Origin: a virus
Taxonomy: Duplodnaviria; Caudoviricetes
Length of the DNA stretch: 36,656 nt
Direction: 5' to 3' (one strand)
IMG/VR virus record: IMGVR_UViG_3300048606_000040
Location: 1 to 36,656 of that record
Shown: one piece after another, positions 1 through 36,656 of the stretch
Layout of the letters: every line of letters starts with the position of its first letter
How positions within the stretch are numbered: the first letter of the stretch is position 1
Program-made: the position numbers and the translations under genes
The notes under the pieces: model-generated
Database searches by the model: none
The model's input: the letters and a program-made list of their open reading frames with translations, nothing else
What the model was told of the DNA's origin: nothing

Positions 1-127
1 CAACGACCAGACCCGGGACAAGAACCAGACGCTGAAAGCGCTGAAGCGATCGCTCGGCGGCCGGCGCGGCCTGCTCGGGAGCGGCTCGGAGCTCGGGATC
101 GGCGTGCGCAGCCGCGGCGGTGGATCC
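1..127. repeat. Terminal direct repeat, copy 1 (identical to 36530-36656); circular contig overlap
   Basis: CAACGACCAG...GGTGGATCC is identical at both ends. 127 is a common assembler k-mer size, and an ORF reads across the join. Confidence 0.95.
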
Positions 128-295
128 GGAAGTGCCAGCGGATCCGGTGGCGGTGGTGGTCTGCGCGGTGGTGGCGGCGGGATCATGGGATCCGGCGGCG
201 GCTCGGGCGGCGGATCCACGGGTGGAGGCGTGCGCGGCGGTGGTGGTGGTCGAGCTCGAGCGGGCTACGTCGCCCGCGGCGGGCAGCTGCCCTAA
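1..295 (+). CDS. 3' part of a 122-aa Gly-rich small virion protein that starts at 36456 and spans the circular junction (position of T7 gp7.3-like genes)
   Basis: The frame is open from ATG 36456 through the repeat to TAA 293-295, which overlaps the portal ATG (TAATG). Confidence 0.8.
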   Translation, partial: NDQTRDKNQTLKALKRSLGGRRGLLGSGSELGIGVRSRGGGSGSASGSGGGGGLRGGGGGIMGSGGGSGGGSTGGGVRGGGGGRARAGYVARGGQLP

Positions 296-1857
296 TGGCG
301 CTCGCAATCTTCCGCCGCTTCCTCGGCCTTCCCGCCCTGCCCGTCGGCATGGCGGGCGCCGAGATCATGGCCCGCTTCGAGGACGCGCTCTCGCAGAAGT
401 CCACCTGGATCACGCACCTGCAGGAGGCCTACAAGTACGCCGTCCCGCACCGCGACACCTTCTTCGCAAGCTCCCCCGGCCAGAAGAAGAACACCGACGT
501 CTTCGACTCGACCGCCGTGCTCGGGGTCTCCTCGTTCGCAACGCGCATGCAGTCGGTACTGCTGCCGCCCTGGCGCAACTTCAGCATGCTCGAGCTCGGG
601 CCCGATGTGCCGAAGGCGCTGCGCGAGAATCCGCGCGTCGTGCAGAACCTGGCCGACGCCAACGACGTCTTCTTCAGCTACGTGAACCACTCGAACATGG
701 CGAGCCAGGTGCACGAGTCCTTCCAGGACCTGGCGATCGGCACCGGCTGCTATGACCTGCACGGCGGGGATCTCGGCGGCAAGGCGCTCGTCTTCAACGC
801 GATCCCGCTCCCTGAGCTCGTGCTCGAGGAGGGGCCGCAGTCGACGATCGAGACCACCTACCGCGAGATGGAGATCGCCGCGCGCAACATCGGGCGCCTG
901 TGGCCTGGTGCGCAGCTGCCGGCGGAGCTAGCAAAGATCGTGCGCGAGAAGCCCTCGCAGAAGGAGCGCTTCGTCGAGGCGGTGCTCTTTGATCCTGAGA
1001 CCGGGCGCTACGAGGGCGCCTGCATCTGGAGATCTGCGAAGGAGGTGATCTGGCGCGCGGCCTGGGACACCAATCCCCGGATCTGCTTCCGCTGGTCGGT
1101 GACGCCGGGCGAGCTCTACGGCCGCGGCCCGATCCTTCAGGTGCTGCCCGACATCAAGACGGCCAACAAGGTGGTCGAGTTCATCCTGCGCAACGCCGCG
1201 ATCCAGGTCGCCGGCATGTGGACGGCCACGACCGACGCCGCCCTCAACCCGTACAACTTCCGGCCCGCACCGGGCGCCGTGATCCCGGTGCAGAGCAACG
1301 ACCAGAAGAACCCGACGATCCGCGCGCTCGAGCGCACCGGGGATCTGCGCCTGGGCTTCGAGGTGCTGACCCAGCTGCAGGAGACGATCAAGACCGCGCT
1401 CTTCCAGTCGCTGCGGGATCCGAACGGCCCGGTGAGATCCGCGACCGAGATCGCGATCGACGACCGCGAGCTCGTGAACCGCGTGGGCTCCTCCTTCGGC
1501 CGGCTGCAGACCGAGACGGTGGAGGCGACGGTGGTGCGCGGCCTCGATGTGCTCGCCCGCCGCGGCGCCATGCCGAAGCTGCGCGTCGACGGCCGCGAGG
1601 TCACGCTCAAGCACCTCTCTCCGCTCGCCCGCGCCCAGGACATGGACGACCTGATGACGTTGCAGCGCACGCTCGAGGTGACGCCCGAGGCCTCGATCGC
1701 GATCGGCATCAAGGTTGAGGATCTGGGCGCATGGGTGGCGAAGAAGACCGGCCTCGATCCGCGGCTCATTCGCGACCCGGCCGATAAGGAGGCGCTGCAG
1801 AAGCAGGCGGCGCAAATGATCGCCCAGGGCCAGGCACCCGGCCAGGCGGCCGCGTGA
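295..1857 (+). CDS. Portal (head-tail connector), T7/BPP-1-like
   Basis: 520 aa with motifs FDSTA, DLAIGTG, RWSVTPGELYGRGP, LPDIKTAN, RSATE and SPLARAQ, typical of podovirus portals. Confidence 0.95.
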   Translation: MALAIFRRFLGLPALPVGMAGAEIMARFEDALSQKSTWITHLQEAYKYAVPHRDTFFASSPGQKKNTDVFDSTAVLGVSSFATRMQSVLLPPWRNFSMLELGPDVPKALRENPRVVQNLADANDVFFSYVNHSNMASQVHESFQDLAIGTGCYDLHGGDLGGKALVFNAIPLPELVLEEGPQSTIETTYREMEIAARNIGRLWPGAQLPAELAKIVREKPSQKERFVEAVLFDPETGRYEGACIWRSAKEVIWRAAWDTNPRICFRWSVTPGELYGRGPILQVLPDIKTANKVVEFILRNAAIQVAGMWTATTDAALNPYNFRPAPGAVIPVQSNDQKNPTIRALERTGDLRLGFEVLTQLQETIKTALFQSLRDPNGPVRSATEIAIDDRELVNRVGSSFGRLQTETVEATVVRGLDVLARRGAMPKLRVDGREVTLKHLSPLARAQDMDDLMTLQRTLEVTPEASIAIGIKVEDLGAWVAKKTGLDPRLIRDPADKEALQKQAAQMIAQGQAPGQAAA

Positions 1858-2225
1858 GCTCGCTCTTCCAGGTCGAGCTCGGTGGCGGCCAGAAGCCGCT
1901 CGAGGTGGAAGGCTGGGCTGCGCTCGATGGCATGTTCGAGGCCGCGGCGCAGCAGTCCGAGGCCCACTTCAAGGAACACCTCGAGCTGGCATCCACCTAT
2001 CGCGTGGCCATGGCAACGCCTGCCGGCCGGGCGCTCCTGCAGGACCTGATCCGCATGTTCTTCATGCAGCGCATCGTGCGTCCGGGGGATGATGAGTTCG
2101 CCGCCGGGATCCGCCAGGGCCAGCAGGACGTGGTGCGCAGGATTTTGTCGATGATAGAGTTCGCCAATTCCGGCGGCGGGCGACAGACCGGACCAGGCGC
2201 CAATCCTTCAGGAGCTCCCCCGTGA
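1854..2225 (+). CDS. Bbp19-like small protein downstream of portal
   Basis: GTGA overlap with portal; pattern TPAGRALLQDL...GQQDVVRRI seen in post-portal genes of BPP-1-like phages. Confidence 0.7.
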   Translation: MSSLFQVELGGGQKPLEVEGWAALDGMFEAAAQQSEAHFKEHLELASTYRVAMATPAGRALLQDLIRMFFMQRIVRPGDDEFAAGIRQGQQDVVRRILSMIEFANSGGGRQTGPGANPSGAPP

Positions 2226-2629
2226 AACAGTTTGCCCTTCGACTCACCCGCGGCGGCCGCAAAGAGAACATCCAGGAGCTGCGCCAGCTCGTCTTCGCCG
2301 GCCAGTCCGCCAACTTCACCGTCGGCAACAAGATCGTCGGCGGCACCTCGGGCGCGACCGGCATCCTGATCAGCCAGGCCGACGCCGGCGCGACCGGCAC
2401 GCTGATCCTCGACCAGGTGAAAGGAAACTTTCAGAACGGCGAGAACCTGACCGACGCTCCGGGCGCTGGCAACGGCACGGCCAACGGCACGCTCGCGATC
2501 GCGGCGGTGACCCCGACCGACCAGGCGATCCTGCTGGTCGACGCGGCGCTCTACACCCGCTCGGAGATGCTGGCGGCGCTGCGCGACATGATGCAGTACG
2601 TGCAGCTGATGCCGTTCCCGGATCGCTAA
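2222..2629 (+). CDS. Putative virion protein with a Gly/Thr-rich beta module
   Basis: AGGAG RBS, GTGA overlap, G/C-ending codons; FTVGNKIVGGTSGATG...GNFQNGENLT resembles modules in phage structural proteins. Confidence 0.7.
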   Translation: MKQFALRLTRGGRKENIQELRQLVFAGQSANFTVGNKIVGGTSGATGILISQADAGATGTLILDQVKGNFQNGENLTDAPGAGNGTANGTLAIAAVTPTDQAILLVDAALYTRSEMLAALRDMMQYVQLMPFPDR

Positions 2630-2839
2630 CCCTCACATTCCACCCTGAAAAGGGGCGGCCGCGGCGGCTGGCGCCGTGGCCCGACTGCCGCTCGAGAGGC
2701 AGCCCGCGGTCCCCGAAGCTGCCGATAAAGCCCCGCCCGGCGAGATCCAGCGTCTCACCGGGCGGGCAGCGCTAGACACTCCCACGTCTCTCCGGCATAA
2801 CCCTCGGGCGATTCTTACAACCCCACGGGAGCGAGAGAC
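2630..2839 (+). promoter_or_regulatory. Structured 210-nt intergenic leader (candidate cis-regulatory RNA)
   Basis: 13/14-bp stem 2732-2745/2753-2766; GTCTCTC 2786-2792 can pair with GAGAGAC 2833-2839 next to the ATG at 2840. Confidence 0.35.
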
Positions 2840-3406
2840 ATGCGACACCTGCATCTGGTGAGTGTGCTGATGGCGGCCGCCCTGGCCGATGGATCCACCG
2901 GCGGCGAAGGGCAAAGCCCCTACGAGCCCAACCCCAACACGAACGACTTAGCCGGCGCAGCGCCGGCACCCGAGAACATCGGCGCACCGGCGCCCGATCC
3001 GTCGGTGAACGGCGGGCCCTCGACGGCCGACCTGGTCGAACTCGACGAGGACTTCCAGCGACGCTTGGCTGCCGAACGCGCCGAGCTCGACCGGCTGCGC
3101 CGCGAGACGCCAATCCAGGAGATCGAGATCCACCCCTGTCAGGGCACCGGCAAGCTCGGCCTGATCTTCGGCACGCCGGACGGCATCCGCTGCGTCGAGC
3201 TAGCCGACTGGCGCACGGATCGAGTCTGTCTGCAGGCTGGCGATCACGCGCAGCTGGTGGTGCTGGTCGGTGAGGGTCTGAAGACCTGGGAGTTCTACCG
3301 CGAGCAGGAGGCGCGCTCGAAGGCGCGGGCGGCCGAGGCCGCGGCGCAGCCCGCCGTGGATCCCGAGACGCTGCGCGATCCCGACGCCGTCATGAACCAG
3401 AGCTGA
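2840..3406 (+). CDS. Hypothetical protein (188 aa) upstream of scaffold
   Basis: GGGAG RBS, typical codon usage, acidic disordered N-terminus, then coiled coil and a small beta domain. Confidence 0.75.
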   Translation: MRHLHLVSVLMAAALADGSTGGEGQSPYEPNPNTNDLAGAAPAPENIGAPAPDPSVNGGPSTADLVELDEDFQRRLAAERAELDRLRRETPIQEIEIHPCQGTGKLGLIFGTPDGIRCVELADWRTDRVCLQAGDHAQLVVLVGEGLKTWEFYREQEARSKARAAEAAAQPAVDPETLRDPDAVMNQS

Positions 3407-3416
3407 GGCCTAACCC

Positions 3417-4385
3417 ATGTGGAAGCTGTTCATGAGGCTGATGGAAAAGGCCGGCGAAGAAGGTGGCGGCGGGGGCGGCGATGCCGCGGCCGCAGCCGCT
3501 GCAGCCGCCGCCGCAGCAGCGAAAGGTGGCGGCGGGGAAGGTGGGATCCTCAAGGCGGGCGCCGCTGGTGCTGCTGGCGGTGTGGACGATCCCGCCGCCA
3601 AGGCCGCAGCGGCTGCCGCTGCTGCAGCCGCTGTGGCTGGTGGTAAGACCTACCACTGGGCCGAGAACGTGCCCGGGTCCGGCGAGACGCCGCCCTGGTT
3701 CAAGGGCGACAAGTACAAGACGGTCGCCGACCAGGCGCGCGCCGCGGTCGAGCTCGAGACCAAGCTCGGGCCGGCCGCCGAGCTCATCGGCGCCCCGAAA
3801 GACAAGGACGGCAAGCCCGCCCCGTACGCGCTCCCCGAGATCAAGGACGACAAGGGCAATAAGACCTGGGAGTGGGACGCCGAGGATCCGCGCATCAAGG
3901 CCTTCCAGACCGAGGCGGCGGCCATGGGCCTCTCGCAGAAGGCCTTCGATCGCATCGTCACCATGTACGCCGGCCAGGAGATCGAGGCCCAGGGCGCTGC
4001 CGAGGCGAGTCTCGCCGAGGCGCTGCAGAAGCTCGGCCCCAATGTCTCGGCGCGCGTGGCGGCGGTGCAGCAGTACGTCACGGCCCAGGTGGGTGCCGAA
4101 GGGTTTGCTGCTCTCGACAACGCACTCGGCACCTCGGTCGAGGCCTTCAAGGCCTTCGAGAAGCTGATCGCGCTGCAGGCGAATGACCCGCGCCTGGCCG
4201 GATCCGGCGGCAAGCCCGGGGTCGGTTTCACCAAAGCCGACATCCAGGCCGAGCAGTTCAAGCTCTACGCTGACGGGCCGCTCAAGGGTCAGAAGCTGTA
4301 CGACCACGACGCCGAGCACCGCAAGAAGGTGGACGCCATGTGGTCGCAGCTCTTCCCCGGGGAAGACGTCCAGAACGTGGGGTAG
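3417..4385 (+). CDS. Capsid assembly scaffolding protein
   Basis: Directly before the capsid gene; low-complexity Gly/Ala N-terminus; PPWFKGDKYKTVADQARA..ELETKLG and GLSQKAFD patterns. Confidence 0.8.
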   Translation: MWKLFMRLMEKAGEEGGGGGGDAAAAAAAAAAAAAKGGGGEGGILKAGAAGAAGGVDDPAAKAAAAAAAAAAVAGGKTYHWAENVPGSGETPPWFKGDKYKTVADQARAAVELETKLGPAAELIGAPKDKDGKPAPYALPEIKDDKGNKTWEWDAEDPRIKAFQTEAAAMGLSQKAFDRIVTMYAGQEIEAQGAAEASLAEALQKLGPNVSARVAAVQQYVTAQVGAEGFAALDNALGTSVEAFKAFEKLIALQANDPRLAGSGGKPGVGFTKADIQAEQFKLYADGPLKGQKLYDHDAEHRKKVDAMWSQLFPGEDVQNVG

Positions 4386-4589
4386 GGCCTTGCGTCTGGT
4401 CTGGCGGTAGGAATATTCTCGCCGCCAGATCAGACACCCGGACACCTGGCGCAAGCCAGCCCGCTCTACCCGATCTCGAGCACGGCACGTCACGCCGAGT
4501 TCACGGCCCGGCAACGGACACCCGCAGAACGAAAACCTAAAGCCCGAGCAGGCAACCGTTTTCCTTCTACCCGCATCGCGGGAGGGTCT
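4386..4589 (+). promoter_or_regulatory. Structured leader and possible promoter for the major capsid gene
   Basis: 14-bp stem 4394-4407/4422-4435; TTGCGT-18-TATTCT; two GCAA-tetraloop hairpins; CGGACACC twice; GGAGG RBS. Confidence 0.45.
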
Positions 4590-5441
4590 ATGTCCAAGGT
4601 ACTCAGCGCCGCCGCCGCCACCCAGTTCGACACCGAAGTACTTCACGAGTACCAGGGCACCGGCAGCCTTCGCCAGTCGACGACCCAGCGCACGGGCGTG
4701 GTCGGCGACACCTACAAGTTCCGCAAGATGGGCCAGGGCATGGCCACCCAGCGCGTGGCGCCCCAGACCGACGTCGTCCCGATGGACGTCGCCCACTCCC
4801 TGCAGACCGCGACGCTGACCAACTGGGTCGCGCCGGAATACACGGACATCTTCGACCAGGCGACGGTCAACTTTCAGGAGCGTAACGAGCTCGCGAAGAC
4901 CATCGCCATGGCACTCAGCCGTCGCGAGGACCAGCTCTGCATCGACGCCTGGGAGGCCTCCGGCTCCTACGCCGGCACGGTCACGACCGACATCGGTGGC
5001 GTGGGCACGGATCTGAACCCGGCCAAGCTGCGCCGCGCGTCCCGCTTCCTGAACGCCAAGGGCGTGCCCCAGGCCGGCCGCCACATCGCGATCGGCGCGA
5101 CCCAGCTCGAAGCCCTGCTCGGCAACACCGAGGCCACGAGCTCCGACTTCAACACCGTGAAGGCGCTGGTGAACGGCGAGCTCAACAGCTTCGTCGGCTT
5201 CAAGTTCCACCTGATCGAGGACCGCTCCTCGTTCGAGGGCGGCCTCGTGGTCGCCGCCACGGTGCGCAACTGCTACGCCTACCACGAGACGGCCACCGGC
5301 TTCGCCTCGGGGATCGATCCGAAGACCGAGGTCAACTACATCGCCCAGAAGGTGAGCTGGCTCGCCAACGGCATGCTCAAGGCGGGCGCGATCACCCGGA
5401 ACGGCAACGGCCTGGTGAAGATCTTCTGCACCGAGACCTGA
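4590..5441 (+). CDS. Major capsid protein
   Basis: 283 aa after the scaffold, strong RBS, very biased codons; TSSDFNTVKALVNGELNSFVGFKF motif typical of this podovirus capsid family. Confidence 0.92.
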   Translation: MSKVLSAAAATQFDTEVLHEYQGTGSLRQSTTQRTGVVGDTYKFRKMGQGMATQRVAPQTDVVPMDVAHSLQTATLTNWVAPEYTDIFDQATVNFQERNELAKTIAMALSRREDQLCIDAWEASGSYAGTVTTDIGGVGTDLNPAKLRRASRFLNAKGVPQAGRHIAIGATQLEALLGNTEATSSDFNTVKALVNGELNSFVGFKFHLIEDRSSFEGGLVVAATVRNCYAYHETATGFASGIDPKTEVNYIAQKVSWLANGMLKAGAITRNGNGLVKIFCTET

Positions 5442-5475
5442 TCGGCGCACCCTCACCAGTTCCAGGAGAAGACAC

Positions 5476-5772
5476 ATGGCTTTCAACCGACTCCGCCTCG
5501 CCGTTTCCGGCAACGACGGCAACACCGATGCGCCGCGCCAGTGGTGCTACAAGACCGACGACACGCACGCCACGGTGGACACGTCCGGCTACTTCAACGC
5601 CGCGCGCCAGCTGCTGAAAGTGGGCGACATCATCTTCGTCGTGGTCGTGACGAACTTGGGCCTCAGCAACGAGGCGGTCGCCACCTACGGCACGCACATC
5701 GTCCTGTCGAACACGGGCACGGTCGTGAACGTCTCCGACGTCACGGTCAACGTGGTCACCAACACCGACTGA
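5476..5772 (+). CDS. Putative capsid decoration/cement protein
   Basis: AGGAG RBS, follows the capsid gene; YKTDD..ATVDTSGYFN...LKVGDIIFV beta-rich pattern. Confidence 0.7.
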   Translation: MAFNRLRLAVSGNDGNTDAPRQWCYKTDDTHATVDTSGYFNAARQLLKVGDIIFVVVVTNLGLSNEAVATYGTHIVLSNTGTVVNVSDVTVNVVTNTD

Positions 5773-5861
5773 TCCCTCCCCTCGCTCGGGGACGGGCCCC
5801 GCCGGCGATCTCGTGCCACCAGCTCGAGGCCGCCGGCGGCAAGCTCTTCCAGGAGTAGCAC

Positions 5862-6245
5862 TTGCCGACACCGCGCCGCCTTGCCGCCCTTGCCATCGGA
5901 GACCCCAACGGGGCGCCGATCTGGCCGGCATTCGCGACCCTTGCGCTGCTGGCGGGCAACCAGGTCCTCACCGCCGGCGCCGCCTCGAGCGCGGCGATCG
6001 CGCACGGCTTTGCGACCCCGGGCTCGTGCGTGTTCCTGATCTCGACCCAGGGCCCGCTCTCGATCATCTTCGGTGCGGCGGGCGTGGGCGCGGCCGCGGT
6101 CGACGCCACCTCGATCATGCTGCCGGCCGCCGGCGTGTACCTGGTCGACCCGGGTCCGAACCCGCTCTTCACGCACTTTCGCCACATCCGCGCCGGCGCC
6201 GCCGATGCGATCTTCCAGATCTCTGCGGTGGCCACGCAGCAGTAG
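5862..6245 (+). CDS. Hypothetical virion protein (127 aa, TTG start)
   Basis: CAGGAG RBS before TTG; fills the gap between decoration and tail genes with typical codons. Confidence 0.65.
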   Translation: MPTPRRLAALAIGDPNGAPIWPAFATLALLAGNQVLTAGAASSAAIAHGFATPGSCVFLISTQGPLSIIFGAAGVGAAAVDATSIMLPAAGVYLVDPGPNPLFTHFRHIRAGAADAIFQISAVATQQ

Positions 6246-6294
6246 GTCGGCGCTGACGTGATAACGTCCCGGCGGCCGTAACCCAGGGGCGCCC

Positions 6295-6870
6295 ATGCCG
6301 ACACCCGTCTCGTTCGACAAGCTCGCGATCTGCAACCAGGCGATCGGCGCCTTCCACGGAACCCGCCTCACCGACATCGCCGCCCTCGGGGGCACGAGCA
6401 AAGAAGCCCAGGCGATGCGCGACCACTACGATGCGGTGGTCCAGTACGTGCACACCATGAGCAACTGGCGCTTCGCGACGGCCAAGCGCTCCCTCAACAA
6501 GCTCTCGGGCGCCCCGATCAACCGATGGAGCACCGCCTGGCAGCTGCCCGAGGACTTCCTCAAGCTGCTGACCACCTGGCCGCCCAGCAACTACGAGCTC
6601 GCCAACCGCCAGATCCTCTCGAACGAGAGCGCCCGGCTCGACATCGACTACATCCGCCTGGTCGCTGAAGGCTATTGGCCGGCCTGGTTCGCGCGCCTGG
6701 TGGTGGCGGAGCTCGCGGATCGCGCCTGTCCGGTCGTGACCGGGGATGAGCCCACGGCCGCGATGCGCGGCGAGCGGGAGAAGGCCGAGAACGAGGCGTA
6801 CTTCAACGACGCCCAGCAGCAGCCGAACCAGACGCTGCAGTCGAACGACTTCGTCGACGTGCGCTACTGA
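6295..6870 (+). CDS. Tail tubular protein A / adaptor (T7 gp11-like)
   Basis: ICNQAI, WRFA and WQLPEDFL motifs; 191 aa; precedes the nozzle gene. Confidence 0.88.
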   Translation: MPTPVSFDKLAICNQAIGAFHGTRLTDIAALGGTSKEAQAMRDHYDAVVQYVHTMSNWRFATAKRSLNKLSGAPINRWSTAWQLPEDFLKLLTTWPPSNYELANRQILSNESARLDIDYIRLVAEGYWPAWFARLVVAELADRACPVVTGDEPTAAMRGEREKAENEAYFNDAQQQPNQTLQSNDFVDVRY

Positions 6871-9029
6871 TGGCCAGCCGCCAGCAGACCCTGCAAACGA
6901 GCTTCACCTCGGGCGTCCTGCACCCGGGCCTGGCCGCGCGCACCGACATCGAGCACTACTTCCAGGGCGTGCGCATCGGACGCAACGTGCTATTCGTCAA
7001 GGAAGGCGGAGCCCGCGGCCGCTGGGGCTTGCAGCACATCTCCGACGTCCCGGCCAACGGGCGCCTCGCCGCCTTCAGCTTCAACACCGAGCAGAACTAC
7101 CTGCTGTGGATCGGCGCCGGCTTCACCGAGTTCTTCCGCAACGATGCCCTGATCACGAACATCAACGGCACCGGGTTCTCCTACCTGGTCAACACCTACA
7201 CGCTCACCCAGGCGCTCGAGCTCGACTACACCCAGAGCGTCGACACCATGGTCCAGACGCACCAGGACGTGGCGCCGCAGACACTGGTGCGCGGGATCGA
7301 TCACAACCTGTGGACCCAGGCCGCGGCGACGCTGACGAACCTTCCGAAGTACGACTTCAACGACACGAGCTCGCCCGTCCCGGTCGCCCACGTGGTCACC
7401 ATCACCTTCACCGGCTTCACGGTGGGCGATCGCTACAAGCTCGAGCTCAACGACGATGAGACCCCGGAGATCGTCTACGCCGACAGCGCGACGGCCGCGG
7501 GCAAGGCCGCCAACATCCGCCGGATCCGCGAGGAGCTGCTGGCACTGCCGGCCACGGGCTTCGATGAGACCGCCATCGCTGTCGTCTTCACCGCCGGCAC
7601 GACCTACACGGTGACCTTCTCGGGCGACTCGGCTGACGCCTATGAGCCCATGAGCGGCCGCAACACCGACCGCACGAGCGCCACCGTGGTCTGCGCCACG
7701 ACCGCGACCGGATCCCCGAGGCGTGAGGCCGTGATCAGCGCCACGCGCGGCTGGCCGGCGTGCGTCACCTTCTACGAGTCGCGGCTGCTCTTCGGCGCGC
7801 CGGCGTCACTCCCGCAGACCATCCTCGGCACCGTGATCGGCGGCTTCAATCCTTACAACTTCAAGATCGGCGACGCGCTGGACGACCAGGGCATCTTCAC
7901 GACGCTCAACACCAACCAGGTGAACGAGATCCGCGCGCTCTATCCCGGGCGCCAGCTGCAGGTCTTCACCTCGGGCGGGGAGTTCTATTCCCCAGATCGC
8001 CCGATCACGCCCGCCATGTCGGTCCCGCAGCAGAGTGACTTCGGGTGCGCTGCGCACGTCCCGCCCTGCTCGGTCGACGGCGCCACGATCTTCCCCACCC
8101 GCCAGAAGAAGACGCTGCGCGAGTACCTGTATCTCGACCGGGAGCAGGCCTACAACGCGACATCCCTGACGGTACTGGCCTCGCACCTGGTGCACGGGAT
8201 CAACTCCCTCGACGCCCAGACGTCGACCACCGACGATGAGCAGAGCTATGTGATCGCGGTCAACGCCGGCGGCCCGCCGGCCGGGGTCGTCGGGCCGACG
8301 GGCGTGGTGAGTGACGGCTATGGCGAGGACGGCACCGCGGCGATCCTCTCGACGCTGCGCAGCCAGGACATCGCCAGCTGGTCGGAGATGCGCACCCGCA
8401 CGGGCGACAAGATCCTGCAGATCTGCGTGGTCGGCGACGACATCTACTTCCTGCTGCAGCGCCGGCGCAATGGCGCCACCGTGTACACGATCGAGAAGGC
8501 CTCCTTCGACACCCGCATGGATGCGGCGAAGACCGTGACGACGGGCTTGGGGATCACGGTCGGCGGCTTCGGGCACCTGACGGGCGAGACGGTCCAGGTG
8601 CGTGTCGACGGCGCCCCGGTGGACGACATGATCGTCAGCGTCGCAGGTACGCTCACCTTCGATACGGCGCCACTGGTGTCGGTCGAGGCGGGCTACTTCA
8701 CGCCTGAGATCGCCCCGGTCCTCGAGACCATGCCGCTCACCGTCAACTTCGGCGGCCAGCCGCTGCTCGGCGCCAGCAAGTCGCTCGCCGAGATCCGGAT
8801 CTCCGTCAAGGACTCGCTCGGCATCTTCGCGAACGGGGAGCCGGCGATCCCGGTCGATCCGGTGCCCGAGCCCGTGAGCGGCACCCCGCAGGTGCCCTTC
8901 ACCGGCCTCCTGAAGGCCCGGGACACCGGCTGGACCGAGGGTGACGCCACGATCACGCTGACCCAGCAGCAGCCGCTGCCGTTCCATGTGCTGGCGTTGT
9001 CCGGCATCCTCCACGTCGGGAAGGCCTGA
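6870..9029 (+). CDS. Tail tubular protein B / nozzle (T7 gp12-like)
   Basis: QTSFTSG, ARTD, TQSVD, GWPACVTFYESRL, FTSGGE and C-terminal QQQPLPFHVL; TGATG coupling to the upstream gene. Confidence 0.9.
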   Translation: MASRQQTLQTSFTSGVLHPGLAARTDIEHYFQGVRIGRNVLFVKEGGARGRWGLQHISDVPANGRLAAFSFNTEQNYLLWIGAGFTEFFRNDALITNINGTGFSYLVNTYTLTQALELDYTQSVDTMVQTHQDVAPQTLVRGIDHNLWTQAAATLTNLPKYDFNDTSSPVPVAHVVTITFTGFTVGDRYKLELNDDETPEIVYADSATAAGKAANIRRIREELLALPATGFDETAIAVVFTAGTTYTVTFSGDSADAYEPMSGRNTDRTSATVVCATTATGSPRREAVISATRGWPACVTFYESRLLFGAPASLPQTILGTVIGGFNPYNFKIGDALDDQGIFTTLNTNQVNEIRALYPGRQLQVFTSGGEFYSPDRPITPAMSVPQQSDFGCAAHVPPCSVDGATIFPTRQKKTLREYLYLDREQAYNATSLTVLASHLVHGINSLDAQTSTTDDEQSYVIAVNAGGPPAGVVGPTGVVSDGYGEDGTAAILSTLRSQDIASWSEMRTRTGDKILQICVVGDDIYFLLQRRRNGATVYTIEKASFDTRMDAAKTVTTGLGITVGGFGHLTGETVQVRVDGAPVDDMIVSVAGTLTFDTAPLVSVEAGYFTPEIAPVLETMPLTVNFGGQPLLGASKSLAEIRISVKDSLGIFANGEPAIPVDPVPEPVSGTPQVPFTGLLKARDTGWTEGDATITLTQQQPLPFHVLALSGILHVGKA

Positions 9030-9038
9030 GGTAGGACA

Positions 9039-9518
9039 ATGGGCTGGGTAGCTTTAGTCGGTGCGGTGGTCCAGGCGGCGGCGCAGAAGTCGTCCTCCAA
9101 CGCCCAGCAGACGCAGCTGCTGCTCGAGAAGCGACAGGAGCAGGCCGCCGCCCAGGACCGCGAGGTCCAGCGCATGCGCCGGCTCAATGCCATTCTCGGA
9201 TCTCAGAATGCGGCGATCGCCGCCAGCGGTGTCGTCAACTCGGGCTCGATCGCGAACGTGAGCATCACCGACGCCAAGCGCGCCTCCGAGGACAGCCAGG
9301 TCGACCGGGTCAACACCTCGGCCCGAATCATCGCCATAGACACCAATCGCCGGGCGATCCGAAAGGCCGGCGACCTGCAGGCCGCCGGGACCATCCTCAG
9401 CGCCGCCGGCCGGTACTACCAGCGCGGCTCGGTGCCCACGGGTGGCGGCCGCGTCACCCCATCCCAGGCGACCGAGGCGGGCTCCGGGCTCTCCTCAAGC
9501 GCGGCCAGGTACGCCTGA
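9039..9518 (+). CDS. Internal virion (ejection) protein, gp14-like
   Basis: 159 aa, hydrophobic N-terminus, Q/A-rich helix, AASGV..SGS motif; position after the nozzle. Confidence 0.75.
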   Translation: MGWVALVGAVVQAAAQKSSSNAQQTQLLLEKRQEQAAAQDREVQRMRRLNAILGSQNAAIAASGVVNSGSIANVSITDAKRASEDSQVDRVNTSARIIAIDTNRRAIRKAGDLQAAGTILSAAGRYYQRGSVPTGGGRVTPSQATEAGSGLSSSAARYA

Positions 9519-11704
9519 TGGCGCTGCCCCGCTACGACCGCAGCACGCAGCTCGAGACCGGGATCTCCGCCGGCGCCGCGGGCGCGCCTGGGCAGGCGCT
9601 CGCCGCCGAGCTCGACCGCTTCGTCGAGCAGCGCAACCAGGAGCTCGACAAGCGCGCCGAGGAGGAAGGCTTCGCCGCCGGCCAGACCGCCGGCCAGGAA
9701 GGGGATCTCGGGCCGTCGAACCCGACCACGATCTCCGGCCGTGCCTTCCAGCAGGGCGCGATCGTCGCGCACCAGGCGGCGGTGCAGACCGACATCCGCG
9801 ACCAGGTCGGCCGCTACGCGATCGAGTCGCCCGACGATCCTGACGCCTTCGACGCCAAGGTCGCCGGCATGTCGGAGGGGCTGCTCAAGGAAGCAGATCC
9901 GCGCATGCGCTCGTTCATCCAGGAGCGGGTCGCCGACTACGCCGGCCGGGCGAAGCTGCAGGTGCTCGACGCCCAGCAGGCAAAGTTTCGCAAGTCCGCC
10001 GCCGACGATCTGCAGGTCGGCGCGAAGGGTCTGGTCGACGATGCGACCACGGCCGCCTTCGAGGGCGACACCACCTACACCGAGGCCCGGCGCCAGGAGT
10101 TCACGCGGCTGCTGACGGGCGGGGTCGCCGGCGGCCTCATCGATCAGGCCCAGGCGACCGAGCAGCTGCAGAACTTCGAGCGCGCCATCACGAGCCAGGA
10201 GGTGGTCGGCAACTTCGACCGCGTCCTTCGTAAGCAGGGCTCCGAGGCGGCCACCAAGGCGATCCGCTCATGGCAGGACCAGAAGCCCTCCGAGCTCGGC
10301 CTCACCGTCGACGATCACGAGGCGGTCACCCGCCAGCTGATCACGATGAAGAACCGCTTCGACTCGCTGGCGGCCGACGACCACGCGAAGAGCAACGCGG
10401 CGATCGCGGCCGAGAGCCTGCAGCGCTCCACCCGGGTCAAGGATGCGATCTCGGTCATGGCCTCCGGCTTCCCGCCCGACAAGGCGGTGGTCGACCAGGC
10501 GACCGCGGACCTGCGCTGGCTGCGCTCGAGCGGGGTGGTGAACCCGACCGACGCGGTCCAGGCCGCCGAGCTCGCCCACGACTTCGACACGGCCGCGGCG
10601 ATCCAGAACCAGGTGCACACCTTCCGGCGCATGACGACGCCCCAGCGCACCCAGCAACTGGCGCAGCTGCGCGGCGCCCTCACGCGCGACGGGGCGAGCG
10701 CCGAGCAGGTGCAGCTCTACAAGGCGCTCGAGCTCACCAACACCGAGGTCACGGCCGCGGTGCAGAAGGACGCGCGCGGCTATCTCGCCGGCGAGGGCCT
10801 GATCCCGCAGGCACCGCTCGACTTCTCGAGCGGTGACGCGCTGACCAAGTCCCTGGGCGATCGCGCCGAGGGTGCGGATCTCGGCCAGCAGCTGGTGGGC
10901 GAGCCGATCAGCCGGCTCACCGCCGCCGAGACCGACCAGTTCGCCACGCTCTACAAGAACGCCGAGATCGAGGAGCGGGTGGGCCTGCTCGGAATCCTGA
11001 CCGAGGGCGCGGGCGGCGAGGCTGACGCGACGCTCAAGCAGCTCGACAGCCAGGGCTACAAGGGCATGGCGCTCCTCGGGAACATGGTGCGCCAGGGCCA
11101 GGGATCGCTCGCCCGCGACGTCATGCTCGGGGACAAGGTGCGCGGATCCGAGAAGGGAATCACCCCGAAGCGCGATCTGTACCAGCCGGATCTGGACGCC
11201 GCGATCGGCTCGGCCATGATCGACTGGCCCGACCAGCGCTCGACCTACATCGACGCGGCGCTCTCAAAATACGCCGAGTTGAAGGCGCGCCAGGGCGACG
11301 GGACCGAAGAGTACAAGCCGAAGCTCTTCCAGCAGGCGCTCGCCGCTGTCATGCCGACCGCCGAGTTCAACGGCCGCCGGGTGCTGATCCCGCCGCGCGC
11401 CTCCGAGGACAGCTTCAACGACTGGACCCGTGGGTTCACCGACTCCGACTTCGTCGACGTAGCCGGCCGCCCCGAGGCTGGTATGGCGGCGCTCGTGCGC
11501 CGGCGCGGCCGCCTGGTCGAGTTGGGCGAGGGCCGCTACGGTGTCGCACTCCCGAGCGCCTCAGACGGACGGGAGAAGTATCTGCTCAACGGCGCCGGCC
11601 AGCCCTTCATGCTCGAGTACGGCGCACCTGGCCCGCGCTCCGAATCGCACCGCGGATCCGGCAAGCCCGCTGCGAGCACCAGCACCGAGTACGTTCCGCT
11701 CTAA
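9518..11704 (+). CDS. Internal virion (ejection) protein, gp15-like
   Basis: 728 aa, helical and Ala-rich, starts MALPRY; synteny. Confidence 0.7.
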   Translation: MALPRYDRSTQLETGISAGAAGAPGQALAAELDRFVEQRNQELDKRAEEEGFAAGQTAGQEGDLGPSNPTTISGRAFQQGAIVAHQAAVQTDIRDQVGRYAIESPDDPDAFDAKVAGMSEGLLKEADPRMRSFIQERVADYAGRAKLQVLDAQQAKFRKSAADDLQVGAKGLVDDATTAAFEGDTTYTEARRQEFTRLLTGGVAGGLIDQAQATEQLQNFERAITSQEVVGNFDRVLRKQGSEAATKAIRSWQDQKPSELGLTVDDHEAVTRQLITMKNRFDSLAADDHAKSNAAIAAESLQRSTRVKDAISVMASGFPPDKAVVDQATADLRWLRSSGVVNPTDAVQAAELAHDFDTAAAIQNQVHTFRRMTTPQRTQQLAQLRGALTRDGASAEQVQLYKALELTNTEVTAAVQKDARGYLAGEGLIPQAPLDFSSGDALTKSLGDRAEGADLGQQLVGEPISRLTAAETDQFATLYKNAEIEERVGLLGILTEGAGGEADATLKQLDSQGYKGMALLGNMVRQGQGSLARDVMLGDKVRGSEKGITPKRDLYQPDLDAAIGSAMIDWPDQRSTYIDAALSKYAELKARQGDGTEEYKPKLFQQALAAVMPTAEFNGRRVLIPPRASEDSFNDWTRGFTDSDFVDVAGRPEAGMAALVRRRGRLVELGEGRYGVALPSASDGREKYLLNGAGQPFMLEYGAPGPRSESHRGSGKPAASTSTEYVPL

Positions 11705-11713
11705 GAGGCCGCC

Positions 11714-14700
11714 ATGGCTGACCCGGTTCTCGACGCCTACACCTCCCGCGCCCGCATGGAGGGCTTCACCGAGCACGACGCCCCGAGTGTCTGGTCGGAC
11801 ACGGTCGCGGCCGCCTTCTCCCTGACCCGGCGCGAGGAGATCTCGAGCAGCGCCTCCTCAGCCTGGGAGAAGAAGGTCGAGGAGCGCGCCAAGAAGATCG
11901 GCGAGTTGGGCGGCGATGCGACGCTCGCCAAGACTTACGCCATGGTCCCGCTGACCCAGGTGCAGTACTACCGCAAGTTCGAGAAGGAGAACGGCCGCGC
12001 GGCGCTGCTCGCGGATCCCATGTTCAAGCTCGATTTTGGCGACAGCAAGAACTTCCTCCAGTTCGGCAGCTACGAGCAGGCCCGCGACTTCGAGCAGCGC
12101 TACCCGGGCGAGGTGCTGGACGATGAGGCGCTGCTCGCCCAGATGCGCGCGGAGTTCGCGGTCGAGCGCCGGCGCGACCAGGACGTGATCGATCGAGGCG
12201 GCGGCGGCGCTGCGTTCCTGGGCCAGGCGGGCGGCACGCTCACCGATCCGCTGGTGCTGGCGACGGCGCCCTTCGGTCTCGCGACCACGCCCGCGAAGAC
12301 TGCACTCGGCACGATCGGCAAGACGGCGCTCACCGAAGGCGCGGTTGCCATGGCCACCGAGATCCCGGTGCAGGCGCAGATCGCAATCTTCAAGCGCGAC
12401 ATCGAGAGCCCGTGGACGTTCGCCGACTCCGCGGTCAACGTGCTCGCGGCGGGCGCCGGCGGCGCCGTGTTCGGCGGCACGATCGCGGGCGGTGCCATCG
12501 GATACAAGAAGGCGCTCGCGAAGTTCCGCGAGTTGAAGGCCGCGGGCAAGGCCACGCGCACCGCCGAGACCGACGCGGCCGAGTCCGCGCTCGAGGAGGC
12601 GATCGCGACCCAAGAGGCGAACCCGCTGCCGAAGGACGGCGGCCTCGAGGAGTTCACCGCCGACATCCATGGCGATGCGCTCGAGCGGGCGAGCGCCCAG
12701 GCTGAAGCCGGTGCGCCGGTCGACGTGGCGGAAGTGGTCACAGGGTTCGAGGCGCCGGATCCAGTGGGCTCGATCGTCACGCGCGCCGCGGATCCGGCGC
12801 AGCTCGTCGACGTCGATCCGCTGCAGCTGCACGTGGACGCGAAGACCTTCCAGTTCAAAGGAGGTGGCGATGCCGAAGGGGTTACGGGTGCACTCAGAGA
12901 CGTCGAACGTTTCGATCGCCGCCTGGCTGGCGTTGCGCTTATCTGGGAGCGCGCTGACGGTCGTCAGTTCATTGCCGATGGGCACCAGCGCGTGGGTCTG
13001 GCCCGCCGCGCGATCGCCGCCGGCCAGGATCCCGCCGAGGTGCGGCTCAACGGCTTCGTCCTTCGCGAGGCTGATGGAGTCACCGCGGTCGACGCGCGGC
13101 GCATGGCCGCGATCAAGAACATGGCGGAAGGGTCCGGATCCGCGCTCGATGCGGCGAAGATCCTAAGAGACGTCGGGCCCGCGGGTGAGGCGATGCTGCC
13201 GCCGCTCCCCCCTCGATCGGCGCTGGTACGCCAGGCCCGCGGGCTCGCCGCACTCGGTGACGAGGAGTTCCTCAAGGTCGTGAACGGCGTGGTCGATGAG
13301 CGCGCCGGCGCCCTGGTCGGGGCTGCCACCGAGGATCCGAAGCTGCAGAGCGCCATGATCGAGGTGCTGCGCCGGGCGAAGCCAGAGAACGAAGCCCAGG
13401 CGCGCAGCATCGTCGAGCAGGTGCGCACGCAGGGGATCGAGACCCGCACCACCACCGATCTTTTCGGCGAGCAGTCGTTCGCCGAGTCGCACTACCTCGA
13501 GCGCGCGCAGGTGCTCGACGCCGCGCTCAAGCTCGCCCGCGAGGACAAGCAGATCTTCGGCGGCCTGGTACGGAACGAGGACCGGATCGCCGGCGCCGGT
13601 TCCAACAGCCTCGACCGTGCTGCTAATCTCGCCCGCCAACAGGAGGCCGCCGATGCCGCGACGCAGATCACCATCCGGGCCAATGCCAAGGGCGCCCTCT
13701 CTGACGCCCTCAGCGATGCCGCCCGACGGGTCCGGGAAGGCGCCAAGCCAGGCACCGTCGCGAAGTCTTTTCTCGAGGCCGCTCGACGCGAGATCTTTCA
13801 AGGCGATCGAGGCCGGGGTGCGCCTGGCAAAGCTCGACCGCGCGGTAAATCAGCGGGCGCGTCTCGAGGAGTAGAGCCGCCGATCCGGCTGCAGTCGATC
13901 GAGCCAGTCGATCGCAAGCTCGTGAAGAAGACCTTCCGCGCTGGCCAGCACGGTCAGACGGTCGAGGATCTCTACAAGGTCGCCGAGCGTCACCAGAAGA
14001 AGCTGGTCGCCGCCATGCGCGAGCTCGCCGACGAGTTCGGTGACGACGTGAGCGTTGCCGATCCAGGCATCAAGGGCCGCGCCGGCACCGAGGAGAAGCT
14101 GCTCCGCAAGGGCTACCAGGACGCCGGCGAAGTGACCGACGTAATCCGCGCGGGCTTCATCACCCGGACCCCTGAGCAGGCCGCGGCGCTGATCGAGCGC
14201 ATGGCGCAGAAGTTCACGCTGCTCGATGACGGGATCAACGTGACCCCCATGGGCTACATCGACCACGTCGCCCTGGTGCGCTTCCCCGATGGCCGCGTCG
14301 CCGAGCTGCAGGCCTGGTCAGATGCCATGGCCCAGGCGAAGTTCAAGGAAGGGCACGTCCTGTACGAAGAAGCCCGCAAGCTCACCCCCGAGCAGCTGGC
14401 AACGCCTGAGGGCGCCGCGAAGCTCGAGGCGATCAACGAGGCGTCACGGGAGCTCTACGCGCGGGCGGTCGCCCAGGGGCCGCCCGAGTGGCGGCAGGTG
14501 GCCATGATGGCCTTCCCCGAAGACATGCGCGTCCGGGTTCAGGATGCGCTGGCGGGGAACGAGGCGGGCGCGGGAAGAGCGGGCAAGCCCGGGAACATCT
14601 CGAGCCAGGCGGCGCGCGACATCTCGAAGCCTGATTCCAGCACCTCGGCCGGGCTGCAACGCGACCAGGCGCCGGCCTCATCGGGTACGAAGAAGGCCTC

Positions 14701-15049
14701 GACGCCGCCCTCGAGCGAGGGCCGCGCCACCGCGGGACGCTCTTCCCAGTTGAAGAATCTCTCAGCCATTGATAGTCCTCCGAGGAGCATTATACGCGCG
14801 GTCGACGACCCCAAGAGTGCGCACCCGACAAAATCGCGCACCGGCACCGTCGAGGATGCCGACTACGACGCGGTTATGTCGCAATACCAGGATGCACTGG
14901 AAGATCGCGGCCAGCTGCTCACCTTGACCCAGGAGATCGACGGCGTGGTTACTGAGCGCCCGGTCTCGGGTGTCATCGACGAACTGGACACCGCCGAGGA
15001 GACCCTCGAACGGGTCCGGCTCTGCTCGCTGCCGCCGCGCGCGGCCTGA
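11714..15049 (+). CDS. Polyvalent internal virion protein: hydrophobic Gly-rich region, ParB/Srx-like domain, RelA/SpoT-like nucleotidyltransferase domain
   Basis: ParB-like FIADGHQR (about 12800-13150). RelA/SpoT-like IK..R...EK, TDVIRA, GYIDH, ELQ, GHVLYE (about 14050-14380). Lies within the ejection-protein cluster. Confidence 0.8.
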   Translation: MADPVLDAYTSRARMEGFTEHDAPSVWSDTVAAAFSLTRREEISSSASSAWEKKVEERAKKIGELGGDATLAKTYAMVPLTQVQYYRKFEKENGRAALLADPMFKLDFGDSKNFLQFGSYEQARDFEQRYPGEVLDDEALLAQMRAEFAVERRRDQDVIDRGGGGAAFLGQAGGTLTDPLVLATAPFGLATTPAKTALGTIGKTALTEGAVAMATEIPVQAQIAIFKRDIESPWTFADSAVNVLAAGAGGAVFGGTIAGGAIGYKKALAKFRELKAAGKATRTAETDAAESALEEAIATQEANPLPKDGGLEEFTADIHGDALERASAQAEAGAPVDVAEVVTGFEAPDPVGSIVTRAADPAQLVDVDPLQLHVDAKTFQFKGGGDAEGVTGALRDVERFDRRLAGVALIWERADGRQFIADGHQRVGLARRAIAAGQDPAEVRLNGFVLREADGVTAVDARRMAAIKNMAEGSGSALDAAKILRDVGPAGEAMLPPLPPRSALVRQARGLAALGDEEFLKVVNGVVDERAGALVGAATEDPKLQSAMIEVLRRAKPENEAQARSIVEQVRTQGIETRTTTDLFGEQSFAESHYLERAQVLDAALKLAREDKQIFGGLVRNEDRIAGAGSNSLDRAANLARQQEAADAATQITIRANAKGALSDALSDAARRVREGAKPGTVAKSFLEAARREIFQGDRGRGAPGKARPRGKSAGASRGVEPPIRLQSIEPVDRKLVKKTFRAGQHGQTVEDLYKVAERHQKKLVAAMRELADEFGDDVSVADPGIKGRAGTEEKLLRKGYQDAGEVTDVIRAGFITRTPEQAAALIERMAQKFTLLDDGINVTPMGYIDHVALVRFPDGRVAELQAWSDAMAQAKFKEGHVLYEEARKLTPEQLATPEGAAKLEAINEASRELYARAVAQGPPEWRQVAMMAFPEDMRVRVQDALAGNEAGAGRAGKPGNISSQAARDISKPDSSTSAGLQRDQAPASSGTKKASTPPSSEGRATAGRSSQLKNLSAIDSPPRSIIRAVDDPKSAHPTKSRTGTVEDADYDAVMSQYQDALEDRGQLLTLTQEIDGVVTERPVSGVIDELDTAEETLERVRLCSLPPRAA
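12870..13166 (+). CDS. Candidate nested +1-frame gene (98 aa) with a hydrophobic segment, inside the polyvalent gene
   Basis: AAGGAGGT at 12858-12865, ATG 12870; host frame uses rare codons here; the stop is formed by rare CTA AGA codons. Confidence 0.5.
   Translation: MPKGLRVHSETSNVSIAAWLALRLSGSALTVVSSLPMGTSAWVWPAARSPPARIPPRCGSTASSFARLMESPRSTRGAWPRSRTWRKGPDPRSMRRRS
13653..13874 (+). CDS. Candidate nested +1-frame gene (73 aa) inside the polyvalent gene
   Basis: AGGAGG at 13641-13646, ATG 13653; the last 25 codons have genome-typical usage while the host frame does not. Confidence 0.5.
   Translation: MPRRRSPSGPMPRAPSLTPSAMPPDGSGKAPSQAPSRSLFSRPLDARSFKAIEAGVRLAKLDRAVNQRARLEE
14539..14769 (-). 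CDS. Nested antisense gene (76 aa), candidate immunity/antitoxin for the RelA/SpoT-like domain
   Basis: Minus strand TATAAT-GCTCCTC-GGAGGA-6 nt-ATG; product MAERFFNWEERPAV...WLEMFP looks globular while the host frame is an S/A/T/P-rich shadow. Confidence 0.75.
   Translation of the reverse strand: MAERFFNWEERPAVARPSLEGGVEAFFVPDEAGAWSRCSPAEVLESGFEMSRAAWLEMFPGLPALPAPASFPASAS
14776..14800 (-). promoter_or_regulatory. Internal antisense promoter (-10 TATAAT) and RBS
   Basis: TATAAT at 14794-14789, GGAGGA at 14781-14776; shares GCGTATAAnnCTCCT with the early promoter near 28660; no clear -35. Confidence 0.65.
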
Positions 15050-15059
15050 AGGTAAACCC

Positions 15060-17519
15060 ATGGCTTTCCGTGATTGTGTCGAGGCGGCGGTCAAGGCGGG
15101 GAAGATCACCCGCGACCAGGCCGAGGATCTCTACAGCCGGCAAGGAGACGCGACCGAGCAGTTCCTGCTCGACGCCCAGCACTCCCCCGAATCGGCCGCC
15201 CGCATGGGCGTCGAGCTCTCCCTGGAACGTGCCAAGCAGCGGGTGAGGCTGCAGAAGTACCAGGCGGCGCTGCAGGCGATCCGTAACGCCGACAACGCGG
15301 GCAAGGTGCTCAACTACCAGGGCGGCGCCACGCGGGGCGTGCGGACCATTCTGACGCGCGACAGCCGCGGCCGCGCCACTTGGAACAACATCGAGGTCCA
15401 GGCGCGCTCGATCCTGGGGCAGGCGCACGCGACCATGGCGAAGGGCCTCTCGGAGCTGCGCACGCGCTGGCTCGGCTTCAGCCGCGACAAGGTGATGCTC
15501 AAGAACGCGGTGCGCGAGCTGTTCGCTGAAACGACTGGCGATGCCCGGGCGGGCGCCTTCGCGCGCGCCTTCGGCACGGCGGCCGAGAATCTGCGGCTGC
15601 GCTTCAATCGCGCCGGGGGGGCGATCCCACGCCTGAAGGACTGGGGCATGCCGCAGTCCCACGACTCGGTCCTGGTCGGCCGGGCCACAGAAGGCGAGTG
15701 GGTCGACTTCACCCTCGGGCACCTGGATCCCGAGCGCATGACCGACGTCACCACCGGCCAGCCCTTCACGCTGCCGGCGCTGCGCGCGACGCTGCAGCAG
15801 GTCTATCAGACGATCAAGACCAACGGCGTCGCCGACATGGTCCCGGGTGCCGGCGGCGCGGGGAAGAAGCTCGCGAACCGGCGCCAGGAGGCGCGCTTCC
15901 TGGTCTTCAAGGACGCCGACAGCTGGCTCGCCTACCAGGAGCGCTTCGGCTCGCCGAACCTTTTCGGGACGATGATGGATCACCTGCATGCCATGTCGAA
16001 GGACGTGGCGCTGCTCGAGGGGCTGGGCCCGAATCCGCAGGGCGGCTTCCGGTATCTGATGGATCTCGCCCGCAAGGCCGAGGACCGCCCGCTCGCCCGC
16101 CAGGCGAACGAGGCCGTCTTCCGCCTGGTCAACGGCACGAGCGACGCCAACCGCTCCCCCTTCGTGGCGAATCTCTTCGGCGCGATCCGCAACTGGAACG
16201 TCGCGAGCAAGCTCGGGGCGGCGAGCCTCTCGGCGATCTCTGACATGGGCTTCATCCGCCAGACCGCGCGCTGGAATGGCATGAGCTTCGCCCGGGTGTT
16301 CCGCCGCTATCTCGCCCAGCTGAACCCTGCCAATGAGGGCGACCGGATCCTGGCGACCCGGATGGGGATCACGGCGCTCTCCTGGTCGGAGGCGTACAGC
16401 AACATCGGGCGCTTCTCGGACGTGGGCGGCGGCGGCGCGGGCTTCGTCGGCCGGGCGGCTGACGTCGGCGCCAAGTTCGCGGAAGCCACGCTGCGCGCGT
16501 CTGGGCTCAACGCCATGACCGACGCCGGCAAGCGGGCCTTTGCGCTCGAGTGGGGCGCGAACCTGGCCGAGGCCTTCGGCCACGAGGAGCTCGAGCGCGT
16601 CCCCGGCCTCTTCGGTGATTCCCTGCGCCGGCGGATTTCGCAAGAAGACTGGAAGCTGCTGCGCACCACGCGCACGGTCGATCACGACGGCGCCAAGTTC
16701 TTCGCGGTCGACGAGCTCATGGACCGGGTGGATCTGCCGACCTCGCAGAAACAGAAACTGGCCGGCCTGGTGCAGGGGATCCTGAACGAGGAGCTCCTCT
16801 ACGCGGTCCCCGAGCCCGACGCCCTGGCGCGCGTGATCACGACCGGCGGCGGCCAGGCGCGCGGCACCATTGCAGGCGAAGTCTCCCGCAACATCCTGCA
16901 GTTCAAGAGCTTCCCGATCGCGGTGCTCTCGCTGCACGCCCAGCGCGCCATTACCGCGGCGCAGAACCGCGGCACCTGGGCCGGGGTGAACTACGCCGCC
17001 CAGGCGATCATCGCGACGACGACGCTCGGCTTCGTCGCCATGCAGGCGAAGCAGATCGCCAAGGGCAAGGATCCGCGCGACTTCGACGACCCGGCCGCCT
17101 GGGCCGCGGCCTTCGTCCAGGGCGGCGGCCTCGGCATCTACGGGGATTTTCTCTTTGCCGACGCCAACCGCTTCGGTCAGGGGCCGGTGTCGACCATGCT
17201 GGGCCCGACCGCCGGGCTCCTGGACGATGTCACCAAGCTCACCCTCGGGAACATCCAGGAGCTCGTGAAAGGCGAGGACACCCACCTGGCGTCTGACGTT
17301 GTAGGATTCGGCTCGCGCTACATGCCGGGCGGGAATCTTTGGTACTCCCGCCTGGTGCTCGAGCGCGAAGTGTTTGATCAGCTCGCCCTGGCCGCGGACC
17401 CGATCGGCGCTCGGAAACGGTTCCAGCGGGCGGAGAAGCGGGCAAGGGACGAGTCTTCCGGGTTCTGGTGGCGCCCGGGTCAACAGGCGCCAGATCGGGC
17501 GCCGGAGACCGCGGAATGA
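15060..17519 (+). CDS. Large internal virion (ejection) protein, gp16-like (819 aa)
   Basis: Start reassigned to ATG 15060 (MAFRDC). Motifs WGMPQSHD, QFKSFP, KGKDPR, QGGGLGIYGDFL, PGGNLWY and WWRPG. Confidence 0.82.
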   Translation: MAFRDCVEAAVKAGKITRDQAEDLYSRQGDATEQFLLDAQHSPESAARMGVELSLERAKQRVRLQKYQAALQAIRNADNAGKVLNYQGGATRGVRTILTRDSRGRATWNNIEVQARSILGQAHATMAKGLSELRTRWLGFSRDKVMLKNAVRELFAETTGDARAGAFARAFGTAAENLRLRFNRAGGAIPRLKDWGMPQSHDSVLVGRATEGEWVDFTLGHLDPERMTDVTTGQPFTLPALRATLQQVYQTIKTNGVADMVPGAGGAGKKLANRRQEARFLVFKDADSWLAYQERFGSPNLFGTMMDHLHAMSKDVALLEGLGPNPQGGFRYLMDLARKAEDRPLARQANEAVFRLVNGTSDANRSPFVANLFGAIRNWNVASKLGAASLSAISDMGFIRQTARWNGMSFARVFRRYLAQLNPANEGDRILATRMGITALSWSEAYSNIGRFSDVGGGGAGFVGRAADVGAKFAEATLRASGLNAMTDAGKRAFALEWGANLAEAFGHEELERVPGLFGDSLRRRISQEDWKLLRTTRTVDHDGAKFFAVDELMDRVDLPTSQKQKLAGLVQGILNEELLYAVPEPDALARVITTGGGQARGTIAGEVSRNILQFKSFPIAVLSLHAQRAITAAQNRGTWAGVNYAAQAIIATTTLGFVAMQAKQIAKGKDPRDFDDPAAWAAAFVQGGGLGIYGDFLFADANRFGQGPVSTMLGPTAGLLDDVTKLTLGNIQELVKGEDTHLASDVVGFGSRYMPGGNLWYSRLVLEREVFDQLALAADPIGARKRFQRAEKRARDESSGFWWRPGQQAPDRAPETAE

Positions 17520-19579
17520 CCACCGGCAATCTGACCATCCAGGACAACGACACCCTCGTCCAGTACGTCTCGGTGGGCGAGCTCACCTTCGTCTTCCCCT
17601 TCCCGATCCTCGAGACCGACGAGCTCAAGGTCTCGCGCAACCAGGTCCTACTCAGCTTCGGCGTCGACTACGACATCACGGGCCTGGGCGCCGACGGCGG
17701 CGGCCTGATCACTCTGCTCGCCGGCGCCTCGACGCCTGGCCAGGTGTTCACGCTGTGGCAGGACATGCCGATCGAGCGGCTCACCGGCTTCTCCGCCGGC
17801 GCCGCGGTCATTCTCGGCACCGCGCTCAATGCAGAATTCGCCGCCCGGCTGCGCGTCGAGCAGCAGCTGCGCCGCGAGATCCGAAACTCGATCCGCCTCG
17901 CGCCCGACGATCCGGTCGGTGGCCAGGACATGGTGCTCCCCACGAGCTCGAGGGTCGGCAAGTACCTGGGCTTCGATGCCGATGGGGATCCGGCCTATCT
18001 GTCAGGCACCGGGAACGACTCGGCGCTGCGCACGGATCTGGCGAACCCGCTCGGCCCCGGCAACGCCCTCGTCGCCTACCCGCGCAGCGCCGCCGAGATC
18101 GCCGCGGCCGTCGTCCCGCAGGTGTACTCGAAGAGGCCGCGGGATCCCTCGCGCTACAACCCGGCCGAGATCCTGGTCGACGCCGCCGATCTCTTCGCCG
18201 TCTTCGGCAACCCGCGCGCCAAGCCCGCAGGCTTCGCCTACGTCGACAGCAACATCTTCAGCTGCCCGGGCCCGGGCCTCGCCTCGCACGACTTCGATGC
18301 GGAGAAGAACTTCCTCGCAACCTACCGCCTGGTGTCGGGCGGCGAGGTGGGTGGTCAGTTCTGGGTCGATGGGGTGAACGGGTCGGATGCGAACTTCGGC
18401 TCTCTCAATGACCCGTACAAGACGATCAAGGCCTGCATGCAGGGCGCCGGCGGCCTCTCGCTGATCTGGCTCATGCCGGGCGTCTACACCGACAAGTTCG
18501 ACGTGCGCGCCACCGACAACCTGACCGGCGGCGGCACGATCGCGCGCGCGGTGCGCATCAAGGCCTGGGCGGGCCCGGGCTCGGTGATCTTCCGCTTCCC
18601 TGGCCAGCAGCCCGGCGAGATGGCCTGGATCGTCTCGCCGGGCCTCTCGGTGTACGAGGCCACCCCGACGGGCGGGGAGATCGCCGAGCACATCATCTAC
18701 AACCAGGACGGCAAGGAGATCCAGATCCAGTGGTACGCCTCGGCGGCCCTGGCGAACGGGCAGACCTCTGGCTGGTATCAGGATCCGGCGACGAAGAAGA
18801 TCTACGTGCGCCACGCGAACCGGGACTTCTCGCTCCCAGGCTTCGCCGCCCGCCTCGAGATCATGTACGGGGGACCTGGCGACCACGTGCTCTATGGCGC
18901 CAAGCTCTACCTCGAGGGCGTCACCTTCCGCGGCGGCAACGAGCTGCAGATCCTTCACCAGATCGACGGCGCCAACAATCACCGTCCGGTCCTCTATGCC
19001 CGCAACTGCAAATGGCAGTACCTGGGCTATCACTCGATCTACATGCTGGGCGGCCTGTACCTCTTCCAGGACTGCGTGAGCGAGAACTCGCTCAACGGTG
19101 ACGGCTGGAACTACAACGACGACACCAGCGGCACCGGGCTTCCCTGCCAGGCGATCGAGGTGGACTGCATCGGGCGCAACAACGGCACCCGCGAGTACAA
19201 GTCCTTCGACGGCGACCGGAACAAGCAAGGCAGCTCCGGCCACGGCACCACGATCGTCACCCGGGTCAACGGCGAGTACTACGGCAACTATGGCCAGCAG
19301 GTCGCCGACACGGGCGTCGGCTCGAAGACCTGGATGGTTGGCTCGATCATGGGCACGCCCTGGGCGGACCTGTCGACCAGCGGCACCGGCGGCTACTACA
19401 ACCTCTGGATGGAGGGCACCTGCTGGCTCGACACCGTGCGCGCCGGCAGCAAGGCCTCGACCGACGGCTTCCGGATCGAATTCGGCACCAGCAAGCTCTT
19501 CAACTGCGAGCTCTACGGCACCGCGTTCATCATCTCCAAAACCACCGGCCTCTCCGGGATCTACGACCCCACCCTATGA
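17516..19579 (+). CDS. Tail fibre/tailspike (687 aa): T7-type N-terminal anchor plus predicted beta-helix
   Basis: ATGA overlap at 17516; FVFPFPILETDELKV..DYDITG anchor; WVDGVNGSDANFGSLNDPYKTI motif followed by beta-helix-like repeats. Confidence 0.85.
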   Translation: MTTGNLTIQDNDTLVQYVSVGELTFVFPFPILETDELKVSRNQVLLSFGVDYDITGLGADGGGLITLLAGASTPGQVFTLWQDMPIERLTGFSAGAAVILGTALNAEFAARLRVEQQLRREIRNSIRLAPDDPVGGQDMVLPTSSRVGKYLGFDADGDPAYLSGTGNDSALRTDLANPLGPGNALVAYPRSAAEIAAAVVPQVYSKRPRDPSRYNPAEILVDAADLFAVFGNPRAKPAGFAYVDSNIFSCPGPGLASHDFDAEKNFLATYRLVSGGEVGGQFWVDGVNGSDANFGSLNDPYKTIKACMQGAGGLSLIWLMPGVYTDKFDVRATDNLTGGGTIARAVRIKAWAGPGSVIFRFPGQQPGEMAWIVSPGLSVYEATPTGGEIAEHIIYNQDGKEIQIQWYASAALANGQTSGWYQDPATKKIYVRHANRDFSLPGFAARLEIMYGGPGDHVLYGAKLYLEGVTFRGGNELQILHQIDGANNHRPVLYARNCKWQYLGYHSIYMLGGLYLFQDCVSENSLNGDGWNYNDDTSGTGLPCQAIEVDCIGRNNGTREYKSFDGDRNKQGSSGHGTTIVTRVNGEYYGNYGQQVADTGVGSKTWMVGSIMGTPWADLSTSGTGGYYNLWMEGTCWLDTVRAGSKASTDGFRIEFGTSKLFNCELYGTAFIISKTTGLSGIYDPTL

Positions 19580-20088
19580 AAACGATCACCGACATCTTGA
19601 AGGGCCGGGTCGGGGTCTCCCACCTCGGGCAGCTGCTGGTCAACCAGGTGGACGGCGAGCAGGGCGCCGTCCCGATGATGAAGACTTTCGCGATCGCATC
19701 GCCCCAGGTCCTCACCCTCTTCAGCGTCCCGCAGATCATTGTCGCGGCGCCAGGCGCCGGGCTCGCCTACGTGCCGCACCGCTGGATGGTGCACAAGCCC
19801 GCAGGCGTCGCCTATGCCGGCATTGCCGCGGGCGAGGATCTGATCCTGCGGTACTCGACGACGAACCTGCAGTGTCTCTCGGCGATCGAGACCACGGGCT
19901 TTCTCGACCAGGCAACCGCCCAGACGCGCGTCGCCGGCATGTTCGGGGCGACCGGCGTGACGCCGGCCGACTATTCGATTGACGCCAACCGGGCGCTCGT
20001 CGCGCAGCTGCTGCTCGGCGACATCACCACCGGCACCTCACTCCTCAAGGTGCGTGTCTGGTACGACATCGTGCAGATCCCCTTCTGA
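19576..20088 (+). CDS. Hypothetical beta-rich virion/tail-associated protein
   Basis: ATGA overlap with the tailspike; typical codon usage. Confidence 0.65.
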   Translation: MKTITDILKGRVGVSHLGQLLVNQVDGEQGAVPMMKTFAIASPQVLTLFSVPQIIVAAPGAGLAYVPHRWMVHKPAGVAYAGIAAGEDLILRYSTTNLQCLSAIETTGFLDQATAQTRVAGMFGATGVTPADYSIDANRALVAQLLLGDITTGTSLLKVRVWYDIVQIPF

Positions 20089-20312
20089 TGGAGCCGTCCT
20101 GGTTCTCGGTCGTGATAGCCGGCGCCGGGATCATCTTCTCCGGCTTCAGCGCCTACCTCGGGGTCAAGCTCGCCGTCACCCGCCTCGAGGGCCGGGTCAC
20201 CGCGCTCGAGAAGGAGTCCGACTACAACGAGGAATGGCGCCACGAGACGGCCAGCAGGATGCTGAACGATCACGAGCTGCAGATCGGGCTCATGCAACAG
20301 CGCCGACGCTGA
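20088..20312 (+). CDS. Small membrane protein (1 TM plus coiled coil), holin/antiholin-like
   Basis: TGATG coupling; hydrophobic residues about 5-29; directly before the lysin. Confidence 0.6.
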   Translation: MEPSWFSVVIAGAGIIFSGFSAYLGVKLAVTRLEGRVTALEKESDYNEEWRHETASRMLNDHELQIGLMQQRRR

Positions 20313-20323
20313 AGGGGACCCTG

Positions 20324-20821
20324 ATGGAGACGACACTCACCCGGTTTGCGTACCTCGCCGACTGCACGCTCGGCTGGCTCAACGTCGGGCCGTTGCGCCT
20401 GGCGACGCTCGAGGAGCCCTGGAAAGCAGACCCCGACGGCCCGGGCGGCCAGCGCCGCGACGCGGGCCTGCGCGAGTCGTGCGTCCCGGATGGCACCTTC
20501 GACCTGAAGCCGCATGTGAGCGCGCGCTACCCCGCCGGCGTCTGGTATCTCGCCAACACCAACCTCGGCGTTTATGCCCCGGGCACCCGACCCGGTGGCC
20601 AGAAGTGGGGGCGCGACGCGGTGCTCATCCACTCCGGCAACACCACCGAGGACACCGAGGGCTGCATCCTGGTCGGCAAGACTCACGTGCTCATGGGCGG
20701 CCGCCACCAGGTGCTCGAGAGCCGCAACGCCCTCGAGCTCCTACGCGGCTTGCTCGGCGGCACGTCAGCGCACATCCTCCACATCCGTCCGACGATCGGA
20801 ACCCGGGAGACCCAAACGTGA
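20324..20821 (+). CDS. DUF5675-like putative endolysin (165 aa)
   Basis: TLEEPW, SCVPDG and VLIHSGNT.EDTEGCILVG motifs; start reassigned to ATG 20324. Confidence 0.8.
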   Translation: METTLTRFAYLADCTLGWLNVGPLRLATLEEPWKADPDGPGGQRRDAGLRESCVPDGTFDLKPHVSARYPAGVWYLANTNLGVYAPGTRPGGQKWGRDAVLIHSGNTTEDTEGCILVGKTHVLMGGRHQVLESRNALELLRGLLGGTSAHILHIRPTIGTRETQT

Positions 20822-21405
20822 AACGCCTCGCCCTTGCCGCCCTGCTGCTGCTCGCAGCGCCCGCCTTCTCGCAGACCCTGACCTTCACGGTCGAATCCAC
20901 GACCAGCGGCGGCACGGCCGTCGTGCCCCGCCTCACCTGGACCACGAGCCCCGCCGGCGCCACCTGCACCGCGAGCAACGGCTGGACGGGCACCAAGGCG
21001 GCTTCTGGCACCGAGCTCCTGCCGGCGATCTCGGCGACCAAGAGCTACACGCTCACCTGCGCCTGGCCCGGGATCCAGACCGCGGTCGTTAGCTGGGTCG
21101 CGCCCACCACCAACACCGACGGCTCGGCGCTGACGAACCTTCAGGGCTACCGAGTCCAGTGGGGCACGAGCGCGGCCGCGCTCAATCAGTCGAAGTACAC
21201 CGAGAACCTGCTCACCACCTGGACGAGCCCGACGCTTGCCGCCGGCACCTGGTTCTTCGGCGTGCGGGCTTACAACTCCCTCGGCCTCGAGAGCGACATC
21301 TCGAATGTGGTGAGCAAGGTCACGACCGCCTCGGCCAGCCAGACCCGCACGCTCGAGGTTGCGATCAAGTTCCCGAACCCGCCGACCAATCTCACTGTCG
21401 AGTAG
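20818..21405 (+). CDS. Secreted Ig/fibronectin type III protein (195 aa)
   Basis: GGGAG RBS, GTG 20818; signal peptide MKRLALAALLLLAAPAFS; SWVAPTTNTDGS..L.GYRV.WG...WFFGVRAYN..G.ES..SN. Confidence 0.8.
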   Translation: MKRLALAALLLLAAPAFSQTLTFTVESTTSGGTAVVPRLTWTTSPAGATCTASNGWTGTKAASGTELLPAISATKSYTLTCAWPGIQTAVVSWVAPTTNTDGSALTNLQGYRVQWGTSAAALNQSKYTENLLTTWTSPTLAAGTWFFGVRAYNSLGLESDISNVVSKVTTASASQTRTLEVAIKFPNPPTNLTVE

Positions 21406-21413
21406 GAGCTCCC

Positions 21414-21680
21414 ATGGATCCGACCACCATGCCCTGGTACCGATCGCCGGTGTACGTCGGCATCGTCACCTCGATCCTCTCCCAGCTGCTCGCCCTGGTC
21501 GGCCGCGCTGATCTCTTCCCGACCGAGCAGCTGAACGCCTTCGTCGCTGGCGTCTTCCAGATCGTCGCGATCGCGGCGCTGGCGGTCTCGGAGTGGAAGC
21601 GCCGCAACTCGAAGCTGCAGCCCCTGACCCTGACCAAGGCCGAACCGCCTGCGGTCTCCGATTCCAAACCGAAGGAGTGA
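21414..21680 (+). CDS. Holin (2 TM, 88 aa)
   Basis: TAGGAG RBS; PWYRS, two hydrophobic helices and a basic KRR tail. Confidence 0.7.
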   Translation: MDPTTMPWYRSPVYVGIVTSILSQLLALVGRADLFPTEQLNAFVAGVFQIVAIAALAVSEWKRRNSKLQPLTLTKAEPPAVSDSKPKE

Positions 21681-21682
21681 CC

Positions 21683-22084
21683 ATGCGATCGATGCCAACT
21701 ATCACCAGAGCGCTCGCGGCCGCCGCGCTCTGTGTGGGACTTCTGCAGGTGGCCGGGTGCGCTGGCACCAAGGCTGCCTATGACGCGGCCGATACGCTCG
21801 AGGAGCGGGCCTTCGTCGTGACCGAGCACTACGCGGCCGTGGTGAAGCAGGCGGCGGACCTCAAGGACTCGGGCGTCCTCAAGGGAGCACCGCTCGCCAA
21901 AGCCCGGGAGATCGAAACCGTGGCGCAGCCGGTGGTGCTGTCGCTTGGGGATCTCGTGGCCAAGTACAACGCGGCGAAGAGTGCCGAAACGGAGGTGGCG
22001 CTGCAGCGTGCCCTCGATGAGGCCGTGCTCGCCGTCGCCAACCTGGTGCGGGTCGTGAAGGCTGCGGCCGGGGGTGGCGCATGA
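21683..22084 (+). CDS. Lipoprotein in lysis cassette (possible spanin component)
   Basis: AAGGAG RBS; signal peptide with VAG-C lipobox; helical body. Confidence 0.72.
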   Translation: MRSMPTITRALAAAALCVGLLQVAGCAGTKAAYDAADTLEERAFVVTEHYAAVVKQAADLKDSGVLKGAPLAKAREIETVAQPVVLSLGDLVAKYNAAKSAETEVALQRALDEAVLAVANLVRVVKAAAGGGA

Positions 22085-22326
22085 ACCCTACCATCCTGGC
22101 AGTGATCACCCTGCGCGCGGCGGCCCTCGCGGCGAGCCTCGCCGGCAGGAGCTCGACGGCCTCCGCCCTCTACTCGCTCGCCGATCTGACCGAGAGCGGC
22201 ATCGCGGTCGATGCGCACATGGCAGAAGTCGCCGCGAAGTTGAAGGACCGCACACTCACCGATGCCGACTGGTCGGACGTGGCGAACCGGATCCACGCGG
22301 ACAGCGCCCGCCTGCAATCTGGCTGA
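22081..22326 (+). CDS. Small helical protein coupled to the lipoprotein
   Basis: ATGA overlap; hydrophobic N-terminus; last gene before the terminator. Confidence 0.65.
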   Translation: MNPTILAVITLRAAALAASLAGRSSTASALYSLADLTESGIAVDAHMAEVAAKLKDRTLTDADWSDVANRIHADSARLQSG

Positions 22327-22350
22327 CAGCTCGCGCGAGCGACGACCTTG

Positions 22351-22379
22351 AAGCCCGGCCACGTGCCGGGCTTTTTATT
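22351..22379 (+). terminator. Rho-independent terminator of the late operon
   Basis: AAGCCCGGC-cacgt-GCCGGGCTT followed by TTTATT. Confidence 0.85.
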
Positions 22380-22439
22380 GCGCCGCGCTGGCGTGGTTGT
22401 CCTACAGCGCCGCGGCTGGCGGCTGGGGTCTCATGCGGC

Positions 22440-22739
22440 ATGAAGCGCCTGTGGTGGTGGTCGAAGCCCAAAGTGAAGCTCGAGCACCTCGATGCGCTCC
22501 TCCACGCGATCAACCAAAAGGCGGACGTCATCATGGTGAACCAGGCAGAACTTGCCCAGCAGCTGCGCGATCTGAAGGCCCAGAACGAGAAAGCCCGCGC
22601 GGAGATCCTCGCCAAGATCGCCGCCCTCGAGGCTGCGATCGCCGCCGGCACCAGCACCCCGGAAGTCGACGCGGCCCTCGCCGACCTCAAGGCCTCGATC
22701 CAGGCGGACGACGATCTGAACCCGGACTCGCCAGTGTGA
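22440..22739 (+). CDS. Coiled-coil hypothetical protein (start uncertain)
   Basis: Ala/Leu heptad pattern and typical codons from about 22470. Confidence 0.65.
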   Translation: MKRLWWWSKPKVKLEHLDALLHAINQKADVIMVNQAELAQQLRDLKAQNEKARAEILAKIAALEAAIAAGTSTPEVDAALADLKASIQADDDLNPDSPV

Positions 22740-22924
22740 CTATCAGCACGCTGATCGGTCTTTTCATCCTGCTGGCCGTGCTCGCGCTCCTTTGGTGGGG
22801 CGTGGGCCGGCTCGGGATTCCGGAGCCGATCAAGACCGTGGTGCTGGTGATAGTGGGGCTGCTCGCCCTGCTGTGGCTCTACCAGACCTTCGCCGGCGGC
22901 GGCGGGCTGCACCTCACCCGCTGA
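22736..22924 (+). CDS. Small 2-TM membrane protein (Thivi_2564-like)
   Basis: GTGA overlap; TM-IPEPIK-TM pattern. Confidence 0.7.
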   Translation: MTISTLIGLFILLAVLALLWWGVGRLGIPEPIKTVVLVIVGLLALLWLYQTFAGGGGLHLTR

Positions 22925-22925
22925 T

Positions 22926-23159
22926 CTATTTGCGGTAGTTGCCGCGCACGATCGGCAGGCAGTCGGCCGTCGTGCACTCGAAGTACAGGTGGTGCTGGCT
23001 GCGCGCGAACTTGAGGGCGGCCTCGCCGGCGCAATTGGGGCAGGAGATCCGGATCGGCTTGTCGAAGATCCGGCCGTGCGCCTTCTCCCACTGCTCGATG
23101 GCGGTGGCGGCCGTGATCGCTCGGGCGGCCACCGCCATGAACTCCTCGTGTGTACTCAC
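22926..23159 (-). CDS. Small Zn-ribbon protein (77 aa)
   Basis: GTGA overlap; CPNC...CTTADC. Confidence 0.7.
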   Translation of the reverse strand: MSTHEEFMAVAARAITAATAIEQWEKAHGRIFDKPIRISCPNCAGEAALKFARSQHHLYFECTTADCLPIVRGNYRK

Positions 23160-23359
23160 TTGCCCGCCTGTCGATCGCGCACCTGGCCGTGGCGCCAGCC
23201 AGGACGCAGCGCCAGGGCGATCGCCATGCGTTCGGCGCTGGTCTTGTCGTTCGTCCAGCCGCACACCACGCGCTGCTGGGTGGCTTCGTCAATGACGCTC
23301 ACCTCGTAACGCTGTCCGCGATCGCCCACCTGGTGCGGCCTCCCGCCCGCCCAGGTCAC
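23156..23359 (-). CDS. Hypothetical protein
   Basis: Part of a chain of 4-nt start/stop overlaps. Confidence 0.65.
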   Translation of the reverse strand: MTWAGGRPHQVGDRGQRYEVSVIDEATQQRVVCGWTNDKTSAERMAIALALRPGWRHGQVRDRQAGK

Positions 23360-23565
23360 CGCTTCTTCCGAAACTCGCCGGCCTGCGGACAGGTGACGAA
23401 GTGGGAGATGTGGCGCGGTAGCTCGAGCGTGTAGTCCTCTGGCAGCACGGTCTCGGCGTTAATCGGAATGTTCTTACCGGCGCTGGTCTTGAACCAGATG
23501 ATCAGCGCCCCGCAGCTGCGGCAGTTGCCGCGGCCGCCGCCTGGCGCTCGTGACCCACCGCTCAC
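23356..23565 (-). CDS. Small Zn-finger phage protein
   Basis: CRSCGA.I.W.KT..GK..P.N...SHFVTCP pattern. Confidence 0.75.
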   Translation of the reverse strand: MSGGSRAPGGGRGNCRSCGALIIWFKTSAGKNIPINAETVLPEDYTLELPRHISHFVTCPQAGEFRKKR

Positions 23566-23750
23566 TTGAGATCCCCGCGCCGCTGCAGCTCGCGAAAGCC
23601 GCGGCGCATCTGCATGTCAGTCTGACGCTGCTGCTCGAGCTGCCGCTCGCGGCGGATCTCCCGCCAGGCGCGGGCCCACACCATGAGCTGCACCAGCGCC
23701 CAGCCGCCCGCGATCGCGCCCACCGTGATCAGCGACTCCCGGCCGCTCAC
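23562..23750 (-). CDS. Small single-TM protein
   Basis: Hydrophobic N-terminus, charged coiled coil; overlap chain. Confidence 0.65.
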   Translation of the reverse strand: MSGRESLITVGAIAGGWALVQLMVWARAWREIRRERQLEQQRQTDMQMRRGFRELQRRGDLK

Positions 23751-24049
23751 TGGAACACGCAGCGGAACAGGGCCGCGAACTCATCGGGCGGATACACGGT
23801 GACCAGCTGCTCATCGCTGTCGAAGCAGACCACCCAGTCGCCACCGTCGAGGAAGCAGCTGGGCCCGTTCTCCGGCGTGTTGAACTCGACCCGCCCGTCC
23901 GGCTGGATGGTGAGGTACTCGAGCACCCAGGTCGGGATCGCCTTGGCGCGCGCGTCGTACTGCCAGCAGCGGAAGGGAGTGAGCGGCATGCAGCGGTGGC
24001 TGACGGCCGTCTCGAGTTCGACCACCGGCGCCGGATCCGCGGCCCTCAT
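23747..24049 (-). CDS. Hypothetical phage protein (100 aa), T.E...GDW...YP.DEF pattern
   Basis: Start reassigned to ATG 24049 (ATGA overlap); resembles a widespread phage family with TLEG..GDWII..YPC..DIF. Confidence 0.65.
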   Translation of the reverse strand: MRAADPAPVVELETAVSHRCMPLTPFRCWQYDARAKAIPTWVLEYLTIQPDGRVEFNTPENGPSCFLDGGDWVVCFDSDEQLVTVYPPDEFAALFRCVFQ

Positions 24050-24315
24050 GAGTGCCCCGCCCGCTCGGCCTCGGGCGCCGCCTCCTCGCCACCCATCACC
24101 GGGCGGATCCCGGTCACCGCCTCGATGAAGTCGGCGGTCACGTCCTTCGCGAGCTGCATGAACTGATGGCGGCGCGGCTCGTTCTCGTGCACCAGGCGCA
24201 TGTCGATGCGCGCGAGCTCCATCGGCGGCTCGCCCGGCATCGCGTAGTAGGCGACCCACCAGGCGCCCTCGTGGCGCATCGCTAACTTCCCGACCTGCAG
24301 GAGCGGGCGGTTCAC
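24046..24315 (-). CDS. Hypothetical protein (89 aa)
   Basis: GTG 24315 overlaps the ParB stop; typical codons. Confidence 0.7.
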   Translation of the reverse strand: MNRPLLQVGKLAMRHEGAWWVAYYAMPGEPPMELARIDMRLVHENEPRRHQFMQLAKDVTADFIEAVTGIRPVMGGEEAAPEAERAGHS

Positions 24316-25388
24316 TTGCGCACCGCCTTGGCCTTCTTCTTCGGTTTCGCCTTGGCGTCGTCCTTGTGGCTGGCGAGCAGCGCCACCTCGCCTGTCTTCA
24401 GCTGCACCAGGACCGGCTGGTAATCCTTGTCGAGCAGCTGCTTGACGCTCTTGCCCTGGTGGCTGGGCTGGTGATCGAGCCGCACGTAGCTGTCGGGGAC
24501 TTCGGCCTGGTTGCGCAGGATCTTCTGCCCACGATCCTTCGCCTCGGAAAGCATGCGCTCCCCGTGGGCCTTCTTCTTCGCGTTGAAGCAGACCAGGTCC
24601 AGGCAATGGCCCAGACCCTTCACCTGCTCGAAGAGGGCGCCCTGGGCGCCGCTGCGCTTGGGGCAGCCATGGCAGGCCCCGGCCTTGGGCACCAGGCCCG
24701 CCTCGGCGATCGGGAACGGCGCGCCCTTGAGCTCGGAGAGGAAGTGCTGCTCGGCGTGATCGCGCACGTCGGCGGCGGACATCGGGCCTTGCCAGTGATC
24801 GAGGTGATCGAGCACCTCCTCGAGGAGTTCGTCCTGGTGCTCATGGATCGGGAGCTTGGCGAGCTCGAGCGCCACGGTGAAGCCGAGCTTCCCGTCATAG
24901 AACGCCCGGCGCACCGCCTTCGACAGCGTCTTCAGGCGCAACCGGCGCAGCACGTAGGTCGGCGAGCGGCCGAACTTGGCGGCGATCTGCTCGGCGTTCA
25001 TACCGTGGCTGACCAGCGCCTCATAGCCTTCCGCCTCGGCGAGCTCGTGTAGCTCCTCGCGATCGAGGTTCTCGGTCAGCTGTACCTCGATCACTTGCTG
25101 ATCGTTCAGCTCGCGCACGCTGCAGGGCACCTCCGGCCACTCGGCCAGGCCCGCCGCCATGAAGCGCCGCTCACCGGCGACGATCTCGAACTGGGTGGCG
25201 GGGTTGCCCTTCTTGGCGGCCGGGCGCACCAGGATCGGGTTGACCATGCCGTTCGCATCGAGCGACTCGGCGAGCTCCTTGATCCGCGCCTTGTTGAAAT
25301 GGGCGCGGCGCTCGACCTGGCTCTCGGTCTCCGACAGCACCAGCAGCTTGCGCGGAATCAGCCGCGTCTCGAGCGCCGCGCTGCTCAT
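24312..25388 (-). CDS. parB: ParB/RepB/Spo0J-family protein
   Basis: NPILVRP, FEIVAGERRF, ENLDREEL, an HTH and a Cys-rich CHGCPKRS..CLD..CF module. Confidence 0.9.
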   Translation of the reverse strand: MSSAALETRLIPRKLLVLSETESQVERRAHFNKARIKELAESLDANGMVNPILVRPAAKKGNPATQFEIVAGERRFMAAGLAEWPEVPCSVRELNDQQVIEVQLTENLDREELHELAEAEGYEALVSHGMNAEQIAAKFGRSPTYVLRRLRLKTLSKAVRRAFYDGKLGFTVALELAKLPIHEHQDELLEEVLDHLDHWQGPMSAADVRDHAEQHFLSELKGAPFPIAEAGLVPKAGACHGCPKRSGAQGALFEQVKGLGHCLDLVCFNAKKKAHGERMLSEAKDRGQKILRNQAEVPDSYVRLDHQPSHQGKSVKQLLDKDYQPVLVQLKTGEVALLASHKDDAKAKPKKKAKAVRK

Positions 25389-25642
25389 CGACGCACCTGG
25401 CGCAGCGTGGCGCGCATGCCGTAGCGCCGGCGCCTGGCGCCCAGGCGCTTCTGCAGACCGCGCGGCTGGCGTACGGCGCAGAAGTGCACGCCCTCGACCA
25501 TCGCCTTGAAGCGCACCGCGCCGTGACTGCGCCCGGTACGCCGGGCCGCCTCGATCGCCGGGAGCCGTGCCTTGGCAACGGCGCGCAGCGTCCGCATCTC
25601 GGCCGCCCGCCAGGGCAGCCCGTGTTTCTTCGCTCGGGACAT
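25385..25642 (-). CDS. Small basic protein with HTH-like motif
   Basis: GAGGAGG RBS; W...E...L...A...GRS..AVR.KA pattern. Confidence 0.7.
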   Translation of the reverse strand: MSRAKKHGLPWRAAEMRTLRAVAKARLPAIEAARRTGRSHGAVRFKAMVEGVHFCAVRQPRGLQKRLGARRRRYGMRATLRQVRR

Positions 25643-25659
25643 GTCGACATCCTCCTCAG

Positions 25660-26610
25660 TTAGAACGGGATCTCATCATCGAAAGGGGGCGGGTTCTGCT
25701 CGTCGTAGTCGCGCGATGCAGAAAGGGGCGGCGACGGGGTGCGTGTTGAGTCAGAGCCCGGCTTGCGCTTGGCCAACTCCCCCGCCGCCGCCTTGACCAG
25801 GTCGGGCTTGTCCGCGAGCTCGCGGATGATCCACTCGAGGTAGCCCGACTCTACCTCGCGCCAGGGCTTGCCCTTGAACTTGCCGATCGGGCAATGGGTG
25901 AGCACCGCCCCGCTCGAGAACGCCTGGCGCGGCTTCTCAGCGTCGCCGGCGGCAGGCTTCGGCGCGTTGCGCTGCGGGAGACCTTGCTGCGCGCGCTCGA
26001 GATCGACGGGCGGCATGCGCCGCTTCATCTCGGTCGCGATGCCAGAGAGGCCGGCGATGCGCTTCACGGCGTCGACGTGCGCCCGCTTGGCGGCGCGCTT
26101 CATCGCGTTGTTGAGACTGCCGCCCACCTCGTCGATGTTGCAGGCGCCGGTGCCCTGGCTCATCGCGACGCCGCTCGCCCCGTAGAGCTCGCAGTCGCAG
26201 ATCACATCCTTGATCTGCACGCCCTTCAGCGCCATGCGCCGGAAGTCTTCCATGCCGAGGAAACGGGTCGCGAGACCGAGCAGCCCGCAGATCTTCTCCG
26301 CGCCCTTCTTCGACAGATCCGGATCCGCCCAGTGGCCTGGGTTCACGACGGGCGAGCAATACGGCGGGCCGCCGGCGTCGCAGTTGCGCTTGCTGACGAA
26401 GTGCACCTGGACGATGTCCTCGCCGAGCACCATGTGCGAGCAGAGCCAGCTGATCAGCGCCTCGTAGTTCTGGCCTCGCTGCTGGACCTGCAGGGCGAAC
26501 TGGGCGGGGTCAGCGTCGAAGGGGTTACTCGGGGGCTGGTAGGCCTGCACCGCTTGGCTCGCGGCCGCGGGCTGCGCCGGGACGTCGATAACTTGGGGGT
26601 CGCGATTCAT
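25660..26610 (-). CDS. Putative single-strand annealing protein (Rad52/Sak-like) with DUF3820/ExoX-C-like domain and SSB-like tail (316 aa)
   Basis: LSKKGAEKI..LLGL, NNAMKRAAKRAHVDAV, PIGKFKGKPWREV..GYLEW, C-terminal DDEIPF; start at ATG 26610. Confidence 0.7.
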   Translation of the reverse strand: MNRDPQVIDVPAQPAAASQAVQAYQPPSNPFDADPAQFALQVQQRGQNYEALISWLCSHMVLGEDIVQVHFVSKRNCDAGGPPYCSPVVNPGHWADPDLSKKGAEKICGLLGLATRFLGMEDFRRMALKGVQIKDVICDCELYGASGVAMSQGTGACNIDEVGGSLNNAMKRAAKRAHVDAVKRIAGLSGIATEMKRRMPPVDLERAQQGLPQRNAPKPAAGDAEKPRQAFSSGAVLTHCPIGKFKGKPWREVESGYLEWIIRELADKPDLVKAAAGELAKRKPGSDSTRTPSPPLSASRDYDEQNPPPFDDEIPF

Positions 26611-26915
26611 GCGGGCACCGGGGAACGATCGAAGAGGGGCACCGGCGCGTCCCAGGGGAGGCGCTCGTGGTGGGCGTAGATCCAGCGGTCCTCGGTCTGA
26701 TCGCCCGGCCCAGGCCAGGCGCTTGGGTAGGCGAGCAGCTCGCGCGCCTTGCCGTCGCTGCCGCGGACCAGGGTGCCGCGCCAGTGCTCGGTGACCAGGT
26801 AGACGGGGATCCCGTCGGAGTGGTGCAGGCGCGGCACCTCGGCGCCAATGATCAAGCACGGGCCCACCGGCTGCCCGCGCTCGATCACCTGGCCGTAGAT
26901 GCCGGCGGAGCTCAC
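26607..26915 (-). CDS. Hypothetical protein
   Basis: Overlap chain; typical codons. Confidence 0.65.
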   Translation of the reverse strand: MSSAGIYGQVIERGQPVGPCLIIGAEVPRLHHSDGIPVYLVTEHWRGTLVRGSDGKARELLAYPSAWPGPGDQTEDRWIYAHHERLPWDAPVPLFDRSPVPA

Positions 26916-27178
26916 CTGCCGGTCTCGCGCATCTCGCCAGGCTCGGGGAACTCATCGCAGCACTCGGGCGGCGCGTGATCCTCACCGCAGACGCTGCACC
27001 AGACCTGCGCGTCGACGACCGGCGCCGCGGGCTCGGCCGTCTGGCCGTTCAGCCAGGCGACGCGCGCGGCGGCCGCGGCGCTGGTGTCGTGGTCGCTCTC
27101 GGACTGCCACACCCCGGCGGGGGTGTAGAAGCCGACGGTGAACAGGCCCGGCTCGCTCTTGAGGTAGACGTAGCTCAC
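26912..27178 (-). CDS. Hypothetical phage protein with Cys-rich tail
   Basis: YVY..SEP.L.TVGFY.P.G.W..ESDH...A.RV..LNG pattern; CSVC..H...CC. Confidence 0.75.
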   Translation of the reverse strand: MSYVYLKSEPGLFTVGFYTPAGVWQSESDHDTSAAAAARVAWLNGQTAEPAAPVVDAQVWCSVCGEDHAPPECCDEFPEPGEMRETGR

Positions 27179-27249
27179 GACAGCCCTCGCATGTCGGACT
27201 GCGGGCCGAAGGGATCCTTGGGGAGCCCGTCGTTGAATTCGCCCCTCAT
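27175..27249 (-). CDS. 24-aa micro-ORF (MRGEFNDGLPKDPFGPQSDMRGLS)
   Basis: GGAGG RBS; ATGA overlap upstream and GTGA overlap downstream, exactly filling the gap. Confidence 0.55.
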   Translation of the reverse strand: MRGEFNDGLPKDPFGPQSDMRGLS

Positions 27250-27851
27250 ACGCTCGCCTCCGTTCCGTTCGTCGGCTCGCGGAGGGATTGCAGATGCGAA
27301 GAGCCGCCCCACTGGTCCGCCATTGCCTCCGCGATTCCGCTGTAGGTGACTGATCGTTTTTTCCATCGGTCGGGGGATGGCGGCTCTAAGTGCACCCGCG
27401 CAATTCGGCCCTCTACGATATTCGTGGGCACGAGCTTCGGGAGATTGCGCAGCCACAGGCAAGTTGCCTTTACCTCGCCGTGGCCGAATTGCCATGGGTG
27501 CACGATTTGATCTGGCTTGCGAATTTTGCTGCTTATGATTGACACCGGGTTCTCTAAAGCCCACCTGGGAATGCGCGTAGCCATCAGACGCCTAACAAAG
27601 TCCAGCGCCTCTGCCTGCTCGCGCTGCTTGTCCTTAAACCAACGGGCACCGCTGACGGCCAGATGTGTGCACGGTGGGTGAAATATCCCCATGTCCCAAC
27701 CGTCATCAAGGACGCGCAGCACGTCGCCCTGTATGTGGTAACGGCTATCCCCTTCGCACGGAAGAAGGTCGCAGCTATAGGCGTCATGGCCACGCGCACG
27801 GAAAGCGTCGCGCACTTTGGCCGAAAATTCGCAACCGACGATCAGACGCAT
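27246..27851 (-). CDS. Compact C5-cytosine DNA methyltransferase-like protein
   Basis: GCEFS..VR.AF...GHDAYSCD, HPPCT (catalytic PC), ENP and GIAEAMADQW; GGAGG RBS favours ATG 27851. Confidence 0.85.
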   Translation of the reverse strand: MRLIVGCEFSAKVRDAFRARGHDAYSCDLLPCEGDSRYHIQGDVLRVLDDGWDMGIFHPPCTHLAVSGARWFKDKQREQAEALDFVRRLMATRIPRWALENPVSIISSKIRKPDQIVHPWQFGHGEVKATCLWLRNLPKLVPTNIVEGRIARVHLEPPSPDRWKKRSVTYSGIAEAMADQWGGSSHLQSLREPTNGTEASV

Positions 27852-27866
27852 CTGCAATCCCTCCGG
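27279..27866. mobile_element. Non-autonomous IR-bounded element carrying the methyltransferase
   Basis: Perfect 19-bp inverted repeats at 27280-27298 and 27847-27865; GGCTC direct repeats at 27274-27278 and 27867-27871; visibly lower GC inside. Confidence 0.65.
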
Positions 27867-28621
27867 GGCTCATGACTCGAAAAGGCCGCTGGCCGCCCTG
27901 CGGGCTGAGCACCCAACGCCATTGGATGGCTGGGGTGCTCCGGGCGCCCGCAATGGCTCAACCCAGCGGGGTTGCTCGCATCCATGCTCGCGCCGACGCG
28001 CGCCTGGTGGTCGGGCAGCTGCTCGATGATGAAGCCCATGGCGCGCAGCTGCTGGACGTGGGTCGCGGTGAAGGTCTTGACCCCGGCAAACTGCACCAGC
28101 TGGCCGGCGAGGACGTTGGAGGGGTAGATCAGGGTGTTGCCGTAGACGTTCCGCAGGTAGACCTGCACGAGCAGGCCGGCCGGCATGGACTCCTTCGGCA
28201 CCGGCTTGACCGCCAGCGGGATCTGCTCCTTCACGATCCGCGGCTGCTTCGCCGGGTGGGTGACCGCCTCGGCGACCTGGCCGAGCACCTCGGCCATCGG
28301 CGCCGGGATCGCGAGCACGAACCGGCCGCAGCAGTTGCTCACCTCGATCCCGGTGAAGCCGCCCTCGCTGTACTCGCTGAAGTGGTCACGGGATCCGTAC
28401 ACGAACCAGGCGCCGGCGATGCCCATGTACGGGTCGCGGCCCAGGGACTTGAAGACCTTGCCGGCGTTGTCCGGCGCCTTCACCGGATAGAAGGCAGGGT
28501 TCGGGACGTTGCTCACCGCGTCGATCATTCCGTCGAACTGCGAGAGCTTCATGATCTGCAGCTGCGCCCAGTTCTTACGGACGAAGCTCTTGACGTTGGT
28601 CAGAGTGATTTTCTTGGCCAT
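27842..28621 (-). CDS. First early gene; two-domain hypothetical protein (259 aa)
   Basis: CAGGAG RBS, ATG 28621; N-domain KKITL..VKSFVRKN..FDGM..NCCG.F; C-domain VYGNTLIYP..AG.KT.T...L..MGF. Confidence 0.8.
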   Translation of the reverse strand: MAKKITLTNVKSFVRKNWAQLQIMKLSQFDGMIDAVSNVPNPAFYPVKAPDNAGKVFKSLGRDPYMGIAGAWFVYGSRDHFSEYSEGGFTGIEVSNCCGRFVLAIPAPMAEVLGQVAEAVTHPAKQPRIVKEQIPLAVKPVPKESMPAGLLVQVYLRNVYGNTLIYPSNVLAGQLVQFAGVKTFTATHVQQLRAMGFIIEQLPDHQARVGASMDASNPAGLSHCGRPEHPSHPMALGAQPAGRPAAFSSHEPRRDCRCV

Positions 28622-28649
28622 CTTCGGGACTCCTGAGTTACTCAACACG

Positions 28650-28670
28650 CAGGAGTGTTATACGCCGACT
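28650..28670 (-). promoter_or_regulatory. Early leftward promoter (-10 TATAAC)
   Basis: GCGTATAACACTCCT about 35 nt upstream of ATG 28621; no clear -35. Confidence 0.55.
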
Positions 28671-28678
28671 TGCGAGCG

Positions 28679-28715
28679 AAAAAAAGCCCGGATGCGACAG
28701 AACGCAGCCGGGCTT
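28679..28715 (-). terminator. Rho-independent terminator after the 59-aa gene
   Basis: Minus strand AAGCCCGG...CCGGGCTTTTTTT. Confidence 0.75.
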
Positions 28716-28741
28716 GGACTTATCGTAACTGCTCGGGGTGG

Positions 28742-28921
28742 TTAGAAGCGTTTCAGGTCGACCACCTCCCCACCCTGCAGGATGCGAATGCTGCGCCGGA
28801 TGCCGTTGACCTGCTGGTCACGGCCGGCCGCACATCGGGCCTCTTTCAGCGACGGGTGCGGCTCGTTCGGGCGCGTCTCGAGGAAGAAGGGCAGCGGCTT
28901 GGCCGCTGGCTGGGTCTGCAT
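28742..28921 (-). CDS. Hypothetical 59-aa protein, apparently monocistronic
   Basis: GAGGT RBS, upstream TATAAG (28960-28955), downstream terminator. Confidence 0.6.
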   Translation of the reverse strand: MQTQPAAKPLPFFLETRPNEPHPSLKEARCAAGRDQQVNGIRRSIRILQGGEVVDLKRF

Positions 28922-28986
28922 GGGAACACCTCGCTCGGGGTGGGTAACGCGGACCTTATACCCGGACGCTTCGGGCGTCGATGTGA

Positions 28987-29017
28987 TTGACGTCGCAACC
29001 TGATGCGCCGTTATACT
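28987..29017 (+). promoter_or_regulatory. Rightward sigma70-like promoter giving a probably leaderless mRNA
   Basis: TTGACG 28987-28992, 19-bp spacer, TATACT 29012-29017; ATG 8 nt downstream with no SD. Confidence 0.55.
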
Positions 29018-29025
29018 CGCCGCCC

Positions 29026-29307
29026 ATGACGAAGACCGAGCTGCGAGTTCTGCAATTACTGACCAACAACGGCGGCCGAATGAAGCTGCGGGAGATCTCC
29101 CCGCAGATGAGCCGCTACCCATCCGAGGCCCGCAACCAGGCGCTGATGAACTTGGAGACGCTCGAGCTCGTGAGCTCCGCGCAGATGCCTCGGGAGGGGA
29201 AGACGGGCGGGGTGCCGGGGCTCGTGTACTGGCTCACGCCTGCCGGTGTCTCTCACGTCGAAACCCTCCGGCTGCAGGGTCGAATCGTGGGTAAGCGGGG
29301 CGCCTGA
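29026..29307 (+). CDS. Winged-helix DNA-binding regulator (93 aa)
   Basis: ELRVLQLL, L.NLE..ELV and YWLT.AG wHTH pattern. Confidence 0.75.
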   Translation: MTKTELRVLQLLTNNGGRMKLREISPQMSRYPSEARNQALMNLETLELVSSAQMPREGKTGGVPGLVYWLTPAGVSHVETLRLQGRIVGKRGA

Positions 29308-29450
29308 TCATGCACACGTTATCCACAGGGTTATCCCCAGCTCGTGAGACTCCTCCCACGGCGAACTTCTTCAAGTTCTGTAGGCACTTGCGCTACAGGG
29401 TGTCGGACTTATCCACATATCCACAGGCTCTACTACTACTAATTCTTAAA
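29308..29450. other. oriC-like replication origin: DnaA boxes, DnaA-trios, AT-rich end
   Basis: TTATCCACA at 29319 and 29409; variants at 29308, 29331 and 29417; then GGCT, CTACTACTACTA (29430-29441) and ATTCTTAAA. Confidence 0.85.
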
Positions 29451-29485
29451 GGGATTGGGGAGTCCAGAGGGGAAAGGGGCTCACG

Positions 29486-30661
29486 ATGAACGACCGAATC
29501 CACTGGGCTTTTTCGCAGCCCGAGCTCAACAGCGGCGAGAAGCTGATCCTGGTGTGGCTCGCCTGGCGCGCGGGATCCGGCGCCGCCATCCTCGAGCGCG
29601 ATCTGCTCGCCCAGGCGAGCGACTACGAGCCGCGCAGCCTGCAGCGGATCCTGAAGACCCTGCGCGATCGTGGCCTGCTGCACGAGGCGGGCGACTGGTA
29701 TGCGGTGGGGCAGACCCCAGGGGGTGAGGCGCCGGCCTTCCCGCCGGCGGATATGCAGCCCCTGGGTGCAGATATGCGCGAGTCCCTGGCGCGCGAGCTG
29801 CCGCTCATGACCGACCAGGAGCTCGGGCGGATCGAGGACGCACTCGCCAAAGCCATCACCGAGGCGGGCGATGGGCTGATCACCCGCTTCAACGACGTGA
29901 GCCTTCGCCTGCTGCAGGGGATCGAGAAGATCGCCCAGGCGGCTCGTGTCTGGGAGGAGAGCGTCGCCGATGCCGTCGCGCCAGCGCCCGATCCGGTGCG
30001 CGAGTCCACCCACTTCAAGGCCTTCATGCTGGGCGGTGTGCTCACCGAGCCCGAGGCCTACGAGCTCGCGAGGAAGCGCCTGGAAGCCGAAGGGGTGCTG
30101 GCTGGCCCAGGACCCTCGGCCGCCGCCGTGCTGCCCGTGGCGGTCCAGACGCTCGTGCCCAAGGGGCGCCAGCCACTGCGCGACACCCGCCAGTACCTGG
30201 ACTCCCCGCTCGGACGCTTCGAGCGCGTGCGCGACATCCTGGACCCGGCCGGCACTGAGCCCTGGGCGGATGCGATGACCGTCTGGTCGAAGCTCGAGGC
30301 TTCGGAGAACAAGCACTCGGTGGAGGGTGAGAGCACGGGCTTCGAGCTCCTGTACCCGGCGATCGTCACCGCCGCCCGGCGCAGCGCCGGCTTGATGTCC
30401 GTCGCGCAGTTCCTGGACGAGAAGGCCATTGCCGCCAACCGCGCACCGTGGGACCAGGCGCCCGCGGTCGCGAACAACGACGCGCAGCTGCAGGTCGAGC
30501 TCGCGAACATGCTGGACGAGCTCGAGCGCGCGAGCCACCCGATGGCGATCGCGCCCGGGCGCACGGTCGAGGGCTCGCTCACCGAGTCGTTGGCGTCGTA
30601 TCACTTGCGCGTGAAGCGCGTTCACCAGCAGCTGAAGAAGCTGCAAGAAATGGGGGTTTGA
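29486..30661 (+). CDS. Putative replication protein with N-terminal wHTH
   Basis: WAFSQ...EKLILVWLA...LA......RSLQRILKTL..RGLL resembles phage initiator N-termini; adjacent to the origin. Confidence 0.65.
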   Translation: MNDRIHWAFSQPELNSGEKLILVWLAWRAGSGAAILERDLLAQASDYEPRSLQRILKTLRDRGLLHEAGDWYAVGQTPGGEAPAFPPADMQPLGADMRESLARELPLMTDQELGRIEDALAKAITEAGDGLITRFNDVSLRLLQGIEKIAQAARVWEESVADAVAPAPDPVRESTHFKAFMLGGVLTEPEAYELARKRLEAEGVLAGPGPSAAAVLPVAVQTLVPKGRQPLRDTRQYLDSPLGRFERVRDILDPAGTEPWADAMTVWSKLEASENKHSVEGESTGFELLYPAIVTAARRSAGLMSVAQFLDEKAIAANRAPWDQAPAVANNDAQLQVELANMLDELERASHPMAIAPGRTVEGSLTESLASYHLRVKRVHQQLKKLQEMGV

Positions 30662-30664
30662 ACC

Positions 30665-31177
30665 ATGGCCGAGGTCGAAAATGAAGTACTGCAGAGCGCG
30701 CGCGAGAAAGCCGATCGCCGCCTCAACGCAGCCGTCGGTGCCCTGCGCAAGGCCGCCGCGGAGATCGGCCGCACACACCAGATCCCTGATGACATTCAGG
30801 GCCACTCTGTCGAGGAGCTGCTCGGCCGTATCGCGTATGTGCCGAGTCTGTCCCGCGAGCTCGCGCGCGCCGCGGGCCAGGCGCTCGCCAAGCAGGAGCT
30901 CGATGGCCTGCTCGCGAAGACGCCCGTGCAGGGCGAGCCTTCGGTGGGGTTGGTAGACACCTCGAAGCTCACCTCGATCCCTAAGGGCCTCGATCTCGCC
31001 GAGCTCGCAGGCATCACCCCGGCGATGGTCAAGGTGCTCAAGGCCGCGGCGCTGCACCAGGTGCAGGACGTGCTGCAGGTTCCCGACGAGCACCTGGCGA
31101 AGATGCTCAACTGGGACGCGAAGCAGATCGGCAAGCTGCGCGCGGCGATCGCGAAGGCCTCGGCGCCGAGCTCGTGA
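30665..31177 (+). CDS. Hypothetical protein with C-terminal helix-hairpin-helix-like domain
   Basis: LAELAGITPAMVKVLKAA....VQDVL.VP.E.L pattern. Confidence 0.7.
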   Translation: MAEVENEVLQSAREKADRRLNAAVGALRKAAAEIGRTHQIPDDIQGHSVEELLGRIAYVPSLSRELARAAGQALAKQELDGLLAKTPVQGEPSVGLVDTSKLTSIPKGLDLAELAGITPAMVKVLKAAALHQVQDVLQVPDEHLAKMLNWDAKQIGKLRAAIAKASAPSS

Positions 31178-31788
31178 GCCTGCGCTTCACCAACCTCGAC
31201 CAGCTGGCCGCCTGCTCGCCGGCGGTGCGCGCGCAGCTCGAGAAACACCTCGGGGCGCCGACCGAGGTGGGCAAGCACGTCGACGCGGCGATCTCGAAGG
31301 CCACGGCCACGCAGATCGATCAGATCCAGGGCCGCGCGCACGTGGCGAAGAAGATGGGCCGCCCCGAGCAGGAGGCTGGCGCGCTCCTCGTGAAGTGGAT
31401 TGATCTCGTGGTCATGCCGAACGGCCTGAAGCCGGGCGAGTTTTTCTATCACGTCGCGAACGGTGGCGGCAGGAGCGCGGTCGAGGCGGGGATCTTGAAG
31501 GGCCAGGGCGTGCGCGCCGGCTGGCCTGACTACGGGCTGGATCTTCCCGCCGGCCCGTACCACGGGCTGCGCCTCGAGCTCAAAGCCGACGACGGGGCGA
31601 AGCCGCCCGATCACCAGCTCGAGATCCTCGCGCGCCTGGAATCGGTCGGCTACAAGTGCTGTGTTGCCTGGGGGTTTGACGATGCACGCCGATACATCGG
31701 GGAGTACCTGGATCTCTATCGCCGAACGTCCTCCGCCGGCGCCGAAGCCCGACGGCCGCCGCCTGCTGGTGTTCCTGCGCATGAATGA
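31174..31788 (+). CDS. VRR-NUC domain nuclease (putative resolvase)
   Basis: HVANGGGR, GVRAGWPD, GLRLELK and GY...VAWG. Confidence 0.88.
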   Translation: MSLRFTNLDQLAACSPAVRAQLEKHLGAPTEVGKHVDAAISKATATQIDQIQGRAHVAKKMGRPEQEAGALLVKWIDLVVMPNGLKPGEFFYHVANGGGRSAVEAGILKGQGVRAGWPDYGLDLPAGPYHGLRLELKADDGAKPPDHQLEILARLESVGYKCCVAWGFDDARRYIGEYLDLYRRTSSAGAEARRPPPAGVPAHE

Positions 31789-31942
31789 CGGCCGCGAGCT
31801 CATGGGCCACGGCACAGCCGGCGGCGGCACCGCGGCCGTCGGGATCAACCGCGCCACCCCGCAGCTGTCGCTCCTGGTCTCGACCGCCACGCACTGGCGT
31901 CCGATGGATGAGCGGGCGCTCGAGGAGTTCGAGCGTGGCTAA
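31682..31942 (+). CDS. DUF551-like protein overlapping the nuclease 3' end (start uncertain)
   Basis: WISIAERPP...THWRP motif. Confidence 0.65.
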   Translation: MHADTSGSTWISIAERPPPAPKPDGRRLLVFLRMNDGRELMGHGTAGGGTAAVGINRATPQLSLLVSTATHWRPMDERALEEFERG

Positions 31943-32645
31943 CTGGGACAAGCACACACCGAAGGGCATGTCGCGCGCCGAGCTCGAGGCCCGGGTGCGA
32001 GATGGTCTCAAGCGCTGGGAGGCGAAGGGCTGGGTCCGCCCGGGGTTCAATCTGCCGGTGAAGGCGGGCAGCGCGATCGCCACGGCCGCCGAGCCCACCC
32101 TCGACCGCAAGGCGACCAGGCGCGTCATGCAATGCGCTGACCTGGCTATCTACGCCCTCGCCAACGGCAACCGCCAGGACTACCTCGAGGCGGTGCGCGT
32201 GATCAACGCGACCCGGCGCCTGGCCGGCATGTCCTCGATCTTCATGAAGGCGATGTGCGAGGGGATCGCCGAGGCCGCGAGCGCCGCCTCCGGTGAGCCG
32301 CTCGAGCGCCTGGACCGACTCGCGCGCACCTGGTTGCACGCCGATCTCAACGGCGCCGACGGGCGCCTCATTTCACTACCGAGCAAGGGAGCAAACGACG
32401 ATGGCAAAGAAGGTCGACAAGGTCCCGGTGGATCCACCGGAGACGCCGAAGAAGGAAGCCCAGGAGGTGGTCCGGGAGATCAACCTGGGCAAGCGTCAAG
32501 TGCAGCTGAAGAACCTGAACGTGAGCCCGGAGAAGGCGGGGAAGGTGCTGGTCGAGAAGGTGGACCTGAGCCTGCACATGATCCTGGAACGGGGGGACCT
32601 GGACATCTGGATCGAGAGCCGCCGGAGCCTGGCGCCGAGCGTTGA
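31935..32645 (+). CDS. Hypothetical protein; last 245 nt overlap the next gene
   Basis: GAGGAG RBS, GTG 31935; typical codons up to about 32370. Confidence 0.7.
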   Translation: MANWDKHTPKGMSRAELEARVRDGLKRWEAKGWVRPGFNLPVKAGSAIATAAEPTLDRKATRRVMQCADLAIYALANGNRQDYLEAVRVINATRRLAGMSSIFMKAMCEGIAEAASAASGEPLERLDRLARTWLHADLNGADGRLISLPSKGANDDGKEGRQGPGGSTGDAEEGSPGGGPGDQPGQASSAAEEPEREPGEGGEGAGREGGPEPAHDPGTGGPGHLDREPPEPGAER

Positions 32646-32970
32646 GCTCTTCGACGACGAGGGCAATCCCGCATACCCCTCGGCCGTGGTGTTCCCGCTC
32701 GACCTGCAGGTCGAGGGGAGCTGCGTGATCGGGGCCACCGGCGCGGCCGCGAAGGACATGATCAAGTTCAAGAACGCGACGCTTAAGAAGCCGCTGCTCG
32801 AGCTCATGTACGGCTGGAAGGCGAAGCTCACCTGCTCGGTGCGCGTCTCCCCTGGTGGCCACCTCGACCAGCTCTCGAAGATGCGGATCGAGGAGGCGGC
32901 CTTGTTCTCGTTCAACGGCGAGAGCGCCCGCGACGAGGACAGCGAGGACCAGGAGGAGATGGATCTCTAA
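32401..32970 (+). CDS. Hypothetical beta-rich protein with acidic tail (189 aa)
   Basis: GGGAG RBS, ATG 32401; typical codons; ends EDSEDQEEMDL. Confidence 0.78.
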   Translation: MAKKVDKVPVDPPETPKKEAQEVVREINLGKRQVQLKNLNVSPEKAGKVLVEKVDLSLHMILERGDLDIWIESRRSLAPSVELFDDEGNPAYPSAVVFPLDLQVEGSCVIGATGAAAKDMIKFKNATLKKPLLELMYGWKAKLTCSVRVSPGGHLDQLSKMRIEEAALFSFNGESARDEDSEDQEEMDL

Positions 32971-32974
32971 CGCC

Positions 32975-33550
32975 ATGGCCACCCGACAGCGTAAAAAGAC
33001 CCAGAAGCCGCGGCGCCCCGCTCGAGCCCTATCTGTTGGCCAGGGCAAGCTCGAGCAGGCGCCGCGGCCGACGGCCGACTGGGCGAAGAGCGCGAAGCTG
33101 CTCGGGTTCATCATGCGGCTCGGGATGCACGGCAACGTCACCCGCGCGATCGCCGGCGCCCAGGTCGACCGCGGCTACTGCTACGACAAGCGCAACACCG
33201 ATACCGAGTTCGCGGCCGCCTGGGATGAGGCGAAGAAGATGGGCCTCGACGTGCTCAAGGACGAGGCCTGGCGCCGCGCGCACGAGGGCGTGGAGAAGAC
33301 GAAGTTCTACCAGGGGCTGCCGATCAAGGTGGCGAGCGGCAAGGGCAAGAACCGCCGGATGGTCGACTACGTCGAGCGGGAGTACTCGGACACCCTGCTG
33401 ATGTTTCTGATCAAGCAAGCGGATCCGAGCTTCCGCGAGCACTACGACGTCAACCTGGGCAACGCTGGCGGGCGGCCCTTCATGTTCCAGATGGTGCTAC
33501 ACCCGGAGGCGGCGAAGATCGCCGCGGCCGCGCGCACCGGGAGAAAGTAA
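32975..33550 (+). CDS. terS: Terminase small subunit
   Basis: GNVTRA, D.EFAAAWDEA, EAWRRA.EG and YSDTLLMFL motifs; upstream of TerL. Confidence 0.85.
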   Translation: MATRQRKKTQKPRRPARALSVGQGKLEQAPRPTADWAKSAKLLGFIMRLGMHGNVTRAIAGAQVDRGYCYDKRNTDTEFAAAWDEAKKMGLDVLKDEAWRRAHEGVEKTKFYQGLPIKVASGKGKNRRMVDYVEREYSDTLLMFLIKQADPSFREHYDVNLGNAGGRPFMFQMVLHPEAAKIAAAARTGRK

Positions 33551-33760
33551 ATGCTGTTGGTCACGCTGAAAGAAGTGCAGAAGGCGCCGGGCACCGTTCG
33601 GGAGATCGCCACCCGGCTCAACATGGAGGAGAGCCAGATCGCCCCCGAGCTCACGATATTGTGGAGCCGCGGAAAGGTGTCGCGCGTGAAGGTCCCGCAG
33701 CCCAAGGGCCGCCCGGTCTATCAGTACAGCGTGGCCGACGAGGCGAGCAGCCAGGCCTGA
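33551..33760 (+). CDS. Small wHTH protein between terS and terL
   Basis: T.REIA.RL......L..L...GKV.R......GRP.Y.Y pattern; abuts both neighbours. Confidence 0.72.
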   Translation: MLLVTLKEVQKAPGTVREIATRLNMEESQIAPELTILWSRGKVSRVKVPQPKGRPVYQYSVADEASSQA

Positions 33761-35370
33761 TGGCCGTCCGCGCCGACGACGTCTTCGTAACCGGGCAGCC
33801 CTCGACGGCGCTCGGCCGCCGGCCGGACTGGCAGCGTAAGAACCCTCTCACCACCGTCTACAAGGCCGGGTTCACGGGCACGCTGTTTCACCTGGCGCCG
33901 GCGTCGAAGACGGTGAAGGGGCTGATGGGCCCACTGGGCTCGGGCAAGTCGACGGCCTGCTGCGCCGAGGTGATGCGCCTCTCGATGCTGATGCCGATCG
34001 ACTCGACGGGTAAGCGCCGGGTGCGCTGCGCGGTGATTCGCAACACCTACCGCGAGCTCGCTGACTCGACGATCAACACCTGGCTCGACTGGTTCCCGGA
34101 GGAGTACTTCGGGCGATTCAACCGCGGCGACAACACGCACGAGATCCGGATCCAGCTCGCCGACGGATCCCAGCTCGAGCTCGATATGGTCTTCCGCGCG
34201 CTCGATCGGCCGGCGGACGTGAAGAAGCTGCTGTCGGTCGAGTACACCTTCGCCTGGGTGAACGAGGCGCGCGAGATCCCCTATGTGATCGTGACCATGC
34301 TGCGCGATCGCGTCGGCCGCTTCCCGTCGTACCGCGACGAGAAGATCAAGGCCGCCGGCGGCTACTGGGCCGGGCTGCTGATGGACACCAACCCGCCCGA
34401 CGAGGATCACTGGTGGTACAAGATCTTCGAGTTGGGCGGCATCGACCCCGGCCAGCAGACCGGCCGCGCGCCCGAGACCTGGCAGCTCTTCCGCCAGCCC
34501 TCCGGGCGCTCGCCCCAGGCCGAGAACCTCGAGAACCTGCGCCCCGGCTATTACCAGGACAGCAGCGGCCGCACGCCCGAGTGGGTGAAGGTCTACTACG
34601 ACGGCGGCTATGGATTCGTGAGCGATGGGCGCCCGGTGTATCCAGAGTTCACCGACGGCTTCCATTGCACCGAGTGGGCGACGGTGCTGGCCGGCGCCGA
34701 GATCCGCGTGGGCCTGGACTTCGGTCTCACCCCGGCGGCCGCCTTCGTGCAGCAGGATCTGCATGGCCGCTGGCGCGTGATCGACGAGCTCGTCGCCGAT
34801 GGCATGGGCATCACCCGCTTCGCCGAGCTCCTGAACCAGAAGATCCAGGCGGAGTACGCGGGCTTCAACTTCCGCTTTTTCGGCGATCCTGCCGGGGACC
34901 AGCGCGCGCAGACCGACGAGAACACGCCCTTCCGGATCCTGCGGGCCAACGAGATCTTCGCGACCCCTGCCCGCACCAACGACTTCAACCTGCGCCGGGA
35001 GGCAGTCGCCCAACCGCTCATGCGCATCATCGACGGGCGGCCGGGCCTCTCGATCCACCCGAAGTGCCGGCAGTTGAGAAAGGGCATGGCCGGGAAGTAC
35101 TGTTACCGCCGGGTCCAGATCGTGGGCGATGACCGCTTCCACGACAAACCGGACAAGGGGATCTACTCCCATGTGTGCGAGGCGCTGCAGTACGTGATGC
35201 TCGAGTTCGGCTCCAACCCCACGATGAGCAAGACCCAGCAGCAGGTGGGCTCGGTCGGCTTCCAGGCGCCAATGGACTGGTCGCCGTTCACCTCATTCGC
35301 CTGGGCGCGCTTCCCTTCCCACGTGCGGGCGGCCAATGGCCTGTGGATCCCGCGGCGGCTTGCCGCGTGA
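33760..35370 (+). CDS. terL: Terminase large subunit (536 aa)
   Basis: Walker A GPLGSGKS, IRNTY.EL, Walker B AWVNEARE, DTNPP, nuclease GLDFG, GDPAG and SHVCEALQY. Confidence 0.95.
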   Translation: MAVRADDVFVTGQPSTALGRRPDWQRKNPLTTVYKAGFTGTLFHLAPASKTVKGLMGPLGSGKSTACCAEVMRLSMLMPIDSTGKRRVRCAVIRNTYRELADSTINTWLDWFPEEYFGRFNRGDNTHEIRIQLADGSQLELDMVFRALDRPADVKKLLSVEYTFAWVNEAREIPYVIVTMLRDRVGRFPSYRDEKIKAAGGYWAGLLMDTNPPDEDHWWYKIFELGGIDPGQQTGRAPETWQLFRQPSGRSPQAENLENLRPGYYQDSSGRTPEWVKVYYDGGYGFVSDGRPVYPEFTDGFHCTEWATVLAGAEIRVGLDFGLTPAAAFVQQDLHGRWRVIDELVADGMGITRFAELLNQKIQAEYAGFNFRFFGDPAGDQRAQTDENTPFRILRANEIFATPARTNDFNLRREAVAQPLMRIIDGRPGLSIHPKCRQLRKGMAGKYCYRRVQIVGDDRFHDKPDKGIYSHVCEALQYVMLEFGSNPTMSKTQQQVGSVGFQAPMDWSPFTSFAWARFPSHVRAANGLWIPRRLAA

Positions 35371-35690
35371 CCGTCCAGATCGCCAAGCGCATCGGCCGCG
35401 CGCTCGGCGTCGCGAGCGCCACCAAGCTCGCCGATCTTGACCAGGCGCTGCGCGAGTTCGTGCGCTCGGTGAGCCCGGGCGCCACGGTCCCGGTGCTGGG
35501 CTCGATCGACACGAGCCAGGTGATCTCCGGCACCTTCGCGATCGCGCGGATCCCGATCATCCCGGCCGCGACCCAGATCTCGGGCGCCACGCTCGGCAAC
35601 TTCGCGAACGATGCCGCGGCCGCCGGCGGCGGTGTCGCGGTGGGCTCGCTCTATCGCAACGGCTCGATCGTCATGGTGCGGGTCGTTTGA
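35367..35690 (+). CDS. Short fibre-like virion protein (107 aa)
   Basis: GTGA overlap; C-terminal FANDAAAAGGGVAVGSLYRNG..MVRV resembles fibre-tip modules. Confidence 0.65.
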   Translation: MTVQIAKRIGRALGVASATKLADLDQALREFVRSVSPGATVPVLGSIDTSQVISGTFAIARIPIIPAATQISGATLGNFANDAAAAGGGVAVGSLYRNGSIVMVRVV

Positions 35691-36211
35691 CGGGGATCCT
35701 GGGCGCTACCCGCGCGCAGCTCGAGAGCTCGCCCACCCGCTGGTACATCGTCTTCTGCCCGGTCGAGCGCCGGGACTGGTGGGACCTGGTCTTCCACCTC
35801 AAGCCCAGCCACGGCCACGTCTACGCGCTGCGCTGGGACGGGTTCAACTGGCTGCTCTTCAACCCGCACGCCGGCTACACCGACATTGCGATCGTGGCGG
35901 CCGCCGATGAGAATGCGCTCGCCCAGCTGGTGGACCCTGGCGCTACGGTGCTCGAGGTGGAGGCGTTCCGGCGAGTCGATCGACTTCGCGGACGCTGGTG
36001 GGCGGGGCCTATGACCTGCGTCGAGCAGGTGAAGGCCTTGCTGGGGCTGTCGGTCGGGGTGATATTCACGCCCTGGCAGCTGTACCGCTATCTGCTGAGG
36101 TGCGCCGATGATCGAGTCAACTCGCGGATCCGCGTCCGCCCCGTGCCAGGCCTGACGTGGGCAGCTGGACCGGCAAGTACGACCCCGTCCGCCTCATCAC
36201 GGACAAGGTGA
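35687..36211 (+). CDS. Putative permuted papain-like (His before Cys) protein
   Basis: TTGA overlap; GHVYAL...TCVEQVK.LLG...TPWQLY pattern. Confidence 0.65.
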   Translation: MTGILGATRAQLESSPTRWYIVFCPVERRDWWDLVFHLKPSHGHVYALRWDGFNWLLFNPHAGYTDIAIVAAADENALAQLVDPGATVLEVEAFRRVDRLRGRWWAGPMTCVEQVKALLGLSVGVIFTPWQLYRYLLRCADDRVNSRIRVRPVPGLTWAAGPASTTPSASSRTR

Positions 36212-36456
36212 CGAAGGCGACCGGGATCAAGCCGATCGCCGGCTACATCCACGAGAAGATCTCCAACGCCGCGCACCGCGCCGCCGACAGTTACCTCAAC
36301 CAGCAGCCGGAAGGCCACGAGAACCGGGCATCCAACCGGCGCGCAGCCGAGACGCAGTACGCCGCCTCTCGCGGCAAGCAGGCGGAATACGACACGGCGC
36401 CGGCCATGCGCAAGGCCATGCGCCGGCGCGGACTAACGATCATGGGAGGTGGGTGA
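36157..36456 (+). CDS. Hypothetical protein (start uncertain)
   Basis: Typical codons; TGA overlaps the next ATG. Confidence 0.6.
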   Translation: MGSWTGKYDPVRLITDKVTKATGIKPIAGYIHEKISNAAHRAADSYLNQQPEGHENRASNRRAAETQYAASRGKQAEYDTAPAMRKAMRRRGLTIMGGG

Positions 36457-36656
36457 TGGGTGGCAAACCGAAGACTCCGAAGCCCACGGCCCAGGAGCTC
36501 GAGCTCGCGCGCAACCAGCGCGATGAGCTCAACGACCAGACCCGGGACAAGAACCAGACGCTGAAAGCGCTGAAGCGATCGCTCGGCGGCCGGCGCGGCC
36601 TGCTCGGGAGCGGCTCGGAGCTCGGGATCGGCGTGCGCAGCCGCGGCGGTGGATCC
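36456..36656 (+). CDS. 5' part of the junction-spanning Gly-rich virion protein (MGGKPKTPKPTAQELE...)
   Basis: GGAGGT RBS, TGATG coupling; continues to TAA at 295. Confidence 0.8.
   Translation, partial: MGGKPKTPKPTAQELELARNQRDELNDQTRDKNQTLKALKRSLGGRRGLLGSGSELGIGVRSRGGGS
36530..36656. repeat. Terminal direct repeat, copy 2
   Basis: Identical to 1-127. Confidence 0.95.

Follow-up and report, generated by a model that had tools for sequence, protein, structure and literature searches.

Does the stretch of tailed-phage DNA analysed here (36,656 nucleotides, referred to below as the window) hold, on the strand opposite a large virion protein gene, a second gene whose product protects against a toxin domain encoded by the first? 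Our analysis makes it very probable that a 76-residue antisense open reading frame (ORF) at this locus is a conserved gene, belonging to a family under purifying selection, and that it encodes a likely immunity protein that binds and blocks a predicted (p)ppApp-synthetase toxin domain inside a likely injected virion protein. The features concerned are as follows.

11714..15049, plus strand: host gene, likely an ejection or internal virion protein with a variable toxin slot (1111 aa)
12776..13813, plus strand: conserved core, aa 355-700 (phrog_10691, E 3e-54; common to all 80 fetched homologues)
13928..14533, plus strand: RelA/SpoT-like domain with a small alarmone synthetase fold, aa 739-940 (from profile and fold)
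14769..14539, minus strand: nested antisense gene, predicted immunity protein (76 aa; folded core aa 1-61, low-confidence tail)
14781-14776, minus strand: Shine-Dalgarno (SD)-like GGAGGA, 6 nt from its end to ATG 14769
14794-14789, minus strand: sigma-70-type -10 hexamer TATAAT, 19 nt before the ATG, without a good -35 here
14831..15049, plus strand: conserved C-terminal segment ending ...LERVRLC..., alike whether or not the homologue carries a toxin insert

The host gene is preceded by an internal virion protein gene (phrog_418) and a 728-aa ORF, and is followed by a virion structural protein gene (phrog_684); judging by these neighbours, its product is likely an ejection or internal virion protein that is packaged in the virion and injected. 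PHROG matches on the 1111-aa protein span aa 355-693 only, in a core that we take to be ParB-like from its motif FIADGHQR. No Pfam family matches the host protein at E ≤ 0.01 (including ParB-like for the core, RelA/SpoT and MuF), and the carrier is not a MuF protein, unlike the MuF fusions mentioned in an earlier, sequence-only reading of this DNA. After 10 truncated loci had been set aside, the slot was found to be empty in 16 of the 70 complete genes, zeta-like in 32, Rel-type in 19 and otherwise occupied in three; homologue P0007 additionally has ART-PolyVal. The host family shows the several conflict domains and the variable architecture that large polyvalent phage proteins have. Virion assembly likely depends on the C-terminal segment. 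Among the window ORFs tested, none was identified as an integrase or repressor.

The domain next to the antisense ORF had been read as RelA/SpoT-like, and this is borne out by its alarmone-synthetase fold, its intact motifs and its profile match. The model of the domain is confident (pLDDT 94.9), and the best 10 matches in a fold comparison are all small alarmone synthetases or Tas1 (Z 14.1-15.3, rmsd 2.7-3.6, 164-169 residues aligned; Tas1 itself at Z 14.1, rmsd 3.5, 165 aligned); the best PDB sequence match of the domain profile is likewise Tas1 (6ox6_A, E 8.7e-21). Residues K787, K795, D809, R812, D850, E864, Q866 and Y915, numbered according to what we take to be the synthesis motifs, are retained, and the synthesis-motif residues (K, DxxR, YxD, ExQ, GH) are invariant in 27 of 27 aligned domains, the window's included, and align with those of Tas1. 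Pfam did not detect the domain in the host protein, a search of GenBank phages gave no match to it, and 785 cluster representatives match it at E ≤ 0.001. About 170 aa of the host protein lie after it.

The antisense frame behind this domain runs on the minus strand from ATG 14769 to TGA 14541-14539, and its product reads MAERFFNWEERPAV...PASAS. The ORF, GGAGGA and TATAAT all lie within the 1111-aa ORF, and the sequence-only reading had placed each of them, and the start codon, correctly. TATAAT occurs once in the whole genome (both strands, 36,656 nt), at 14794-14789. The window's best -35, CTCTTG, is poor (1/6 match), the TATAAT site is not among the promoters listed by a consensus scan of the window, and a scan found no terminator-like site behind the ORF. 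When the host gene was resampled synonymously, the minus-strand frame stayed open in 796 of 2000 resamplings, and an open antisense frame alone is weak evidence for a gene; the set TATAAT-GGAGG-ATG on the minus strand appeared in 0 of 2000. Nested small genes begin with a conserved SD or in a leaderless-like manner, an SD of at least 4 nt accompanying 58 of 72 distinct nested starts. The plus-frame shadow of start, SD and -10 (SQLKN..AID.PPRSI) is invariant in 8/8 close host homologues. A longer GTG-started form of 102 aa (from 14847) was ruled out, the SD, the -10 and the homologue starts all favouring ATG 14769. The small gene had been supposed to escape gene callers, and it is indeed absent from the protein collection in which the host protein is present.

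We evaluated whether such an ORF accompanies Rel domains at other loci. Behind internal family-A4 domains in IMG/VR, a profile-matched antisense ORF was found in 74 of 75 cases (loci not dereplicated, and in part also the source of the profiles). In a second Rel clade, an SD-led antisense ORF follows 28 of 28 internal domains (24 of them also profile-matched), in a search confined to the one antisense phase. A scan that used signals only was positive for 16 of 19 Rel-type inserts (13/15 plus 3/4), as against 1 of 32 zeta inserts (length-matched and in the same slot), 0 of 16 insert-free genes and 0 of 3 other inserts, indicating that the ORF and its signals are tied to RelA/SpoT-like domains, as the sequence-only reading had anticipated. 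All 124 of 124 nested pairs share one phase, in which third codon positions coincide. The pair of toxin and nested ORF was also found in different host-gene backbones, in line with the earlier idea of a mobile in-frame cassette of ejection genes.

Selection was tested by comparing transversion rates between site classes in 33 disjoint pairs; the window's copy is in none of these pairs, and the result therefore holds for the family and not for the window's allele. Sites at which both frames are four-fold degenerate changed at a rate of 0.170 (88/519), sites altering the antisense frame only at 0.054 (22/411; p=2e-8) and sites altering the host frame only at 0.112 (37/331; p=0.02), and a control shadow frame over the Rel domain gave no signal (0.174 versus 0.168, p=0.79). 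Purifying selection is strong on the antisense frame and weaker on the host frame, so that the selection proposed for the minus frame is present at family level. The description of the small gene as overprinted on the carrier probably has the direction wrong: free-standing versions of the small gene are found and its frame is under the stronger constraint, so that the linker is likely a read-through of the small gene. For the same reasons, the free-standing homologues and the tighter minus-frame constraint, we rejected an origin of the small gene by de novo overprinting on the linker.

Where the toxin domain is terminal, the same small protein is usually encoded behind it by an ordinary same-strand gene, often in arrays, as at L101 (3 copies), L181, L153 (4), L134 (2) and L099; the metagenome locus L140 is arranged like L101, and for one terminal domain, at L203, a partner gene was not found. 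At L264 the toxin and small genes are convergent and barely overlap. Bacterial DNA also carries orphan copies with defence-like genes nearby, and one orphan (L124) is followed by an HD_4 hydrolase gene. The small protein also exists without the toxin, since 32 of 50 small-gene loci in the metagenome entry have no Rel domain alongside (some contigs are short). An immunity role is suggested by the same-strand copies that stand free behind terminal toxin domains. Orphans are interspersed with nested copies in the family tree, a quick tree of 77 columns that leaves 44 of 96 forks open and gives no evolutionary direction.

The model of the 76-aa protein is a confident fold (pLDDT 83.5). Searches of Pfam and PHROG families matched none, a PDB sequence search returned nothing more useful than designed SAKe repeats (with no sequence match to Tis1 or another solved immunity protein), an Atlas search gave nothing above 0.76, and a locus search of IMG/VR with the single sequence gave no locus. 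The fold search had no match at Z ≥ 5, a result that does not imply a new fold; Tis1 appears in it at Z 3.2 (rmsd 3.5, 58 aligned), level with unrelated folds and not above background, and in Foldseek as a weak match (E 2.5, TMq 0.40). The three antisense families compared with each other give hhalign probabilities of 26, 4 and 4%, too low to establish homology. The complex with the toxin domain, whose modelling had been suggested, was predicted with a median score of 0.46 against 0.01 for the best control, on a benchmark in which 116 of 157 solved pairs and 2 of 215 mismatched pairs attained the mark; of these, only 18 solved pairs but both mismatches did so with a score ≤ 0.60. The runs agree in at least 92% of contacts, with a partner pLDDT of at least 83. 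This prediction weakly supports binding between toxin and partner, and its score may partly reflect the solved Tas1-Tis1 pair.

Could the ORF have arisen by chance, as the shadow of a conserved linker of low complexity in an antisense phase that opens easily? The residues of the two frames are coupled, and the phase opens readily under resampling; against this stand the genome-unique hexamer, a signal set that no resampling reproduced, a selection signal with a null control and the confident small-protein fold, and the homologues that lack an overlapping host gene contradict it, which leaves chance with hardly any probability. Alternatively, the antisense unit might silence leaky toxin mRNA, acting chiefly through its RNA or through interference with transcription, with the peptide secondary: the promoter points towards the toxin domain and, with no terminator-like site found behind the ORF, transcription could continue into the toxin sequence. 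We consider this very improbable given selection at the amino-acid level on the minus frame, conserved SD or leaderless-like starts, and free-standing same-strand copies that cannot act as cis-antisense RNA; an RNA effect could still be an add-on to a protein antidote.

A further alternative accepts the small protein as a real partner and has it act as chaperone, activator or timing regulator, the alarmone synthetase being non-lethal and serving to tune the host's physiology. Binding predictions and co-occurrence cannot separate an inhibitor from an activator, and PMC5512222 suggests that the RelA/SpoT domains of polyvalent proteins may modify the host instead of killing it. The tandem arrays at terminal domains, the bacterial orphans near defence-like genes and the HD-hydrolase neighbour nevertheless fit immunity, and the closest solved sequence relative of the domain is the toxin Tas1; we regard a regulatory role as unlikely.

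If the small protein is an immunity protein, the late operon would make the carrier, which would be packaged and injected with the DNA, and the injected domain would drain ATP or stall the new host, as Tas1 and Apk2 toxins do. We propose that the toxin is internal, with no downstream same-strand immunity gene possible, because the carrier needs its conserved C-terminus, and that the immunity gene therefore faces the toxin from the opposite strand. The carrier frame would read through the immunity gene as a Ser/Ala-rich linker, with third codon positions coinciding, and a sigma-70 promoter of its own would let the gene provide antidote without relying on the late operon, thereby protecting the producing cell or a carrier state and perhaps excluding kin phages. 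Toxin and nested antidote would swap as one in-frame cassette, and bacteria would capture the antidote as orphan genes. We lean slightly towards a more general view, in which natural gene entanglement is the routine way for phages to house a lethal enzyme in an injected protein that is itself essential: a swappable in-frame cassette of toxin domain and fully nested, self-promoted antisense immunity gene would have evolved from ordinary toxin-immunity pairs via a convergent intermediate, bacteria would capture the hidden immunity genes as orphans and fused arrays (and so defend themselves against toxins injected from virions, in a way missed by annotation), and other internal toxin domains of polyvalent proteins may likewise have hidden antidotes behind them.

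What toxins do when fused to virion proteins of phages is treated as an open question in the Discussion of PMC10083569. Toxin-immunity surveys, according to the Methods of PMC3482391, counted same-strand neighbours only, and internal toxin domains looked partnerless partly for this reason. Such nesting is not described in the titles, abstracts and text passages covered by our literature search (most subscription papers lie outside it); 'antisense' and 'opposite strand' occur 0 times in the main text of PMC5512222, and the passages of it covered by the search propose no nested immunity genes. The locus offers a candidate antidote for a large toxin family (the 785 cluster representatives), which would make these toxins clonable and testable, and a natural, widespread example of an antisense gene that is wholly nested and under selection, its relatives retaining same-strand and convergent arrangements. 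It also leads us to predict that the orphan copies shield bacteria from toxins injected by phages, and it suggests a search rule: where a giant virion protein has a low-complexity linker next to an enzyme domain, a gene may be hidden there.

Among known systems, toxSAS type II toxin-antitoxin systems are stand-alone bicistronic same-strand operons, whereas here the toxin is built into a virion gene as one domain, with its partner nested antisense. Immunity genes of pore-forming colicins have their own promoter and are transcribed against the colicin operon, and they lie beside the toxin frame and are not known to lie inside it; the present gene resembles them in its opposite strand and own promoter motif, but lies inside the frame of the toxin gene. 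Engineered toxin gene entanglement, a laboratory design, likewise places two genes in one DNA stretch, which here is natural. Tas1-Tis1 (Apk1, Pseudomonas aeruginosa, PDB 6ox6) supplies the best PDB sequence match of the domain, and Tis1, similar in size to the 76-aa protein, appears weakly in fold searches; unlike the domain here, Tas1 is a type VI secretion effector fused to PAAR, and the tis1 gene lies next to it. Polyvalent proteins, as described by Iyer et al. 2017 (PMC5512222), are large multi-domain phage proteins with RelA/SpoT, ddrB-ParB, ART-PolyVal and LPD38, and relatives of the host protein carry these same Pfam families. A close likeness, going by PMC12226406 and PMC10083569, is to Apk2-IapK(-Aph1), the MuF-fused (p)ppApp synthetase toxins of temperate phages: both have a virion-associated phage carrier (here judged from gene neighbours), a Tas1-like synthetase domain and a small non-enzymatic partner, the relatives with a terminal toxin (L101, L181, L153, L134) have downstream same-strand partner genes, and the orphan L124 precedes an HD hydrolase as iapK precedes aph1 (PMC12226406). 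Unlike Apk2, the host protein is without a MuF match and its toxin is internal, not C-terminal, and unlike IapK, the partner is encoded antisense, wholly within the carrier coding sequence, with a promoter motif of its own.

The window is a complete phage record (36,656 nt) bearing terminal repeats, with a podovirus-like structural module. The sequence-only reading had claimed a hidden gene with its own signals on the minus strand of a virion protein gene, and each element that it named is present:

11714-15049, plus strand: host ORF, 1111 aa, with internal virion and structural genes as neighbours
14794-14789, minus strand: TATAAT, within the host gene
14781-14776, minus strand: GGAGGA, within the host gene
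14769 (ATG) to 14539, minus strand: small ORF, 76-codon frame

This TATAAT is the sole copy genome-wide; the -35 is poor, and a consensus promoter scan of the window did not list the site. When the host gene was resampled synonymously 2000 times, the small frame stayed open in 796 cases, whereas the minus-strand signal set appeared in none; the evidence thus comes from the signals, and an open frame by itself is uninformative. The plus-frame shadow of the start, Shine-Dalgarno (SD) sequence and -10 is invariant in 8/8 close host proteins. Elsewhere the window carries a ParB-family gene (24312-25388, minus strand) and an HTH_36 replication-initiator-like gene (29486-30661, plus strand), and no integrase was identified among the ORFs tested; a plasmid-like carrier state of the phage is therefore possible.

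Host residues 739-940 are not matched by Pfam RelA_SpoT, which weakly matches 2 of 27 relatives. A 27-sequence domain profile matches Tas1 (E 8.7e-21) and SaSAS (7.6e-6), and the predicted domain model (pLDDT 94.9) gives Z 14-15 against small alarmone synthetases. K787, K795, D809, R812, D850, E864, Q866 and Y915 are invariant across the domain alignment and retained in the window. The domain is widespread: 785 cluster representatives match it at E<=0.001, and many are long proteins. Its presumed activity, product and toxicity are those suggested by Tas1 and Apk2, the toxins of known synthetase-immunity pairs.

Among the best 80 of 238 IMG/VR loci for the host gene, a variable slot sits between a conserved core and a conserved C-terminus. 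A signal-only scan of these loci (10 truncated loci excluded, redundant loci all counted, and cut-offs chosen after the loci had been inspected) detected the antisense ORF in 13/15 Rel inserts of the window's family (A4) and 3/4 other Rel-like inserts, versus 1/32 zeta-toxin-like inserts of similar length, 0/16 shorter, insert-free tails and 0/3 others; the Rel loci that the scan missed (L008, L075 and L029) nonetheless carry the ORF. The antisense ORF and its signals, which had been tied to the Rel domain, do track it in this sample. Zeta-toxin-like kinases occupy the slot in 32/70 complete homologues from the same best 80 (L005, L031, L043 and 29 more; Pfam confirms three), and with that single exception the scan finds no comparable antisense gene in zeta-filled slots. 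At L018 an SD-led antisense ORF (2166-2375, minus strand) lies N-terminal of the domain of a third Rel-like insert, and in the host-protein homologue P0007 an ART-PolyVal domain (aa 968-1117) separates the Rel domain from the antisense shadow, and the shadow is retained.

The toxin domain, used as query, gave 77 loci, with the domain internal in 75 and terminal in two. An antisense ORF directly behind the internal domain matched the small-protein profiles, built partly from those same loci, in 74/75; in the remaining case (L168) the antisense ORF is led by an SD and a -10. The terminal domain of L181 is followed by the small gene in the same orientation, and for the terminal Rel domain of L203 (3362-4723) a partner gene was looked for and not found. 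A second Rel clade (29 loci, 28 with the domain internal) has an SD-led antisense ORF in 28/28 internal cases by a scan confined to the phase that nested pairs use, 24 of them profile-matched; in its one terminal case (L264) a homologous gene converges on the toxin gene, tail to tail and again in that phase. Searching with the small protein returned 21 IMG/VR loci, five of which belonged to the query alignment (19 nested, two same-strand behind a terminal domain), 50 metagenome loci (15 nested, three same-strand, 32 without an adjoining Rel domain) and six genome loci, one paired with a Rel match on a short contig.

All nested pairs (124/124) share one phase, with the third codon positions of both frames in register, so that the two frames are separable in a selection test. 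Over 33 disjoint pairs (from 83 unique loci, 77 representatives), transversions occurred at 88/519 sites four-fold degenerate in both frames, at 22/411 where they alter the antisense protein only (p=2e-8) and at 37/331 where they alter the host only (p=0.02). The same shadow phase over the Rel domain, our control, had no depletion (125/720 vs 167/992, p=0.79), and the host frame there is depleted (40/1146). Constraint thus comes mainly from the antisense protein, and the host linker is also weakly constrained; because the window's copy is in none of the 33 pairs, this purifying selection on the minus frame is established at the family level. Among 72 distinct nested starts, 37 have an SD and a -10, 21 an SD only, 10 a leaderless-type -10 and three neither signal, and one is cut off; a -35 of at least 4/6 accompanies 20 of the 47 having a -10. 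SD-less nested genes at L008, L088, L095, L097, L098 and L145 have a -10 about 5-8 nt upstream of the ATG and are leaderless-like. We are all but certain that the 76-aa ORF is a real gene.

The small protein is modelled with confidence (pLDDT 83.5) as two helices and a small beta-sheet, and has no family and no clear fold match (Tis1, the immunity partner of Tas1, at Z 3.2 only); its genomic context says more. Where the toxin domain is terminal, the small gene lies behind it in same-strand arrays of 1-4 copies, a layout known for MuF toxins (PMC10083569, PMC12226406). Orphan copies occur in cellular DNA. In a SUP05 genome the flanking genes are TrkH and a helicase; others adjoin OLD-like, CAP12-TIR or integrase genes, and at L124 an HD_4 hydrolase gene follows, an order like iapK-aph1. 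The orphans L232 (4221-5219), L112 (1896-2210), L131 and L135, some tandem-fused, share a chromosomal site adjoining a helicase and a polyprenyl synthetase gene, and that of L112 is near-identical to a nested phage copy. At the DNA level, the nearest relatives of the window's small protein (L104, 4001-4522; L105, 3056-3523; 56-61% identity) are free-standing, C-terminally extended and near integrase or OLD-like genes. Besides the nested copy, a separate minus-strand gene lies behind the host gene in L171 (5805-7346) and L172-L174; its product begins with a hydrophobic segment and contains the small domain 2-4 times. One ORF of L121 (1114-1593), a short contig with no toxin seen, fuses a family-A to a family-C-like domain, as in a multi-immunity protein.

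Gene callers had been expected to miss the small gene, and the window's own small protein was indeed not found in a protein collection that includes the host protein; of 32 called homologues, 22 are on contigs <2 kb and 0/32 on a contig >9,022 nt. Complex modelling, proposed earlier, scored the small protein with the Rel domain at 0.46 (three runs 0.44-0.61; best control 0.01), with contact agreement of at least 92% and partner pLDDT of at least 83. The benchmark mark was reached by 116/157 solved and 2/215 mismatched pairs, but among the pairs reaching it just 18 solved ones scored <=0.60, as did the two mismatches, and a similar complex was already solved, so the prediction lends weak support to binding. 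That the small protein is an immunity protein is quite probable.

We envisage that the carrier would be made late, packaged and injected, whereupon its synthetase domain would poison or stall the new host. Because the C-terminus, judging from its conservation, must stay, the toxin would be internal, with the immunity gene opposite it on the other strand under its own promoter, and the carrier frame would pass through that gene as a linker. All three arrangements, nested, same-strand and convergent, are observed, and the resolution of the family tree is insufficient to order them. The pair recurs in several backbones that are unrelated to one another, ddrB-ParB and LPD38 proteins among them, which fits the mobile cassette proposed earlier and is consistent with exchange of toxin and small gene together.

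Polyvalent proteins with RelA/SpoT domains are already published (PMC5512222), in a main text where 'antisense' and 'opposite strand' are both absent, and the classic polymorphic-toxin survey took only same-strand genes as operons (PMC3482391). We found no account of this nesting in the literature searched; subscription papers and supplements, notably those of Iyer 2017, could bear on the point. The window's pair would work like Apk2-IapK and Tas1-Tis1, but its carrier differs from Apk2 in having no MuF match, an internal toxin and an antisense partner; we regard the arrangement as a new architecture within a known kind of toxin-immunity system.

Follow-up and report, generated by a model that had tools for sequence, protein, structure and literature searches.

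Phage polyvalent proteins carry toxin-like domains although no immunity genes have been described for these proteins, which raises a puzzle of self-tolerance. We addressed this question in one gene of a tailed phage (Duplodnaviria; Caudoviricetes), located in IMG/VR record IMGVR_UViG_3300048606_000040, all 36,656 nucleotides of which are here called the window. The original prediction held that this gene contains three nested open reading frames with start signals beside its enzyme domains, and that apparently disordered linkers in such ejection proteins can be genes for companion proteins. Our results support, with a probability of about 0.7, a reading in which the gene has a slot for a swappable cassette, made up of a likely (p)ppApp-toxin domain and a backward-facing small gene that likely encodes its immunity protein. 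The features are as follows.

11714..15049, + strand: host gene of a podovirus-like phage, within its internal-virion (ejection) block; codes for a polyvalent protein of 1111 aa
12770..13798, + strand: ParB/Srx-fold domain plus helical domain (host aa ~353-695), with an invariant DGHQR
12870-13166, + strand: ORF1, +1 frame, ATG at 12870, 98 codons; Shine-Dalgarno (SD) sequence at 12858-12866
13641..13646, + strand: ribosome-binding site AGGAGG of ORF2 (sequence match)
13653..13874, + strand: ORF2, +1 frame, 73 aa; conserved nested gene
13886..14539, + strand: Tas1/Apk-like RelA/SpoT-type alarmone synthetase domain (host aa ~725-942)
14539..14769, - strand: nested gene in antisense orientation, whose 76-aa product is the predicted immunity protein of the synthetase
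14777..14781, - strand: ribosome-binding site GGAGG of the antisense gene (sequence match)
14789..14794, - strand: -10 box TATAAT of a predicted sigma-70-type promoter of the antisense gene, 7 nt upstream of GGAGG
14880..15049, + strand: conserved C-terminal peptide of the host protein (left border approximate), kept whatever the cargo

The host gene is flanked on one side by genes for an internal virion protein (phrog_418, 9039) and a 728-aa protein, and on the other by a virion structural protein gene (phrog_684, 15061), and portal, capsid, and tail-tube genes lie upstream of its block. Judged by this position, the host protein is likely a virion component that enters the cell at infection. 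Neither the host protein nor any of the three nested proteins received a Pfam or NCBIfam name. Fold and profile matches bore out the predicted order of a ParB-like and then a RelA/SpoT-like domain, and the series ends with the conserved C-terminal peptide, whose terminal L..C motif was found in 61 of 68 relatives across all cargo classes. At least two conflict domains occur per polypeptide, with an architecture that varies among relatives, and related loci also carry LPD23, LPD38, and ART-PolyVal.

The model of the ParB and helical region (pLDDT 80.3) gave ParB and Noc as its best Foldseek matches (E 9.5e-4, probability 1.00). The module may belong to the DdrB-like ParB family; among the 40 members searched there was no Pfam match. 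For the synthetase, the profile search against solved structures placed Tas1 (6ox6_A) best with E=6e-21, followed by matches of 9e-4 or weaker. The residues K63, K71, K75, D85, R88, and E140 are invariant in the family, leaving the catalytic motifs intact, and the domain is nearer to Tas1 than to the (p)ppGpp synthetases. Pfam RelA_SpoT matched just one of 23 members (E 0.064), and a single-sequence search with the synthetase recovered one distant locus only. By homology, the cargo is likely a toxin domain that makes (p)ppApp. Tas1/Apk2 toxins are bound by small immunity proteins, according to the available parts of the reports on them (PMC10083569, PMC11782079, and PMC12226406), and a dedicated small partner gene likewise lies beside the synthetase domain here.

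The association between cargo and partner was surveyed in 68 non-redundant complete hosts. The antisense family was present in 25 of the 28 hosts with RelA-type cargo and in none of the 40 others; by class, it was found in 25/26 Tas1-type, 0/2 other RelA-like, 0/26 zeta-kinase, and 0/14 cargo-less hosts. The second cargo type was identified as a zeta toxin family kinase, and a distinct +1 nested family accompanied it in 23 of 26 hosts (for example at 5934-6131 of L006) and occurred in 0/42 other hosts. The profiles were built partly from the surveyed loci, so it is the zeros that carry the weight of these counts. When loci were fetched by synthetase motifs alone (n=63), the antisense family was nested in the same frame in 56, lay antisense beyond the end of the host in four, gave no match in three, and was never on the sense strand. 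A similar convergent ORF was seen by eye in two of the three loci without a match; the synthetase locus L211 had no partner at all, and the RelA-like hosts L161 and L163 had no such partner. Where the synthetase terminates short proteins of another architecture, the convergent partner is retained. In addition, the RelA label requires at least 12 changes on the ParB-module tree (starred branches of a quickly built tree), and two hosts with identical ParB domains have different cargoes. The ParB module and the cargo thus have separate lines of inheritance, whereas cargo and partner are exchanged jointly as cassettes.

With the ParB module on one side of the slot and the conserved C-terminal peptide on the other, the host frame must read through the partner gene. 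Translated off-frame in this way, the partner gene looks like a low-complexity linker. The antisense frame shares its wobble positions with the host frame, which makes it the easiest frame to keep open; it is nonetheless both kept open and constrained beyond the level imposed by the host. A frame test on 29 disjoint pairs gave 48/961 for changes that are silent in the antisense frame alone and 19/1017 for those silent in the host frame alone, showing that the antisense frame is the more constrained of the two there. The host frame is partly constrained over the same stretch (rate 0.05 vs 0.12 for doubly silent changes), and thus the linker is not wholly neutral.

The antisense family lies on the opposite strand in all 59 loci, rather than after the toxin gene in an operon as Tis1 and IapK do. 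An SD and a start codon are present in 50 of the 59, a count that is no test of the signal since the search itself required an SD. Upstream of the SD, TAnnnT was found at 2-15 nt in 33 of 50 loci and in 137 of 796 control windows, and TTG was enriched at 35-33 nt. The -35 of the antisense gene in the window is poor, and a scan of 11500-15300 for sigma-70 consensus promoters and terminators found neither.

The antisense protein, which has a conserved Trp, was modelled with a confident fold (pLDDT 82.9). Its complex with the synthetase, modelled on alignments built in this analysis, scored 0.68, and the best of three controls scored 0.20; the mark for this score was reached by 116 of 157 solved pairs and two of 215 mismatched pairs. 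Contact agreement between runs was at least 96%, with a partner pLDDT of at least 83. This pass may reflect memory of the solved Tas1-Tis1 complex. Compared with Tis1 itself (6ox6_B), the antisense model aligned over its full length but weakly (Z 3.2, rmsd 3.5 A, 58 residues aligned), and this chain ranked 6 of 48,161, tied with unrelated chains. Foldseek gave no clear match for the model, with 6ox6_B absent among the best 50 matches listed, and three profile searches of solved structures returned no Tis1 chain up to E 10. Among known Tis1-like proteins, identity can be as low as 24% (PMC10083569, available part). The ESM Atlas offered one weak lead (0.76), a viral cluster of 73 aa.

Because the antisense gene travels with the toxin domain across dozens of phages and its product is predicted to bind that domain, the 76-aa protein is likely the antidote of the synthetase. 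Transcription of the gene would start at a sigma-70-type promoter of its own and would not depend on the late operon. Its product would bind and block the synthetase, as Tis1 and IapK do with Tas1 and Apk2, possibly at the acceptor site that proteins of this type occlude. The producing cell would then be protected while virion proteins accumulate, and once an incoming genome is expressed, the antisense product could turn off the few injected copies of the synthetase.

ORF2 is the second nested gene for which the comparative evidence is clear. Its frame contained eight stops across relatives where 138 were expected, its ATG occupied the aligned site in 53 of 62 relatives, and pairing with the anti-SD exceeded that of shuffles in 51 of 53. 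The frame is kept open and constrained beyond what the host imposes. The N-terminal half of the protein is variable and basic, and the C-terminal part has a conserved helix-like motif (family consensus LSDxQLxxAISxGxxLAxLDALSMxxRK). ORF2 had been placed in the linker; it does extend there, but its start at host aa 647 falls some 48 codons within the predicted helical domain, so that it is not confined to the linker. It was kept in all 14 cargo-less hosts, and was degraded or shortened in both cultured relatives with close ParB domains. ORF2 is tied to the ParB module rather than to the cargo. By analogy with the antisense gene, its most likely role would be inhibition of the ParB module, a tentative assignment. 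The role of immunity factor, one of those proposed for companion proteins, finds support for the antisense ORF, and for ORF2 by analogy only. No promoter was evident for ORF2, and the ESM Atlas gave no usable match. Expression of ORF2 by a +1 frameshift at TTT C (~host aa 686), with no start of its own, was rejected because stops are already depleted from the ATG onward, 40 codons before that site, and because the SD shows enrichment.

ORF1 has a strong start signal, AAGGAGGTG, whose 9 nt form the longest anti-SD match in the window. This SD with an ATG and 98 open codons arose in 0/1000 shuffles (a threshold set after the fact), local folding at the start is weak, GC3 in the 5' part dips to 0.58 vs 0.84 (gene-wide P ~0.02), and the frame encodes a hydrophobic stretch (KD 1.61). 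Two contigs about 87% alike retain the ATG and the open frame over 12870-13045, and the deeper one also retains the stop position. These features would suit a translated companion gene, perhaps a membrane peptide, that overprinted the host recently in a restricted clade; such a gene would be compatible with the cassette reading. We consider it quite unlikely, since ORF1 is closed within 43 codons in all 56 distinct relatives, including the 68%-identical L001, with 316 stops against 292 expected and therefore no depletion. The SD is not enriched in the family (29/62), its exact pattern occurred in 0 IMG/VR contigs, and the invariant FQFKxGGD motif encoded at the start site by itself yields an ATG in 40 of 62 relatives. 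In the two close relatives, nearly all differences alter the ORF1 protein: the second codon position is affected by 22 of the 23 differences listed for one and 18 of the 22 listed for the other (the lists cover 23/27 and 22/30, the remainder lying near the ends), and charge or proline changes, read by hand, fall in the hydrophobic stretch. The frame is neither kept open nor constrained beyond the host, and from this comparison ORF1 probably has a start signal but encodes no protein under selection. All three predicted nested ORFs exist with their signals, and ORF1 fails the comparative tests. The proposed total of up to four coding layers is not supported: there is no overlap among the nested ORFs, which limits every base to two layers at most, and, with ORF1 not conserved, the gene most likely has three coding frames in series (host, ORF2, and antisense). 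Treating all the nested ORFs as by-products of high GC and host amino-acid content accounts well for ORF1, and the window, at 68% GC, has 158 ORFs of at least 80 aa. Counting nested ORFs that begin with ATG, reach 60 aa or more, and have a 5-nt SD match gives three, compared with 0.92 in codon shuffles (P=0.054), and with a 4-nt match the enrichment disappears (3 vs 2.2, P=0.38). Within the window alone, the excess of the cluster over codon shuffles is therefore borderline. No comparable cluster had been noticed in the other structural genes, and the eight scanned with the 5-nt SD match gave 0 such ORFs. For ORF2 and the antisense ORF, the by-product account is refuted and has next to no chance overall: ORF2 stays open even in relatives with GC3 <0.3, and 62 open codons are expected in 5.6/53 relatives; the antisense family follows the cargo, and of the two frames it is the antisense one that is under the stronger constraint.

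A harder contest is with nested genes that are real but whose products, instead of conferring immunity, are chaperones, help in packaging or ejection, or regulate the activity of signalling domains that are not toxic. Conservation and predicted binding would fit any dedicated partner, the Tis1 likeness is weak, and the presence of ORF2 in cargo-less hosts, together with its lack of a clear promoter, suits co-expression with virion genes. We regard this as unlikely, given that the predicted promoter of the antisense gene is its own, constitutive in type, and on the opposite strand, and so uncoupled from late expression, unlike that of a chaperone. The nearest solved relative of the cargo is also a toxin that kills bacteria and is bound by a small immunity protein, the other cargo belongs to a toxin family, and the convergent partner persists with the synthetase in short proteins. 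The conserved predicted promoter points towards the late operon, from which convergent transcription would result, and the antisense unit might act chiefly as RNA, through antisense control or transcriptional interference, with the peptide secondary. Protein-level constraint in the antisense frame, the conserved Trp and fold, the stand-alone and fused homologues, and the predicted binding make this very unlikely.

Small genes lying wholly within another gene in a different frame are familiar from lambda Rz/Rz1 and phiX174 E in D, which are fixed lysis genes; the nested gene here is instead a likely antidote to a domain of the containing gene and is exchanged with it. The closest solved relative of the cargo is in the Tas1 (Apk1)-Tis1 pair of Pseudomonas aeruginosa PA14 (PDB 6OX6). 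In the available parts of PMC11782079 and PMC10083569, Tis1 is a 76-residue chain that binds Tas1, the same length as the antisense protein, with which it shares a weak full-length fold match and no sequence match. Tas1 is the C-terminal domain on a T6SS PAAR protein, whereas the present domain occupies an internal position in a phage virion gene that also contains, on its opposite strand, the gene of the partner. MuF-Apk2 phage toxins, as far as the available text describes them (PMC10083569 and PMC12226406), also join a virion-associated protein, a (p)ppApp synthetase, and a small cognate immunity protein that binds it, a combination predicted here as well. Their toxin is C-terminal, with iapK (IapK/BcTis1) and aph1 (Aph1) as separate downstream genes of the operon. 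The present locus differs in its podoviral ejection-block carrier with a ParB module, its internal cassette, and its nested antisense gene with a predicted promoter. The available text on polyvalent proteins (Iyer et al. 2017, PMC5512222) describes multi-domain proteins with DdrB-like ParB, RelA/SpoT, and zeta-like kinase domains and rapid shuffling, and the present relatives likewise exchange ParB-fold, RelA/SpoT-type, and zeta-kinase domains; its main text has no occurrence of "overlap", "immunity protein", "cognate", "opposite strand", or "self-intoxication" and describes no nested partner genes. Our search of PMC open-access and bioRxiv texts, which leaves subscription papers mostly uncovered, found no description of an immunity gene lying nested or antisense within a polyvalent or ejection gene; bioRxiv 10.1101/2023.03.28.534661 proved to be on another matter, and PMC12691689 offered only background.

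The locus family offers a testable answer to self-tolerance, with probable immunity genes inside the gene itself and missed by standard annotation. Dozens of matched toxin-partner pairs become available from it (Tas1-type synthetase, zeta-type kinase, and ParB module), as does a new family of small proteins that comprises at least 179 clusters, many of 64-87 aa, including stand-alone and fused homologues, with no Pfam or NCBIfam name (no Pfam match for 79 of 80 family matches). It is also a natural example in which the same DNA encodes a toxin domain and the likely antidote to it, and cloning such domains without the adjoining linker would lose the inhibitor. It is conceivable, if rather doubtful, that the arrangement works as poison and antidote: the virion would inject the toxin along with the DNA, and the antidote would need a surviving genome and a firing of its hidden constitutive promoter, so that hosts destroying the DNA, or rival phages with another cassette, would be poisoned. 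On this reading, every enzyme domain of polyvalent ejection proteins would have a hidden cognate inhibitor in the adjoining linker, and inhibitors could be predicted by rule for domains that lack characterisation, such as this ParB module.

The view that disordered linkers can be companion genes stood up to the check proposed with it, since the nested ORFs of the relatives are cargo-specific and selected in their own frame. The GC3 dips at the ORF1 5' part and at the ORF2 3' part (0.44 vs 0.84) are real, and the 3' half of ORF2 shows a codon-phase switch. A GC3 dip in the scaffold gene corresponds to an Ala/Gly repeat.

The 36,656-base virus record is complete, with terminal repeats and a GC content of 68%, and its structural genes are podovirus-like (portal, scaffold, capsid, tail tubes, and internal virion protein). 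The internal virion protein gene is followed by genes for proteins of 728, 1111, and 819 aa and then by the tail fibre gene. In the 1111-aa protein (host gene, 11714..15049, +), a structure model and fold comparison placed a ParB/Noc-like fold at aa 353-695, and aa 725-942 form a RelA/SpoT-type synthetase with invariant catalytic residues, for which Tas1, a (p)ppApp synthetase, was by far the closest solved relative (E=6e-21; next, 9e-4). Relatives of the host gene have the N-terminal part in common, along with the ParB module and a C-terminal peptide (peptide in 61 of 68), but vary in the slot between the last two, which holds a Tas1-type synthetase, a zeta-toxin-family kinase, or nothing. 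Polyvalent proteins carrying ParB, RelA/SpoT, and zeta domains have already been described (PMC5512222), and the main text of that paper describes no nested or immunity genes for them. No description of a nested or antisense immunity-gene arrangement was found in the literature searched (PMC open-access and bioRxiv).

Three ORFs nested in the host gene were present, each with start signals and none overlapping another:

12870-13166, + strand, ORF1, +1 frame of the host gene
13653-13874, + strand, ORF2, +1 frame of the host gene
14769-14539, - strand, antisense ORF, 76 aa

Within the window alone, this cluster was borderline (3 observed vs 0.92 expected, P=0.054); ORFs of the same kind numbered zero in the eight other structural genes scanned, and the excess vanished under a looser SD rule. 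Relatives were needed to decide, and we sampled 162 loci with the ParB module (GC 35-65% in the first 80) and an overlapping set of 137 loci with the synthetase. Stops were counted in 62 non-redundant sequences, left after 13 partial ones had been dropped from 163 and the other 150 thinned at 90% identity, and cargo was compared in 139 complete hosts, 68 of them non-redundant. The original prediction, that ORFs nested beside cargo domains encode companion proteins, held for ORF2 and the antisense ORF, both conserved across relatives, and failed for ORF1. Elsewhere, a nested-gene signal at 3417-3650 was rejected, since the low GC3 at this scaffold gene start results from long Ala/Gly repeats.

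Judged by its sequence, the antisense ORF is a gene that is conserved and specific to its cargo. Its family accompanied 25 of the 26 Tas1-type hosts among the 68, the sole exception (L055) having a broken host frame, and was absent from both hosts with a different RelA-like domain (0/2), all kinase hosts (0/26), and all empty-slot hosts (0/14). The different RelA-like cargo lies in the C-terminal part of two low-GC relatives (L161 and L163), without the linker or the antisense partner. Mapped onto a quick tree of the ParB module, cargo swaps often, with no fewer than 12 changes forced, and identical ParB domains were found with different cargo. Among 63 loci sampled by synthetase motifs, 56 carried the partner nested on the antisense strand, always in the same frame, and 4 carried it antisense beyond the host end; 3 gave no match, and none had a sense-strand partner. 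Beside short proteins with a C-terminal synthetase, the partner gene is convergent, suggesting that the ancestor was a convergent two-gene cassette:

Partner genes outside or partly overlapping a phage protein ending in a Tas1-type domain
L210:3983-4216, - strand, convergent
L266:4007-4201, - strand, convergent
L280:3998-4231, - strand, convergent
L302:3902-4081, - strand, convergent
L219:4033-4254, - strand, convergent

The host tail in these five loci is the partner's end read off-frame. Separately, six hosts (L047, L065, L066, L071, L128, and L145) carry a second ParB-like domain with a DGNST motif upstream of the synthetase.

In 29 pairs, changes that leave only the antisense protein unaltered were 2.7 times as frequent (48/961) as changes that leave only the host protein unaltered (19/1017). 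Upstream of the antisense SD, a TAnnnT box occurred in 33 of 50 loci compared with 17% of control windows, and TTG was enriched at the spacing expected for a -35 element. The protein has 179 relatives, and its model (pLDDT 82.9) shows two helices and a small beta-sheet. Its predicted complex with the synthetase scored 0.68 vs 0.20 for the best control. The score mark was reached by 116 of 157 solved pairs and by 2 of 215 mismatched ones; contacts agreed in at least 96% and partner pLDDT was at least 83. Passing this mark may reflect the already solved structure of Tas1 with Tis1. Over its full length the protein resembles the Tis1 fold, though weakly (Z 3.2, rank 6 of 48,161); profile searches of solved structures found no sequence likeness to Tis1, and the protein is at most a candidate member of the Tis1 family. 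The family also forms one or more domains inside proteins of 100-600 aa (P0013, P0015, P0016, P0020, P0022, and others), possibly orphan or stacked immunity domains.

The cargo occupies an internal slot, the host frame reads through the partner gene, and the partner is linked to its cargo and selected in its own frame. The synthetase would make (p)ppApp and act as a toxin, packaged within the host protein into the virion and then injected; the antisense gene would be transcribed from a promoter of its own to yield an inhibitor of the synthetase, which would shield the producing cell and stop injected copies. We give this whole mechanism a probability of about 0.7. The cassette would work like the published Tas1-Tis1 and MuF-Apk2-IapK systems (PMC10083569, PMC11782079, PMC12226406) but differs in gene arrangement. 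A ParB-like partition gene (24312-25388, -; PHROG E 3e-31) and the lack of an integrase-family match among 40 window ORFs scanned may indicate a carrier state resembling that of a plasmid, and a constitutive promoter for the immunity gene would fit such a state.

Kinase cargo has its own +1 nested family in 23 of 26 hosts, a candidate antitoxin of a new family; of the other three, one is broken and two carry another +1 ORF:

Nested ORFs of zeta-kinase hosts
L006:5934-6131, + strand, ~60-67 aa, starts inside the kinase last strand
L032:5904-6104, + strand, ~60-67 aa, starts inside the kinase last strand
L056:5928-6113, + strand, ~60-67 aa, starts inside the kinase last strand
L029:5868-6026, + strand, different ORF, second kinase subtype, perfect TATAAT and SD upstream
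L031:6009-6179, + strand, different ORF, second kinase subtype, perfect TATAAT and SD upstream

ORF2 is likewise a conserved gene by comparative evidence. Its frame contained 8 stops vs 138 expected (+1 frame, host aa 653-712, 62 sequences), and the bin preceding its ATG showed normal stops (64 vs 72 expected). The aligned start was ATG in 53 of 62 sequences (35 expected from host residues), and the remaining nine start elsewhere, one of them (L165) not being alike. Of these 53, 5.6 would be expected by chance to have 62 open codons, and in 51 the SD beat shuffles in strength. In 21 disjoint pairs, the codon phase switches in the 3' half, with differences at host positions 1/2/3 of 0.23/0.11/0.17 (elsewhere, about 0.17/0.10/0.45) and identity higher in the +1 frame (0.77) than in the host frame (0.71). 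In L014 and L080, ORF2 restarts further downstream with a new SD, so the C-terminal 35 residues are likely the working part. Since ORF2 was present in 67 of 68 non-redundant hosts independent of cargo, it goes with the ParB module, of which it could, tentatively and by analogy, be an inhibitor. In the cultured phages Ruegeria phage 45A6 and DvV SI2, ORF2 is unannotated and shortened or degraded, and it was not found in the P-SCSP1g record.

ORF1 is not a conserved companion gene and may be a clade-restricted start site. All 56 distinct relatives compared had its frame shut within 43 codons, and stops were not depleted (316 vs 292 expected; +1 frame, host aa 393-472, 62 sequences). The start falls on the invariant host motif FQFKxGGD, which yields ATG in 40 of 62, and SD enrichment was absent there among the 62 relatives. 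In favour of ORF1, the GC3 dip is real, and a 9-nt SD with 98 open codons arose in 0 of 1000 shuffles, a post hoc criterion. Two contigs ~87% alike also kept the ATG and, over the listed part, an open frame, but 22 of 23 and 18 of 22 of their listed differences fell on the ORF1 second codon position, indicating a protein free to drift. At 12840-12960, GC3 is also low in a close relative in which other positions have changed, and the changes there go to A/T and to G/C about equally often. This hints that the stretch is constrained at a non-coding level, for example by weak RNA structure downstream of the strong SD.
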